Shown here: piece by piece, positions 1 through 64,000 of the stretch | Numbering within the stretch: the first letter of the stretch is position 1 | Layout of the letters: each line of letters begins with the position of its first letter | Origin: Botryllus schlosseri | Lineage: Eukaryota | Length of the DNA: 64,000 bases | Assembly: GCA_051294905.1 (NCBI GenBank) | Contig: CM119381.1 | Coordinates: 23,188,001-23,252,000 of the forward strand | Reading direction: 5' to 3' | Notes under the pieces: generated by a model | What the model saw: only the letters and a program-made list of their open reading frames with translations | Database searches by the model: none | Told to the model about the DNA's origin: nothing | Program-made: the position numbers and the translations under genes

Positions 1-215
1 TGTGATGCATCCGTACCGTGGCAGCTTTCCATTGATAGCCGTTTTATCAAATTTAATGCTCGGCAAGCCGGTCAGAAATTATTGTCAAAATTGCCTTTTA
101 CTAAATGGAAAGTGTGACGTAGACCAATTTCACTGACCTGTGAGATTTCTTTGTGTCCACACCATATAGGACAATATGATTCAACTATACATCCGTCACT
201 CGGATGACCTGTCAC

Positions 216-1079
216 CAGTGTTGGGATAACTCGAGTCATGACTTGACTCGAGTCAACTTTTTCTTATGACTTGACTTGACTCGGCGCTTCAGAAATGTGG
301 ATTGACTCGTGACTCGGAGCAAAATTCACGCGTCAATTCCAAGTCGTTAAGTAAACGATGTCGATTAAATCACCCTATCTTGTGTACGTTCGGTTTGTTC
401 GCGATACGCTGGTGTCACTTGTGAGAGCAACCAGTCATTCACGGATTGTACGTTTCACTGATCCTCCATTGTCATACAGGTTACGTTGTCGTAGTAGCAG
501 AAGAATAATCTAATAACAACGTATCTTTGTTTCGTATACGGCTCAGTGCTTACATTGCGCAGTGCTTACCTTTACCAACACTCTTGTATGATTTAAATCG
601 GACGAATATAGTTTATGTGTTTATATTCTCACGGATGTGTAGATGGGATGGTAGTGTATTGTATCACATAAATTTGTTCAACTTCTCGAGGCTTCGTATT
701 CGATCCTCCATATTGGCGGATTCTGATAATAACAGACTGTAGCATGAAGCTATACAGTCACTCACATATTTGATTAGCAGTTCAACACCTTTTTGCATGT
801 ATATTTAACTTTACATCCGTTATTTGTTTCAAGATAAAGGCCAATTCGTCTGTCCTTCACCTAGTTAGCAAAATGGATTGACTTTGCATCATCCCTCATG
901 CTTCGAAAATTCGATATGACTTGAATCGTGACTTGACTTGACTCGAGTCACCTCCAAAAAACGAGTGACTTGACTTGACTCGAGTCACCTTTGAACATCG
1001 ATTGACTTGACTCGAGTCAAAATGTGCAATGACTCGACATGACTCGTGACTCGAAGCTAGTGACTTGACCCCAACACTG
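216..1079. mobile_element. Non-autonomous hAT-type MITE (family 1, GACTCGAGTC/GACTTGACT subterminal arrays)
   Basis: TIR CAGTGTTGGG...CCCAACACTG; perfect 8-bp TSD CCTGTCAC (208-215 / 1080-1087); dense GACTCGAGTC/GACTTGAC clusters at both ends; no real ORF. Confidence 0.92.
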
Positions 1080-1269
1080 CCTGTCACTAAAACAGATGAA
1101 ATAGCACTATTAAATATATCCCTTAAAATATAACAATTCCGTCACTCAAGCAAAAATAACAGCACTTAAAAATGTGTTACTCAAAAGATCACAACTGTGT
1201 CACTAATAAGAGCTGTTGATCTCTAAGTCAGTTGATACAAAACCGACTCTAGCTACAGTAAAACTTGGT

Positions 1270-1936
1270 TCACAATTCTAATTCGATATTGCCTGTTATC
1301 AACCATAATATGAACATTGGCTCGCACAAAAATTCAAAATATCTAAAAAGTATAGCAAGTACTTATATAACCAATATACAAATACCTCACAACATGCTCT
1401 TGTAATGGAAAACTCCACATATCAATGAAGATGATATACTTCCCAGGGTCAGAGTCTGCAATGGTGATATGGGGAAGCAGAATCAACATCCCTGCAAAGG
1501 CATAACTATCATTTTTGATCGATGTTGGAAGTATAAATCGTCATCAAACCTGACGTTCCTTCGCAATTATATCGAAATTCATCGTCATGATCATTATACA
1601 GGCGTGCGCCATCGAAATACATCATGAAAGCCTCATTAAGGTGATGCACGATGACAATATTGTGCCAACTAGGGACATGGTGTGCAAGGTCAAATGCGTA
1701 TGAATGATATAAATATTCTTGTCCACAATGAAAAACTAATATTGTATTTGTAGCGATGATCAGTTCGATACTGAAAATTAATTTTCCAGAGTCCACGTAT
1801 GATACCAGTATCCCGCCCTTGCTATCATGATCCATAAACCAGACAGAAAAAGTGAAGCTGCTATTCATATCGAATGTGACGTTTTCAGCAACCACGGAAT
1901 CTCTGATGAAATAGGCAATGTGTGAAACATTATCAC
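1270..1936 (-). CDS. Terminal exons, LamG/pentraxin-like domain (exons 1550-1936, 1386-1491, 1270-1342)
   Basis: FTFSVWF...GGILVSY...WHNIVIV...MYFDG and IDMWSFPL motifs; phase-compatible splice sites. Confidence 0.7.
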
Positions 1937-4900
1937 CTGTTAAAAATAAATTATACAATTCATCTGTAACATGCAATACCAGGGCAGGATCTGCAACTTA
2001 AAAGTGAATTATCATGGAACAGTGCTAAATTCTAAGCACGCTATACATCAAGCACCAATCACAATGATTTTATCATTCTATGCTTGAGGCCGGCCAATTC
2101 ACTCATGATCAGCACAATCGTTAAGCAACGTGGCTGGTGTCTGACCACTGAATCACAAAATCATGGGCGTATCTATGATGAAAGTTTTGGAGGGGCATGA
2201 TGGTTTATATTCATTGGGACGTGACATCTATGGAAGAGGGCACATTATCCCATTGCAAAATTTGAGAGGGAAAGGCCACCTTTAGCACAGTTGAACTTAC
2301 TGAGAATTTTCAGATTTTCCAAATTAGATAAGAATTACTGAATTCACAAAAAACTTGGAAATTGAGCTAGATCCCTAATTAAATAGAAATATAACAAAGA
2401 CTAAATTAAGTAAGAATGCCATATGTCCATACGCCAAGCTTGGCTCGTTCAGAATTATACAGTTCTCCTGTAGCATTTGCAGGAAAACCAAAATTAGATT
2501 AATGCATAGCAGCATTTCAAAAATTAGTTTGTAATTAGATTTACAGCATTTGCCTCTAATTAGTCTAATTAGAATTATCTAGTTATCCAAGTCTGGCCTT
2601 TTAGGCCCCTGGTGACGCGATTGAATGAAGAAGCAATGTCTGCTATTTCGAATGACAGTGTGATATCATGTGACGCGAAACTCATGAAAGAATTTGAATT
2701 ACCGGTTGCAGGATTCTAACTTGAGTTCACTTCACCATGATAGAAAAGGACGAGTGTAAAATTACGAATGTAGTATCGCCTAATTTTAGATATGAAAACG
2801 CTAATCACTTGCCTGGCCGTTTTTGTTCCTACCAGTATCGGCCTATTCATATCAAGGATTCTCAAACTGGGGTACGTGAGACAATTTTAAGAGGCATACG
2901 TGCAACATCAGTTTCCTGGTACTGTAGCGTTTATGCGACAAACAAGTTTATGGCTTAATTCTTGTTGCTTTTACATTGCCTGTAACGTTACTCACTACAT
3001 CTACATTAACTGAAGTGAATCTCTGTGCTATCTACTACCGCGGTGATAAGAGTTACTATATAGCCTGATGTAGATCTCGGATAAGTACCACCATAACCAG
3101 TGTCATTAATTCGGTTTGTTAGCAATTTTTATCAGTTCAATACACCACAAAAATGAGATACAATGAAAAGATAGGAATGTGGCGAAATGACTTGGAGTAG
3201 TCTTTGGAATCAGACACCCACCTTGGCCTAGGCGATGAAAAGAAGAGGCATGCACACTAAACGAAAAGTAAAAGAAGATAGTATAATAAAAAGCAATATA
3301 TAGATTAGATTAGCATTAATGCAAACTTCAGCGCTTTGGTGGGCAGGATATAGTTTACGGGACTGGTCTAGTTTGGTAAGTTGACTCCAGCAGTGTCAAC
3401 AATGTTGCTTTCAATAGCATATAATTACTGCGTGTGCCTTTTAAAACAATTTCATGAGCACTGACATCACATCAGCAGAATGACATAAAAATGTAAATAG
3501 ATACTTTGTTGCGTTTTGCCGTTCGATCGCATGTACTTGACGCAACATATTTTAGGGTAAGCTATACATGCCAAAAATTCATAATGGTACAGTGTCAAAA
3601 ACTGTTGGAGCCCCCCTAGTCTACATGAATAATCAATGCAAATCTCGGAATGTGTCTTTCACGCTGAGATTTCACACTTATTTTTGTATCAAGCTGCACA
3701 GCAGTAATGTGCACACAAGAAAGCAAAATTTCGTTGTGAAGGCATATGATAGATAGTGTACCGGTACTGCCTTTTACCAGCCAAAATGGGGTTGACTTCA
3801 GGACTGTAGCTACTTATAAGTGGGAGTGTCATAACATTCACTACTTCCAAGCCCAATGAAACATAAAAATACAACCAACTGAATGCCCGAAATATTGTGA
3901 GTACATATAAGATTATCTTGATCGGAGTCTCAGCCACCAAATTTCAATAAATAATCCCATCTCTGATGCTTTGGATATAGGAATCGTTGCATTCCCGCAA
4001 GAGCAATTTCTAGTGGAATGTCTAACATGTGAAGTTTGATGCATCCTTTGTGTGCCAGCCATGATAGGGTCTAGTGACAATGTCACCTGCCAGTCGTCAG
4101 TTACAGCTATGTTACTTCCGTACACAGATGCGGCCGTGTGCAACAGGTCACTTCGAGTCATGAGTCATTTTAATCAACACTCGACTCATATTTGAGTACC
4201 AATGAATTTTGGAAAGGCTGTACCAAACTTATACTTACTATCGAAGTCTGAAATCCTGACTAGTTTAATCGGTCGTTGGTTTTCCGTCAAAGATAATTCC
4301 GAGCGTAGATTTTGAAATCTTTCCCGATCAATTCCAGTGCACTTCGACTCATTCGAGTATGCGTATCCGAAATATCCTCAAACACATTTTGAATCATGGA
4401 TTTACCAATAGTACATTCTTTTCTTACGGATTATAACATGATTGGTCATTCACTTCCAATATATAGCAGATAGTGATCCATTTCAATTAGGACCTCACCA
4501 GAATAGCTCGTAATTTGGAAGCATTTCTTCTCATTGACAACACTTATTTCATCAATCGATTGATCCGAACCGGATCCGTCCGTAGAGCCATCATATTGAT
4601 CCAATTCGGATAGATATCCATATTCCAGTGCAAGGCCCGCTTGGGAACGAAATCAACAAATTCAAAAATCAACTCTATCAGAAAAGTCATTGCACTTACG
4701 GCTCAGGGTTAGGGTGATATCATCATATGGTTCTTCGTTATTGTCTTCAACATACGACGCGGAGTCTTGAGACATGAATATACACACAATTACAGACCCT
4801 ACTTTGAAGCAGTAAGAATTTATTACCGCTTACCGCAACATGGCACACTACCCCTGACAGTACACAAGTTGTCTTGAAGATCACCGTATGGCGTGCATTT

Positions 4901-7900
4901 TCCTTGCAGCAGCCCAAACCTTGGAAATGATTGATTGCATTCGCGGGTTCCACCAGTGGAATTATCCACAGTCAGCCATGAGTTGTAGAAATCCCTGTGC
5001 AATGAGAGACATGATGTTGACGATGCATTGTGTACTTTTCCTCAAGTGCAATTGAAAGATAGGTACCGATGAGGATAGAACGTATCGTTGCGAAGGTTTC
5101 CCTTACACATCTTTGTACTTTCACAAAGTCTCATGCCGTTTTGATTGCAGAAGTCTCGCGAATTTTGCCAGGATTGTAATTTCGGAGGTACGTCAAAAAA
5201 ATGCAATCCTATAAGATTGAAACTTTTGTAGAAGCCGAATACATGCAAACGCAACAAACAAGTTTCACACCGTAAGAAGTTCTGAGACAAAACTCATCAT
5301 CGTTTGAATCTGGAGTAGTTGCAACAACCTGGTCTTCTGTGATATTGACGAATAGCGAAGGGTTGTCTGCTATTGCGTATTTGAAGCAATTCTGCAAAAC
5401 ATTGTTATTACCGCCCATCAATGCCGCTGCTGACGAATTGCAAATTATTCAAACCTGAGCGGTTGGCTGTAAATGAAAGAAGTAACTGGAACTAGTCGCA
5501 AAATGCCGTGCGACGATTACAGTATCCGGGCCTTGGTCACAATAAGTCAAGAAATATCCGGGTGCATCCACCATTTCCAGAGAGACTTCCGTGGCATCCA
5601 GATTATGATCTGATGAGAAAATGATGAATCTCATAGAATAAAAATATAAAGACAGAAAACATCATGATCTACCCAACACCTCTACACACTATGTATTAAT
5701 ATAGCTTAACATGAGAGAATCTCATCTTCAAAACCAGAGAAGTTCATATCCGATCTTCTGAATGGGCAAATTTGAACGTTAGTCCCGTATGGCCGTCATG
5801 ACGGTTGCTTTACACATCAATTACAATCCACTTTATCTGTCACTGTACAGCATTAGAAGCCTTCCTCACTGATCTACTGGAGTCCTTGATTCAGCTCTTC
5901 AATGAGTTTAGCGAAATCGCGGTTACTAGGATCTGTATTTTGACATGAGAACATCTATGTCTTTGATTTCCATCACTGAAAATTTCCTGTTACTGTCGAA
6001 TATGAATATTCACATTTACCATACCAGAAATACATTCTAGGACATTTCAGTTATACGATAGCAGAAATATCAAATGGTGTTTCAGAACTTGGATGAGGTA
6101 TGTAACGCAATATGCGGATGGGAATAATATTCACAATCTTTTCACTAGTTGACTAGTGCTATCCAGATACAGCTCAACCTACATTTTTACCAACTGCATC
6201 CAACATAAATATCCTCATAAACAAATCAATACCGAACCTTTTTTAAATTTCAATATTACCTTTGTAAGTGTAGTAAAATTCGGTCACAATGTGTGAAGGC
6301 ATCTTCACTGGCGTCGCCACAAAACAGTCGCTACAACAGGATGTACCGCTGTCCCCAATCCAATGCATGTATATACCTAAATCTTTTGGGGACACAAATT
6401 TTATTGGCCCATGCCGTTTCTTACCCGGATTGATATCAGGCCGAAGGCTCGGAATTGGCCTGGTTCCCGTGTATTTTCCTGATTCAAAATCACAAAATTT
6501 AATACCATCGCGGGAGGAAAGAGTTGATTTACGTACCGCAGCAAAATAGCCGCCGGGTTGCTCCGGTATCCTGAGGCGTGTCACTAAAGGATACCGTTTT
6601 AGTACGGGACCAAGTAGATTGGCACCGGTATATTCCTTCAGACTGAAGATACATCCAGTCTTTAAGAGTGTCTCTGGCAAAAAATAGCATGGAGGTGAAG
6701 TTTACAGTTTTAGTATATCCCGGTCCCCATTCGTCTACCACAACACAGCTGCCAAACCCGACATTCTAAAATTCAGCTAGAGCGGTGGTCCACAAAGTGG
6801 AAGCATGTCCCTCTTAGAGGGATCTGAAAGATTCTAAGGGGCATTCTTAAAGAATGAATTGAGTAGTGCTTAAACTTCAACTTGTTTAATAACGCCAACC
6901 ATCATTATTTGAATTTTAACTATCACATACACCGATGCTCTATTTTGACTAATACTGAGTTCGGACAAAGTTCCAGCTAACAGATGTCTTTTTGCTATAG
7001 TGCATAAAAAGGTGGAATGTTACGATGTAATTAAGTAGTCCTCACAAGACCACATTGTATGCAATGTATATTATGGCTTGTGAATCTTCTCAGCAAATCG
7101 TTGAAAACTCAATTATTACACGTTTTCTGTAATGAAATTCCTACAGAAGCAGAACGTTTTGTGGCAGGTTGAAATTACTCAAGTGAAGGTTTATGAGTTC
7201 GATGCATATCTATTGTAAATAAACCATGGTGACATTTCTTAATTTGAAGATGCTAGTTGGTATTGCTGAGTGGCTATGCAATGTGTTCATCATGAAAGTA
7301 CTAGACTTTTCAGCAGTTCTGTGGCGGAAGAAAAATCTACATTGTCATCACCATGTGAAAGACGCTTTGTGCGTTTGCTAATAAATCCTGAAACCTAGGA
7401 CCAAACTCGAATCGGCGGAACACGTATTCTAATCTTGTCTGAAATGTGTGTCATCAGCTACCCAAATAAGCCATGAGTAAGTCTGGTCGTCTGGGCGTAG
7501 GTGCAGACTTTTATTTCGTATTCAGCTACCAAATTTAGAGGTGGCCAATATGATGTCACCGGCATCAGATTTCGAATAATAGAGACGAGGTGATCGCTCA
7601 AGCTCAATATACCACTCGATCTCCTGTAGTCACAAACTAGGTTGGCGCCTTTTGATAAAAGCCAAATCCATTTGTGAGCCTTGGAATCGATTTGTATCAA
7701 AATAGATCTATTCACCTCGAATATTTGAAATTTCATGCCGGTGACGTCATATTTTATGATGCAGTTGTTGATATACCATGCTCTTTCCGATTCTCTACTA
7801 GTTGCTGCTGATTACATCTGACAAGTATCAGCTGAAAATATTCGGGTTTATTTCAATATTAAAATACTATATAATTATACTACCTTAACTATATTGCCGC

Positions 7901-10900
7901 TGCGTAATCAGAGTAGCTTATGTCCATTATCTTTTTGTAGAATTTTCATTTGCGTTCAACCATATCCTGGCCAGGGTTAATAGTTATGTTTGTCACACTG
8001 TTCCAAACAGGACACTGGTCAATATATACACGAACGCAAATTAAATTTTACAAAAATTTGATTTTCTCAGAATGTGAAAAATGGGCATAAGCTACTTTGA
8101 TTTCACCGTGACAATATATAAATTTAGTTGAAGATAATTATGTATATTACCGAATAGGCACCCATATATTCGAAGGAGAACTGATCTTAGCTTCTTGCAT
8201 TGCAAATACAACAGTTCCATTTTGACAAATTTCGCTTGAATGGCAAAGATCCTTATTTTGCTGGATGCAGTATTCCCTGCCTTCATACCAGGTGAAATCT
8301 TCCTTGACACTGGCAAACTCTACTGTCCGGTGGGATTCTATACGAGACAAGTTTAATTATTAACCAATTAGGTTTATCAATTTTATATGAAAACATCATG
8401 TTTTTATCGAAAGGTCAAAGAATGGCTTCTTGTGGCCAGATGAAGGAGAATATTCATTATAGTGTGTAATGAATTAGGATGAAGTCTTCAAAACAACTTA
8501 AATGGTGTCCGACTGTCCATACGCAAGTACACAACACATGCATTGTAAAAAAATACACAGTAAACAATAACATACCAAATAAGATGCACTGTAACGCATG
8601 ATATGCTATGGTAGCTAGTCAGGTTGCCGCCGCTGTTCCTATCTCATACTAGACAAAGACACATCATGAATACTTCCTATAGGTCAGTGGTTCTTAACCT
8701 TGACTCCAGCGCCCCCGAAGGGGCGCTTGCATATTTCAAGGGGGTGGAAACGCTCAGGGGGAGATATGGGGGGCGCTGGGCTCAGGGAGGTGATATGGGG
8801 GGCGCTGGGCTCAGGGAGGCGATATGGCGGGCGCTGAAGAAAAATGGCTTCGCAGTGGTGGTAGGACAATGACATATCCTTAATGAGTATTCACAGCAAA
8901 TTAACATTCCACGAAACATGTCAAATCCCATTCCACGAAACATGTCGCGCTACGCGACGATATTTGCTACATATGTTTTCATAAATGTAGTGGGTTATTG
9001 TAATTTATGTAAAACGAATTGCGCGTACTTTTAGATCGTCAATTTTCCGTCACTGCCGTCACGCTTTCTAGGTTGTTATAACAACCTTGTTTTGACCCTG
9101 AATTACCACAAACAATAATTAGATGGTTTCTTATAGTCTAATGGTCCTCGAGCGCGATCAAAGCGCGAAATATTTACAATATCAAAGTCTCTAAAATACC
9201 GACTGGACTTTGACCTCTTACCAGGACCGAAACTGCTGCAACCCAAATCCCCAATCGGTGAGTTCGAATGGTGGACTAAATTATTTCGGTGAATGAACAT
9301 AAATTACACATCATGTTTTGACGACTCTTCCACGGAAGAATACGCACAACTATAGAAAATAAAAATAGGCATTTCGGCGTCGGCCATTACCACGGCGCGA
9401 TGCACGAAGACATATGAAGTTCCGGTCAATATGGGACTCCGAGAAGTGTGTCAAAAAGATCGTCAGCGAGAAAACCTTAGCCGAAGAGGATTGCCCTTCG
9501 GTTGACCGTAAATTTCGATGTATATAAATCTAATTGTCCATAGGTGCTTAAAGCGCTCGTGCCGAATTATCATGTCGTCGCAATCTGCACCCCACAGGAC
9601 AAATAACATCCATCAGAGAAAATTATTTGTCAGTGAAGAAATACCTATTTTGAATCGTGTGCTTACTTTAGTTAAATACGTTTATGCGTTTCATTATCTT
9701 TTGACTATATAGCGGACAAGAGGTAACAAAATAACAACATGTGATGAATTAATTGTACCAACGAACACGCCCGAATATGTTCAATTATTGATTACGTGGC
9801 CTTTATTTTCCAATAAAATAGCTCACTCAGCGGTACTGGTAAATCTGATTACGTGGGCTGAAGGGATAAAAAGTTGATAGCGATATATATATGCAATTAG
9901 CACCTATTCATTCATGCATTATATAAAATTTTGGCGCCTGGGGCGACCAGGGCACAAAGACTTTGCTGACCATCGAAATCACGCGACGGGGTTCTTGAGG
10001 GCAAAGCCCTCAAAAGTTTGGTTTATCACGCTATGGGTGCGCAAGAAAATCATTTTTAGGGGCTAACAAAGTGCTGTTACGGCCCTCCCTCTTACCCATT
10101 GTCTTTAATACAGTCCTTACAATATGAGGTGGGGGCGCTGGAGCACGATAAATTTAAAAAGGGGGCGCTGGAGGAAAAAAGGTTAAGAACCACTGCTATA
10201 AGTGATAGGTAAAGTCAAAGTCCTTGGATTTTAATCGGATCGAATGTTTGAACATATCTAAAAAGTACTCAAGGCTACCGGCCGCCAAGGTCAGGGCTAT
10301 GGTAGTGGCCCGTTCAATAAACTGAAGAATGGTATGCGTGAGTACTCTTGAGTGGGGAGCAGTTCTCATCTGAATAACAGTATGGATAACGGGAACTTAC
10401 TCCAAATATAACAATTGTGATTTGACACCGTAGCGTTCGGATCTACATCATTCATTCATTCAAATCATATAATATACGTGCAACTAAAATACCACTAGGG
10501 CGCTATGTCAAATTTAACTTAAAATGGCTATCAATTTGAAATAAATTTCGCAATAGACACTGTAAACAGATTTTGATTTGGTCTGTTTTGCCTATAGTTT
10601 CATGGGACGGGAACTGGTGTCAATGGTTCGCGATGCATGGAGATAACATTAGTGGAGGTCAATTATAAGCATCGTCTCCGGGGACAGACGGCAGCACAGT
10701 TAGACATACCGTACATTGTTTGCAAATTTTATGTCACAATGATCGTATTCTAGTACCTTGCTGCATAGTCTACCATCATTGTGTCCGGTGAAATGTGAAG
10801 TCTGATGCAAAGCAGACTTTCTGTATTCATAGGAAAATACTTTCACAAATAAGTAAATTTGAAGAGCTTCTTGGAGGTACAATATACAATTAAATAGTAT

Positions 10901-13900
10901 ATTCATATGGTACCACCTAAAAATGGTACATTGAACGCTCTCTCATTCGAAATTTCATGCTGGTGACGTCATATTTTGTGATACGATTGTTGAAATACAA
11001 TGTTCTTTCCAATTCTCTACTAGTTGCTGACGATTACCCCTGACGAGTGTCAGCCGAAAATATTTGGGTTCATTTCAATATGAATATACTATTTAATTAA
11101 ATAAGTAAATACTTCGATTGCTGTTTTTTTTTTTAATTTCAATTTTAAAATCCGAGAAAATACTAGCACTCATGAGTAAGTAAACCTAAACCGGTTTTGA
11201 ATTTTGGAAAGAGGCGAATCAACTCAAGCACTCCAATTTTATTCAAAGGGCCTAAAAAGTGCATCTTAGCACCAGTGTTACAAATACGGTATAACATAAT
11301 TTACAAGACATTCACGCACCTTGTGCATATTCGGATCGTTCACAGATACCATTGCCATCGCACGTTCCAAGATCACAGATGTAAAAATTGTTTTCATTGT
11401 CGCAGCTCACTGTTTCTAAGACTGCACTAATCAGTCTCTTACCTGGTTCCATCATCTGAAATGTGATCGTAGATTCATGAAAACGCAGCAAACTAACTGG
11501 TGCTAACCAATATACTATATTCTTACCAGCACAAGAACAACACAAGAGTCTTGATTCGAACTTGGGTGATTAGTAGCCCATTGTACCCATGGTGGAATTA
11601 CCAAGAATTCGCGAAGTCTGCCACACCATATCTTCATGCTTTTAACGTAAGTGCCAATGGGCTTCGCGTAGGATTCCATTTTCAGCGCCCAAGTCTAAAA
11701 ATCGAGACGTGTCGTGAACAAATGTTTGAGTAAATTATCTGATAAGTGTTTCTACAAAGGGTGACCTATATTGACTTGATTTGAAGGCAGAAGAGAATTT
11801 CATGATATCACAGTCATATTCACCATTATGAATGGCATTTTGTGTAGTTAGTTACAGGGAAAATTACCTGCTTAGGGTCTTCTCCTTACAAGCCAGGAAC
11901 TAATAGCTAGTTGCTTTGAATTTCAACAAATTCCTACCAATACTTCGAAATTTGGTGAGTGGACAACAGGTAATGGTCGGGTGTACACTGTACATCTCTT
12001 TTATTGGAAAAATTGTCAGAACAGCGACGCAGCGAAGCCTGTTTATCATAATCTGGGAAACCAAACCTTTATAAAATCAAACGCCTCTTTGGATGTAATC
12101 GCACTAAAAATATCCTCTCCCGTTATCCTGCTCGTACAACTTCTCTCAGCTGCGTGAAAGTCCTTCATTGTCGTGTGCAGACAAAGATGAGAATCCCCAG
12201 TACGAAGAAGATGACCCCGATAACACCGAACTGTCACAAAATTGTTGAAATAAAATCTATTAATTTCCCAGCACAAACATGCATGACTAAAGCGTAGTAG
12301 TATTATTGGTTTGGAAATAGTTTTTAAAATAATAACTTATAACACCTCACCTGGTTTTCGATAAACCAAGGAATAACCAAGCCCTCCGCAACGTGTTGAA
12401 TGGTCTCCCGCACATGGGACCGCACAATAGTCATCAAAGTTTGATAACACTGCAATAGGTTGTGCATCTACCAAGCCACAGTAACAATACCCAATACTTT
12501 TCATTATGGCATCTTCGTATCCCAATGAAAAACATTTTTCAGTGCATTCCCAAGGCAGCAAAGGCGAGTGGTGAATGAGGGAACCGTCAGAAAACACATT
12601 ATCCCGAAAACAACCAGCGATAAGGGAACCTTGGAAAATAAGGTGCGAATAACGGGTGCTGTCAAGGGAATAAGAGCACTGCAACACCTGGAATTTTCCG
12701 ACGAATGCTCGTCTGATCGAGACCTTTCGTGTATCTTTTCATATTGTGTAAAAGCTCTGAGGACAAAAATGCACAAGAAATGCATAATATCATATGGTAA
12801 AACGGAGCTGATGTATACTATACCCAATAGGTAATCGGCCCAGATGAATGGTGTGGAAGTAATCTCATTACTCTAAACAGAAACAATGACGTAAATCAGA
12901 GAATAGCAATATATATATATCATGGATTCTTACCTTCTCCAGAGAATAAAGCTTACAATTGCCTGTATCAAACGTGTAGACCCTGTAATGAGAAAATGCG
13001 GGTGAGTTTGTGATTTCAAAATCTTCATTTTTTTGAAATAAGCTTGGTTTCATGTAGGCTACCTGCAAGTATCAGTTCTTTTCCTTTTGATGCATTCCCA
13101 AGCGCATAGGTCGGCGTTATCAACTTGGAGAGACTCGAAATGAGTGTACTTCTCATTATTCATGCTCATTTGCAAGAATCTTTAACATATAAATAGTATA
13201 TGGCTAAACACACTTGAATGTCTTATTCATTTGTCACTAAAGGCTCAGCATGGCCGTCTATTTAATGAATTATTATACCTTGAATTCCCAAGCTGACATT
13301 CAAAGGGGTTCATTTTGCTACCATGGATTACATTCCATATTTCCATGTATAATAAATTACTGTGAGATGTTAGGGGTGACCAATCTTTTTGCTATTCAAG
13401 GCCACATTTAGATTACTAATGTAGCCTATGGCCGCATTCCGGGGCATAGCCGTAATGAACTAACTTGATGCCAGGTACCGATGTCAAACTGCCCATGTCC
13501 ATTTCCGTTGAACTCCGGACTAATACACTTTTCCATATAGACTCACTATATGTATCGAAATAGCGGGTGGTCATGTCATGAATAGTAACTGGGAGTCGTC
13601 CCGAGGTATTTTTTTTCAGATGCACGAATGAATTGCGTCATTATTATTAGTAGTTTCATATATTACTATCAAATATTTATCCTTTCTCAGCACATGTGAT
13701 CAGATTCTCCGGTAGAGTTGATGTCGGGAGTGTTTACGGAAATTTAGGGCAAGTTCAATTCAAGTTATAAATGATGATACATCTTCGGGTGGGTCAATTG
13801 TTGGTAGTCACTTCGTTGCATGCTGATGACCTTGACCTCCCACCAGGATTGTCGGTATAGTGGAAGGATATTGGAAACGCCCAATCGAACCAGAAACAAA

Positions 13901-16900
13901 TTTCTTTCGTGAGGAGCACACGATTCCAAGTTGATATTTCTATATGGGGCACATCATTTTCCTCTGCTGATCGCATGTGTACTATGGAGCTCATATTACA
14001 AAGGGCGCTACTATGTTAAAATCGAAAAATGAAGTCGTAGTGAATTGCGCCTCGGAGGAAGAAAGCTTCAAGATTAATTAAAATCTCTCAAACATTCGGG
14101 AGTCAATTCGTAAATTAAATTTGCATGTCGACGGCTGCCAACACATACTAATTGAATTACGTGTTGGCGGCTGCTCAAGCTTCATTCTACGGCCACCCCT
14201 GCATTAAAATGAGAGGCCCTAATTGGTGTTGGGATCTAACGAGATGATTAAGACAAATTCGCAATGGGTCAGAAGGCTTTTTGGTGGCACCAATACTAAT
14301 CATATGATGGATGTAACCGGCGATATTGATACTCAATATAACAGACTAGGGCCAAAGTACATCCCAAACTAACAGCAACCGATAATGCGGAATGCTTAGG
14401 TAGGAGAAGAATGTTTAGCTTTTTTGTCAGCAGGTGCGGAGTTGAGGTATAATTATAAATTAGGTTGGAGTGGGAGTGTGATAAAAATTAGGTAGCAATC
14501 TGTCAATTAGTTAGTGCTGCTGAGTGCCCACGATCAGTTAAAATTATAATTCAAAATGAATAGGAATGAGGCAGACAGGTCAGCTAATATTGAAACAACA
14601 GGCCAACCGTCAATACCAATATTTTTTGTTCTGTCATGGATCAACAGGGCAATTACAACAAGCTAGTCGTGGCAATGTTTTTTAATGGTGGTGTAGTAGT
14701 TACAAAATATATATTATGTAGCCATTCTCAATTACCTAGAACAGCAAAATACCTGACCAAGCAGATATTGCTGACAAGTTAAATCGCGCTTGAAAATGGT
14801 CATAATACTATCAAAAGAGCATGTCTTATTGAAATTGAGACTACCCTAAAATGGATTTGACAAGTTTGAAATAGTAGAAAGTAAAACCTTTTTGAATAAA
14901 CAGGCTCCTTGATTCGAGGACTTTCTCCCTTCACATCAATGGTAACACAGCTATCGGTGCTCGATTTCTCAAATATTATTTTAACAAAGCGTCCCAATAG
15001 CGGTTGAGAAAACTGACACTTCCAAGAGCCATCCGAGAATGTCTGAAAATGACTAAGTTCAAGTAATTGTGTAGAACGCGTCGATTTTATTAGATAAGTT
15101 ACGTGAAAAACGCAATCGCTGTCGCGCGTCAAGCCTTGGAAATCAGTGATAGTCACAAGATTAATTCTCAAAGCTCGACTTTCAATTTTGTCATTAATGT
15201 CTTCAATAGCAGGTGTTGGATCTGAATTGCAGGCGTCAGTCGGTCGGTAAGAAGATACCGAATGAATGAGACGCGTTTCGGTGAGATCAATTTGAACCCA
15301 TCTGAAAGTAACTTGTTTTAAAACAATGCAAATAAAAATGTCCTACATGTTACCTCTCGTGATCGGAGTCGTCAAAACACAATGAGCTACATTGACCTTG
15401 CGGAACCAACCAGGGTGGGCTAGATTCTGTGTATGACGACGATGTATATTGTTCTGAAAGCACCTTTTGACCAAATTCATTTGAAGATAGTAGTGAAGGA
15501 TATTCTGCCAAAAAAAAAACATTCTAGCATTTCAAGTAGATTTGAAAAGGCATGAATGTCAACTTACCTTGTGCTTGCTTGCATATTGCGTACAGCATTG
15601 GATTTACACATTGTACAGTGTTCCATGCGTTGTCGCGGCAATCCGAAAATCCTTCAGTATTGCAAACTGTGTCATAGAATAAACCTCACATTTAGGAACA
15701 TTGGAAGAAAACGGTGAAACATTTTGCGGGAACATGTCAGCACAATGGAGTGGTTGATGGCATTAGTACCTCCGTGACCACATATCAGCAGTACGTTATA
15801 CTGTGCGACCTGGGACATTATCAGCCAATAGCATCTGCAAAATCGGGCTGTGAAAACTTCAGTGCAGGCAATTGTAAGACTCATTTACCTATTATTTTCA
15901 CTATACCAATTGACCAACAAAAGGAGTAACTTTTCTTCTTCGTTATAGTTTGAGTGGGTTGGTCATGACACATTTCTCTCTGAATGGATTTATCTCGTAA
16001 GTGCCCTTCCCGAGAAATGTTCAATACCTATCTCATACTCTAATCTTTAAATGGCGTTCACGGCTAATAGCACTATACTGCCAGACAGATATGGTGATTT
16101 CACACTTAAAAACCATGCCCATCAATTTACTCCGGTCTTAGGCTCTGAAGAATTCGAAATATTAAAAGTAAAAAATCTACAGCAATATGATATTGCTATA
16201 TTGCTGTGATGATGCTACCTAGCATATCAATCTTCAATTCCACTGTCATTTATTTGTATTTGTCTCACTAGTTAGCAGTTCTGATTGTATGCTTTCATTC
16301 GATTGGTTATTTGTATAATTCTTCTTTTCTGACTGCTTCTATTATATAATCTTCAGTAAATTTGCTTTCCCCTTGTCTATTCTCGAGCATCAGATGAGAA
16401 AGCATTACTGTGCAACTACGTCTTCATCTATATAGCCTGAGTTCAGTATTATTATTTGCATCAAGATCAACAAAAGACAGGTCGATACAAAGCATTTTTG
16501 GTATTAGATTAGGTATGAGATTAGCAGCCACCATGGGGTTAGTTGTTTCAGGTAAAGTCTCTTAACAAACTTTCTGTTAAAATTAATCATATACTTTCAG
16601 ATGTCTTGTATAGATAATCAATATACTAAGACGACAGTATGCACTACTACAATATAGAATGTCTAATGTCTCCACTTCTCGGTTTGAATTTCATGAACAC
16701 CGGTACCTTTATAGTTTGTCTGTCCAAATATGGTGAACATGCGACTAATCGCATGTTTATCTGCAGAAATATCAAGGTCAATTCCAACCGATCCTTCATT
16801 TTGACAATAGTCAAACATCTCATGACATGTTTGAAAACTGGCTGTTTTAATGACCTATGAGGAATAAAAAATCATTTTAAAATCACTCATATTCACAGCA

Positions 16901-19900
16901 TTTTGTACACCGTACCTTGTAGCAAAATTTACCAATCAGGGTATATCCAAATGCGCATATTGCATCATCTGAAGGAGCTCCTGTCAACACGAATGTTAGT
17001 CACAATCGATTAATGTGTTGATGATTTATACCACAATTAGGATCTATTTACCAGCACTCTCATGAAGTTTTTCACATAGCCAAATGGGAGTATAATCTAC
17101 CTCCATGTCAGAAGCACCCAGACTGGTCATGCCGACATAACGTTCCGTTAATACATTACTCGGCTCACCCTGAGTCCATTCAATGAAAAGTGTCAAATCC
17201 TAAATAACAAAATATTCTAAAATAAACAATAGCGTCAAAACACAAAAATAGGTGTGCGTCCATATCAAGTAAAACTTAACGGGAGAGTTGCTGTAGTGAT
17301 GACATCAGCCGCTAACTACGCAGACGGACCAGGCTCAATTCTTGCCGGTACATGAAATGTCTGTGGTTATTCTGGGCTTCATGTGTAGCTCGCTCTTGAG
17401 GCGTCAAAATTCCCAGACAAACGGTCACAACCATGAAAAGGTTAGAAACTACTGCAAATGTAGTTCTATTATATATTAGGGATGTTATCAATTACTATAG
17501 AATATTGCCAATATTCGCATGGTTTTACAATATCAGTGAATTCCTGAACCGTGCTGATTTAGGTAGGACATCGGTGCATTGTGCGCAATCCTCTACCTCT
17601 CTGGCATAAATGTTTCATTCACCTTATTTTTGAATTGGTATACTCTCGGAGCCAAGTTGCTTGTCAAACCAGTACCAAAAAACAGATATGTTGATGAGTC
17701 CAGATACTCCGTATAATTCAAAGCAATACTCCTGTCAAAAAATGCATTTCAGTAAGGAGATTGTGCAGTAAATTAGGTGATACCGACCTCAGTATGCTGC
17801 CACCATTCGGCATTTCGAATATCTTGTGTGCCAAATCGCCACCGCCTAATTTGCAGAGTTTCCTGTCATTTTCTGCAGCAACACCTGTGAGATCTTCACC
17901 ATTGATCAACCAGAATTCAACGCCATCTATGGAAACCGATTTGCCGGTGTCGAGCAGAAATGCCATATCTGTGGTACAAGGAAGAAAAAGAGGAAATCAG
18001 TGAGAATTTCTTGCTCGGTCCACATAAACTCAAAACACTACCCATGAAAATGTAAATGAAGAAATTGAAGTAGCAAGACAGGATTCCAAATGGCTATAGC
18101 AAACACAAAATCATGACAAAATATATCCTTCAATGAACTGATTATTGCAGTGGTTATCATCAGGTGTGCCATGACGCACTAGCGTGCTGATTGGATTTTT
18201 CAGTGGTGCCATGAGAGAATGTGGTAAACAAGGTTGACGCATAGCAAAAAGTAAGGAATCCAAATTCTGAGTATAGCATATTCGGCGGTTCTATTAGTTT
18301 TATCTGCCTAAAGACACGCAATGTACAATGCGATGCAATGAGATGAACAGATAGGAGAATATCAAAACGACAAACTAAGGTCTCTCAATCTGTCATCCTC
18401 TTCAGCCTAATCACCGACATAACGATGTACGATCTTGATCTTTCTTGTTTTAGGCTTCGTCGCTCTATTCTGTCTTTTTTAAACTGTCCTTGATCAGATC
18501 TATTTCTGAGCCCTTGTTGTAAGTCTGATGTAAGCTAAGCGACGTATGGATGAGAATCTCAGGTAAATCTCGGAAGCTTCAAAACATGCTACTACCAAGA
18601 ATAAAACCAGGGCCTACACTGGTGTTGCAACGTCAACTCACCCCCATATAGTAGCATTTAGGAAGAAGATAACTAAACAAAAGATCATCAGCTGAGTAAT
18701 TGGATCGCGATGTTGGCGTCTGGCAGAAGATGTTGACCTTATCTTCTAGTTACCACCATCAGAACCTCAAGCCAAGCAATGACATGATGTAATTAGATTG
18801 CTCTTCATATTGCCCTTAATCATATTGCCAATTCTTGCACTCGGGGCAGCGTACTCATTGTTTGTAATGTACATGGTATTTCGATATCTATGGTCAGTTT
18901 GAACTATATATTGCTTATTATGATTCCTGATACACCAATTTACAGCAGGAGCCACTTTCCTTCCAGACTTTGTATAAACCACCACTTACTCAGACTTGTC
19001 GAGATAAACCTCCAATACTTAAAGGAGCAGGGATTGCGGAATCGATCTCGGTCGGACTCATACCCACTACCTGTTGGTGTTACAGCGGTGCAACGTACCA
19101 CTCTGCTATCTCTCCTTGCATGGTACTCGAAGTGCTATTTTGCTGCAAACTATTTTTTCCCTTTCAGAGGGTGCTGCAAGGCCAAATGGTTGAGAACCAC
19201 TGGATTATCGCATAACCCTGCAAAAGTGTACAAATCGTGTACACTGTACATGCATGCTGATTGAGAAAAACAGAAAGATGCAATACAAATGGGAAAGCAA
19301 TACTCTCAACCTCAGGCTTGCACTTATTGAGTAGAAACTGCTGGAATTTTGTCTTGGAGGACGATAGCCATGATAGAGGATTCTCTGATGGCTGTCTAAT
19401 GCCATTCCACAACAGTTGGGACTCAGCAGTTGCATGGAAGCTACACTGCTAAGATGATTTCGAAGCTAGTAAGTTGGTAAATTCGGCAATATCATGTCAA
19501 GCTTCCTAATAAACTGGAACACCAATTTCTTGGGAATTATAAGTCACATGAAACAATGGGATATTTGAAAGCTCTACACAATATTATGTATGCATTAACT
19601 GAGATTACACAACTGATCATGTTCCAATCTTTTTTGAACAACATAAGGATCCGCCTCTCGAAGCGGAAGTTTTCAATGTTTATATCATACAATTTTGTTT
19701 TGTGCATGTGATTGATGATTATTTAAATGCTGTCCTGTCGACCAGGCGTCGAAGATATCATATGACCCTCTGAATTAATGAATGCATTTATACACTTGAT
19801 ATAGGTGTAAAAATATATATCTTACACAATTGTTCATTAGGGTTTATTATATATTTAACATACCGCATTTGCTGACATCGCAGTATTCCTTTCTGACACC

Positions 19901-22900
19901 TGGAGACGTTGTCAAACACCAGGGTCTTGTTAGAGTCGGTGCTCGGCAGTAATTCTCTACCAAGCCACTATTCGGATAATTCTCTGGAGTTCTTGAATAT
20001 AAATTTCAGAAAATTAGATCAAAATCAAATGAATTAAAAATTGAAATTGTAGATTGTGGCTGAGCTTTTCAAAGGGGAGTAAAACTAATTCCATCAAACT
20101 TATTGCTGCTGGCTGACGAATTATGTCTTTTGAAGAATATCACTCCCGGGCTATAGTGATATTTCATATATGGCTGTGATTGGGCAACAGGGTGCAATAG
20201 TTTGTAACTGAATTTTATAAGATATATTTTCAATATCGCCAAAAGGTAGATATATGTTTCATATACCTTTGGCCAGTATTCAAAGAGCTTCTCTAATTCA
20301 AACCCTAGTTATGCTTAATGCATACGGGTGTCGGTCACGTACAATTCTGACACACGATATCACGTCAGTAATGCTGTATCTTTACTATACCATAATGATT
20401 TCACAAAATGAAATACTCATATCTCGTATATTGTTTATTACATCACTGCCTATCATACATAAATACTACGGATATGTTTCCACTGGTATGGTATTGCAGT
20501 GTAATTTATTTTCTTTGGAGCACATCAGTAACCTCTTGGATGACTTTATTGCATGAAAAAGTTGAAACAGTTTGAAAACCTGGTTCCTTTTGTGATGAGT
20601 GCTAAACAAGGTAGCAATAATTTGATGTCAGATTCACTAATTCTACAAGGGTGAAATCATTTGCAGCATATTTAATTATGCTCAGCAACTTGTTTAACTA
20701 TTTAGACTACCTTTGTAACCTATTAAATACGAACATTAATTATATAAAAGTCGCATATTCAACTTGTAAAGTAAGGAATGGTATCTGATTCGTTACTTAA
20801 GATGTATGTGAGGTGATTGCGATGCCCATTTCTGACAGGTTAGACCATTTTCTGTGACGGACAGAGTCCCTCTATATGTTCCAGGATCTCCAATGTAGCA
20901 TTCATCTGCAAAAAAAGTAAGCAAGTTTCCATAGGTAATTGATTGCCTAATACTATTGCAATTCGCTTACAATTCCTCAAACTCGATTTACTGTGATTTT
21001 ATCAAGTAGAAATTCATCACACCCTATTTGCATACTTCAACATTCTTTACCCAGTGATATATAGTGGAATACGGGAGATTATAAAACATGGTTGTAATGA
21101 CTCGACTGGAGTTCGACTCGAGACACGATTTATTGGTGACTCGACTTGACTCGAGTCATTTTTTTCAAATGGGTGAAATGACTTGACTCGTCTCAAGCCA
21201 ATTTCTTTATTGACTCAACTTGTTCTCGAGTCATTGTGCATGCCTCGAACCAAGTCATATGACTCGAGACTAGGACGGCCAAGACAGACATTCCATTGTG
21301 ACTTCGAACAACGGTAAAGTTACCACAATATTGGCATTTCTTCTAACAATCCTGATACTTGGAAAATAGGACCAGAAACTGTCAGGACTGAAAAAAATTA
21401 CAATATTATGAATGCGAGCCATTCTATACCTCTCGAACAGAGTTGAAAGAAGTGGGTTGAACCGGATTGAACTCAAAACTGACCAGTGAGCACAACACCA
21501 TGACTCGGACTCAAGCCTCTACTGACTGACTTGGAGTCGGAGTTGGCTCGGTGGTGAATTGAAAATGACTTGACTTGACTTGAGTCAAAACTACAAAAGT
21601 GAGATTGACTTGTGACTCGGAATCTTGTCACTGGGTTACAACTAGGGCTGGGCAAAATCGAGTACCTGAGTGATTCGGTTCAAAGTTTAAATATGTACCT
21701 TTTATGTCACCACAAGGAACATAATGCCTGTTATCCCCGTCACATTAAAGATACTTTTGTATTTTGCACTTGTTGACGATGTTGTGAGATGATCATGTCT
21801 TCGGAAATGTGTTACTTCCAGTAACGTTTGTAGCTTTGTGCTATGTCTCGTATGCTGCGACACGGCCAATCAAGGTTTCAAGGCTCCCTCAGTGGAAAAT
21901 AACTATAATTCTCGTTAGTAAAATGGTATTTTACTACTCAACTCGAATCATTAAAATTATCACTCGATTCAGATTCGAGTACTAGAATCATTGTGCCCAG
22001 CCCTAGTTACAACCCTGTTGTGACATATCTTATTCCTGAATACTTTGAAATTCTAGTTATATTCCAGTGTCAAACTTGCACTAAGGTACTAGCACTGTCG
22101 TAAGTATTTCGAATTCCAGTAAAGTTACGTTTAACTCGCCATCTTCGCCACTACATGCATTTAGTGTGTGGTGTATGCATCATCATCCAGAAGCCATATA
22201 TCCATCTCATACATTTCAAATGAATAAATTTACAAATGATATAATCACTGTTCGTTTATATTATCCAGTAATGATTTCAAGTTCTTTTGCAAGAAAGGGT
22301 TCAAAACGATCAGGCAGGAGATAGTCAATGGGGTAGTCAAGAACAGAGTTTCTAGTTTTTCATGTGCTCAAGTAGCTTCCCTTACTTGCAGTACCTACTC
22401 AAGTCAATCTAATGTCCGCTACTTCTACTTTGTAATATCTTGTGATTTACTTATTGTCAGGTAGAAGTATCATAGAGAGAGAGTGAGAGAGAGATTATGA
22501 AACAGAGAAATCAGCTACGTTGGGTTTTCACGAAGTACCAACAAGAATTTGATCGTCACAAGTTCAGTGAAGTCCAAAACGTTCGTCATGCTTTGCGCGA
22601 CATGTATATGGAATCAAAATTGTGTTTACGTGAAAATATCTGTGAATACAATTTAGAAAAGCGGGTTGCGTGGTTGCTTTCACACCGATTTGTCATCCAT
22701 GTGACATATTTCAGCACAGCAAATACGGCGTGAAACACGTTTGGAACAATAGATATCGTAATCTAGCAGCAAATTCAACATCTACGTATCGCTCTTCGTG
22801 CTACTAACTACAGGGGGGCACGCGCCACTATATGACATTTGCTGAAACAGGGCGAGACGTAAACAAAAGTTGATACCTATGTTTCATAGGAACACTTTTG

Positions 22901-25900
22901 CGGTATCAGTTTTATTAATATTTTCATCATTTCAAAACTCCTAATTCTTATGCTGTGGAAACTTTATCCCTCCTGGGATGTAGCGGCACGAACCCACCTA
23001 TCTGACCTATGATATACTTGATTAGTGTAGTTCAATATAATGCAGTTATTTGAAGAGCTTCTTGGAGGAACAGAACTTCAATATACAATTGAATAGTATA
23101 TTTACATTGAAATGAATCCGAATATTTTCGACTGACACTCGTCAGGGGTAGTCGTCAGCAACTAGCAACACGTGAAGACGTGCTTCCCGCATTTTAACAA
23201 AGTCATGTAGTTTACGAATATAAGTGCCCCTGAGATCGCGGCCACGTAGCAAGAACATCAACGCGTTTGCACAAACGCATAAATCAGCATGTCCCTTGAT
23301 TTATTGGAACACACACTTCACGCTGAGTGATAAGCTCACAATTGACTCATCCCCTCAAGTTGGATGCGGAGCAAACTAAGGCCATAAATTCTGCCATTGG
23401 CAAGCATCTGTTGGATAATCCCGCTTGTGCGAAAAATTATCGAGACAACAGATTTCGCGTCGTCGGAAGGGGCCGTTAACACTTTCATTTGTGCGCCTTT
23501 GAGTTGATTTTTATCAAAACACACCAGCCAAGGCTGTGTCAACAAATAGCACATTAAACGCTCTCTTCTTCGATATTTCATGCTGGTGACGTCATATTTT
23601 GTGATATGATTGTTGATATACAATGTTCTTTCCAATTCTCTACTATTGCTGACGATTACCCCAGACGAGTGTCAGTCGAAAAGATTTGGGTTCACTTCAA
23701 TATGAATATACTATTCAATGAAGTCATTTGTAAAGCCCAAGTGAGACCAATATAGAGTGATAAAATAGAATGGGAATCATAATAACAAATCCATATTAAT
23801 ATAATTATGCAATAATGCAGTTAATAATTATTGTAATCATCAGGCTACAAAATGAAAAGAGACACATTTACCCTCGGTGTCTGTATCAGTCTGGTTGATT
23901 GTGGAATCTGAACAAAGCAATAAGGAATAAGCAAACAATTCCACGTTAAATCTATTTTTACCTCTGGTCCAGCTTCCAACAAGCTCAAATCGCAAAACTA
24001 CATAATTGTGATAGGTCCAGGGATAAATTCGGATATATTTTGTGAATAAGGATATAGGGAAGTAGTGCACGATCTTTGTCAGTGCGTTTGTGTTGCCGTC
24101 AAAGATCTGTGACAATAAGTTAAACAGTTAAGCATTGTAATGTGATCTCTTATCTCCTATGAATTATATTACCAAATCCGCTCCACTATCATCTTCCAAA
24201 AATTTCCATGTATCACAGCAATCTGAATATGCTATTTTGAAGGACTTGACATAATAATCACCGTCTTTTGCTCCTTGCGTAATAATTCCCCGTATTATCA
24301 TATCGTAATTAACTTCCACCTGAAGCCACATTTCGCCGCCAGATTCTTCAAAGCCTTTCAAATCATAAAATTTGTCATTTAACTTGAAACTAGAAGCGAG
24401 GTTTCAGATTCAAGGAAAGGTATACCTAATATCCTAAGTTTATTTGCAATAATAGTCATAGTATTGAAGCTTTCCAGGTCATGCATTTCAAATTGAAACA
24501 GAAACGAATTTCGAAACAACTGCAGGGTTTCATCCGCTAAGAACCTTCATCTAGAACAGTGGTGCCCAACGTGGACGATATCGCTCCCCAGGGGGCGATT
24601 TGGCGGTCTAGGGGGGCGAAAATGGCGAAGGGGGGCGAAAATGGACAAAAGGGGCGACGGGGGGCGAAAATAGCGAAGGGGGCGATAGGGGGGCGATGAC
24701 GCGTTAAAACGGCTATGTTGGAGTCAAGTCGGAGATATGATCTTTCTTTTTATTTTATTTTAGTCATCCCACGAAAATTCAGTTGCAAAAGTGTAAAATT
24801 CGACTTGGAACGGGAAAGTTGACCGTTTTTTATTTTTATTTTTTGGTCAACCCGCCGGTGATTGCTGTTTGTATACCGGTTTGTCGGTTCACAAAATTTG
24901 GGGGGCGATGATCGGCGTTGAGCTTGAAAAGGGGGCGATGAGTCGAAAAAGGTTGGGGAACCACTAGAAATTTCACCATGGTTGAGCGGCACAGGAATGA
25001 CTCAAGTCAAATTCATTATTCAAAACGCCCGAGTCATTTGATTAAGGTATCCAATCTGTACTGCACTGATTGAACAGATTGCGTTGCCTTTGAAATCCAG
25101 ATAAAACAAACCACCAGTTCACTGCTGATATGAAAAAAATATTAATGAGGCTGAAGTTACATGCGAATGCCACAATCTGCTACAAATCAAGAAGGCATGA
25201 AATAACAGGCAACTCAGGTTAACGAATAAGATTTGGTCCAAAAGATCATACACACTGCAGTGCGGTAGGCCCAACCAATATCATAAATTTGAAACGATAT
25301 TGATATCGCCAATGCAACATATTCTGGCCGATAATGCCGCCATTTATGGGGGTAATGACATAATTGATGTATTTCAACAAGAACTCCTAATTCGGGCCAT
25401 AATTTGAAAAATATACCCTGCACAAACTTAATTTATCTACAATCTAAATCCAGCTGAGTAAGGAACTAGTACTAGTACAGTTTACAGGCATTTTCCCCAA
25501 GAAGTGAATCATGGCGATCATGAATCAATCATGGAGTACTGAAGATCCGCTCACTTGGTACGATTGTAGGAGTGATGACGTTGTTGGATTGACTAATAAA
25601 TATTGAGTTGGCCGACACCTACTTTTCCATTGCGATCATTATCACCTAGTCGGGCTCTATATGGGATTGGTCGGTGATGATATATCACGAAAATCCATTA
25701 ATCATCAAATCATATACTGCTGTGCAAAATATAATAGTAGCATTGTCATTCATGTAACTCACAACGACAAGCCCATCCTTTGTTTTTGCTCGCATCAATG
25801 CCCTCACCAAGCCTTCCGTACTTTGATGCAAATTTGTCGTTGAAGATTGAAGATGACTTCAGTCGATTATCCACGATTCTACCATCCTGCATCCCTAATG

Positions 25901-28900
25901 CCTTGATCTGATGTGATTCTACATCAACAACAAAAAAATTCAAGTCACAAAAACGACACAAATAATATGCCACTACCTAATTGCCATGCATGTTGAACAG
26001 GCTTTCCATGAAGTACGACCATGAAACATTCGTATCCAATTGGATATTTGGTTAAACCAATACGGATTCGTTTAGCAATTAGGTCATTTGCAAACTTTGA
26101 TGTCCACTGTAGATTACTCGAATACCTCTCGTCGTCTCCCTGTTAAAGCAATCAAAATTAAATGACAATATTTCTATTTCTGAGAAATCCATACCTTGTA
26201 GGGGACATTGGTCCACGAATCTTTTTCTGTACTGAACTGAACAAAGTAATCCAGCATTTTCGCGCTGAATTTCTCATCCATTTTTCCTTTCTCGTTAACG
26301 CGATGCAAGGTAATTATCAGTTTATTAATAAGATAGCTTCTTTTCAACTCGAATGTAATGAATTCTCCGTATCTCATGGGACACCAACTATTACCAGACA
26401 TGAATTCCCCTGATTTATATACATCCCAAGGAAATCCTGTGAGCAGTTTACCGCTTTGTGTATCTCGAAAGCCCATGCTGGTCTTGGCTGCCACCTGTAG
26501 AGAAATCGGTACGCCCTGTTAGATGACAACATATGTATATGTACCAGTAGTACCACATACAATCGCTGCTACAGTGATTATTCAGCAATCAAGTGTATCG
26601 TTAAGTTCATAAAAAGGCACGGAAAGAAAATGCATGATACAACAGCAGATCACAAAATCACAGCAATCTACAAGGGATTCTGTCAAAGCCGCGATAGCTC
26701 AGCAACTCCCATTTTGCTAATTGCTGTACTATGAAAAAGACGTTACAACACATGGAAATAACAAAACATTATCATCTACTAGTAATCTACCAGTAATACT
26801 TTGCTTTTATGTTTCAATTATTCTCGTGAAAATCAAGACCTAGTCTGGATGAGTAGTGAACCATACTCTGGTGTACTTACATTTAGATAAAAGCTAGTGC
26901 TTACCTGAATATCACACTTCACATTGGGAGTCAACTATATATGTCATGTAATTTTATAGATGGTATACAAGAATCATATAGTATCATCATCATTTAGAAT
27001 ATATTTGACATATTTTCATGTAAACATGGGTGACTACTAAAAAGTTGAGTTGAGATTGCAATAAGGTGAAGTGACTATAATTGAAGTATGAACAAGAGAT
27101 ATTGTATAAAACAGTGGTTCTCAACCGCCGGTCCGCGACGACTGTCCTACCGGTCCGCGAGGTATATTACAATTTTATACCTTAATGTCAAGACGCAATT
27201 TGTTGAGGACTTGTCCTTTGATGAAATAAATATAACATAAAATTCTAAACTGATTCAGAACTTCGTGACGTAACATTAGGGCGGGAAACATATTCGATTT
27301 GACTTGAATGATCGGTTTGACTTGAAGTTCAAGACATGCCATTTGATGGCATGCGAGCGACAAGTTCGAGCTTACTATCTAAACCAGGCAGTTTGCGCGA
27401 TCATTCGTTTTCAGTTCATTCATTTTGTGCATGACCGTAGCCTAACTTGGGCAGTGAATGGGCACTCGAAACCCACTAATTGGAGAGGTGCCGATATTGA
27501 AGGGGGTCCGAAATCGCAAATGAACATAAATTATAGAGTATTTTTTGAAACGTTTTCCAAAATTTTCCAATTTCTTTTCGCGCCTGGCGCGATTTAGTGC
27601 CGCTAAATTTCATGGTTATTGAGAGTAATCTTTTACTAGAAATAGGCATTTCGGCGTCAGCCATCACCACGCCACGACACACCAACACATGGGGCAGTTC
27701 AGGCTAAATCATGGAACTCCAAAAGATGTGTTGAAAATTCAAAAATTCGAAATGTAGGAAATACTAGTGAAAACATCCATCTAACCATGGGGTCTGGGGG
27801 CTTCGCCGTTTGGCTTATCGCCGTGTGGGGCCCAATAACAACATGTTTGGAGGTGGGCTGACGAAGTGCTTATTCGGCCAGGATTTTTTGGATGGCCGGT
27901 AAGGAAAGAAAGGAAAGGACGTAGTTTAGTTTTGTCCTTGATGTTTTTGCGGCATATACAACGACTCATGATACACATACACACGATCTGCGCATATGCA
28001 TACCATGAGTGCATGATGTGCATATGCCGCTGGACAAGGAAGTGCAGATATAGCCTTTACGGCTTTCTAAGTCATGCACCACCCCTCCATGCTATCCCAG
28101 TAATGCATGAGCGCCAAGCAGGGAAGCCATGGATACCAGTGTTACTAATCAGGTCTTTGGTCTGACCCAGCCGGGAATCGAACCCACGACCTACCGATCA
28201 AGAAGCCGGACGCTTAACCATTACGCTATCTTGTCGGTGTCGGTATAGCTGTGGTCAGGTGTTTTCGTGCGGTGCATTGTATTCGTAGTAGCCAGAGTGG
28301 CCTGCGTCTGGTGGTAGTGGCCAATGAGCAACGTAGCACAAGGTGCTCGGTTCGACTCCGAAACGCTTCTTCTCTCGATATTGTCGAAGAGAAAAATATT
28401 AGTCGTGTTGGCGTGGTCAGTTAACTTAAACTCATGGCCTTCGGCGAGACAGACTGTTTACAAACGACTCTCGGCGGTATCACGTTCATCTCGACAAGGC
28501 AATTTTACCTCGACTCAACAAACTCACTATACAGTAAAATCACATGGATGCCATCATGATCATAATTAATTGCGATCAAAAGCCTCTAAATGTCACTCTC
28601 TGGCACCATATACTTGCAAAAAACGGTTTCATACTTTACATTTTTGGTTAATTTCAATTTTTGAAAGTCCACCGGTCCGCCAAATATTTTTTGAAATTTT
28701 ACCGGTCCGCGGGGCGAAAAAGGTTGAGAACCACTGGTATAAAATATAGGCATATGAAGAATCAGTACTAACCGTGGCAAATTCAGTGGAAGGTATTTCA
28801 TGATAAGATTCTGCAAGTCGATACTGCATATTCATGGTATTGCAAGTCCTTTCTTCTAGATCTTCATTCCATGAATTGGCCAAATTCCAATGAAATATAG

Positions 28901-31900
28901 CTTTCGAATCATTAGCACGGAGTGATTTTTCCAGAGGGTACGTGGTATTATCGTCTTCATTCCACCTTCACAAAATTTAAGGTATTCAGTTATCAGGGTC
29001 TTCTTACTCAAATATTAGTACTACATTATTTAAGAATTTTGAAAATGTCTGGTTCACTATTTAATGCATAACGATTCACAAAATCAGCATCGTTAGATTC
29101 AAGATAGATGCTTCAAGTTAATGATATCAACATTTCCACAATTGCATTAGGAGGCCGTGTTGAAATTCATAAACTCTTTTGAATCAAGTAAAATTACATA
29201 TTCTTGTAGACAAACAAACCATGTGACATATCCCTTTGTTTCATCAACAGATCCGTCCAGAAAATACCTTTTCATGCAATTCAGCCTAATGGCAGACGAT
29301 TCAGGCTTCCTAAATTAAGCGATATTGAATATTGTAACATCTCTTGAAATAACATCACAACAGACAGCGCATATATTCTTTCAATCGGACAGTCATCTAT
29401 GTTGCTTTCATTCCCTCTGCAATCGTAGTTCAAAACCAATGACTTTTGGGGAACAGAATTCCGCGAGGGCCCCATTCCATAGAATCTTTTGATGAGTTGC
29501 TGTTGAATAACGGAATTATTACATTGGTTTCGCAGTGGGAACGATAATTAGATGAATATTAGGCAATCTATTCTAAAATTAAACCTATTTTATAGTGTTG
29601 TACTAATAGGTGGAATAAGTCTCACCTTCAAACTACATCCATGAAGAACCGCCGCTGCGCAAGGCATATCATGCCACTGGAGAGCAAATATCCGTATCTT
29701 CCTAGCGGAAATGCCAGTAAGAAGATGCTTAGTGAAGGCAATGCCATTCAGGTTATAAAATCTAAAAATAAATCTCTTATAATAGGTTGTTTGGATCACT
29801 GTAAATATTTTACAGTACATTTTGGGATGATGAGAAGATTTTGGCGAGTACAATTTGAATTCGTTTGACACATCGTTGTTGACGTAGGCTACAATGAATG
29901 TCAAAACAGCGCATTGTCGTTGATTAGGCAAAGTGAGACCCTGCATGGCAATTTCCGATACATACGAAGAACCAGTGAGTTTCAGTTCCCACCATGGACA
30001 AGCTTGATGATTCCTATAAACATAGGAAATTCATTCAATTCGAGAGTGTCTTTCAAAGAATCTGCACCTCACTTTAAAAAATCACTCATGTCACAAGAAT
30101 CAGGCTGAGGTTGGCTGCTCGGAATCCAAAAAGCTTTAAGGTCCTTGGACATTCTGTAGTAGATATTTTTGCGGTAATTTTTCACGACGTCGCTGTCTGT
30201 TGGTGGATAGCTTTTCGCCGAATCGCGGATGTTCAAAGGATCCGCGCAGTCGTATTCAAAATCGGGATCGATCTTGCAGCCGAATATTTCCAATTTCAAA
30301 CAGGAGTGTTCGATATTCTCAAAGGACTGGATCCTTATATAACTGGATATAATTCTGGAGGGATTATCAAACAGCAAAGTATCCCTGTTGTCATTGATTC
30401 CAAAATGAATGGTCCGGCTTTTTGTTTTGAACCACGTATCACCGTCAAGACTATATGATATTGTCAGATCGACGTTTTCGGGACTTGTCCAAGAACGAAA
30501 CACCTGTATACCTGAATGAAACTACTAGTTATCCTCTATTTTGAGACAAACTGTGTTGTTCTGATGGTACCTGTGACCTCATAGACACCAGTAAACTCAA
30601 ATTGTATGTAAGGTTCATCATCATTCTCCGTCGGTTGCCAACCATCGCACGTTCGGAGAGAACGCTTCGTGTTCAAGCCAGCCCAATTCATAAAAGCCTC
30701 AGTGGCACCTTGCTTACTGAGTGAAGTGCTGCTTGTAGCGACTGCATTTTGTCCCAAATGATTTTTGCATGCTCCTTGAAAGCATATTAATGAATCGATA
30801 CTCAAGGCAAATAATAAGTCACAATATTAATCATTGAAGTACTGGGTATAATTATGATAATTCTCAGGTGTGTCACAAAGCATTCCGCACGAGTGTCTGT
30901 TGATCTACCTTGAAAGAGACAAAAATGAAGTTCTCCTTTAATATGTAATTCAGAGCAACTATCAGATCCCGCTTGAGTGCCGTCAAGGCAATGTTTCAAA
31001 TTCAAGAATGCCATGGCGTCAAAATTGTTTCCTCCCAAATCTGTGAAAAATACTTATTCAGCGTGGCGTTTTCAAACATTCCAACAATTTTCTTGCCTGC
31101 ACTTGCTGCGGTGAAATCAGCCAGTGTCATTCTTTCAACGCTCCCACCAATCTCGGTGCATCTGTCGTCGTTTGACAAGCTACTTTTTGAATTGTAAACT
31201 ACCAATGCCATGGGTATTACGATGGTATTTTTCCAAATAAATCTATTTTCTTAAAACAACAATACAATACATTTCTTTCAAGGTACCTGTCATGATGAAA
31301 TAATCCATGAATGATTACATAAAGTGCACATGCACGGTGGTTTCTACTTCTATAAGCGATTTTGTCCTTTGTCGCTTGTATTAATGCCCTAAGACCACAA
31401 ATGTGACATATAAGAATTTTCAAAATCAACACAATGTCAAGAAAAAATATGTGAGTATTTTACGGACACCATTTTGAGATTGAGTTCTATGAAATTCTAT
31501 GATCGTAACTTTGCAAAAATGATTATTGACTCGAATTGCGACAGCAATAAAAGTGAGAAGGTAAATGTTGAAATATATGTAAGCTACAGATTTTCGGAGC
31601 AATGATGAATTTTCCATTTTTCGTGCAAGAAATAGTGCCACTGTGTTGGCTGTAATGCCACTGAAGGAACATTAAAAATTGTAGCCGAATTCAGGTGAAT
31701 CACAAATCGAAATCGCTGATTTGAAGGAGTTGAAAGTAAAATCATGAGCCCCGCTGTAATTTTGCACACCCGTCATTGAAATGAAAGTCTGATTTTGGAG
31801 CAGAATGAGAAGTGTGCTTTCTAACAGAGTATGGGCCGGAGAGACGAAAAATATCAATCGTAACTGTAGCATTAGCCTACGTCATGCATCTTGGGAAATT

Positions 31901-34900
31901 CATGAACTATAAAAATGTAAAATAAGACAGTCCTACAGCTCAAAACAGTTGCACTCAAATATCTGAGATGCGTGAAATAATAGTTTTACAAACAAAATTT
32001 ATATTACAGGGCAGATATCATGCCCCCGAGTGGGCTAGAGGTTGCTGACCTTTGCACTATACCATTATTATAGGGAGGCCATTACAAGTCTGGCTACTGA
32101 AACATCAGTCGCGCAAGATTAAGATTTAGGTAAATCAACCTTGTTCTGAATTTTGAGGTATTGCATCAGACTAAATAACATTAAACTGGCCGACGTTATC
32201 AGACCATTGCACCAATGTATCTGTCGTTGGTAAAATTTCTCCAAATTATAATAAATATGTATTGAAAATCACTAAATTTTGTAGAGTGGTACCAAACCTT
32301 TTGACGGTACTTGTTTGAATTGACGGCATAATACATTGGAATTTTGCGTCGTCCAATGACTTGCTCGAAGCTGTTGAAATGAGAATGATAGCTCATCAAA
32401 CAACACCAATCTGTTGACTTCGGCATGAAATTGAAGAGTCATATCGCCTGAATTAAAATAGAAAGGGCGGAGTTAATTAGTGATTTGCTGTACTTTCAGA
32501 ATGCCAGTAGTCTCTAAACTTTTTCAGCAATAGTTTGAGGTTCAGAACATTACCAAATGCTGTGAGCATAGTGTGTGTGTAACAGGGATTTTTGTGAGCA
32601 GTGCCAATTACGGTTGTCCTCTCCATAGGTACTTTTTACCAGATACATAAATTTAAAACTCTGCGAAGAAAGTTTTGCTCAATTCCAACCATTAGAAGCG
32701 GTGTAAGCTCAAATTGAAATTTCGACCATGAATGGAAAATAATAGTATTTACGGTGGCAAATATAATCGCTTCGCAAACACCATACATCGTTTTACGGGT
32801 ATACCTTAAGGAAAAGTGATTCCTTTTTCATGTGTTTTCATCTTAACAAAGGCCGGTGATAACGCTATGGTTAAGACATTGCTAATTAATGAAGAAAGTA
32901 GCGAAGAGGTTTAACTGGAAATTGGTCAACTTCAATGTGATTGCTTCGTAAAATCGAAGGTGATGTAATGCTTGTATATTTACAAGCATAGTATGGTTGC
33001 AAATACCACAGTCCGAAAGAGATTCTTCTGGAAAGCGCTGTGGATCCTGCACAAGGAAAAACGATCCAGCAACCCGAATGCTAGTCTTTTTAATCGTGTT
33101 ACAGATGTTGAGAAGCATTACTGAGTTCATGAAATTCAGAAAACATTCATCTAAGACGCAGTGTACAAGGGGATGATTAATAGTGATTGCGATGGGATGA
33201 ATATTTCTTTTAACACTAGAACGAACAAGTGGCTTTTTTGACGTATTTTCATTTTTAAAGAGCTGGCATTCAGTCAAATCTTACGCTGTTCGGCTGAAAC
33301 TTCTTGACTTTTATTTATTTTATGTAAGCCACCTTACCTATGATTTTCATCACTCATCTAGTACAAATAAAAAAGTTATATACAGAACTACCTCGAACTA
33401 CCGAGTGGCTTTTTTGACGCATTACAGTTTTTCTACCTTAAGGCATCGCAGTTTCATATTCTTGAAAGTGGTTATGTATCTGATAAACGCAGAAAAGCCG
33501 TTTGTAACAACAGAACTTTTTTAATATTGACTTGGTCTAACTGTGTTAGCAACAACATCTCTTGTAATAGAAGGCCGTGGATCTTCCTCGTTCCGAGTGA
33601 CCAAAGCTCTGTAATATTATATTTCTGAAGCTCAGCGTGTTACAGGACATGACATTTGAAATGTACCATTAGAGCCAGCCGACATCTGTATTGTCCATAC
33701 TAACTAGGGTTGTACAAGGGCAAGGGGCCTTTGCTCCGGAATACGAGATGGATCTTCGGGGGGGAGTGACCTGGATGTAGTAAATTGAATGCATATGAGG
33801 ATTGTGGGCATGTGTGCATTATGTTTAGTCAGACCCTCTCAAGGAACAGGTTTATGGAAGTCATGAGCTTTCTATTGACATAAGGAGTAAAAAAGGTGTA
33901 GACTCGACAAAGATAATATTGTTTTCGTTCATTACATGGTCGAAATGCCAGCAAATAATTGGGGTAAAATGTCAGATGGTGAACGCTGCTGCTACCAAGT
34001 ATCAGTACAAGGGCGTCTCATATTTAGGCAAGGATAGGACAGGACACCTCTTCTATAATCTATACATTTGCCAAGCATCGTAATGCGAAGAGTCTGATGT
34101 AATCCATCTTGAAACAATGTTACGTGAATGTGGCTATATACGCTTGGAGAAGCAAACGAAGTCCAAGTTGACACTATAATATGTCAAAAGTCTCTTGCAG
34201 CTACCCAGGACCAGAAGGAACACAGGCAGCTTCATGTAGCCACACTTTTCAAAGCTATCATCTTGTTGATAAGTATAACGGCGAGATGAAAGTGTAGAGA
34301 TCGAAGTTGTACACATATATATTGAGTTCACTCCAGCCGGAGGTAACTGTTTCCTTCAGAAGCAACACAAACAAGAAACCAGTGGCGATTAAATGTAATA
34401 ACGAAACAAAACCAGGGGGATGTTATTGACCAGGTTGCAAGGCAGTATTCTATGAGGGTACCAACAAGTCAACGATGCTCCATGCATGTTTTTTTTAGAA
34501 TGTGAATGATCTTCTACTTGCCAAAATGCCGATACTATAAAAATATCCAAATCGAGGATTAGTTGCGAGATTGCATTACGCAAATATTATCTGATATGCT
34601 TTGTGATATGTGAGCAATAACCAAAAATGATGATGTGGCTAAAGCGGATCTGGAACCTACTGCAAATTTTTGAAGAACGTGCCCAAATACAAAATGCGCA
34701 CCAGAACCAGAAATATGTTACACCAAAAAACGGCGATATGTTACATAAGTGTTGCACTAAGGTGTATGTAAAATATTGCAAGTAGCTGTGAGCGCAATAA
34801 AGAATGGTTTCTGATGCCGTTTGTTGAGATTTGTGCTGATTTTTAGCTCCGGTGAATGCATTTAATCGAAGAAAATTCAACATGCGTCAAAAAAGCCACA

Positions 34901-37900
34901 AGGTAGTTCTAGGTAGTTCGAAGTTCCGGTAGTTCTAGTGTTAAATCACTTCTACGCGAACTTAAGGTCGCAGGACACATCCAGTTCATTCCAAAACAAC
35001 GTACAAGAAATAGGAAACTTCAAAACACATCAAGTGTGGAAATCAGAACAATAATAAAAACATGATCCAAATATCATTCCGAGAACAGAGCATTTTGGTC
35101 ACAGTGCATAGATGTACCGTAAATATTAAAAAGGTGAGATGACTATGTACGCAGAAATATGTACACCAACCTGATTTTTGACAGATTACACCTATATTGC
35201 TGTCTTCCTTGTATTCACATGGTGAGGACAATAGTTTCCCATCTACCATTCTCGCACATTGATAGCCGGTATCTTTCGTGTCAGTTGATATCCATGCCGT
35301 GTCAGAAACTCCGTCTCCGTTGAAATTGTTCCAGGAGCAAGTATTCAAAACGTCACAACTCCGAATGATCCCTATCCACACATCTTCACCGTCATCTGGT
35401 ATTCTAATTATGATATGGATATTATTTTCGAATTGTGCAATGATATGGCCAATCTACTTGTTTGGTGGTATCATAACTGATTCATCAGTCAGTATATCTG
35501 CACCTAGCTTCACACAATCCATTCTTGCAGTGTGTATTGATGAATAAGGACCCTTCAGAAATATGTATTGCATCAGTCCATTCCCATCAAACCATCCGGG
35601 GATTGACATTCCTAAATATTAATACAAAAGATTGAATATCGCTGTGAGTAGTGCAAATGTTTTCCCTTTCACGAAAAGTTGCATTAATTTGACTCTGACT
35701 ACCTTTGTTTTTGAAATATCCATCATTCCCATTCATTTGTTTGTATTTTTTATATATTGTATTTTTTTCAAGACAAGCCTTAAATCATCATACGATCATA
35801 ATGATGTATATGAAAATGCGTTGCTACACTCAGAAAAAAATCAAACTATAATCTTGGCAGTATTTCTACTCATTCAGGGACATTGGAATCAACTTGTCAT
35901 TTTTTCACAAACCTGGTTTTCGCAAACATTTTCGCAGATCTTCTTCAAATTCCAATTTATCACTCACAATTCGTTTCCGTTGCCTCGTTTGGTTTCCAAA
36001 ATTACTGCAGAGCCCCCAGGAAGACCATGGTGACCATGGCGGTGGTTCTTAATAAAAATAATACGTGTTCCTGAGTATCATTGGGTTTAATTAGCAACAG
36101 GACATTTCAAGCATGATCTGACTCAAGTGCCTAAAAGCCAACGGTACTCAATACATCAATGAGGTTATAAAAAGAAAATTTTTAAAAATATCATATTTAC
36201 AGAAATTTGTATCATCTTCTAATGGCCCTGCTATTCAGTCATGACTGACATTGTGCACAACAACATTTGGGGAGTGTGCTCCAGGGTGACCCCCAGCAGT
36301 CATCGCACACATGATTCTGCATGGTTCAATGCGGAGCAAAGTACTCAAAGAAAACTTGGGTAATGATAAAGTAGTTCAAGTAGGCAGAACCTACTTGAGT
36401 ACTTTGACCAAGTACAAGTACTTCTTTACTGACCTTCTCTGGTTACGAGTAAGACAAATGAGTACCCGGGTATATCAAAAATCCAAGCACAGAGTTGTAA
36501 AAAGTCAGTTGAATATGACTTGAACTCATGACTGAACAGTAATAAACACTATGTCTTAGACTCGAACTCGAATCTCAACACTAAGACTCGGATCGACCAT
36601 TCGTACTCTAACTTAGATTCGGGTTTTACTCCGTGTTTAGTTGAAAGTGACTCGAGTCAAAACTAAGTAAGATTGACTTGTGAATCGGAAATTTATGACT
36701 TGATTAGAACTCTGGAAACATCCTTTCCAATTACAAACGATGTTACCTTCAAGTTAACATATTTTGCCGTGAAAGCATCCACGACCCTCTGCTAGTCTAC
36801 AGCATGTAAAGCGTAGTCACTCTGATATCTGATCAATTGAACAAAATGTAAAACTGTTTTGCAACATCTCATATCAGAACCCCGCCTTGACTGCCTTTTA
36901 GTGAGATACAACAAAGTCTAGTGAAATTCGTTTCTAGTATTAGGAAAATCAAGCACCAAGGCTTTGCGGTGGTATTAACCTAAAAGTACATCCACGTGAA
37001 TAGATTTTGCTCTAAAAACATGCAGTGTGTACAATATTAGGAAACATATACCTATTTGTGAATGCCCTTTCTCTAGCATAAGTGAATAAAATCTAGCAAA
37101 ATGTAGAATCCCAGAAATACATGGATGTCTTTCCCAATAATGAGCCATGTTCACCAATAGATTATTGTACCGAATGTAATTCTGATGTTCTTGGTATGCG
37201 TAAACTATCACCACTTTGAGAAGTTCATACTTTTGAGTCACAAATCATCATTACTGTTAGTAGTAGTAGTACCTAGTAGTAGTAGTGAAATACCAAATGT
37301 GCAGCGAATGCACCACATGCAAGATTTGTAGTAGGTAACAAGTTCAAGAATCCAATCAGGAGTAATAGACATCAAAATGTTAAAGGCGCACTGCGCTCTG
37401 AATATGATGTGGTCTCAAATCAAAGTTGAAGGTGTGAAAAACATTTTGGCAGCAGTCACCAACCCGAAGTACTGAAGTAAAAACGATTATAATCTGGCAC
37501 AGCTTTATATGTGTTCATTTTCGATTGTTATTGAGTGGATCAATCGTCTTGTTTCACCATAATCAGTCTTATTGTGTTAAAATGAACGACGTACTGTGTA
37601 TTGTATAATAACATAACAATAAGAATTGCGACCCTGTGTCCGAATTGAGCGGAGAATTGTCGAGAGTTTACGAGAGTTTTTAGTGCAATTCTTACTTTTG
37701 ATCCGTTCCAACTGTATGTGTAAACGGCTACATATTTATTCTTCTACAGCCGCAGATTGACCACCGCTGGATTAGGACAACGAATAACGTAGCTATGTAA
37801 TTACTGTGCAATCGAGTGGATACCCGTAAATCTCAACTGGTAGACTATGTGATGATATATACGATACCACAGTATGATTGTAATGAGAAGAAATGCAATA

Positions 37901-40900
37901 TCAGGTCACAAGGACGTCACATGCTCGGAAATCAGTATGCCAAAACCTGAAACTACCAGTTCATTACAAAGCGATCGGAAAAAAGCAAGCGTCAGCGTCA
38001 TGCATTAACCGAAATCAGCATGTTGTTTTGCAATAAACAGCATTGTAAACTGAGTTCATGCATTGATCAGGCTATACCAAAGGTTTCAAACACGCGGCCT
38101 GCGGTGACCGCATTTTGTGCGGCCCGCGACAACATTTTAGATTTTCTTCAATTTAACAATATATAAGTGCCACATATATCTTTCAAGATTTGCAGTGAAA
38201 ATTCCCTCTTAAATTGCTCCGAAAGCCTGAAACTATACATCAAACATCACTATCCGCGACCATGCAGTAAATGATTCACCATTTCGCCACATTTCTAATT
38301 CATGATAATAAACCCTGACCCTTGGACGATAGTCGTCTGCAGCACTATGCTTGAACTATTCATGGGACTATGCTTAGACGATTTGTGACTGAAATTTTCG
38401 AGTTAGACTTGGACGCGACCTTTATTATAATTACTCGGACGCGGGCTGACTCGATGGCCAAATGAATATTATCCTAGTGGACTCGGCAGGCTAGAATTGG
38501 TTAGAACCATGGGCGCAACAAACTATTCGCGTGTCATAGGAATAGTTATAGATCAGAAGGTCGCAGCTTGGTGGTATTTCGCTAAGTAAGTAGACATCGC
38601 AACCTTGGCAATCTGTTAGTTACATCTTGGGTCGTTAAACCATGTTATTAAGGCCACTTGAAGGTACTGAGTACTGTAGAATTACGCTACAATGATGTAA
38701 CATTGTAACAACAATGGGTTGTTCGGCAATCCGACATTTCTATGACTAAGACACATTCATTAAAATGTTTATGTTGGTATTTTTCTCCTTCAATATCGAA
38801 GGTCTATATCTTATAATTAATATATATCGAGTACACTTCTACTCAAATATAGTTGTATAAATGTGATGATTTTTTTCATGCCAGGTTTAAATTGATACAA
38901 GAGTAAATCCCATATTTATGATGTGTGTTGAATGTCAGTCTGCTGGATCAGCTCACTTTCAATAGGACAATTTCATCCCGTCAAATAAGGCCTACCTGGA
39001 AAGACATGGAATGCTCCTATGGATGCTGCAACCCGCGGCATCGCCAAAAACCGGAAAATTGGCCCGCGAGAACATATGAGTTTGAGACCACTGGGCTATA
39101 CAAAGGCAAATGACAATAGTTCAATTGAACTAATGCTTGACACAGTCATTGTTTCCACCCCATTTCGCTTGTGGCAAAAAAAAGAGAACAATCACATAAT
39201 TCGAAATTGTATGTTACATTTAGGAATATCTGTCGTGCTATGCTGAGCAATAGGCCTAACGCAAGCAACCTGGACATGATGATATCTTGCAGTATCGCCA
39301 CCGCACATTGGGATTCGTCGTGTAACACCACGGCCTATCTGAATTGTCAGGATTTCTGCAGTAGTTGCTCACCAACCCTGCTGAAGGATAATTCTCAGGA
39401 GTCCTGTGAAAGATATAAAATGTAAACGCAGTTAGAAACTCACATTAAAAATTTCTGAATATGAATATCGCATGATTGTACCACTACCTATCTGATAACT
39501 GACATCTACCGCGGTTCCCATGCCACTGTCAAAGTTTGCATTCGATAGTCACGTCATGTGCAGTCGTGAAGACATAATGTGAAGCGGTACTTCACATGCA
39601 ATACGATAACGCATAGATGTTATACCGTAATTTTCCATGCATAATGCACAAAATTTTACTGATTTTTATCCTAAAATAAGGGGCTGCGAATTATGCAACA
39701 ATACTTGAAAAAAATCTTCCTCGAAATAAAACTTGAAATCACACCATTCTTCTTGTTTGTTGTCAATCGCACATCACATTCAACCATCCTGCCCAGTAAT
39801 GCGTATTATCAGTGTTGGCTGCTGCCAATCAGCGAGATTCAAATGCCTACACATTTGTGTGCTTGCTATTTGAACACAAGCGAAATTAGGTCATTGATTG
39901 CTGCACGTGTACGCAATCCTCGGTGGCCTGGTTTATCGCGTCAACAACAGTCCTGGACAATCGCATCTACAAAAGGTCAGGTGCGCAAGATATATTCGCG
40001 CGCCTAAACAGTCAGATCTGCAACAGGACCGGTTACGCTGGCCGGAAAACTCGCTGCTAAAATAGGCCTGGTGAGCACGATATAATCGTTGACCTGAGCA
40101 ATCGCATCTGTAATAGGCCTGGTGCCCAAGATATCATCGCGGCCTGAACCATCGCGTCTCGGGGCTCGCAGGCTTTGGCTCGCATCTACAATTGTTTAGA
40201 AACAATGCTGTTAAGTGTATAACGATTAGTGATCGTTATTCGATTGTTCAACAGTGACATCGCAAAACAGAATGAAATCGAATCGCCGCGAGCAGACTTC
40301 AATGGGAGTAATCGATTTCCTCTAATACTAAAACATAACTATCCCTGGATGACTCGTCCCAACACTGCTATGTACAAGCTTCTCGTGTGACTCGAGTCAT
40401 GACTTGACTAGAGTCACCTTTTTCGTATGACTTGACTTGACTCGAGTTACTTTGCTAAAATGACTCGACTTGACTCGACGTATCAGAAATGTGGATTGAC
40501 TAGTGACTTGGAGCAAAATTCACGAGTCAATTTCAAGTCATCAAGTAATCATGCAGTGTCGATAAAAATCACTGTATCTTTCATATGTTCGGATTGTTCG
40601 CGAAACGCTGGTGTAACCCGTGAGAGCGACCAAACATTCATTGATCGTGCGTTTTACTGAGCCTCCATGGTTCTCTCACAAATAAATTGACCGCAAATGA
40701 AGTGATCGAAGCTTACAGCTTACGTTGTCGTAAACCAGTAGTAAAGTCATTTAGTAGCAAAATAGGCATTTCTGTTCTCTGTTCTCTTACTAATTGAATT
40801 CGAATATATAGTTTATATACAGCGCCTTCTTACATGTACATTCAACTCTATATTCGTTCATCGGTTCGGAATCAATGACCACTCAATCTGTATTTGAGAC

Positions 40901-43900
40901 AGCTCGCAAAATGTAATGACGTGATCAGGCCTCATACTTCGAAACGTCAACTTGACTTGAATTGTGACTTGACTCGTGACTTGACTTTACTTGAGTCACC
41001 TTCGAAAATCGATTGACTAGACTTGACTCGAGTCAAAATGTCCAATGACTCAAAATGACTCGAAGGTAGTGACTTGATCCCAACACTGGCGCATTGTGCA
41101 TTGTACTATTCATGTACTGCGAGCGCAGGGTGCATAGTAAACATGGGTACAGGCTTTTTCCCAGAATCTACATGCCATTTTCAGTATGCGTATTATCAAT
41201 GGGGGCATATTATACACGGAAAATTGCAATAGTTTAGGGTACTAAAGCTACAAGCATTGATACTCTTCCCTAGGAAATGATAGTTACCGGGAATGTGACT
41301 GTGGCACTTGTGATGCCCAATCTTGACATGTATCCCCATCTTCAGTGGTGGAAATAAATCCGCGATAACTCATCCCGTTGTCTGCAGTATTGTAGCATTC
41401 CAGAGTGGCATCTTACAAAAAGGCAGGCAAAGGTAGTGGCACATGTAAATATTGGCAGCATAAAGAAGCTCACCTGAGCATTTGACATGCAGTAGCTTGC
41501 TACACAGTTTATTTTCGGCCCATACATGTTCACATTCCATTATATTACTGGCACCAACGTCACACGATGTGACAGAGAGAAAGGTCTGAAATGAATAGAT
41601 TTCCGGTCTAGGGGAGTGGCTTGTTGGTATAGTATTTGAATAATTTGCAAAAGCTTCAGGTAAACACTAGTGCATCGCACCCCCCATCCAACACAGCAGC
41701 ATTTTTACATTATACTGCAGATGGATACAGATATGCGATACTGAAGTGGTGGTACACGAATAATATGTACTCAGAAACAGATCCATATAATGTGACATTA
41801 TTGTGCAACCATAATCAATAAATCTTCCTTTACGAAGATGGTGGGAAAATATGCTGCTACGTAAAAATACCTCTGCCACAACACAACTCCAAACATACTC
41901 AATTGGGTGCAATAATACATATTATAGTAAAATATGTAGTAATACCATAGGGAAATCAAAATAAGATTACGTTATAATGAATAGATAGAAGAGTGTCGAA
42001 ACGACTTGAAGTTAATAGTAACATGGAACGTAAGTCCATTGAAGTGTAGGATTTCTACCATATAAATCAGCGGGAGGCAAGCTATACAATTTGTTAGTTA
42101 TACAATTCAGGAACATCCAATGTATTTTCATTCGAACTTATCATGACTTGAGAATTTGCTACATAACCATACTAACATGCAGAAACAGAGCAATGATATA
42201 CCGTAAATTCTCCGGATTCTGCAACAGGTTGTGTAGCATCAGGTAGGCCAAGCGACAGCTGCTGGCACACTGTCGCAGCTACACTACCGTGATCAGCTAT
42301 ATTGTCCTGCATTGGTGGAAGACCATGTCAGACTGAAATATACTTTTGTCATAAAATTTGAGATACCTCACAAATATACTTCCAATCAGCATTGCCTTTC
42401 ACTGTGTCTTCGTATACTCGGACAGCCCCTTCGGACTTGTTGGATAGTAGAATATCAGCTAAATCAAAACATAAATTGTGGCTGGATTTTGGAAAGAAGA
42501 ATGTTAATTTTACTTTTGCATGAAGGGACATAACAGTCTTTACTCCCGTTTATATCTCCTTGGCATAAATCATCTTGATTAGGTGTGCCGCCGTTAAGAC
42601 AGCTACGTACTCGAGTTTGAGATCCCTTTCCGCAAGATGTTGCAGTTGAACATTCCGACCAGCTTCCCCAATGAGACCAAACTTCAAGACAAATGTATCA
42701 TGTTACAATACGATATTTACTGATTTACAGAGGCTTATAGCCAGGCTATTATCCTTTGAAATTTAGTGCAACAGACTGTGCTGATGAAAATGAATGAAGA
42801 AGTGGTATGGGAAATTAAAATCATCAAGTAAATAATGAATTGACAATTTTGAAACTCAAATCATGCGGATAGATGGCTTCAAGCCCAAGCTACCTCTAAC
42901 CCAAGGTCTTTGGGATCCATGATTTATTTTGTGATTCGTAAAAGCAATGGTTCCATGCGTATCCCTATGCAGACAGCATGAATTTCCATTCATTCACTTT
43001 TCATTCAAACTTCTCACAACTTAAGAAGTTGGGAGAGAAACACACTAACCTGCAGAAATGGTCACAGTAATAAACAACATTTCCGAAACGGTTGTTTTGA
43101 TCATCAGAGCAATGATATACCGTAAATTGTTTTGCGTAAATTACCGAAGACCTATAGCCAAGTTATGTTCAAATTCGTCACATACTTGGACACGGATTGG
43201 TAGCGCAAGCTCTCTTCTCTTCTTTGTGCTCACTACAGAACCATGGAACCTGGTCATCATCGCACTCTCTGGTCCTCTGTTGAAAAGAAGCCCCACACGT
43301 GACGGGGCATTCAGTCCAAGTATCCCATGCCGACCAAGTTGGCATTATGTCTGTGAAGAGCAGACAACTTCATTTCCGATTCCTTTTGTGACATATTCTC
43401 AAGTCTGCTCATTTGGCATTCCACTTACCAAGTTTTGGAGTTTCATCAGATATGCAAGTATAGGAATCTGGTGATTGTGGCAAAAACGGGACCATCGAAC
43501 ATGACTCTGTGTTATCGTTGCAATCCTCTGCCATGCACGGTGATCTATCCAGAAGATGCCACTGGAATAAGATGGATAGTTTATTTCATCTCAAAGAACA
43601 AACAAAAGAAATATTTACACTATGGCTAGTACTGGAGAAAGGGAACTTGGCTTTATCTTGATAGATACTATATGCTGTGATCAATCTGGAGACAAATTTT
43701 CTATATAATGAACTTGACAATACTCACATCATCATGGGCCTTGTAGCAACGTCTATTCCTGTACTCTGATCCTATGACACGTTTCAAACCACGGTATATC
43801 TTAATCCATATGCCGTTGTGGTCGATCCAACCTTCATCCTCTACGGTGGCAAGATCTCGCGCTGCCAGATTGATTTCACATGTGTTTTCGAGGGAGAGGT

Positions 43901-45311
43901 AATTGAAAGACTTGCATCTGCCCATAAAAATTGATGAATATATTGTAATCCCATTTGTTAGAGACATTTATGCACAGGAGTAATAGTCTAGGCAAGGAAG
44001 GCAAGGAGAAATAGTCTACTTTTGCATGACTTATACGTTACTATACATTCTTTATTTGTCAAAACGAACAAGTATCAAGTATCCTACTGATAGTATAGGA
44101 TTTAATTCAAGTTATTCAATTGAAGTCAGACAGCTTGACGAACGATACGGAAATAGGCAGATGAATTTACTCAGATTGAGTCCTGAATTCTGATAACTAT
44201 CACGTCAAGTCATTTATTTTATTTAAGGTGACTCAAATCAAGTCAAGTCAAGCCAAGACACGATTAAGTCGCAAGATGTGTGAAGCACATATCGAGTCGC
44301 TATTTATTCTGAATTTTAAGTTGCAAATATATAGTTTTACTGAGCATGCCAAGTGGCACTGTAACGCTCATACAGACACAACTGCTCAACTATGTAACTA
44401 TTATACTCAATTCATAATCATCCGCGGAAATCGAGGATAAAATACGTTATGGTACCTCAAAACGATGAAATATGTAACAAGCATCTACACATCCATACGG
44501 TAAAATCAAGCCTGCACCAAATGGTAATAAGCAATATAAAATCAATATAAGATGTTAACTATATCCGCTGATTTAAATCATGCAAGGTTCGTTAAGATGA
44601 GCACTGACCAGTCTATAGAACAGAAATACTTGTTAAGGTATTGATTATATAACACATAAATAGATTAACTGCTAGCAACAGCTACTAGCTGTGGTTTGCA
44701 GTCGATTTCTTTGTGACATAACAACGGAATCTCAAGAAAACCAGTCTGCATAATCGTTTGCTCTCCCAGGCTACATAGCACGTCGAAAACAGTAAACCTA
44801 CAGCTATCAAGTCAACACCATTTAGACTACATCATGACCTGGAATTGACTCCGAAATTTTGCTTCGAGTCACGAGTCAATCCAGATTTCTGAAACGCCGA
44901 GTCAAGTCAAAGCAAAGTCACTTTTGCAAAGTTACTTTAGTCGAGTCAAGTCATGTACCGGGTCAGAATACCATCAGTACAAGGTTCCACTTTTAGAACA
45001 ATAAAATTATGTCTGGCAAAAAATGAATAACCAAAGACCAAGAAATGTGGCTTATATTTGTAAAGTGTAACAGTAATAATACAATGGCACACACAGAATT
45101 TTACTCACTTTACATCGAGCAAACAGTAGTAGGCACATCCCTCAATGGTATAAGTGGACATGCGGCGATAAGTAAAACGTAAAAACTGTCCATCCGACTC
45201 CCCATCCTCCTCCGGAACATACACCAAGGACCTGTTCGATGTGAGCCAGTCTGTGGCAATCGTCTTTAGCACTGGTAACAACAATAACACACATGTCCGC
45301 AGGCGAAACAT
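1270..45311 (-). CDS. Large multi-exon secreted mosaic protein (PAN-TSP1-TSP1-SRCR-kringle-TSP1-CTL-FA58C...-kringle-CTL-FA58C-PAN-WSC-CTL...-AbfB-like-LamG/pentraxin); span of the locus, not a continuous ORF
   Basis: More than 35 exons traced by eye with GT-AG sites and mostly compatible phases. The ATG at 45311 is followed by a hydrophobic signal peptide ([19 protein letters not shown]); putative stop at 1270-1272. Some internal joins are unresolved, so it may be 2 or more tandem genes. Confidence 0.75.
5209..5634 (-). CDS. Exons with AbfB-like (beta-trefoil carbohydrate-binding) similarity
   Basis: [15 protein letters not shown] resembles the AbfB VSLES..PGYFL motif; neighbouring exon [16 protein letters not shown]; boundaries approximate. 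Confidence 0.45.
6260..6765 (-). CDS. Two exons (6537-6765 PAN-like; 6260-6478) of the mosaic gene
   Basis: Open frames bounded by AG/GT with a 58-nt intron between them; Cys/Trp pattern in the first exon is only loosely PAN-like. Confidence 0.55.
7670..7875 (+). mobile_element. Degenerate Penelope-like element 3' end/pLTR with decayed hammerhead
   Basis: Similar to 10930-11100 and 23565-23719 (GGTGACGTCATATTTT...CTAGTTGCTG...GAAAATATTCGGGT); upstream [10 protein letters not shown] resembles the end of a GIY-YIG domain; core mutated to CTGACAA. Confidence 0.75.
8151..8337 (-). CDS. C-type lectin-like exon of the mosaic gene
   Basis: [10 protein letters not shown]...LC...IWVP pattern; AG at 8338-8339 and GT at 8149-8150. 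Confidence 0.65.
8685..10195. mobile_element. Non-autonomous hAT (Buster/Charlie-like) element
   Basis: TIR CAGTGGTTCTTAACC...GGTTAAGAACCACTG; TSD CTATAGGT/CTATAAGT (7/8); GGGGGCGCTGG subterminal motifs; 29-bp tandem unit at 8763-8836. Confidence 0.9.
10857..11100 (+). mobile_element. Penelope-like pLTR fragment with short inverted tip
   Basis: 10857-10907 is an inverted copy of the pLTR tail (also seen at 23048); 10930-11100 matches 23565-23719. Confidence 0.8.
11036..11069 (+). ncRNA. Minimal type I hammerhead ribozyme motif (PLE-type)
   Basis: ACCC-CTGACGA-GTGTCAGCC-GAA-AATATT-T-GGGT: stem I ACCC/GGGT, intact core, palindromic stem III AAUAUU, NUH=UUU. Confidence 0.72.
11350..12230 (-). 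CDS. C-type lectin domain split over exons 12067-12230, 11527-11694 and 11350-11455
   Basis: C...G...HLC...DFHAAERSC; [16 protein letters not shown]; [12 protein letters not shown]; phase-compatible splice sites. Confidence 0.8.
12351..12629 (-). CDS. WSC domain exon
   Basis: GCFRD...ECTEKC...GY...YCYCG...YCAVPCAGD...CGG...VY is the canonical WSC Cys pattern; phase 1-1. Confidence 0.9.
12934..13181 (-). CDS. PAN/apple domain (exons ~13063-13181 and 12934-12982)
   Basis: Spliced reading [29 protein letters not shown]. Confidence 0.7.
14888..15504 (-). CDS. F5/8 type C (discoidin) domain exons (15354-15504, 14888-15301)
   Basis: YTSSSY...PW...RWVQIDL...[12 protein letters not shown] motifs. 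Confidence 0.78.
16916..17968 (-). CDS. C-type lectin exons (~17780-17968, 17623-~17730, 17052-17199) and the start of the next CTL (16916-16980)
   Basis: [12 protein letters not shown]; [18 protein letters not shown]...WLCEK; [14 protein letters not shown]. Confidence 0.75.
18148..19202. mobile_element. Degenerate non-autonomous hAT element
   Basis: Left end CAGTGGTTATCATC, right end GGTTGAGAACCACTG; TSD GATTATTG/GATTATCG (7/8). Confidence 0.8.
19864..20905 (-). CDS. Kringle domain 2 (exons 20797-20905 and 19864-19991)
   Basis: ECY...[17 protein letters not shown]...[18 protein letters not shown]...PWCLTT...EYCDVSKC. Confidence 0.92.
21087..22017. mobile_element. hAT MITE family 2 (CAGGGTTGTAA-type ends, GACTCGAGTC arrays), interrupted near its right end
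   Basis: Left CATGGTTGTAATGACTCG, right TTACAACCCTG; related copies at 46419-46938 (inverted), 59786-59920 and ~36480-36716; TSD poorly conserved. Confidence 0.75.
21643..22005. mobile_element. hAT MITE (TAGGGCTGGGC TIR) nested in the TIR of the family-2 element
   Basis: TIR TAGGGCTGGGCA...TGCCCAGCCCTA; perfect 8-bp TSD GTTACAAC (21635-21642 / 22006-22013). Confidence 0.92.
23048..23719 (+). mobile_element. 5'-truncated Penelope-like retroelement: inverted pLTR, GIY-YIG endonuclease remnant, pLTR
   Basis: 23207-23560 translates [29 protein letters not shown]...[49 protein letters not shown] (PLE GIY-YIG, with stops); 23048-23168 is an inverted copy of the pLTR at 23565-23719. Confidence 0.92.
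23116..23149 (-). ncRNA. Minimal hammerhead ribozyme motif in the inverted PLE pLTR
   Basis: Minus strand ACCC-CTGACGA-GTGTCAGTC-GAA-AATATT-C-GGAT: intact core, UUC cleavage triplet, one stem I mismatch. The plus-strand copy at 23658-23691 has a mutated core (CAGACGA). Confidence 0.68.
23962..26494 (-). CDS. Two tandem F5/8 type C domains (exons 26195-26494, 25977-26139, 25763-25918, 24173-24354, 23962-24106)
   Basis: [18 protein letters not shown]...RL...GW...WLQVEV...GIITQG...[10 protein letters not shown]...IFDGN...YIRIYPW...LRFELVG is a canonical FA58C sequence. Confidence 0.9.
24557..24965. mobile_element. hAT MITE with GGGGGCGA subterminal arrays
   Basis: Left CAGTGGTGCCCAAC, right GGTTGGGGAACCACT; about 10 GGGGCGA motifs; left flank ATCTAGAA, right TSD partly deleted. 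Confidence 0.82.
27925..28238 (-). mobile_element. tRNA-derived SINE nested in the hAT element
   Basis: Minus-strand head ACCGACAAGATAGCGTAATGGTTAAGCG...GTGGGTTCGATTCCCGGCTGGGTC (A and B boxes) followed by a non-tRNA core and an A-rich tail; 3' boundary approximate. Confidence 0.75.
28304..28366 (+). pseudogene. Degenerate tRNA-like sequence
   Basis: GCGT...ACGC closing stem and T-arm TCGG-TTCGACT-CCGA; D and anticodon arms not intact. Confidence 0.35.
29300..29502 (-). CDS. Partial SRCR-like exon
   Basis: [18 protein letters not shown] matches the SRCR C-x-G-x-E-x-x-L-x-x-C motif; 3' boundary uncertain. Confidence 0.55.
29626..30774 (-). CDS. Two F5/8 type C domains (exons 30571-30774, 30073-30511, 29626-30013)
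   Basis: CKNHLG...ATSSTS...GWQP...PYIQFEF...[10 protein letters not shown]...YIRI...CLKLEIFGC; PWWELKL...EIAMQG...[11 protein letters not shown]...LHGC. Confidence 0.88.
33214..34940 (+). mobile_element. Decayed piggyBac-family DNA transposon
   Basis: TTAA TSD at 33210-33213 and 34941-34944; TIR CACTAGAAC; subterminal GTGGCTTTTTTGACG repeats; broken transposase fragments [20 protein letters not shown] (~33975) and [31 protein letters not shown] (~34375). Confidence 0.87.
35171..36047 (-). CDS. TSP1-like exon (35913-36047) and C-type lectin exons (35458-35611, 35171-35403)
   Basis: [11 protein letters not shown]...RQRKR; [12 protein letters not shown]...VWIGI...WN...QCARM...SSPCEY...VICQK. 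Confidence 0.85.
38078..39093. mobile_element. Non-autonomous hAT (Buster/Charlie-like) element
   Basis: Ends CAAAGGTTTCAAAC / GTTTGAGACCACTG; perfect TSD GGCTATAC; GCGGCCCGCG subterminal motifs. Confidence 0.88.
39270..41411 (-). CDS. Kringle domain 1 (exons 41288-41411 and 39270-39403)
   Basis: [28 protein letters not shown]...[38 protein letters not shown]. Confidence 0.95.
40389..41088. mobile_element. hAT MITE family 1 copy with damaged left end
   Basis: Colinear with 216-1079 including the internal region; right TIR CCCAACACTG; no TSD match. Confidence 0.85.
42202..42458 (-). CDS. SRCR-like N-terminal half (exons 42367-42458 and 42202-42306)
   Basis: EGAVRVY...WKYICEDN...[11 protein letters not shown]. 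Confidence 0.75.
42514..43350 (-). CDS. Two thrombospondin type-1 repeats (exons 43186-43350 and 42514-42681)
   Basis: [15 protein letters not shown]...QRTREC and [11 protein letters not shown]...[12 protein letters not shown]; phase 1-1 exons. Confidence 0.95.
43429..45311 (-). CDS. First exons: signal peptide and PAN/apple domain (45109-45311, 43728-43917, 43429-43561)
   Basis: Hydrophobic N-terminus; [30 protein letters not shown] is PAN-like; splice phases match. Confidence 0.85.
44190..44960. mobile_element. Degenerate inverted copy of hAT MITE family 1
   Basis: 44835-44955 is the reverse complement of the left part of 216-1079 (GAGTCACGAGTCAATCC...); ends not recognisable. Confidence 0.6.
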
Positions 45312-46418
45312 TTTGGACTGAAAATTTGCGAAACTTGATACATTTGAACATATACGGGATGAAAAGGCCGTATTCTTATGGATCACAAACTATGAATTAC
45401 CAACTTCTGTAACTAAATGTACTTCATTAATTATTCATCCATCTCTCGCAATTGAACGTCCCAACATAATGAAACATCATTTTTAGTATTCGTTTGAATA
45501 AGCAATCCATAGAATGAGAGTTAGCATGAATTACTAAGGACCTTTCAAAATAGGCCTACTCAATATTCACAAAGGTCAGTTGGTACCATATCTCATGAAT
45601 AATTTAAACCAGGACTGTGTTGGGGGTGTAAATATGGACCAGCACTGCCAAATAACTTGAACAGCTACAAGTTTGAATGCTTGTTAGGCTTATGAAATAT
45701 GGACATACAGCAATGAAATTGCTTGACATGAAAACAAAAAACTGGGATATTATTGAGGTGGTTTACCATGTCCTGTCGAAACTTATTCAGGTAGTAGCCA
45801 GAAATGTAAAGTTTGGTCCCGTTTTAAAAGTACTAAAGTCAGTAGAGTCAAAAGGTAGATTTGATCGGAGGTGTCACATACATTTATGAAAGCAAGGAAG
45901 GTTTTCTTTATACTATTATGGTAAATGGGATGTTGCTACTTTTGAAATCACAAATCTATATCTATGAGACTAATGCCAAGTGACCAATGAAATACGGTTC
46001 TTATGACAATTCAACCAATAGGAATGAAAAGGCCTACAATCTTTTCCCTAAACTACTTCTACTTTTCAAAGTCCAAATTGTAAAAGTAAGTCATTCTTCT
46101 GAAAAAAACTTTAGAAGTTGAAGTAGAAATAGCCATTGAGAGGCAAATTCCACTTTAAAAAAAAACAAAAAAGTAGAAGTATTCAAAATATACTTATCAG
46201 AAAAACACAATGTGATAGAAAAATAACGCCAGATTCGTATTTGGCTCCCTCAAATTAGGTAAGAATGACCCGCAAAAAATTGTGCTGACCCATAATATTT
46301 TCCCAAGAGGCCAAATGCAAAGTAGAAAATGTAGTATTCCACGACATATTAAACTATTTCGAAATTGAAAGCTGTGGAAGCAGAACTCAAGTAGAAGTAG
46401 AAGAAGCAATTCCCCAAG

Positions 46419-46938
46419 CAGGGTTGCAACCAAGTCACAAGTCAATCTCACCTTTATAGTTTTGACTTGAGTCAAGTCGAGACATTTTCAATTCACCACC
46501 GAGTCAAGTCCTAGTCCAAGTCAGCGTGCAGAGGATCGAGTCCGAGTCATGGTATTATGACTCGAGTCCGAGTCCAAGTTATTGTGTTGACTGTTCAGTT
46601 TCCAGTTAAAGTCTTGTTATACACACTTTTTATAACTCTGTTTGGTGATATCGAATATAATATATAATATTATAATTCTTCCCTCTTTTAGCAGTTTCTT
46701 ATCGCATTTTCAAGTACCAGTACCAATAGACAAAATCCCAATAGTCTGGTTACTTTACTATTCTTTGAAATTACAATGAAATGTCGGTCTTGGCCGTCTG
46801 AGTCTCGAGTCGTATGACTTGGTTTGAGTCATGCGCAATGACTTGAGTCCAAGTCGAGTCGGGTATTTTGAGAAAATGACTCGAGTCAAGTCAAGTCATC
46901 AGAAATTTCGAAGACTACTTCAAGTCGTTTTTACACTT
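46419..46938. mobile_element. Inverted copy of hAT MITE family 2
   Basis: CAGGGTTGCAACC end; reverse complement similarity to 21100-21640; abuts an AGTAGAAGT-rich remnant at 46040-46418. Confidence 0.72.
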
Positions 46939-47163
46939 GCTATCTTTCATGGTATCGCAGTATTGTGGTGCATTGAAATGATAAATTGTTAGCAATAATT
47001 GGATTGAATTGAAATAAAACATTTTTAAGTCTTTCAATCACATATGAACCTCAAACTCATTTTCCATACACCCATGTGTCTTTTGTTTGTGAAATATCAT
47101 GAGCAAAATATGTCACATATGATTTTCGAACCACAGGAATTTACAGCTGTGAAAACTGCAAAG

Positions 47164-50100
47164 TGCAGACCGGATATGGCGTCTGATAACCTGCTAGAGT
47201 TGCAACCTGAGTCCCACGTAATGGGTGGCTGGGTAGATATACTTAGCTCAGGGTAGTAGGCGCACGTTCCTGCGTTAGTCCTGGATCTGACAACTTCAAC
47301 GTGAATGCAACGACAGTATTGCCTCAGATAGATATATTGGTCGAATAGGTATGGAATATACAGTAGGATATCGCGTATGAGTCTAGTTTGTAATTGAATG
47401 CACGAGCTAATAAATGGTAAGTCGCGTGGTAGCGAGAAGAAAGATATAAGTCACGTGATATACAGATATGAGAGAGAAGGGGACAAATCCCCACATCACC
47501 CCTTCCAAGGAGGCGTGATTAGCGACAATACAAAATGACATTTACTACATGAAGTGAATAGCAGTACGATTACGAAACATAGTCATTGGAACATAAACAA
47601 ATAGCGTGTGGTTGAAGGTGGTAAGGCCTAAGTATGCAGGGAATAAAGTATTGGTGGAAAGGCGATAACGTTAATTTAAAATGCGATATTGTAGCCTGAT
47701 GTTGCAATATTTATACAACATGATAGGAATGAAACCATATATGAGATAGTGTATCGAAAACACGTTAAGGGTTAGATTAAATATAGTCAAAATGGCGAAT
47801 TGGTCATCTGAGGCAATTTTTGTGTTTTATTAAAAGAACGAAAGAAGAAAATAAAATATGTACACAAAGGAATTGACATTAGGTCTCGCGAATGCGTCAT
47901 ACGCTAGAACGAGTTGGTGGTAGCTCGAAAATGAGTGTATGTTATTTGTAAAGGCAAAATCCTAGAAGCGGAATCCAGTGTATGGTTGGGAGCATATTAA
48001 AGTCAAAACTACTTTTCAAATTAATTGAAACACGTGGTATTAGAAGATAGGAAGTAACGGGAGTAGGAAACTGATGTCTGGGTTTTCTAGCGACCAGAGA
48101 CTGCTTTTATGAGTCAATGGAGGTGAAAGGAGAAAATTATTGAAAAGGTGGTCTGGTAGTCGAACCGCTTAAAATGGCGAGATTTGTGGGAAATTTCCCA
48201 AACCATTAAGATTAACGACCATTGAAATAGTCACAAAGGCCGGGGCCCGAAATTATGCGAGCCGTATATATTTTCGGCAAGAACAGTCGTATTGACGCAT
48301 TCGCTAATGGGTAGCCTATACGAATGAATTTTTAAATGCTAATAAGTCCGCATGGGAGAGATAGATAAAAGAACATGAATCATAGCCGCGTCTATAGGGA
48401 TTACGAAATTCGCCGCGTTTGAAAAGTGAACAGTCCATCAGTCTTTCGGAAGACCGAATAATTATTTATATACAGTTAAGCCATGCACCGTGGGCCGCGA
48501 ACCTGCCTGGAAGAATTAACAGTCAATGCTCATTGCTCAATAATGATTGTATTTAGATCCAGTTAGTTTGCTCCGCCAAGGTTAAAACGCGTATATCGCC
48601 TGTTCTGCGAATATTCTTCACGACTATCGAAGTCGACTTACAAATGCGTATAAATACGTGGTGTTACCAAAGTAATGTTGAACTGGTATGTCCCGAAATA
48701 TTGACATATGTGGCGGAATCGGAGAGCGGAGGAATGTCGTATAGTAGAGAGCATTTCGGCAGTTCACGAGTCCCGTTGGCAGACGACAACGAATTCTAGA
48801 ATGCAATGCAATATCGGCAGCAAAAAGGCTATTTAACAAAGTAGGAAAATAATAATAGCAAATAAAAGTAGCCTAATGACAAATTGAAAAAGAAGGTAAA
48901 TACAATAAACACATTGTAGGTCAGCGAACCGGATATGAAGTGGTGAAAATCTGCACCGATAGGGATGAAATGAGCCGAGTAGGACTACGCTATAATGTAA
49001 GCGTAAGTGCTAAGTATTGAATCGATTCCATATGTGACGGAGTGACGCAAGGCGTTTATATAAGCCTTGTGGTGAGTAATTTGAGCTTTCAAGTAGAAAT
49101 TAATAAAAAATTACGTAATCTCGAAGTGAATGGAAATTATGCCGGGTTAGCCTGGTGTATTAATTGGCTCAAAAGTATATAGAAATGGAATATTCGCATC
49201 AAAGCATGTCAAGATGAATGTAATCGTAGCGTAACGCGGGGAATTCGTCATTTAATTATATGACAAAGTAAGTCGTGAAAGTATAGTGTAAAAATTATAA
49301 AGAGAATGTAATTACAATAGCCGAAGTCATGACAAATGTGTGTATTGTTAGGTATAGCCTAATGGCATGTACGAATTTAGTGCTGCGAAAACGCAGTCAT
49401 GTCAAGAAAAGTCCCTAGCGATATGTACGCCGAACGGTATACCACAAATCCAGACATATCGCTGGATCTGCGCGCCATATGCTATCCAGATATAAAAAGG
49501 TTTCCGGAAATAAATTGACGTGTGCCGTTAAAACACGTCGCGACAGTTAATGCACAATTGCGTAAGTAAGAATCGTGCCTCACATTAAAAGTATATATAT
49601 AATATACAGTGACTGTAACGCTTTTGTAAGTACGGACTTCCTAGGTAGATCGAAGAAATGACTCAGATTGCGGTGCGAACGTCAGCATCAGATTTCGTAA
49701 TATCGCGAGACTGAGCGCTGTAGACACACGAGTTTAATTACAACACTGACCCCGTCCAACCGCTTGATCAGGGCGGAAGTTCCGGGCCAGGGTATGCAAT
49801 CCCGTGGCCGACGCTTTGAGAAGACTCGGATACTCCCGGGTCGAAATCGTGCCTTGGATCGCAACACCACCGAAACCACTCTTGATTTCCTAGGTCGGAG
49901 TAGCATATATGAATGGGAAATGTCCGTGGCCAAAATATATCACGGGATGTTTAGATAATATTGCGTCCAAATGGCATTGCGGGTAAAATAAATGTATCGT
50001 TAATCGCATGTAACTAGGTTGTAAAATCTGAGTATGTTCAGATGACATTATCGCGGGTAAGTATGTAAAGACGCAATTTACGAAGAAAAATGACAATTTG

Positions 50101-51963
50101 TCACCGTGTTAAAGAGGCCTTATTTAAGTATGGGTAATTAGAAGTAAGTGATTATGTAAAAGGCCTAGTATAAAGAAAGTAAATAAGTCAATGTTTTTAA
50201 AAAAAATGGGAAATTTATTCCGTATCCACAAATTCCAGCGTAAGGCTGAGTTTTAAGTAATGCAAATATGTGATTAAAATGAAATAACCATTATGAGAAA
50301 TTGTAGCAAAGCGAGGCTATGCGAAGACGCGTAATTAGATAAGATGAATTGAAGTTAGAAAAATAAAGTTAATTATAAAATCCCAATTCCCAGTGCTACT
50401 GGTATATCTTAATAGTTCATAGCCGAGATCGAAATTGCCGGTTAAAAAGAGCTGATATTGCCGCAGAATTATCATATTAAATACGGTGGGATGTTATGTT
50501 AAAGTCGGCTGAAAAGCCGCGTCAATATTGTTATCGAATTCACATTGACGGTATGTAATTACGGTAGTTAAAAAAAGGGTAGCGCTTAAATACGCGCGGA
50601 ACTCAATGTCGCATGAATGACAGATGAAATCACAAAAAGTAATGTATGAATTAGGTTTAAAGAAATATTATAAAATTACAATAATGGGATTGGTAGTTAT
50701 GTTCCAAGGAAATGCCGTGAATTTAATGAAACGAACAAAAAAACAGATTGGTAAATAACGACGGTGGTGGGTAGTGACGTACGCGGTAATATGAATGTAG
50801 GAAAACCGCAAAATTTGTAATAAAATCGAAATGGAGTTGCAATTAAACAATTGTAAGCAAATGGTATGTTAAACGAGTTACACGGTAGGCTAGTCGTGAC
50901 AAAGTGAAGTTAACGCGAAACAATAAATTCATATTGTTAATTTATTCGCTAAAACCTTTTCGACTAACTCTCATCAGTAGCGAACGTTAGTGATGATGGG
51001 GTGAATCAAATTTGAAATGTAAGAAATAGTTTGTCTGTATGACGTAATGATAACAAAAACAAACAACTGGTAGACGGGCTAGATACGGTAGTAATGGTAC
51101 AAAATGAACGTTAACGAGTAATTAGTAGTTAGTGAGTAATGGATCGGTAGTAATTATTCGATTTCACGGGAGAGAGAAGCAATTATATCGGGCGGTCGAG
51201 AGTGTAATTCCCGACGAGGAATGGATGTGATAATTTCGTTAGAAAGCAAAACGCTAAGATTCAAATAATAGTTTTTAAGGCCGTAATATAAAAACGAAAC
51301 CAATGAACAATGTTCTGTCAGTGTCAGAGTATCACTCAAATCTGGTTCTCTGAATGTCATGGCGACGAATATTGGAACACAAACCACGAAAATAATTATA
51401 TAGAAAGCACGAATCGAGCAATAACGAGGAAATTTGCTGCTAGCCGATAAAGCCAAGTGAGATAAATCATTCTCACTGCAAAATGCATTCCCGAAATTCG
51501 AAGTCAAGTAAACGGGTTTACCGTGTAAGTCTGGAAAAGTCCTGGATGGCTCCATAGCAGTTGTAAGTCCAATTTTGTAGGAGGCGATTCGTCCTTCGTT
51601 GAAGCTGAAATCATCTCACGAGTTGGCACCATGCAGACCGGATATGGCGTCTGATAACCTGCTAGAGTTGCAACCTGAGTCCCACGTAATGGGTGGCTGG
51701 GTAGATATACTTAGCTCAGGGTAGTAGGCGCACGTTCCTGCGTTAGTCCTGGATCTGACAACTTCAACGTGAATGCAACGACAGTATTGCCTCAGATAGA
51801 TATATTGGTCGAATAGGTATGGAATATACAGTAGGATATCGCGTATGAGTCTAGTTTGTAATTGAATGCACGAGCTAATAAATGGTAAGTCGCGTGGTAG
51901 CGAGAAGAAAGATATAAGTCACGTGATATACAGATATGAGAGAGAAGGGGACAAATCCCCACA
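47164..51963 (-). mobile_element. Non-autonomous LTR retrotransposon (LARD-like), very recent insertion
   Basis: 332-bp LTRs at 47164-47495 and 51632-51963, identical by eye, with TG...CA ends; 4-bp TSD AAAG; minus-strand PBS TGGTGCCAACTCG (51631-51619) and PPT GGAAGGGGTGA (47506-47496); no gag/pol-length ORF in 4.1 kb. Confidence 0.95.
50945..50984 (-). ncRNA. Hammerhead ribozyme-like motif inside the LTR element
   Basis: TTCGCTA-CTGATGA-GAGTTAGTC-GAA-AAGGTT-T-TAGCGAA: 7-bp perfect stem I, full core, same spacing as the PLE hammerheads in this window. Confidence 0.6.
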
Positions 51964-53055
51964 AAAGGTACAACTGCCACACTTTGCATTCAAAATACAA
52001 GAGTGAACATATTTTTTGAATTATTTTGACTTGTTTGCAAAGTGAAATCCAAAGGTGATGCTATAAAGTAATCAGCGTTAGGCTTACTACTCAAGTAGAA
52101 GCACAAGCTGTACATTTCTACTCAAGTAAAAGTACCGTAGTGACTTCTAAAGCACGTCAAAACTAGATCAAGTGGATTAAAAAAATGAAAGATGTCAAAA
52201 GTATTCAAGAAGCAAGATTTGGTCGATGGTTTGCAAACTTTTGGCAGTTAATCATTGACTTCTTTCACAATTGCAAGATGCCACTGACGCAAAATGACTA
52301 ATAACCCTATAGGTTCAAACTATGACTGCTATTTTATGCATTTCTTACAATTTCACTCATAAAGTGATCCAAACTTGGTGCATAACTACTTTCAACTTTT
52401 AAAAATAAGAAGTGTATCATATATCAGCATATCATGAAGGACAAAAATTTAGATTATAAACAAATCTTAGTTTTACAGGACATCGTTCTTCAAGGACAAA
52501 TCTTAGAAATACGGACGGTATGGTAACCCAGCCTATAGGTCAAGCTCTGCCAAAACGCTCATGTTGGTGCTGAGGTGTGATAATTAATTAGTTTCATTGT
52601 GATTAGTTACAATTGTCCAATGTAGACGGTTAATGAGCGAATCACAATATTAGCAATTAGCACATAAAGAGGACCTATATCCAATGCAAAGTTGCAAAGG
52701 CCGTTTTGGTTTTAGCCAATCTATGTAAATATAAGCCGCTGTTTCGTTAGATTAAAAACGCAAGAAAGGATACATACCTGCGATTGCCGAATAAATATAA
52801 TAGAATTTTTCAAGTACATGTACAAAGAACCAATTTAGCTGAGAATTTGCGTTAACTCCAGGGGGGATGAATGTCACGCGTCTGTTTATCATGAAAAGTT
52901 GGCCTCCATAACAGCTTGATTTATGTGTGATGTGAGCGATAAGTCAAAGGTCATATGTCGCAGCGGTTGTTTTGATTCCATCCTAAATGATTCCATTCTG
53001 TACTTCGCATTTGTTCTGGTGGCGTATTGTAAGCCTTGTATAACCCCTTTAGGAC

Positions 53056-56000
53056 ATGTTTCGCAGAAACCGTGGAAAGAGGGCAGTAGTTAACATTCCG
53101 AAACGGAAATGGAAGACCGGAAATCCGCATCAAAAGGATTGGGACGTATGATCGATGCTTATTGTTGATTTAATTTAATTTCTTAATGCCTATATGAGAT
53201 GACCACCGTCAAAAGTCTTAAAGTCGGAATGCCGATATAAGCGATTTCTAATGGATGAATACTACCGTGCTTATTTGAATGCTGCCACCGTTAGCCAACA
53301 TAATATAGCTGAAATTCGTGGCCTATACATGATAGCCTACATTTGATTTTTGAAAATATTTCACCGGATCAAATCAACTTATTATTCTTTAAATTAGAAA
53401 AAATAGGAGATCTGTGTTTAAGGTAACAGCTTGTTCGGTAATACAATTCACTTGAAGCCAGAATTGAATAATGTTCCACATAACCAATATTCATAAAATA
53501 TCATATTTGACACCAACTTGAAACTTTTACATTGTGACTGCTTACAGTTACAAACATTGTTGTCCGTCGTCCGGTAATATCAGCTTGTACAAGAGATCTT
53601 CACTTTTCCCTTTGGCATATACACAGCTGATTTTAAAACAACTATGCCTGAATCCTCTATTCAATTGCTGTTACAGTGGGGGATTTTTGGCACTTCTTCG
53701 GTATTCTCCACTCAGCGACCAGTGTTCCCCCATGACACCAACAAATGTTTCCCATGAACACGAACAAAAATTTATAAACGTCAAAATAAATTGTTGTTTT
53801 TTGTGTCTTTGTAGAGACGGATATTTGGGTGGGGGTTGGGAAAGGGGGATTGGATGTGGGTTAGGGCCAAGGTTGGGGGATATTAGGGTTAGGGGGGATA
53901 TTAGGGTTGGGGGAGGTGGGATATTAGGGTTAGGGGAGGTGGGATATTAGGGTTAGGGTTATGATTAGGGTTAGGTTAGGGGAGGTGGGATATTAGGGTT
54001 AGGGGTTAGGGCTTAGGGTTATGATTAGGGTTAGGTTAGGGGAGGTGGGATATTAGGGTTAGGTTAGGATTAGGGGAGGTGGGATATTAGGGTTATGATT
54101 AGGGTTAGGTTAGGATTAGGGGAGGTGGGATATTGGGGTTGAGGGTGATGTTAGGGGAGGCGGGATATAGGGTTGGAGAGAGGGGTGATATTAGGGTTGG
54201 AGAAGAGGGTTAGGGACATGATATTCAACCCTAACATCCCCCTTTTCCCCAACCCTAATATCACCCCCTCTCCCTAATATTACGCCTCCCCTAACATCTC
54301 CCTCAACCCTAATATCCCACCTCCCCTAACCCTAATCATAACCTAACCCTAACATCCCCCTCTCCCCCCAACCCTAATATCTCCCCTCTCCTCAACCCTA
54401 ACCCTAATATCCCACCTCCCCTAACACCCCCCTCTCCCTCAACCCTAATATCTCCCCTCCCACAACCCTAATATCCCCGTTCCCCTAACCCCAACTTTGA
54501 CCCTAACCCACCTCCAATCCCCCCTTCCCCAACCCTAATATACCCTCATTACACCCCTAATCTTGGGATACCCTAACCCACCTCCAATCTCCCTTTCCCG
54601 CAACCCAGTAGTACAAAGACACAAAACAACAATTTATTTTGACGTTTATAAATTTTTGTTCGTGTTCATGGGAAACATTTGTTGGTGTCATTGGGGAACA
54701 CTGGTCGCTGAGTGGAGAATACCGAAGAAGTACCGGATTTTTGACTACTGTGACCTTAAAATTATCCTCTGAATTACCATATGAATAATCAAATTCGTCC
54801 ATTTATAACAACAAATTCATTTCCCACAGAGCACCGTCAATGATCTGTCTGTTCATAGAGCCTCAGAAGAAGAAGTGGTAAGGAATTAAATTGTAGTGCG
54901 TCGCTGTTTCCATCAACAGTATATGTATTGCAGCAACGTCGTAGGCTCATTCACAAATCAAAAAATGCCAGTGCAGCCAGAAGAGCACTTGGTGAACGGG
55001 CGAGAAGAGTTTTCATGGACCCAGCCAGCCCTGCTCAGGTTGAAATGGAAATGAAAAAATTAGCAATTTTAAAAGAGGTGGGGTCTCATGCAATGAATTT
55101 ATCTGAATTCGGACTCATGCAGAAGAGGGTTGTTCAAAGAGAACTTTTTCCCCCAAATTTACCTGCAATTCAATGAAATATTAGGTTTGGGTTGACTAAA
55201 CGACGGCTCAATTCCTGCGTGTAGAAGCAAATTCATTAGAGAAATTAGAAAAAAAATTAATTTACTTAGAAGCGTAAGTTATTTGAATACAATATCTTGG
55301 ATTTGAAGCTATAGTAGCCAATATATTGTGGGGAAGTCATTAATTATTAATTATAGATTCACCCACTGTCAATACTATTATTTCCAATCCAACATTTTGA
55401 ACGTCGCAAACTTTGCTTCTATCCCAATTTTGCTATGCATTGTTTTTGTAGACAACAACAATTTCACAAGAATTTTTTTTTCATTTCAAATTTTCGAACT
55501 CCAATAGCTTTTCTTCTACAGGTTGGAATTGAACCAAATTTGGTATGCAGCGTTTTGATAGCCAACCTAACAATTTTATTGAATAGGCTGTCAAATTTAG
55601 AAGAGAGACATTATTTTTCAACAATCATAATGTAGAACCTGGTGTGATGACGGACCCTGTGATTTTTGATGCATTATCCAGGTTTTGTATGATCACGACG
55701 ATTTGAACGAAGTGCTAAAACGAGTGGACAACACCATGTATTCCGTTAAGACAATGTTTCACGGTGCGCCGTATCGCACTGCAGGTGACTTAGCCAGCTA
55801 TGCTCCTGGATATGGGATTGGCACTAATAATTACTTGCCTTGAAGGAAACGTCAATGTGACATCTGCGCCTGGTTCAAAGTGTTCAATCAAAGGACCGGT
55901 GCCTGTGCGGGATGAGCCCACGACTCAGATGAGTTTATTATCAGATTCCATTATGGACAAGCATGCTTTGAATGAAGAGGTAATAATAAATTTAAATTTT

Positions 56001-59000
56001 TTTCATATTTATATTTTGCGGGGCAAAATATTCGAATATTCTGTCTTTCATTTAGTTTGGTGTCAAAGTTACATCTGGATGCAATTATGATAAATTATTT
56101 TACTGTGCAGTTACACTGTTTCAGGGCTTAATTTATCATATCTATTCCCATACCTCATGATGATATTCAGTGGCTATTTTTCTTCAGTCATCCAGCTCAG
56201 AGGCTGAAGAAGGGGATGAGAAATTTGAATCCAAAATCGATTATGAAAGATTTTTGGATATTTTGAAAGAATCTCTGAAAGCAACGCCTGCTCCCCCTGC
56301 AGCAACTTCAGGTAAAATGCCAACTGCATTTGTAATTCATACTGCTGTTAGAAGCATTATTTCATCTTTTTTCACAATTGAATAACATAGAATTCTATAT
56401 TTCAGGGTAAATAATTAACTTGAGTTGTATGCGATGCCAATGGCCTACATCATTTCTATCAATCTGTGGTGTTGCAAGTTTGAGTAGAATATTTATATAA
56501 TTTTGTTTGTGATGTCATTATGTGGCTTCCTAAACTTGATTAACGAGATTTAAGAAGCAGTTAATCCTCCTCCACAGTAGCCGAGGGAGGATTAGCCTGT
56601 GTTGAGGGCACTGTTCACAACTGTTTCGAATAACTTCTTCTGATCTTTTATCAGGTGGAACCTGTGTAGCGCCATGTAGTAATGAGGATAAATCGGCAGC
56701 AGACCGTAACCAAGCCTTGAACAGAACAGAAGAAGTTAAAAGGACAATGTCTCGGATTGAATCGCAGAGTCAGGATACCGTGGAGGATTCCAAGAATATA
56801 CAGTGAGTTGTGTTAGAAAATTTGCTATTGTTTTTTTTTCAAAATTTGGGATTCTTTGAATTAAAAGCGTTAGTTTGAGAAATCAATTTTAGATGCGAAC
56901 AACTATCACATAAATTTTCCTGTAGCGACAAAGTGCCAATAATTTCATCAATTCAAAATAGATAACATTATATTGGCTCAAACGAGCAAACGTCTTTCCC
57001 TTCAACAGTAGGAAAATCGATGGTACGATCAGTGATCTTGTTTCGGGAAACATGAAAAAGAAGTCACATTCCACTGAGCCTGAAAATCAGTCAGCCGCAC
57101 CGCCTCCTCGCGCCAATATATCTGCTGCAAATTTAACTTACGAAAACCTCCAGTGTAAGTACCGACGTTGACACCGTGCCATTGAGAATCAACAGTTTGA
57201 GATACGCTCAATCGCAGGTGCGATGGAGTCTGTGGCGAATAACTTGTCGGAATTAGAGAACAGACGCGGCAACGAAGGCATATCTCAATCGCTCAGTACC
57301 TCCGTAAAAGCGGACGGCCTCGCTGGATTCACAGCGACGCTGATTGACGCCGTGACGAGGCTTACGCTCTACGTCAATGAGGTACCGCAAATATAGCTTT
57401 GATTCAAAAGTTTGAGTACTTCGTGTTTCTGCAAATATGCGAAATATGCTAGAAATAGTGATTTACGGTAATTGGTAATGCTATTGGTCCGATGATCTAA
57501 TATAATTTCGTGACGGTTCTGTATGCTTGCTGCGTTGGTTCGTTTGTTTTTAAATTCGTCAAGCCTTCCAAAACTTCACTTTCTAATCCTTCTCGTTGTA
57601 ATTCACAGCTAATTTTTGTATTTCCATGAAGACTAAAAAGTTATTATTTGAACATTTTGTGATGTAACACGAATATTAGGTACTGTAACTGTATCGGGAG
57701 GAAAAATTACGTTATGCCATGTTACGCATGGTTTTCTGGAGTGTTCAAGGTGTACTCTAGTTAATATAGCGCTGCAACTTTCTCTGGATTGTCTTCCGTC
57801 ATATTAGGTGCTGATGCAATACTTCATGATTATAATCAATGCTGATGCAATCTTTTTGTTCTTGGACTAATACCATTTTGACCTGCATTCTCATACATTA
57901 CAATGATTGAAATAGAAGCTCAACTATATCCCGCATGGTACTTGCCATGTTGGATCAGCGATGTGCGTCACAGTATGGCCAAAGCGGTGCCCCTACCCGT
58001 GTATCTATATTCAGGCCGAAGGCAAAATGCTGGTTATGGAATCGAAGATGTCCGAACTAAAAGACCAGAGCGACCACCAGAGGGCTCTGCTGGACGCGCT
58101 CACCGCCGAATTGATGCGCACTCAGGAGCAGTTGGCGTCCGCCAAGGAAGCGCGAGACGAAATGCGAAAGAATCATGATGAGCTCAAAGAATCTGTTACG
58201 GCGGAACTTGGTGATTTGAAAAGACTGGTGCACCGGTTACAGGACAATAAAAATGACGAAGCCAAAGGTACTTTGTATTTTTTGGCATCACATAGTGGTA
58301 CCACACAGAGGTAGTCAGTAACAAAGTGCTTGATTTTAGACTACTTCTCAGATTTCAGTTTTTTAGCAAAAGCTAAACCTAGAATACATACGTATATTTA
58401 CTTGGTTGGAAATTGCTACTTGTATTTGAGTGGAAAATTGCGTCATGATTTCTACCTCTACTCGATTACCGGCGGTGCAGCGCCTAACTTCGATTGGTGT
58501 TTAGGCTCGGTGAATTCGGCGCCTGTTCTGGACATTGCTGATGCCGCGGTTACTGGGGATGTAAGTGGGCACAATCTAACTACAGTGTCTGTAGCTTTGT
58601 TATTTCTCTGTCTCTTTCAGCAGGGATCCTGCGAGAAAGAGGAAGAAGCTTTGAAATTTGATATGCTATCACTGCTCGGAGCTTTGAAGTCGCAAAAGCC
58701 TAAGGTATAGTGAATTGATACGGTTTCCGTGGGTGTATGTGATCTTAGTTGCAGATAATTTGATTGACACATTAGAAAGTGCTGTTTCAATCATTTATGT
58801 GACAGAACATTGTTTTTTTCAAGTGACATACATAAAAAAGTGCCATTCTAATTGTGAAAGTGTGAGAACAGTGTGTTTTGGGTGAATATATGAAAAAAAT
58901 TGTTGTTTTAATCATTCGAGTGACAGGGTAGTGTGTGCGAAGTGACGCGCGTAAATTGTTGTTTTAGTGATTTGAGTGACAGAAACAAAACTGTTTCGTG

Positions 59001-62000
59001 TTACACATTGACATGTTCCATTTGAACTACCATGTCTAAACCCTAACCAACATGGATTATTTGTCAAATGGCTATTATCGACATTGTCACTCGAATAAAA
59101 TTGACTAAATCTGAAGTTGAATCATGTGTCACTGAAATGAATGCATTTGTCATTTAGCTCACCATCTACCGGTTTCTGTTCATTTCTGTAGGTATACGGT
59201 TTGTTTATCATGTTTTGGGAGTGACGTTGTGATGACCAATTGCCGTTTCAAGACTCCTACGATGGGAGGAAACTATTAAAGCTTTATTTCTCATTTCTAA
59301 AACAACTCTTAGTGCAAAGGGCATTCGAATTGATCCACTTTACTATTCGAGTTACTGAATCGTTGTGACGAGCCCCCATCACTGTTAAAAAGATTGAATC
59401 GAATTATATTTCTTTTCAGAACGAAGACAACGAAAAGCCTTCCTCGTCAGGAGTCGTTGTTTCCTTGAACAACGATACCACCAGGAACGCAGCGCAAACC
59501 GTCGCCTCGGTGGAAAGCCAGTTGCGGCATTTGAAACTGCAGCACGTAGAAGCTCAAAACCGCTTGCAAGAGTTTACTGTTGTTGCCGGGGAACTGGCTG
59601 GGAACGCACGACCGGCCCAGTTTCAACAGGATGTGCCAGGTACTCGTTGTGCGGACTTTGTGTGAATCAAACAATTTTAAGGGTTTGTAAAATTTCTGAC
59701 CATGCTTTTTTGGCAATGTGAGTTATGCGTTCGATATGATAATGGAATACTTTCTGTTCTAATCTTTTTTAACACGATTGGTCACCAGGATTGTAATGAC
59801 TTGAGTCATGATTCTTCGTTGACTCGACTCGACTTGAGTCAATTTGTGTATTAACTCGACTTGTTTTTGAGTCATTGTTCATGACTCGACCAAGTCATAT
59901 GACTCGAAACATTCTACATTACTCAATTCAAGTCCCATGTATGAGAACGAACACTCGAAAAATAGGCGCAGAAACCCTATTTTATCTGTTTGAATAAACA
60001 TGTTAAGAGTACATTATGAATGCAAGACATTCGATGTCACAGAAATGAGTTGAAGTTACAGAAGTCGTTATATCATATCGTGGTTCGGTAATCTCCAGCG
60101 CTGATTAGTATACACCTATTTTCGCACATCCCCAGGAGCATCGGCATCGCCAAATGCAAGCTCGGCCACGCCTTCCATCGTCAGCGGTACTCTCACGCCT
60201 CGACCAGGTGAAGAGTTTTTCGAAATGATCCCGTCCAATCACAACGTCTCCGAGTCGGTTTCGTCCATTACAATCACCAGCTCGCTGTTGCCAAACGTCG
60301 ACACGTCGCGACCCAGCCTACAAAGCGACAAACCCCCCAAACAGGACCCGCGGTCACCGTCGAGCGACAGAAGACTACTGCAAGACGCGTACAGTGTGAA
60401 ATCTTCGGACCGCGTCTGCTTGTCGGATGATTCCTTCCACGAGCTTCGACCGAGCAGTATCCCACTGCTGTTGCAACAGTCGAACACCGATTGGGCTTCT
60501 TCGCAATCCGAAGATGGGTTGAAGCTGCTGGAGAAAAGTCTACATCAGGCGTTCTCGGCGCTGCCTCCTTTCAAGCCGATCAGTGTAAGCCAGCCCGAAG
60601 CAGCTACTAGGCCAGATCCTCTCACTGCTTCGATAAAAGAGACTCAGGTAAGCGAAGTTAGTCTTCAAAGTGATCTTAGATCATAGGTGGTCAGTATTGA
60701 ATTGCTTAACGTTTCCGAATATTCGAGTAGGTTTTGCCTACTTGCACTATTTACTCAAGTCATTATGTTTTTAGACTAATTGACAGTTATTTAAGCAAGG
60801 ATACTATCTTCTTACTTTCAATAAAGTAGATGTTCTTCATTACTGACCGGCAGGGACATAGACAGGTGGGTGGAATCGCAGACAACTGTACCCCCTTTAC
60901 AAGTTCGACTCTACCCCTTTTAAAATGCCTATTGTACCCTCGGAGAAAGTAATCTGCTTATTCTGAATGCATTTTCATATTGTACATATTGTTTCTTAAA
61001 GCCATTGGTGATGGTGCTCTAAGTCTGAACGCAGACAGAGCTAGACCTATATATATTGTTATATACTGTCTGACCGATCTAAATCTTTTTAATTAACCAT
61101 TATTCATACTAAATTATGCTCTCACATTCAGTCGTCATGCGCACCTATATTTGTACGTGATTCTCTTCCCCTGATTTGTAAGTACGTCATTATTGGCATA
61201 TTGGTACTATTTAAATGTATATTTTAGTATACTGTAACTGGCATGTTTATGCGTATAGAAATGTTAACACGAACAAGATTATCTGATCCTTGTTGCATTG
61301 GCATTTGTAGATAGATTTAACCTGACTAATCGATTCGAATTTAGAATATTATATGTTTTTAAAATATCCCTCCTCTCCCCCCTTTTGTTTCACCTCTCTC
61401 CTTTTCTCTCGACTGGCTACGCTCCTGCTGACCGGTGACCAGTTCCAGTTAATTTCCCTTTCTAGTTCAATCTCGAGGATCGTATCGCAGACCTTAATCG
61501 CCAGCACGCAGAAGCTCAAGCAAGACTACAAGGTCTTTTGAAAAGGAAGACTGGAGGGACAAGCCCGACCACCACATCATCGTCTTCAGGTAGAGTAATC
61601 ACGCCGGCAATTGTGTTATATAGTGAGCTACACAAAACCGAGAAGCAGAATGATTCAATGAATGAGATTACACACTGCAAAGATTTGTGTCCCTATTGTA
61701 GGAATTGCAAAGCTGTGGACCAGTCGTTAGCATGTAGGCCTAATGATGAAGTATGTTTTGATACCTCAGAATTTAGCGTGCTCAAGCACTGTTAGCCTCA
61801 CGAAATTCCTGTTTAGAATCGTGACATCCCTAATACGCAGTTAGTGGAGTTATATTTAGAAAATCAATAAGCCTGATAGCTATATAAATAACTTGGCAAT
61901 ATCCCAGCTGTTTACTGGTGAACATTACTCACTTTTGCATTTTGCTAGTTCTCTTGTTTCAATTGTCATCCGTAGAGACGTATTGGATCTTTGTCGTTCG

Positions 62001-62139
62001 ATGGTAGTTTTATGTGCTTCTCATAACAGGTAGCTCCAAAGTAATCCAAGTTACCCTACCTACTGAGGACATGTTGAAAACTCCGCAAGTACACAAACCA
62101 CCTCAGCCTTTCCAGCCAACACAGTTCGAAGGATTTTAA
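53056..62139 (+). CDS. SPICE1: Spindle and centriole-associated protein 1 orthologue (exons 53056-53145, 54830-54877, 54934-55077, 55682-55784, 55846-55979, 56188-56311, 56655-56802, 57009-57154, 57218-57381, 58015-58267, 58505-58560, 58621-58704, 59420-59639, 60136-60647, 61466-61589, 62030-62139)
   Basis: Motifs match human SPICE1 as recalled: KDWD-STVNDLSVHRA...IHKSKN, GLAGFTATLIDAVTRLTLYVNE, LLDALTAELMR, LEDRIADLNRQ, IQVTLP; phase-consistent exon chain. Confidence 0.9.
53689..54734. mobile_element. Foldback DNA element (Merlin-like) with inverted telomere-like arrays
   Basis: ~125-bp near-perfect TIRs starting GG(C/T)ACTTCTTCGG; TSD GGATTTTT(G) at 53681 and 54735; interior is TTAGGG-like left of ~54220 and CCCTAA-like right of it. 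Confidence 0.85.
53813..54611. repeat. Degenerate (TTAGGG)n / (CCCTAA)n head-to-head arrays
   Basis: Many TTAGGG and GGGGAGGTGGGATATTAGGG units, mirrored on the opposite strand. Confidence 0.92.
60851..61427. mobile_element. hAT-like MITE in a SPICE1 intron
   Basis: Degenerate TIR CAGGGACATAGACAG / CTGGCTACGCTCCTG; perfect 8-bp TSD CTGACCGG. Confidence 0.82.
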
Positions 62140-62256
62140 TGTGTGGGAAGAGGTGGTAGTGGTTCTCGTGGATTATCATGGAATTACGGAACAAAAGAAA
62201 GATTTTATTTGTTAAATTGTCTTTCTGAGCTCAATAAATACATATTAGAGAATATT

Positions 62257-62516
62257 ATAACCACTTTGATACTGCATTTTCTTCATCTTCTGCTGTAGTG
62301 ATCTTGAACGAAGTGAAAACATCCTTGGTTAGTTTAGGTACAGCCTTGTCAGGAAAGGATAATTAGTGGTTAGTTAGTAACAAATAGCTTGTTGATAGCT
62401 GACAACACTAGGACTCATCACACAGATCAAGAAAGTCGGCTATCCATACTCACATTTTATGGTTAATGTGTATCAATTTCAAGACCCCATCACCAGAGTC
62501 AACATTGATCATCTGT
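62257..62516 (-). CDS. Possible last exons of an unidentified convergent gene
   Basis: AG-bounded frames MINVDSGDGVLKLIHINHK (GTGAGT donor) and AVPKLTKDVFTSFKITTAEDEENAVSKWL*; phases not reconciled; no family recognised. Confidence 0.3.
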
Positions 62517-63195
62517 GTGAGATGCACAATACACAATGCAGTGTATTGAATAAATAGTATGTCCAAACAATCAAGTACGGCATATCAATCCAACAACTTT
62601 GACCTACTGGAATTAATAGTATGAAGGTTTGATGAAATATATAATACTGTGTTATCATGATCTTCCTGCCGCCGTTCTATCGACACTATCATAGCCCGCT
62701 TTCCTTGTATTCGTCCTTCATCGGGTCTTTCCCTGGGCATATTAGTAATGACGCCACAAGAACAGCAACATGCTATCCACCAATTCCGCGCCAGAGGTTA
62801 TCCAACAAAAAAGAGCACACTCACAAAGAATGAAAAGAGCCGCGGAATACAGACTAAGATCGAAAAAGTAACTGTGACATCGGGCACTAGGCCAAGGTGG
62901 ATGCCAGTTTAAGAGACCGCAACTGGTAGTTCGGCATCCTCCAATCTGTACATTACATCGCATTGTACATTGTCTGTGTTTTGTTCAGATAGAAATATAA
63001 TCTGACGATAATTAATTATTAATATCATATATTTATTCAAATACAATTACTAATGTGATAAGTTGACATTGAACTAACATGTGAAAAGGCTACCAACGTC
63101 TTTATATCATTTTTGAAAAGGCTACTCAAGTCTTCATATTATTATTATCTATCGTCTGCTAAGATCTACAAAAAGTAACATTTCTTCATATAAAA

Positions 63196-63506
63196 CAGTG
63201 GTTCTCAAACTTTTTTAGACATTCCCCCTTCATGATAGTTAAAAATTTCACTCCCCCCTTATCGCTATATCACAAAATATCAAAGTGAGCTATCAGAATG
63301 CTAGCAATCTCAACGGATAGTTGATGGCATTGAAGGTTATGGCTGTTAATAAGAGAATTCTCAACATAAAATTCGGACAATAACCATGAGGCGGAGGTAA
63401 TTCGGGCGGAGCGCCAATAAGATATTCATTTAACTGCAGCTTCGCGACCCCCTCAGATGCTTCCACGGCCCCAAGGGAGAGCTTGCCCCCAGTTTGAGAA
63501 CCACTG
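63196..63506. mobile_element. Short hAT MITE
   Basis: TIR CAGTGGTTCTCAAAC...GTTTGAGAACCACTG; TSD ATATAAAA/ATACAAAA (7/8). Confidence 0.9.
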
Positions 63507-64000
63507 ATACAAAACATCAAGATACTATTCAATATGATGCGGCAAATCTTCACAGCAAATATTGATATGCATCAGATTAATAAAATATTGTTTATAAAAT
63601 TCTAGTTATTATTTTCCCCGTTTGTACACTAACCAACTAAAAACATTTTTCAGTGGCATTAACATGAATTCATGAAGGCACAGGCATTTTTCTAAGTTAA
63701 AGAGGCGAGTTGTTGCTACAATGCATAAACCTAATAACTGTAGCTATGTGATTTTAGAATATCACCAAAGGAGCCATCCCAAACCTGGGCAACCGAAGTT
63801 TCAAATCTGACATTTTGTACAGGCGTAGATGAGCTAATTTCGAACACAATAAACTTCATTCGAGTAAAATTGAACTATGGGGTAAAAATTTACGTCATTT
63901 TGAGTATTGACAATTTCCTATTCATTTCGGGTCTTATCATTCAGGTTTTATCAATGTAATATTCAAAAAGGTGTAAACATATGTTGGATTACAGTTCAGA

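What the first reader, a model, noticed from the sequence alone, without database searches (positions are those of the whole stretch)
47164..51963. Very young 4.8-kb LTR retroelement with intact cis signals but a 4.1-kb non-coding interior
Seen: 332-bp LTRs identical by eye, TG..CA ends, 4-bp TSD, PBS and PPT, but no ORF above 133 aa and no gag/RT/IN motif found. Established: LTRs are identical at insertion, and LARDs (long non-coding non-autonomous LTR elements) are described mainly in plants. Inference: the interior was already non-coding when it transposed, so this is an actively mobilised animal LARD-like RNA, probably using a Ty3/Gypsy helper. The PBS matches tRNA-His/Phe-type 3' ends for only 7 nt.
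Basis: partly seen in the sequence, partly recalled or inferred. Interest (0 to 1): 0.72.

Follow-up and report, generated by a model that had tools for sequence, protein, structure and literature searches.

The report
Young non-coding LTR retrotransposon copy
This is a very recent copy of a jumping gene that has the end repeats and start signals of a retrovirus-like element but no genes, so it must borrow another element's enzymes; such elements are already known in animals (mouse ETn), so it is ordinary.

Summary
Two 332-bp LTRs (47164-47495, 51632-51963) are 100% identical. They end in TG...CA and are flanked by a 4-bp AAAG duplication. The 4.1-kb interior has no ORF over 133 aa and no gag/RT/IN match.

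It belongs to a family with about 190 LTR cores in this roughly 495-Mb genome, which earlier notes call a sea squirt. At least 13 full-length copies share the same colinear non-coding interior. Each has its own 4-bp duplication and LTR pairs 98.2-100% identical, although lineages differ by up to 12%. So the element amplified as a non-coding RNA, supplied in trans by a helper. It fits the LARD definition and resembles mouse ETn and VL30.

New points:
- The element most likely lies on the minus strand.
- Its primer site matches no host tRNA gene beyond about 7-8 nt.
- No autonomous partner with the same LTR turned up in a partial sample.
- The "hammerhead" inside it is a 210-bp Penelope-element tail copied along in five copies.
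- LTR halves recombine between lineages.
- Head-to-tail arrays exist on two chromosomes.
- Family RNA appears in single-cell RNA-seq.

A Gypsy helper is untested. First-reader notes elsewhere in this genome appear to describe the same family. Interest is low to moderate: a new member of a known kind.

The parts
47160..47163 (.). Left copy of the 4-bp target-site duplication (AAAG)
   Evidence: Read directly from the sequence. The right copy is at 51964-51967.
47164..47495 (-). LTR, 332 bp: the 3' LTR if the element is read on the minus strand
   Evidence: 100% identical to 51632-51963. TG...CA ends. About 192 matches to its 34-nt core genome-wide, against 0 for the control pattern.
47496..47506 (-). 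Polypurine-like tract GGAAGGGGTGA on the minus strand, directly upstream of the 3' LTR
   Evidence: Other subfamilies carry different tracts at the same place that are still purine-rich.
47496..51631 (-). Non-coding interior, 4136 bp
   Evidence: No ORF over 133 aa and no Pfam hit. It is colinear at 86-98% identity with the interiors of other copies.
47826..47831 (-). AATAAA on the minus strand, kept in all 12 aligned copies: a possible internal poly(A) signal
   Evidence: RNA reads pile up just upstream of it in the minus sense, at 47782-48175, and dip just downstream. The role is inferred.
50911..51120 (-). Nested 210-bp 5'-truncated tail of a Penelope-like element, carrying a hammerhead core (CTGATGAG...GAAA) on the minus strand
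   Evidence: Present only in the five copies of this subfamily. Elsewhere it is a high-copy repeat with 893 first-look candidates, including tandem copies about 2.78 kb apart. No Rfam hammerhead match at E up to 10.
51154..51555 (-). 133-codon ORF starting 76 nt downstream of the PBS; probably not a functional gene
   Evidence: Intact in 11 of 12 copies. dN/dS is 0.5-1.35, the same range as control frames. No Pfam hit and no relatives.
51200..51613 (-). Leader next to the PBS, among the best conserved parts of the interior; inferred packaging region
   Evidence: Mean pairwise column identity is 0.92-0.97, against about 0.87 for the interior as a whole. The role is inferred.
51614..51631 (-). 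Primer-binding-site-like sequence TGGTGCCAACTCGTGAGA on the minus strand, directly after the LTR's ...TGCA
   Evidence: Conserved across subfamilies. 25 genome matches with up to 2 mismatches in a 19-mer. No matching tRNA gene.
51632..51963 (-). LTR, 332 bp: the 5' LTR if the element is read on the minus strand
51964..51967 (.). Right copy of the 4-bp target-site duplication (AAAG)

Best explanation
This is a very young copy of a multi-copy, non-autonomous LTR retrotransposon family with a long non-coding interior. It fits the LARD definition and is functionally like mouse ETn.

Likely mechanism, read on the minus strand:
- Transcription starts in the right-hand LTR.
- The RNA is packaged by the Gag of an unidentified autonomous LTR element, probably through the conserved leader next to the PBS.
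- Reverse transcription starts at the PBS (TGGTGCC...).
- Plus-strand synthesis starts at the purine tract beside the left LTR.
- The helper's integrase inserts the DNA with a 4-bp staggered cut.

Shown: the structure, the copy family, independent integrations, recent activity of several lineages, recombination between lineages, and family transcription. Inferred: the packaging role of the leader, the primer, and the identity and class of the helper.
For: - **Structure.** Identical 332-bp LTRs, TG...CA ends and an AAAG duplication.
- **No coding capacity.** No ORF over 133 aa, no Pfam hit and no protein relatives.
- **A copy family.** Thirteen full-length copies on eight chromosomes share the same colinear non-coding interior. 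Twelve of them have a clear 4-bp duplication, with eleven distinct sequences (one copy was not resolved), and LTR pairs are 98.2-100% identical.
- **Several lineages active recently.** Interiors differ by 1-12% between copies, while six copies from different lineages still have 100% identical LTR pairs.
- **Copy number and size.** There are 192 LTR-core matches against 0 for the control. Among the 100 listed places, 16 of 20 same-strand pairs lie 4.26-4.64 kb apart. The two longer pairs carry extra inserted sequence; for the 9.1-kb one this is a nested Gypsy-type element.
- **Solo LTRs** with their own duplications exist.
- **Integrase-type target preference.** T at position -3 in 9 of 11 sites, A at +3 after the duplication in 10 of 11 sites, and R-Y-R at the start of most duplications.
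- **Recombination.** Two types of U5 end and two types of U3 start occur in all four combinations, as expected from template switching between co-packaged RNAs.
- **Minus orientation.** A conserved TGG-starting sequence abuts one LTR, and variable but purine-rich tracts abut the other. RNA reads lie almost entirely in the same strand column as reads from true Penelope elements. Those Penelope reads split 27:5 and are recognised by a variant absent from the LTR copies. The Penelope hammerhead lies on the sense strand (PMC11167929).
Against: - **No helper found.** No autonomous partner sharing the LTR, PBS or leader turned up.
- **No tRNA match.** No tRNA gene ends in the PBS complement beyond about 7-8 nt, and no self-priming complementarity exists.
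- **Odd strand composition.** The proposed sense strand is pyrimidine-rich. The window's plus strand is 58% purine and 35% A, the opposite of typical retroelement sense strands. The LTR's only AATAAA is on the plus strand.
- **Strand calibration rests on an assumption.** It assumes that Penelope RNA is mostly sense.
- **This subfamily's RNA is not shown.** At 47554, all 43 plus-column reads carry the other subfamilies' base.
- **No polymorphism evidence.** No empty-site allele was seen.
Confidence: 0.85

Rival explanations
1. The element is oriented on the plus strand. The left LTR would be the 5' LTR, with a TATA-like box near 47356, a start near 47388 and AATAAA at 47409. It would use a non-canonical primer site.
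For: The plus strand is A-rich and C-poor, like typical retroelement sense strands. It holds 12 AATAAA against 3 on the minus strand, including the LTR's only AATAAA. The read pile at 47388-48175 would also fit a 5'-end-biased library. A>G changes exceed T>C on the plus strand.
Against: The sequence after the left LTR has no TGG and differs between subfamilies, so it is not a conserved primer site. The sequence before the right LTR is not purine-rich. There is no self-priming pairing. In the best-expressed subfamilies the LTR hexamer reads GATAAA, not AATAAA. Reads share their strand column with Penelope-sense reads.
Confidence: 0.12
2. It is a formerly autonomous element whose gag-pol decayed in place after insertion.
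For: None beyond the absence of ORFs.
Against: The LTRs are identical, so there has been almost no time for decay. At least 12 other copies, with different target duplications, carry the same non-coding interior in the same order. No trace of any retroelement protein domain was found.
Confidence: 0.02
3. It is a retrozyme-like element: the hammerhead motif drives self-cleavage and circular RNA formation, and this is central to its life cycle.
For: A hammerhead core lies on the same strand as the proposed transcript. Plant retrozymes also have LTRs, a 4-bp duplication, a PBS, a PPT and a non-coding interior (PMC5680766).
Against: The motif sits in a 210-bp Penelope tail nested in the interior, not in the LTRs. 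It occurs once per element and is absent from all other subfamilies, which are just as young and better expressed. There is no Rfam hammerhead match. The Penelope minimal hammerheads are described as having a minimal Helix III (PMC4209133); that they work as dimers is from my own knowledge.
Confidence: 0.03
4. The element is not fully non-coding: the 133-codon ORF just downstream of the PBS encodes a small protein needed in cis, for example a minimal Gag-like adaptor.
For: The ORF is intact in 11 of 12 copies, including lineages that differ by 7-10%, and it sits where gag would begin.
Against: dN/dS is about 1 and no different from control frames. It has no Pfam family and no relatives among 1.84 billion proteins. 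The region may instead be conserved as RNA, as the leader.
Confidence: 0.07

Closest known systems
LARD (large retrotransposon derivative; plant non-autonomous LTR elements, operationally over 4 kb with a non-coding interior)
   Same: LTRs, PBS-like and PPT-like signals, and a long interior that is non-coding yet conserved between copies. Amplification without its own proteins. Total length 4.8 kb.
   Different: Host is an animal genome (a sea squirt according to earlier notes). The LTRs are short, 332-394 bp, against several kb in the classic barley LARDs (from my own knowledge). No partner element has been identified.
Mouse ETn elements mobilised by MusD (PMC6466679)
   Same: An animal LTR element without coding capacity. 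It is transcribed, recently active, and outnumbers any coding partner. Solo LTRs are present.
   Different: ETn shares LTRs and flanking internal sequence with its coding partner MusD and belongs to class II endogenous retroviruses. It has a 6-bp duplication (from my own knowledge). Here the duplication is 4 bp, and no coding element with the same LTR core was seen in the sample examined.
TRIM (terminal-repeat retrotransposons in miniature)
   Same: Non-autonomous LTR elements that depend on a helper.
   Different: TRIMs are far smaller, well under 4 kb overall. Two short derivatives of this family (LTR cores 959 and 1446 bp apart) approach that size.
Plant retrozymes (PMC5680766)
   Same: Non-coding LTR elements with a 4-bp duplication, PBS and PPT that carry a hammerhead motif.
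   Different: Retrozymes carry the ribozyme in each LTR and give small circular RNAs. Here a single motif comes from a nested Penelope tail in one subfamily only.

Membership tests
LTR retrotransposon (order LTR, class I) | Two direct long terminal repeats with TG...CA ends | tested here: met
   332 bp, 100% identical, TGCAG...CCACA.
LTR retrotransposon (order LTR, class I) | Short target-site duplication of fixed length, differing between copies | tested here: met
   4 bp in 12 full-length copies and 2 solo LTRs, with different sequences.
LTR retrotransposon (order LTR, class I) | Primer-binding site complementary to a host tRNA 3' end, next to the 5' LTR | tested here: inconclusive
   A conserved TGG-starting sequence abuts the LTR on the minus strand. 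No tRNA-like gene ends in its complement beyond ...GGCA. A full tRNA set could not be fetched.
LTR retrotransposon (order LTR, class I) | Polypurine tract next to the 3' LTR | tested here: met
   GGAAGGGGTGA here; AGCAGGAGGCGA and ATTGGAGACGG in other subfamilies.
LARD / non-autonomous LTR element | No gag or pol coding capacity | tested here: met
LARD / non-autonomous LTR element | The same non-coding interior in many independently inserted copies | tested here: met
LARD / non-autonomous LTR element | Total length over 4 kb (operational limit against TRIM) | tested here: met
   4800 bp here; other copies are 4594-4844 bp.
LARD / non-autonomous LTR element | An autonomous partner that supplies the proteins | tested here: inconclusive
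   Among the 100 listed LTR-core places there is no recurrent longer spacing class. Further genome DNA could not be fetched.
Ty3/Gypsy-dependent element | LTR ends, PBS or leader shared with a Gypsy-type autonomous element | not tested
   There is only an indirect hint: a 4-bp duplication with alternating purine-pyrimidine bases.
Retrozyme | Hammerhead ribozyme in each LTR | tested here: not met
   No hammerhead in the LTRs. The single core motif lies in a nested Penelope tail at 50911-51120.

The most novel reading that the evidence does not exclude
This may be a non-coding LTR retroelement lineage that has persisted and diversified (up to 12% divergence, several lineages active and recombining at once) without any autonomous relative sharing its LTRs. 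Its primer site matches no host tRNA and its sense strand is pyrimidine-rich. On that reading it would parasitise an unrelated helper and use an unconventional primer, and in one subfamily it has picked up and spreads a Penelope hammerhead module.
Probability: 0.12. Interest if true: 0.5.

Novelty: new member of a known kind. Interest (0 to 1): 0.3.

Why it matters
The main use is for annotation: this is a recently active, transcribed, non-coding LTR family, with about 190 LTRs and tandem arrays, in an animal genome that earlier notes call a sea squirt. Gene-based repeat finders would miss it. It adds an invertebrate chordate example to the helper-dependent LTR elements known from plants (LARD) and mouse (ETn, VL30). 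It also shows that such an element can carry a fragment of a different retroelement class along with it. The open points, which are the helper, the primer and the odd strand composition, are modest but testable.

Tried and rejected
- **Rfam.** The whole window at gathering thresholds, and 46500-52500 at E up to 10, gave no hammerhead or other relevant family.
- **tRNA scans.** ARAGORN found none in the window or in about 300 kb of fetched loci.
- **Mis-spaced patterns.** Three early tRNA 3'-end searches used the wrong spacing and hit unrelated repeats. One recurring hit proved not to be a tRNA.
- **Correct-spacing patterns.** These show about 140 tRNA-like loci ending in ...GGCA but none ending in ...TTGGCA. 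No T-loop precedes any of the 36 genomic copies of the 12-mer.
- **Self-priming.** Earlier notes report it for other elements of this genome. It is rejected here: no exact complement of 7 nt or more, and the duplex energy lies within shuffles.
- **The 7.1-kb copy on C1.** It is not an autonomous partner: it is the same interior plus 2.3 kb of extra sequence, with no ORF of 180 aa or more inside the element.
- **The gag-protease ORF beside the C3 copy.** It belongs to a nested compact element with its own roughly 153-bp LTR and a different PBS.
- **An RT/RNase H fragment beside another copy.** It is the target the element landed in.
- **The 133-aa ORF as a gene.** Not supported.
- **Insertion polymorphism.** No read or contig bridged an empty site. 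This is not evidence that the insertion is fixed.
Full report
**Observation**

The two repeats at 47164-47495 and 51632-51963 are identical over all 332 bp. They begin TGCAG and end CCACA, and AAAG lies directly outside both ends. The interior, 47496-51631, has no ATG ORF longer than 133 aa and no stop-to-stop frame longer than 153 aa. I scanned all 63 stop-to-stop pieces of 35 aa or more, from both strands, against Pfam. None matched a capsid, protease, reverse transcriptase, RNase H or integrase family; the best E-value was 0.019 among 63 tests.

**A family, not a single oddity**

The window is C11:23188001-23252000 of a 495-Mb assembly.
- The LTR and the interior both find many copies.
- I extracted 13 full-length copies from eight chromosomes. 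All carry the same interior in the same order, at 86-98% identity to this copy. Their own LTR pairs are 98.2-100% identical.
- Twelve of them have a clear 4-bp duplication: AAAG, GTAT, ACAT (twice, in different flanks), ACGG, ATGG, CCGA, ATAC (twice), GTGG, ACGT and GTAG. One copy was not resolved.
- A 34-nt LTR core matches 192 places, against none for the control pattern.
- Among the 100 places listed, 20 same-strand pairs lie within 10 kb. Sixteen are 4.26-4.64 kb apart, two are shorter (959 and 1446 bp) and two are longer (6.8 and 9.1 kb).
- The longer two carry extra inserted sequence. For the 9.1-kb pair this is a nested Gypsy-type element.
- Solo LTRs with their own duplications also exist.

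**The interior was non-coding while the family spread**

Interiors differ by 1-12% between copies. Yet copies from different lineages each have identical or nearly identical LTR pairs. Several diverged lineages were therefore active recently, all with the same gene-less interior. Decay in place is excluded.

**Signs of retrovirus-like replication**
- Insertion sites show a weak palindromic preference: T three bases before the duplication in 9 of 11 sites, and A three bases after it in 10 of 11. Most duplications start purine-pyrimidine-purine. This is what an integrase leaves.
- The LTRs are mosaics. Two types of one end (TGCAGACC or TGTAGAAG, in window orientation) and two types of the other end (short or long form) occur in all four combinations. 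This is the expected result of template switching between two co-packaged RNAs, since the two LTR halves are copied from opposite ends of the RNA.

**Orientation**

The signals fit the minus strand only.
- Read that way, the right LTR ends ...TGCA and is followed at once by TGGTGCCAACTCGTGAGA. This sequence is conserved in nearly all copies.
- The left LTR is preceded by GGAAGGGGTGA. Other subfamilies have different but still purine-rich tracts there.
- On the plus strand the sequence after the left LTR has no TGG and varies between subfamilies. The sequence before the right LTR is not purine-rich.
- The leader next to the PBS (51200-51613) is among the best conserved parts, at 0.92-0.97.

RNA evidence points the same way. 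In a single-cell RNA-seq run, 740 reads were laid on the stretch. Within the element almost all fall in one strand column, and they concentrate at 47388-48175 plus the LTR. Reads on the nested Penelope tail fall 27:5 in the same column. They carry a base (C at 50927) that none of the five LTR-element copies has, so they come from true Penelope elements. In Penelope elements the hammerhead overlaps the start codon, so it lies on the sense strand (PMC11167929). Here that is the minus strand. So the LTR element's RNA has minus polarity, and the coverage fits a 3'-end-biased library. A conserved AATAAA on the minus strand at 47831-47826 sits just downstream, in the minus sense, of the main read pile.

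I rate the minus orientation at about 85%. Against it:
- The plus strand is 58% purine and 35% A, like a typical sense strand.
- The LTR's only AATAAA is on the plus strand.
- A>G changes exceed T>C on the plus strand.

**Primer**

About 140 tRNA-like loci above background (166 matches against 25 for the control) end in ...GGCA. That would give a 7-nt match with the added CCA.
- None ends in ...TTGGCA.
- The 12-mer complement occurs 36 times, no more often than its control, and roughly 15 of those places are element copies.
- None of these places is preceded by a T-loop.
- Self-priming, which earlier notes report for other elements in this genome, finds no support here.

**Helper**

I did not find it.
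- The window has no ORF of 200 aa or more.
- The loci I hold show only unrelated elements. One is a nested compact Gypsy-type element with its own small LTR and PBS in the C3 copy. Another is an RT/RNase H fragment that a copy landed in.
- No recurrent coding-size spacing class is attached to this LTR core among the places listed.
Five further PBS matches, including one that lies 10.3 kb from an LTR core on C5, could not be read.

A Gypsy-type helper remains a guess. The only hint is the 4-bp alternating purine-pyrimidine duplication.

**The hammerhead note**

Another first-reader note on this window called 50930-51050 a retrozyme-like chimera.
- The segment 50911-51120 is absent from all other subfamilies.
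- Genome-wide it is a high-copy repeat that also occurs in tandem every 2.78 kb, the unit size of a Penelope-like element.
- It is therefore a 5'-truncated Penelope tail that landed in an ancestor of this subfamily. It has since been copied along with the LTR element five times.
- Rfam sees no hammerhead there.
- It plays no visible part in the family's life cycle, since the subfamilies without it are as young and better expressed.

**The 133-codon ORF**

It starts 76 nt after the PBS and is intact in 11 of 12 copies. Its dN/dS is about 1, like control frames. It has no relatives among 1.84 billion representative proteins except a fragment of itself. I take its conservation to be that of the leader RNA.

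**Expression and distribution**

Family RNA is present, but diagnostic positions show that most reads come from other subfamilies. At 47554, all 43 plus-column reads carry their base. A run labelled as a different organism also holds interiors at 95-100% identity. No empty-site allele was seen, which proves nothing either way.

**Comparison with what is known**

The element meets the operational definition of a LARD. It works like mouse ETn, a gene-less LTR element mobilised by MusD (PMC6466679), and, from my own knowledge, like VL30 and MaLR. Non-coding, helper-dependent LTR elements are therefore established in animals. This is a new member of a known kind.

Earlier first-reader notes on other windows of this genome describe 4.8-kb gene-less LTR elements. 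One is exactly 4793 bp, the length of two copies I examined. They are probably the same family, so the scan has met it before.

**Limits**

All comparisons are between natural copies.

Noticed in passing
window 50911-51120 (minus strand): A 210-bp Penelope-like element tail with a hammerhead core is nested in the LTR element and shared by exactly five copies. A non-LTR-type fragment is therefore being spread by an LTR element. The window copy has private changes at 50955 and 51029 relative to the other four copies and to Penelope RNA reads.
   Followed up: yes
L063 (G000:C16:22494000-22503999), L064 (G000:C12:20396000-20405999); further units at C16:22.45-22.54 Mb and C12:20.40-20.48 Mb: There are head-to-tail arrays of the family (LTR-interior-LTR-interior) with a unit of about 4.33 kb. 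Units are 98.5-99.5% alike. They occur in blocks of opposite orientation on two chromosomes, and the C16 block lies about 100 kb from the contig end.
   Followed up: partly
insertion sites of 11 copies (L031-L061): The target preference is palindromic: T at -3 and A at +3 around the 4-bp duplication, which usually starts purine-pyrimidine-purine (ATAT, ACAT, GTAT, ATAC, ACGT).
   Followed up: partly
LTRs of 12 copies (alignment of window 47150-47540 equivalents): Two types of each LTR end occur in all four combinations, which indicates recombination between co-packaged RNAs of different lineages.
   Followed up: partly
window 47496-51631: Strand composition is odd. The strand opposite to the proposed transcript is 58% purine and 35% A. 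A>G changes outnumber T>C on it by 1.6-fold per base. I have no explanation.
   Followed up: partly
L055:3123-4622 (G000:C3:16791065-16792564): A compact Gypsy-type element is nested in a family copy. It has a roughly 153-bp LTR (TGTGG...TACA), the PBS TGGTGGAAGCGG, and a gag-protease ORF of 436 aa or more, with two zinc knuckles and a DSGA motif, that runs off the locus.
   Followed up: partly
window 46600-46993: This is a different high-copy repeat with a GACTCGAGTCGAGTC motif. It has very high depth in all runs, RNA reads on both strands, and many variable joints at 46860-46905.
   Followed up: no
G000:C2:38075529-38076521 and L057 (G000:C14:16065252-16066731): Two short derivatives of the family have LTR cores only 959 and 1446 bp apart, which is TRIM-like in size.
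   Followed up: no
G000:C5:3018835-3029185: A perfect PBS match lies 10.3 kb from a perfect LTR core on the same strand. This is either a copy with a large nested insert or a longer relative. It could not be fetched.
   Followed up: no

What the first reader, a model, noticed from the sequence alone, without database searches (positions are those of the whole stretch)
50930..51050. Penelope-type hammerhead ribozyme embedded in an LTR retrotransposon (retrozyme-like chimera)
About 650 nt downstream of the PBS, on the element's sense strand, lies UUCGCUA-CUGAUGA-GAGUUAGUC-GAA-AAGGUU-U-UAGCGAA. It has the same 7-9-3-6-1 spacing as the PLE hammerheads here, a similar loop II (GAGUUAGUC vs GUGUCAGUC), and loosely similar flanks (ACGTCATA upstream, CAATATGAAT downstream). 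Stem I has an entirely different sequence yet is perfectly paired and longer (7 bp). Established: plant retrozymes are non-autonomous LTR elements with hammerheads in their LTRs, and PLEs carry minimal hammerheads. An animal non-coding LTR element with an internal PLE-derived ribozyme is a combination I do not recognise. Caveats: helix III is not palindromic and the triplet is UUU, so it may be an inactive captured PLE fragment.
Basis: partly seen in the sequence, partly recalled or inferred. Interest (0 to 1): 0.8.

Follow-up and report, generated by a model that had tools for sequence, protein, structure and literature searches.

The report
Penelope hammerhead fragment nested in LTR element
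The hammerhead ribozyme motif is real, but it belongs to a 210-base tail of a Penelope-like retrotransposon that once landed inside a non-coding LTR element and has been copied along with it five times, so it is an ordinary nested transposon insertion, not a new kind of ribozyme-bearing LTR element.

Summary
The motif exists as described, on the minus strand (50985..50946). It is homologous to, not just similar to, the hammerhead of an active Penelope-like element (PLE). That PLE has a 2781-nt tandem unit and an 851-aa RT/GIY-YIG ORF. Its exact 40-nt ribozyme occurs 203 times in this 495-Mb genome.

The LTR element is also real: 47164-51963, with 332-nt identical LTRs, TSD CTTT, a PBS, a PPT and no coding capacity.

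The ribozyme sits in a 219-nt insert (51127..50909) made of 7 filler nt, the 3'-terminal 210 nt of the PLE and a duplicated AC. The insert ends at a recurrent PLE 3' terminus. At least 25 sequenced family copies have the empty site, and only five copies carry the insert. It is therefore a 5'-truncated PLE insertion that hitch-hiked on a small, recombining LTR subfamily.

All other copies have a palindromic helix III (AAGCUU), the feature that lets such minimal hammerheads act as dimers. The window's AAGGUU is a private change, unique in the genome, and it abolishes that pairing.

RNA reads over the fragment all come from the PLE. The LTR flanks are essentially silent, and no read ends pile up at the cleavage site.

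There is one ribozyme per element and none in the LTRs, so this is not retrozyme architecture. Low interest.

The parts
50946..50985 (-). Minimal type-I hammerhead motif: stem I 50985-50979 / 50952-46, core CUGAUGA 50978-72, helix II GAGUUAGUC 50971-63, GAA 50962-60, helix III AAGGUU 50959-54, and U17 at 50953. The predicted cut is 50953|50952. The G at 50955 on the minus strand (C on +) is a private change from the family's C (AAGCUU).
50911..51120 (-). The 3'-terminal 210 nt of a PLE. It runs from 43 nt after the PLE stop codon, through the inter-ORF spacer with the hammerhead, to 27 nt past the ORF's ATG. It is 94% identical to the active 2781-nt PLE family.
51121..51127 (-). 7-nt filler (TACTAAT) at the 5' junction of the PLE insertion.
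50909..50910 (-). AC duplicated from the target (CACTAAC|TTCAC). It is a 2-nt TSD, or a 4-nt TAAC microhomology with the PLE end.
51632..51963 (-). 5' LTR of the host LTR element (332 nt, TG..CA), 100% identical to the 3' LTR.
47164..47495 (-). 3' LTR.
51614..51631 (-). Primer binding site TGGTGCCAACTCGTGAGA.
47496..47506 (-). Polypurine tract GGAAGGGGTGA.
51964..51967 (-). Target-site duplication CTTT. The other copy is at 47160-47163.
51154..51555 (-). 133-aa open frame of the LTR element. It has no Pfam match and dN/dS is about 1.3, so it is probably not a gene. The PLE fragment is inserted 27 nt after its stop.

Best explanation
A Penelope-like element made a severely 5'-truncated insertion, its last 210 nt, into a DNA copy of a non-coding LTR retrotransposon. 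The insertion is in sense orientation, 27 nt after the element's short open frame. The fragment spans the PLE inter-ORF spacer and so carries the PLE's minimal type-I hammerhead. The marked LTR copy stayed mobile, and the fragment has since been retrotransposed and recombined into at least five loci as a passenger. The ribozyme was tolerated because such minimal hammerheads have almost no helix III of their own. They need a second copy to build a 6-bp intermolecular helix III from the AAGCUU palindrome, and the LTR RNA has only one copy. In the window's copy a private C-to-G change (AAGGUU) destroys that palindrome, so this copy is most likely catalytically dead. Shown here: homology, the empty site, the junctions, copy numbers, the uniqueness of the mutation and the origin of the RNA reads. 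Inferred: target-primed insertion by the PLE machinery, tolerance through monomer inactivity, and inactivity of the window's copy.
For: The donor is a PLE: three 100% identical tandem units of 2781 nt, each with an 851-aa ORF. The ORF matches RVT_1 at 3.6e-10 and has a weak C-terminal GIY-YIG match. Its homologues share the RT-centred domain set, some with GIY-YIG. The hammerhead lies 13 nt upstream of the ORF's ATG in the 225-nt spacer. The fragment in the LTR element matches this spacer at 94% over 210 nt. Its 3' end (...CGCGTTA) coincides with one of two recurrent 3' termini of independent PLE copies. The second terminus lies 34 nt further and corresponds to the 30-40 bp 'tail' described for PLEs (PMC8557442). 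Empty site: 25 of 30 sequenced family loci read CACTAAC|TTCAC with nothing between, and five share the identical filled junctions. The five have different flanks beyond the LTR and are mosaics of family variants. Among the loci read, every copy except the window's has AAGCTT. Genome-wide there are 203 exact AAGCTT copies against 1 AAGGTT. The helix III duplex energy is -4.3 kcal/mol for AAGCUU against +2.6 for AAGGUU, and the homodimer gain is about -8.7 against -3.8 kcal/mol. PLE minimal hammerheads are inactive as single motifs and weakly active as dimers in vitro (PMC4209133). In the RNA reads, depth of 20-170 is confined to the fragment. All reads carry the PLE variants, including the palindromic base, and run on into PLE 3'UTR sequence. 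The LTR flanks are 0 in the bulk run.
Against: The TSD is only 2-4 nt and overlaps a microhomology, so target-primed insertion cannot be told with certainty from template switching onto PLE RNA during LTR reverse transcription. The 40-nt ribozyme is unchanged in four of five LTR copies, while the rest of the fragment differs from the donor by about 7%. That conservation is not significant (about 8% by chance), but it does not exclude constraint. Only about 6% of one bulk RNA run and 3% of one single-cell run were read, so weak expression of the chimera could have been missed. No cleavage assay was done. The private base could be an assembly error.
Confidence: 0.85

Rival explanations
1. The fragment was acquired not by PLE insertion into DNA but by template switching of the LTR element's reverse transcriptase onto a co-packaged PLE RNA and back. 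It is still a passenger.
For: The family recombines heavily, as the mosaic blocks show. PLE sense RNA is abundant. The junctions show short microhomologies (TAAC / ACT) and a 7-nt filler.
Against: The 3' end of the fragment coincides exactly with a recurrent 3' terminus of independent PLE insertions. That is expected for target-primed insertion and would be a coincidence for two random template jumps. An AC duplication is present.
Confidence: 0.1
2. The hammerhead is functional in the LTR element. In one version it cleaves the LTR transcript, in cis in dimeric genomic RNA or in trans with PLE RNA through the AAGCUU palindrome, giving a retrozyme-like processed RNA. In another version the palindrome serves as an RNA dimerisation site. 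On this reading the subfamily carrying it is favoured.
For: Four of five copies keep a perfect ribozyme with the palindrome. The fragment has been carried into several recombinant backgrounds. Orientation is sense. Abundant PLE RNA with the matching palindrome is present in cells.
Against: There is one ribozyme per element and none in the LTRs, so unit-length excision and circularisation as in retrozymes is not possible. Only 5 of more than 45 family copies carry it. The youngest verified copy, with identical LTRs, has lost the palindrome. No reads cover the chimera's junctions in the raw RNA runs, and no read ends pile up at the cut site. PLE minimal hammerheads cleave poorly even as dimers (PMC4209133).
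Confidence: 0.04
3. The motif is a chance match to the hammerhead consensus in AT-rich transposon DNA.
For: There is no Rfam hit. Core-only patterns occur by chance about 0.6 times per window.
Against: It shows 210-nt homology at 94% to a PLE spacer. There are 203 exact genomic copies and 0 in the reversed control. Stem I and helix II covary between PLE families while the spacing and the palindromic helix III are kept.
Confidence: 0.01

Closest known systems
Minimal type-I hammerheads of Penelope-like elements (Cervera & de la Pena 2014, PMC4209133)
   Same: It has the CUGANGA...GAA core, the G10.1-C11.1 pair, an open helix I, and a very short helix III with a palindromic sequence (AAGCUU in the family). 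It lies in the repeat or junction region of a tandemly arranged RT/GIY-YIG element. It has many copies per genome, and stems covary between families.
   Different: This copy is detached from its PLE. It sits as a 210-nt 3' remnant inside an LTR element and has lost the palindrome through one substitution.
Plant LTR retrozymes (Cervera et al. 2016, PMC4918200)
   Same: Both are non-autonomous, non-coding LTR elements with PBS, PPT and a 4-bp TSD that contain a hammerhead in sense orientation.
   Different: Retrozymes carry type-III hammerheads inside both LTRs, so a 600-1000 nt RNA is excised and circularised. Here there is one type-I minimal motif in the interior. Most family members lack it, and no processed or circular RNA is seen.
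Metazoan non-LTR retrozymes (Cervera & de la Pena 2020, PMC7229834; Li et al. 2026 preprint, 10.64898/2026.07.22.740005)
   Same: Both are short PLE-related sequences bearing a type-I hammerhead. They are thought to derive from PLE pLTRs.
   Different: Non-LTR retrozymes are 170-400 nt tandem repeats expressed as circRNAs. The fragment here is a single copy embedded in another transposon.
Ordinary nested or 5'-truncated retrotransposon insertions propagated by a host transposon subfamily
   Same: It has an empty site in most family members, identical junctions in all filled copies, a canonical donor 3' end, and 5' truncation with filler.
   Different: Nothing essential differs. The passenger simply happens to contain a ribozyme.

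Membership tests
PLE minimal type-I hammerhead | Conserved core C3-U4-G5-A6-N7-G8-A9 ... G12-A13-A14, with H17 not G | tested here: met
   CUGAUGA ... GAA ... U17.
PLE minimal type-I hammerhead | Type-I topology: helix I open, formed by the 5' and 3' ends | tested here: met
   UUCGCUA/UAGCGAA gives 7 bp plus a G.U. Other families in this genome have UAUUCCC/GGGAAUA and ACCC/GGGU, which is covariation.
PLE minimal type-I hammerhead | G10.1-C11.1 pair closing helix II | tested here: met
   In GAGUUAGUC the pairs are G-C and A-U. The second pair is G-C in another family, GGGUCAGCC.
PLE minimal type-I hammerhead | Short helix III of palindromic sequence, allowing a dimeric active form | tested here: not met
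   The window's copy has AAGGUU, which is not palindromic (duplex +2.6 kcal/mol). The family and the four other LTR copies have AAGCUU, so they meet it. The window's copy is therefore a mutated member by descent.
PLE minimal type-I hammerhead | Located in the repeat or junction (pLTR) of an RT + GIY-YIG element | tested here: met
   The donor family meets this. The window's copy keeps only the 210-nt junction remnant.
PLE minimal type-I hammerhead | Self-cleavage | not testable with these tools
   There is no pile-up of read ends at the site in RNA reads, even for the PLE copies. This is weak evidence, because the libraries are not end-specific.
LTR retrozyme | Non-autonomous LTR element with PBS, PPT and a short TSD | tested here: met
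LTR retrozyme | Hammerhead inside each LTR, so two per transcript | tested here: not met
   The core-plus-spacing pattern finds a single motif in the element, 646 nt inside it, and no hit in either LTR. The motif's position is shown.
LTR retrozyme | Ribozyme present throughout the family | tested here: not met
   25 of 30 sequenced family loci lack the fragment.
LTR retrozyme | Expressed as excised linear or circular RNA | tested here: inconclusive
   No reads on the chimera's flanks or junctions in the raw RNA runs, but only 3-6% of each run was read.

The most novel reading that the evidence does not exclude
The four intact copies could be an incipient animal 'LTR retrozyme'. In this reading the PLE hammerhead, through its AAGCUU palindrome, pairs either with the second genomic RNA of the LTR element or with abundant PLE RNA. 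That pairing would process or dimerise the LTR transcript, coupling the fates of two unrelated retrotransposon classes.
Probability: 0.04. Interest if true: 0.7.

Novelty: new member of a known kind. Interest (0 to 1): 0.2.

Why it matters
Mainly as a caution: a well-formed ribozyme motif inside an unexpected host element can be a nested remnant, and here the empty-site test settles it. It has modest positive value. It shows that a sense-oriented minimal hammerhead can pass through several rounds of LTR retrotransposition, which fits the view that these motifs are inert as monomers. It also documents a very young, expressed PLE family with 203 identical ribozymes. In that family the ribozyme sits 13 nt upstream of the ORF start, and the copies show two discrete 3' termini. 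Such a family could serve studies of PLE RNA processing.

Tried and rejected
- **Rfam:** searches at gathering threshold and at E<=10 gave no hammerhead hit. This is uninformative for minimal motifs.
- **Coding capacity of the LTR element:** all ORFs of 50 aa or more lack Pfam matches. The 133-aa frame is open in 27 of 30 copies, but dN/dS is about 1.3. It was rejected as a gene.
- **tRNA scan:** I scanned the window to identify the tRNA matching the PBS and found no tRNA gene.
- **RNA evidence:** Read laying found no accumulation of ends at 50953|50952 and no joints. Contigs of X1 bridge both junctions, but that run may be DNA, so I did not count it as expression.
- **3' LTRs of the other four filled copies:** I wanted them to date those copies and check their TSDs.
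- **Constraint on the ribozyme:** zero changes in 40 nt at about 6% divergence has a chance probability of about 0.08, so it was rejected as evidence.

Full report
**Observation.** The minus strand of the window reads TTCGCTA-CTGATGA-GAGTTAGTC-GAA-AAGGTT-T-TAGCGAA at 50985..50946.
- This is the order of a type-I hammerhead: the helix I 5' strand, the CUGANGA core, a short helix II closed by G-C, GAA, a six-base helix III element, H17 = U, and the helix I 3' strand.
- The predicted cut lies between 50953 and 50952.
- Stem I is a perfect 7 bp, or 8 bp with a G.U.
- The window's other Penelope-type hammerheads, at 11040 (+) and 23145 (-), have the same 7-9-3-6-1 spacing.
- Rfam reports nothing, even at E<=10. 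From my own knowledge of the models, I expect that for minimal motifs without a real helix III.

**The host element.**
- Two 332-nt direct repeats, 47164-47495 and 51632-51963, are 100% identical.
- Read on the minus strand, they start with TG and end with CA, and they are flanked by a CTTT duplication.
- They are followed by the PBS TGGTGCCAACTCGTGAGA and preceded by the PPT GGAAGGGGTGA.
- The 4.1-kb interior has no ORF above 133 aa and no Pfam match.
- The 133-aa frame is open in 27 of 30 family copies, but dN/dS is about 1.3. I treat the element as non-coding.

**Where the motif comes from.** I searched the genome (495 Mb, 219 contigs) with 351 nt around the motif.
- Five copies matched at 99-100% over the whole query.
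- The first look found over 900 candidates. All the scored ones beyond those five matched at about 94% and covered only 210 nt (window 51120..50911).
- Those shorter matches are spaced 2781 nt apart or arranged head to head.
- One such array (L032) has three 100% identical 2781-nt units. Each has an 851-aa ORF with an RVT_1 domain (3.6e-10) and a weak C-terminal GIY-YIG match.
- More than 1400 database homologues share the RT-centred domain set, some with GIY-YIG.
- A tandem or inverted arrangement, RT plus GIY-YIG, and a hammerhead in the junction together define an endonuclease-bearing Penelope-like element (PMC4209133, PMC8557442).
- In this PLE the hammerhead lies in the 225-nt spacer between successive ORFs, 13 nt upstream of the ATG.

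**It is a nested insertion.** I searched with the LTR-internal sequences on either side of the 210 nt. Many family members have the two flanks adjacent to each other.
- In the 30 loci I could read, 25 have the empty site ...CCATTATTCACTAAC|TTCACTTTCGCACGA.
- Five loci (the window, C14:24.90 Mb, C5:2.21 Mb, C8:27.67 Mb and C5:27.23 Mb) share the identical filled structure: CACTAAC + TACTAAT (filler) + 210 nt of PLE ending ...GTTTCGCGTTA + AC + TTCAC.
- The fragment's 3' end coincides with one of two recurrent 3' termini of independent PLE copies. The other terminus is 34 nt further, which matches the 30-40-bp 'tail' described for PLEs (PMC8557442).
- A 5' truncation with filler, a canonical 3' end and a short duplication are what a target-primed, 5'-truncated PLE insertion should look like.
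- Acquisition by template switching during LTR reverse transcription is a weaker alternative.

**The insertion happened once and was then propagated.**
- The five filled copies lie at different loci with unrelated flanks.
- They are mosaics. Blocks of 98-100% identity alternate with blocks of 85-90% identity that have different partners.
- This shows that the marked element went through several rounds of retrotransposition and recombination.
- A single insertion is what the five identical junctions indicate.

**State of the ribozyme.**
- Every other copy I read has helix III = AAGCTT, a palindrome. This includes the PLE copies and the four other LTR copies.
- Genome-wide the exact 40-mer with AAGCTT occurs 203 times. 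The AAGGTT form occurs once, in the window. The reversed control occurs zero times.
- A palindromic helix III is the feature that lets minimal hammerheads form an active dimer. Single motifs are inactive, and dimers cleave weakly in vitro (PMC4209133).
- The intermolecular AAGCUU duplex is -4.3 kcal/mol, against +2.6 for AAGGUU.
- The predicted gain on homodimerisation is about -8.7 kcal/mol for the family form against -3.8 for the window's form.
- As a monomer, the catalytic fold (-5.2) is less stable than the MFE fold (-8.8).
- Across PLE families in this genome, stem I (UUCGCUA/UAGCGAA, UAUUCCC/GGGAAUA, ACCC/GGGU) and the second pair of helix II covary, while the spacing and the palindrome are kept.
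- The class is therefore a real structured RNA. The window's copy is a mutated, probably dead member.

**RNA.** I laid one bulk and one single-cell raw RNA run, plus two contig sets, on 50400-51650 at 90% likeness.
- Depth of 20-170 is confined to the fragment. The LTR-internal bins on both sides are 0 in the bulk run and near 0 in the single-cell run.
- All reads across 50955 carry the palindromic base: 15/15, 15/15, 44/44 and 9/9.
- They also carry the PLE-specific variants, and they run off at 51120 into PLE 3'UTR sequence. They therefore come from the PLE, in sense orientation.
- No accumulation of read ends was reported at the cut site, and no joints were found.
- The PLE is expressed. 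The chimera is not detectably expressed in what was sampled (3-6% of each run).

**Comparison with known systems.**
- The motif is a member, by descent, of the PLE minimal hammerheads.
- The element is not a retrozyme in the defined sense. Plant LTR retrozymes have type-III hammerheads in both LTRs and are excised as circRNAs (PMC4918200, PMC7229834). Here a single type-I motif lies in the interior, most family members lack it, and no processed RNA is seen.
- It is also not a metazoan non-LTR retrozyme, which is a short tandem repeat (PMC7229834; 10.64898/2026.07.22.740005).
- The best description is an ordinary nested transposon remnant that happens to contain a ribozyme.

**Residual novel reading.** The intact copies could cleave or dimerise through the palindrome, in cis in dimeric genomic RNA or in trans with PLE RNA. 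I put this at about 4%.

**Limits.**
- There is no biochemical test.
- The private base could be an assembly error.

Noticed in passing
L032:1-10000 (G000:C10:6495001-6505000); also G000:C10:6485943-6502719: A very young, expressed PLE family with 2781-nt units that are 100% identical in tandem and an intact 851-aa ORF. The hammerhead lies 13 nt upstream of the ATG. There are 203 exact ribozyme copies genome-wide, many in head-to-head pairs.
   Followed up: partly
L006-L032 (PLE 3' ends): Independent PLE copies end at two discrete positions, ...GTTTCGCGTTA and 34 nt further at ...CACTTGTT. This matches the 30-40 bp 'tail' reported for PLEs.
   Followed up: partly
window 49700-51963 compared with L044, L047, L049 and L057: LTR-family copies are mosaics, with near-identical 100-nt blocks alternating with blocks of 85-90% identity that have changing partners. 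This indicates frequent recombination between family variants.
   Followed up: partly
G000:C16:22.45-22.53 Mb and G000:C12:20.40-20.49 Mb: The same non-coding LTR family forms tandem arrays with a period of about 4334 nt (LTR-interior-LTR-interior). All units that could be read (L035, L038-L041, L045, L046, L048, L053-L055, L059, L060, L062) lack the PLE fragment.
   Followed up: no
window 51154-51555 (-): The 133-aa frame just after the PBS is open in 27 of 30 family copies, yet dN/dS is about 1.3 and there is no Pfam match. It is probably kept open by the C/T-rich strand composition.
   Followed up: yes
window 50965-50978 (-): The core bases CUGAU can pair with GUUAG of helix II to form an alternative hairpin. 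The same is true of CUGAC/GUCAG in the other PLE hammerheads at 11040 and 23145. The two differences between the families keep the pairing as wobble pairs.
   Followed up: no
window 53689-54734: Head-to-head arrays of TTAGGG-variant telomere-like repeats are bounded by 116-nt inverted arms that are 97% complementary.
   Followed up: no
window 23654-23700 (+) and 23100-23160 (-): Two decayed PLE hammerhead copies lie in inverted orientation about 500 nt apart. One has a CAGACGA core and the other a broken stem I.
   Followed up: no
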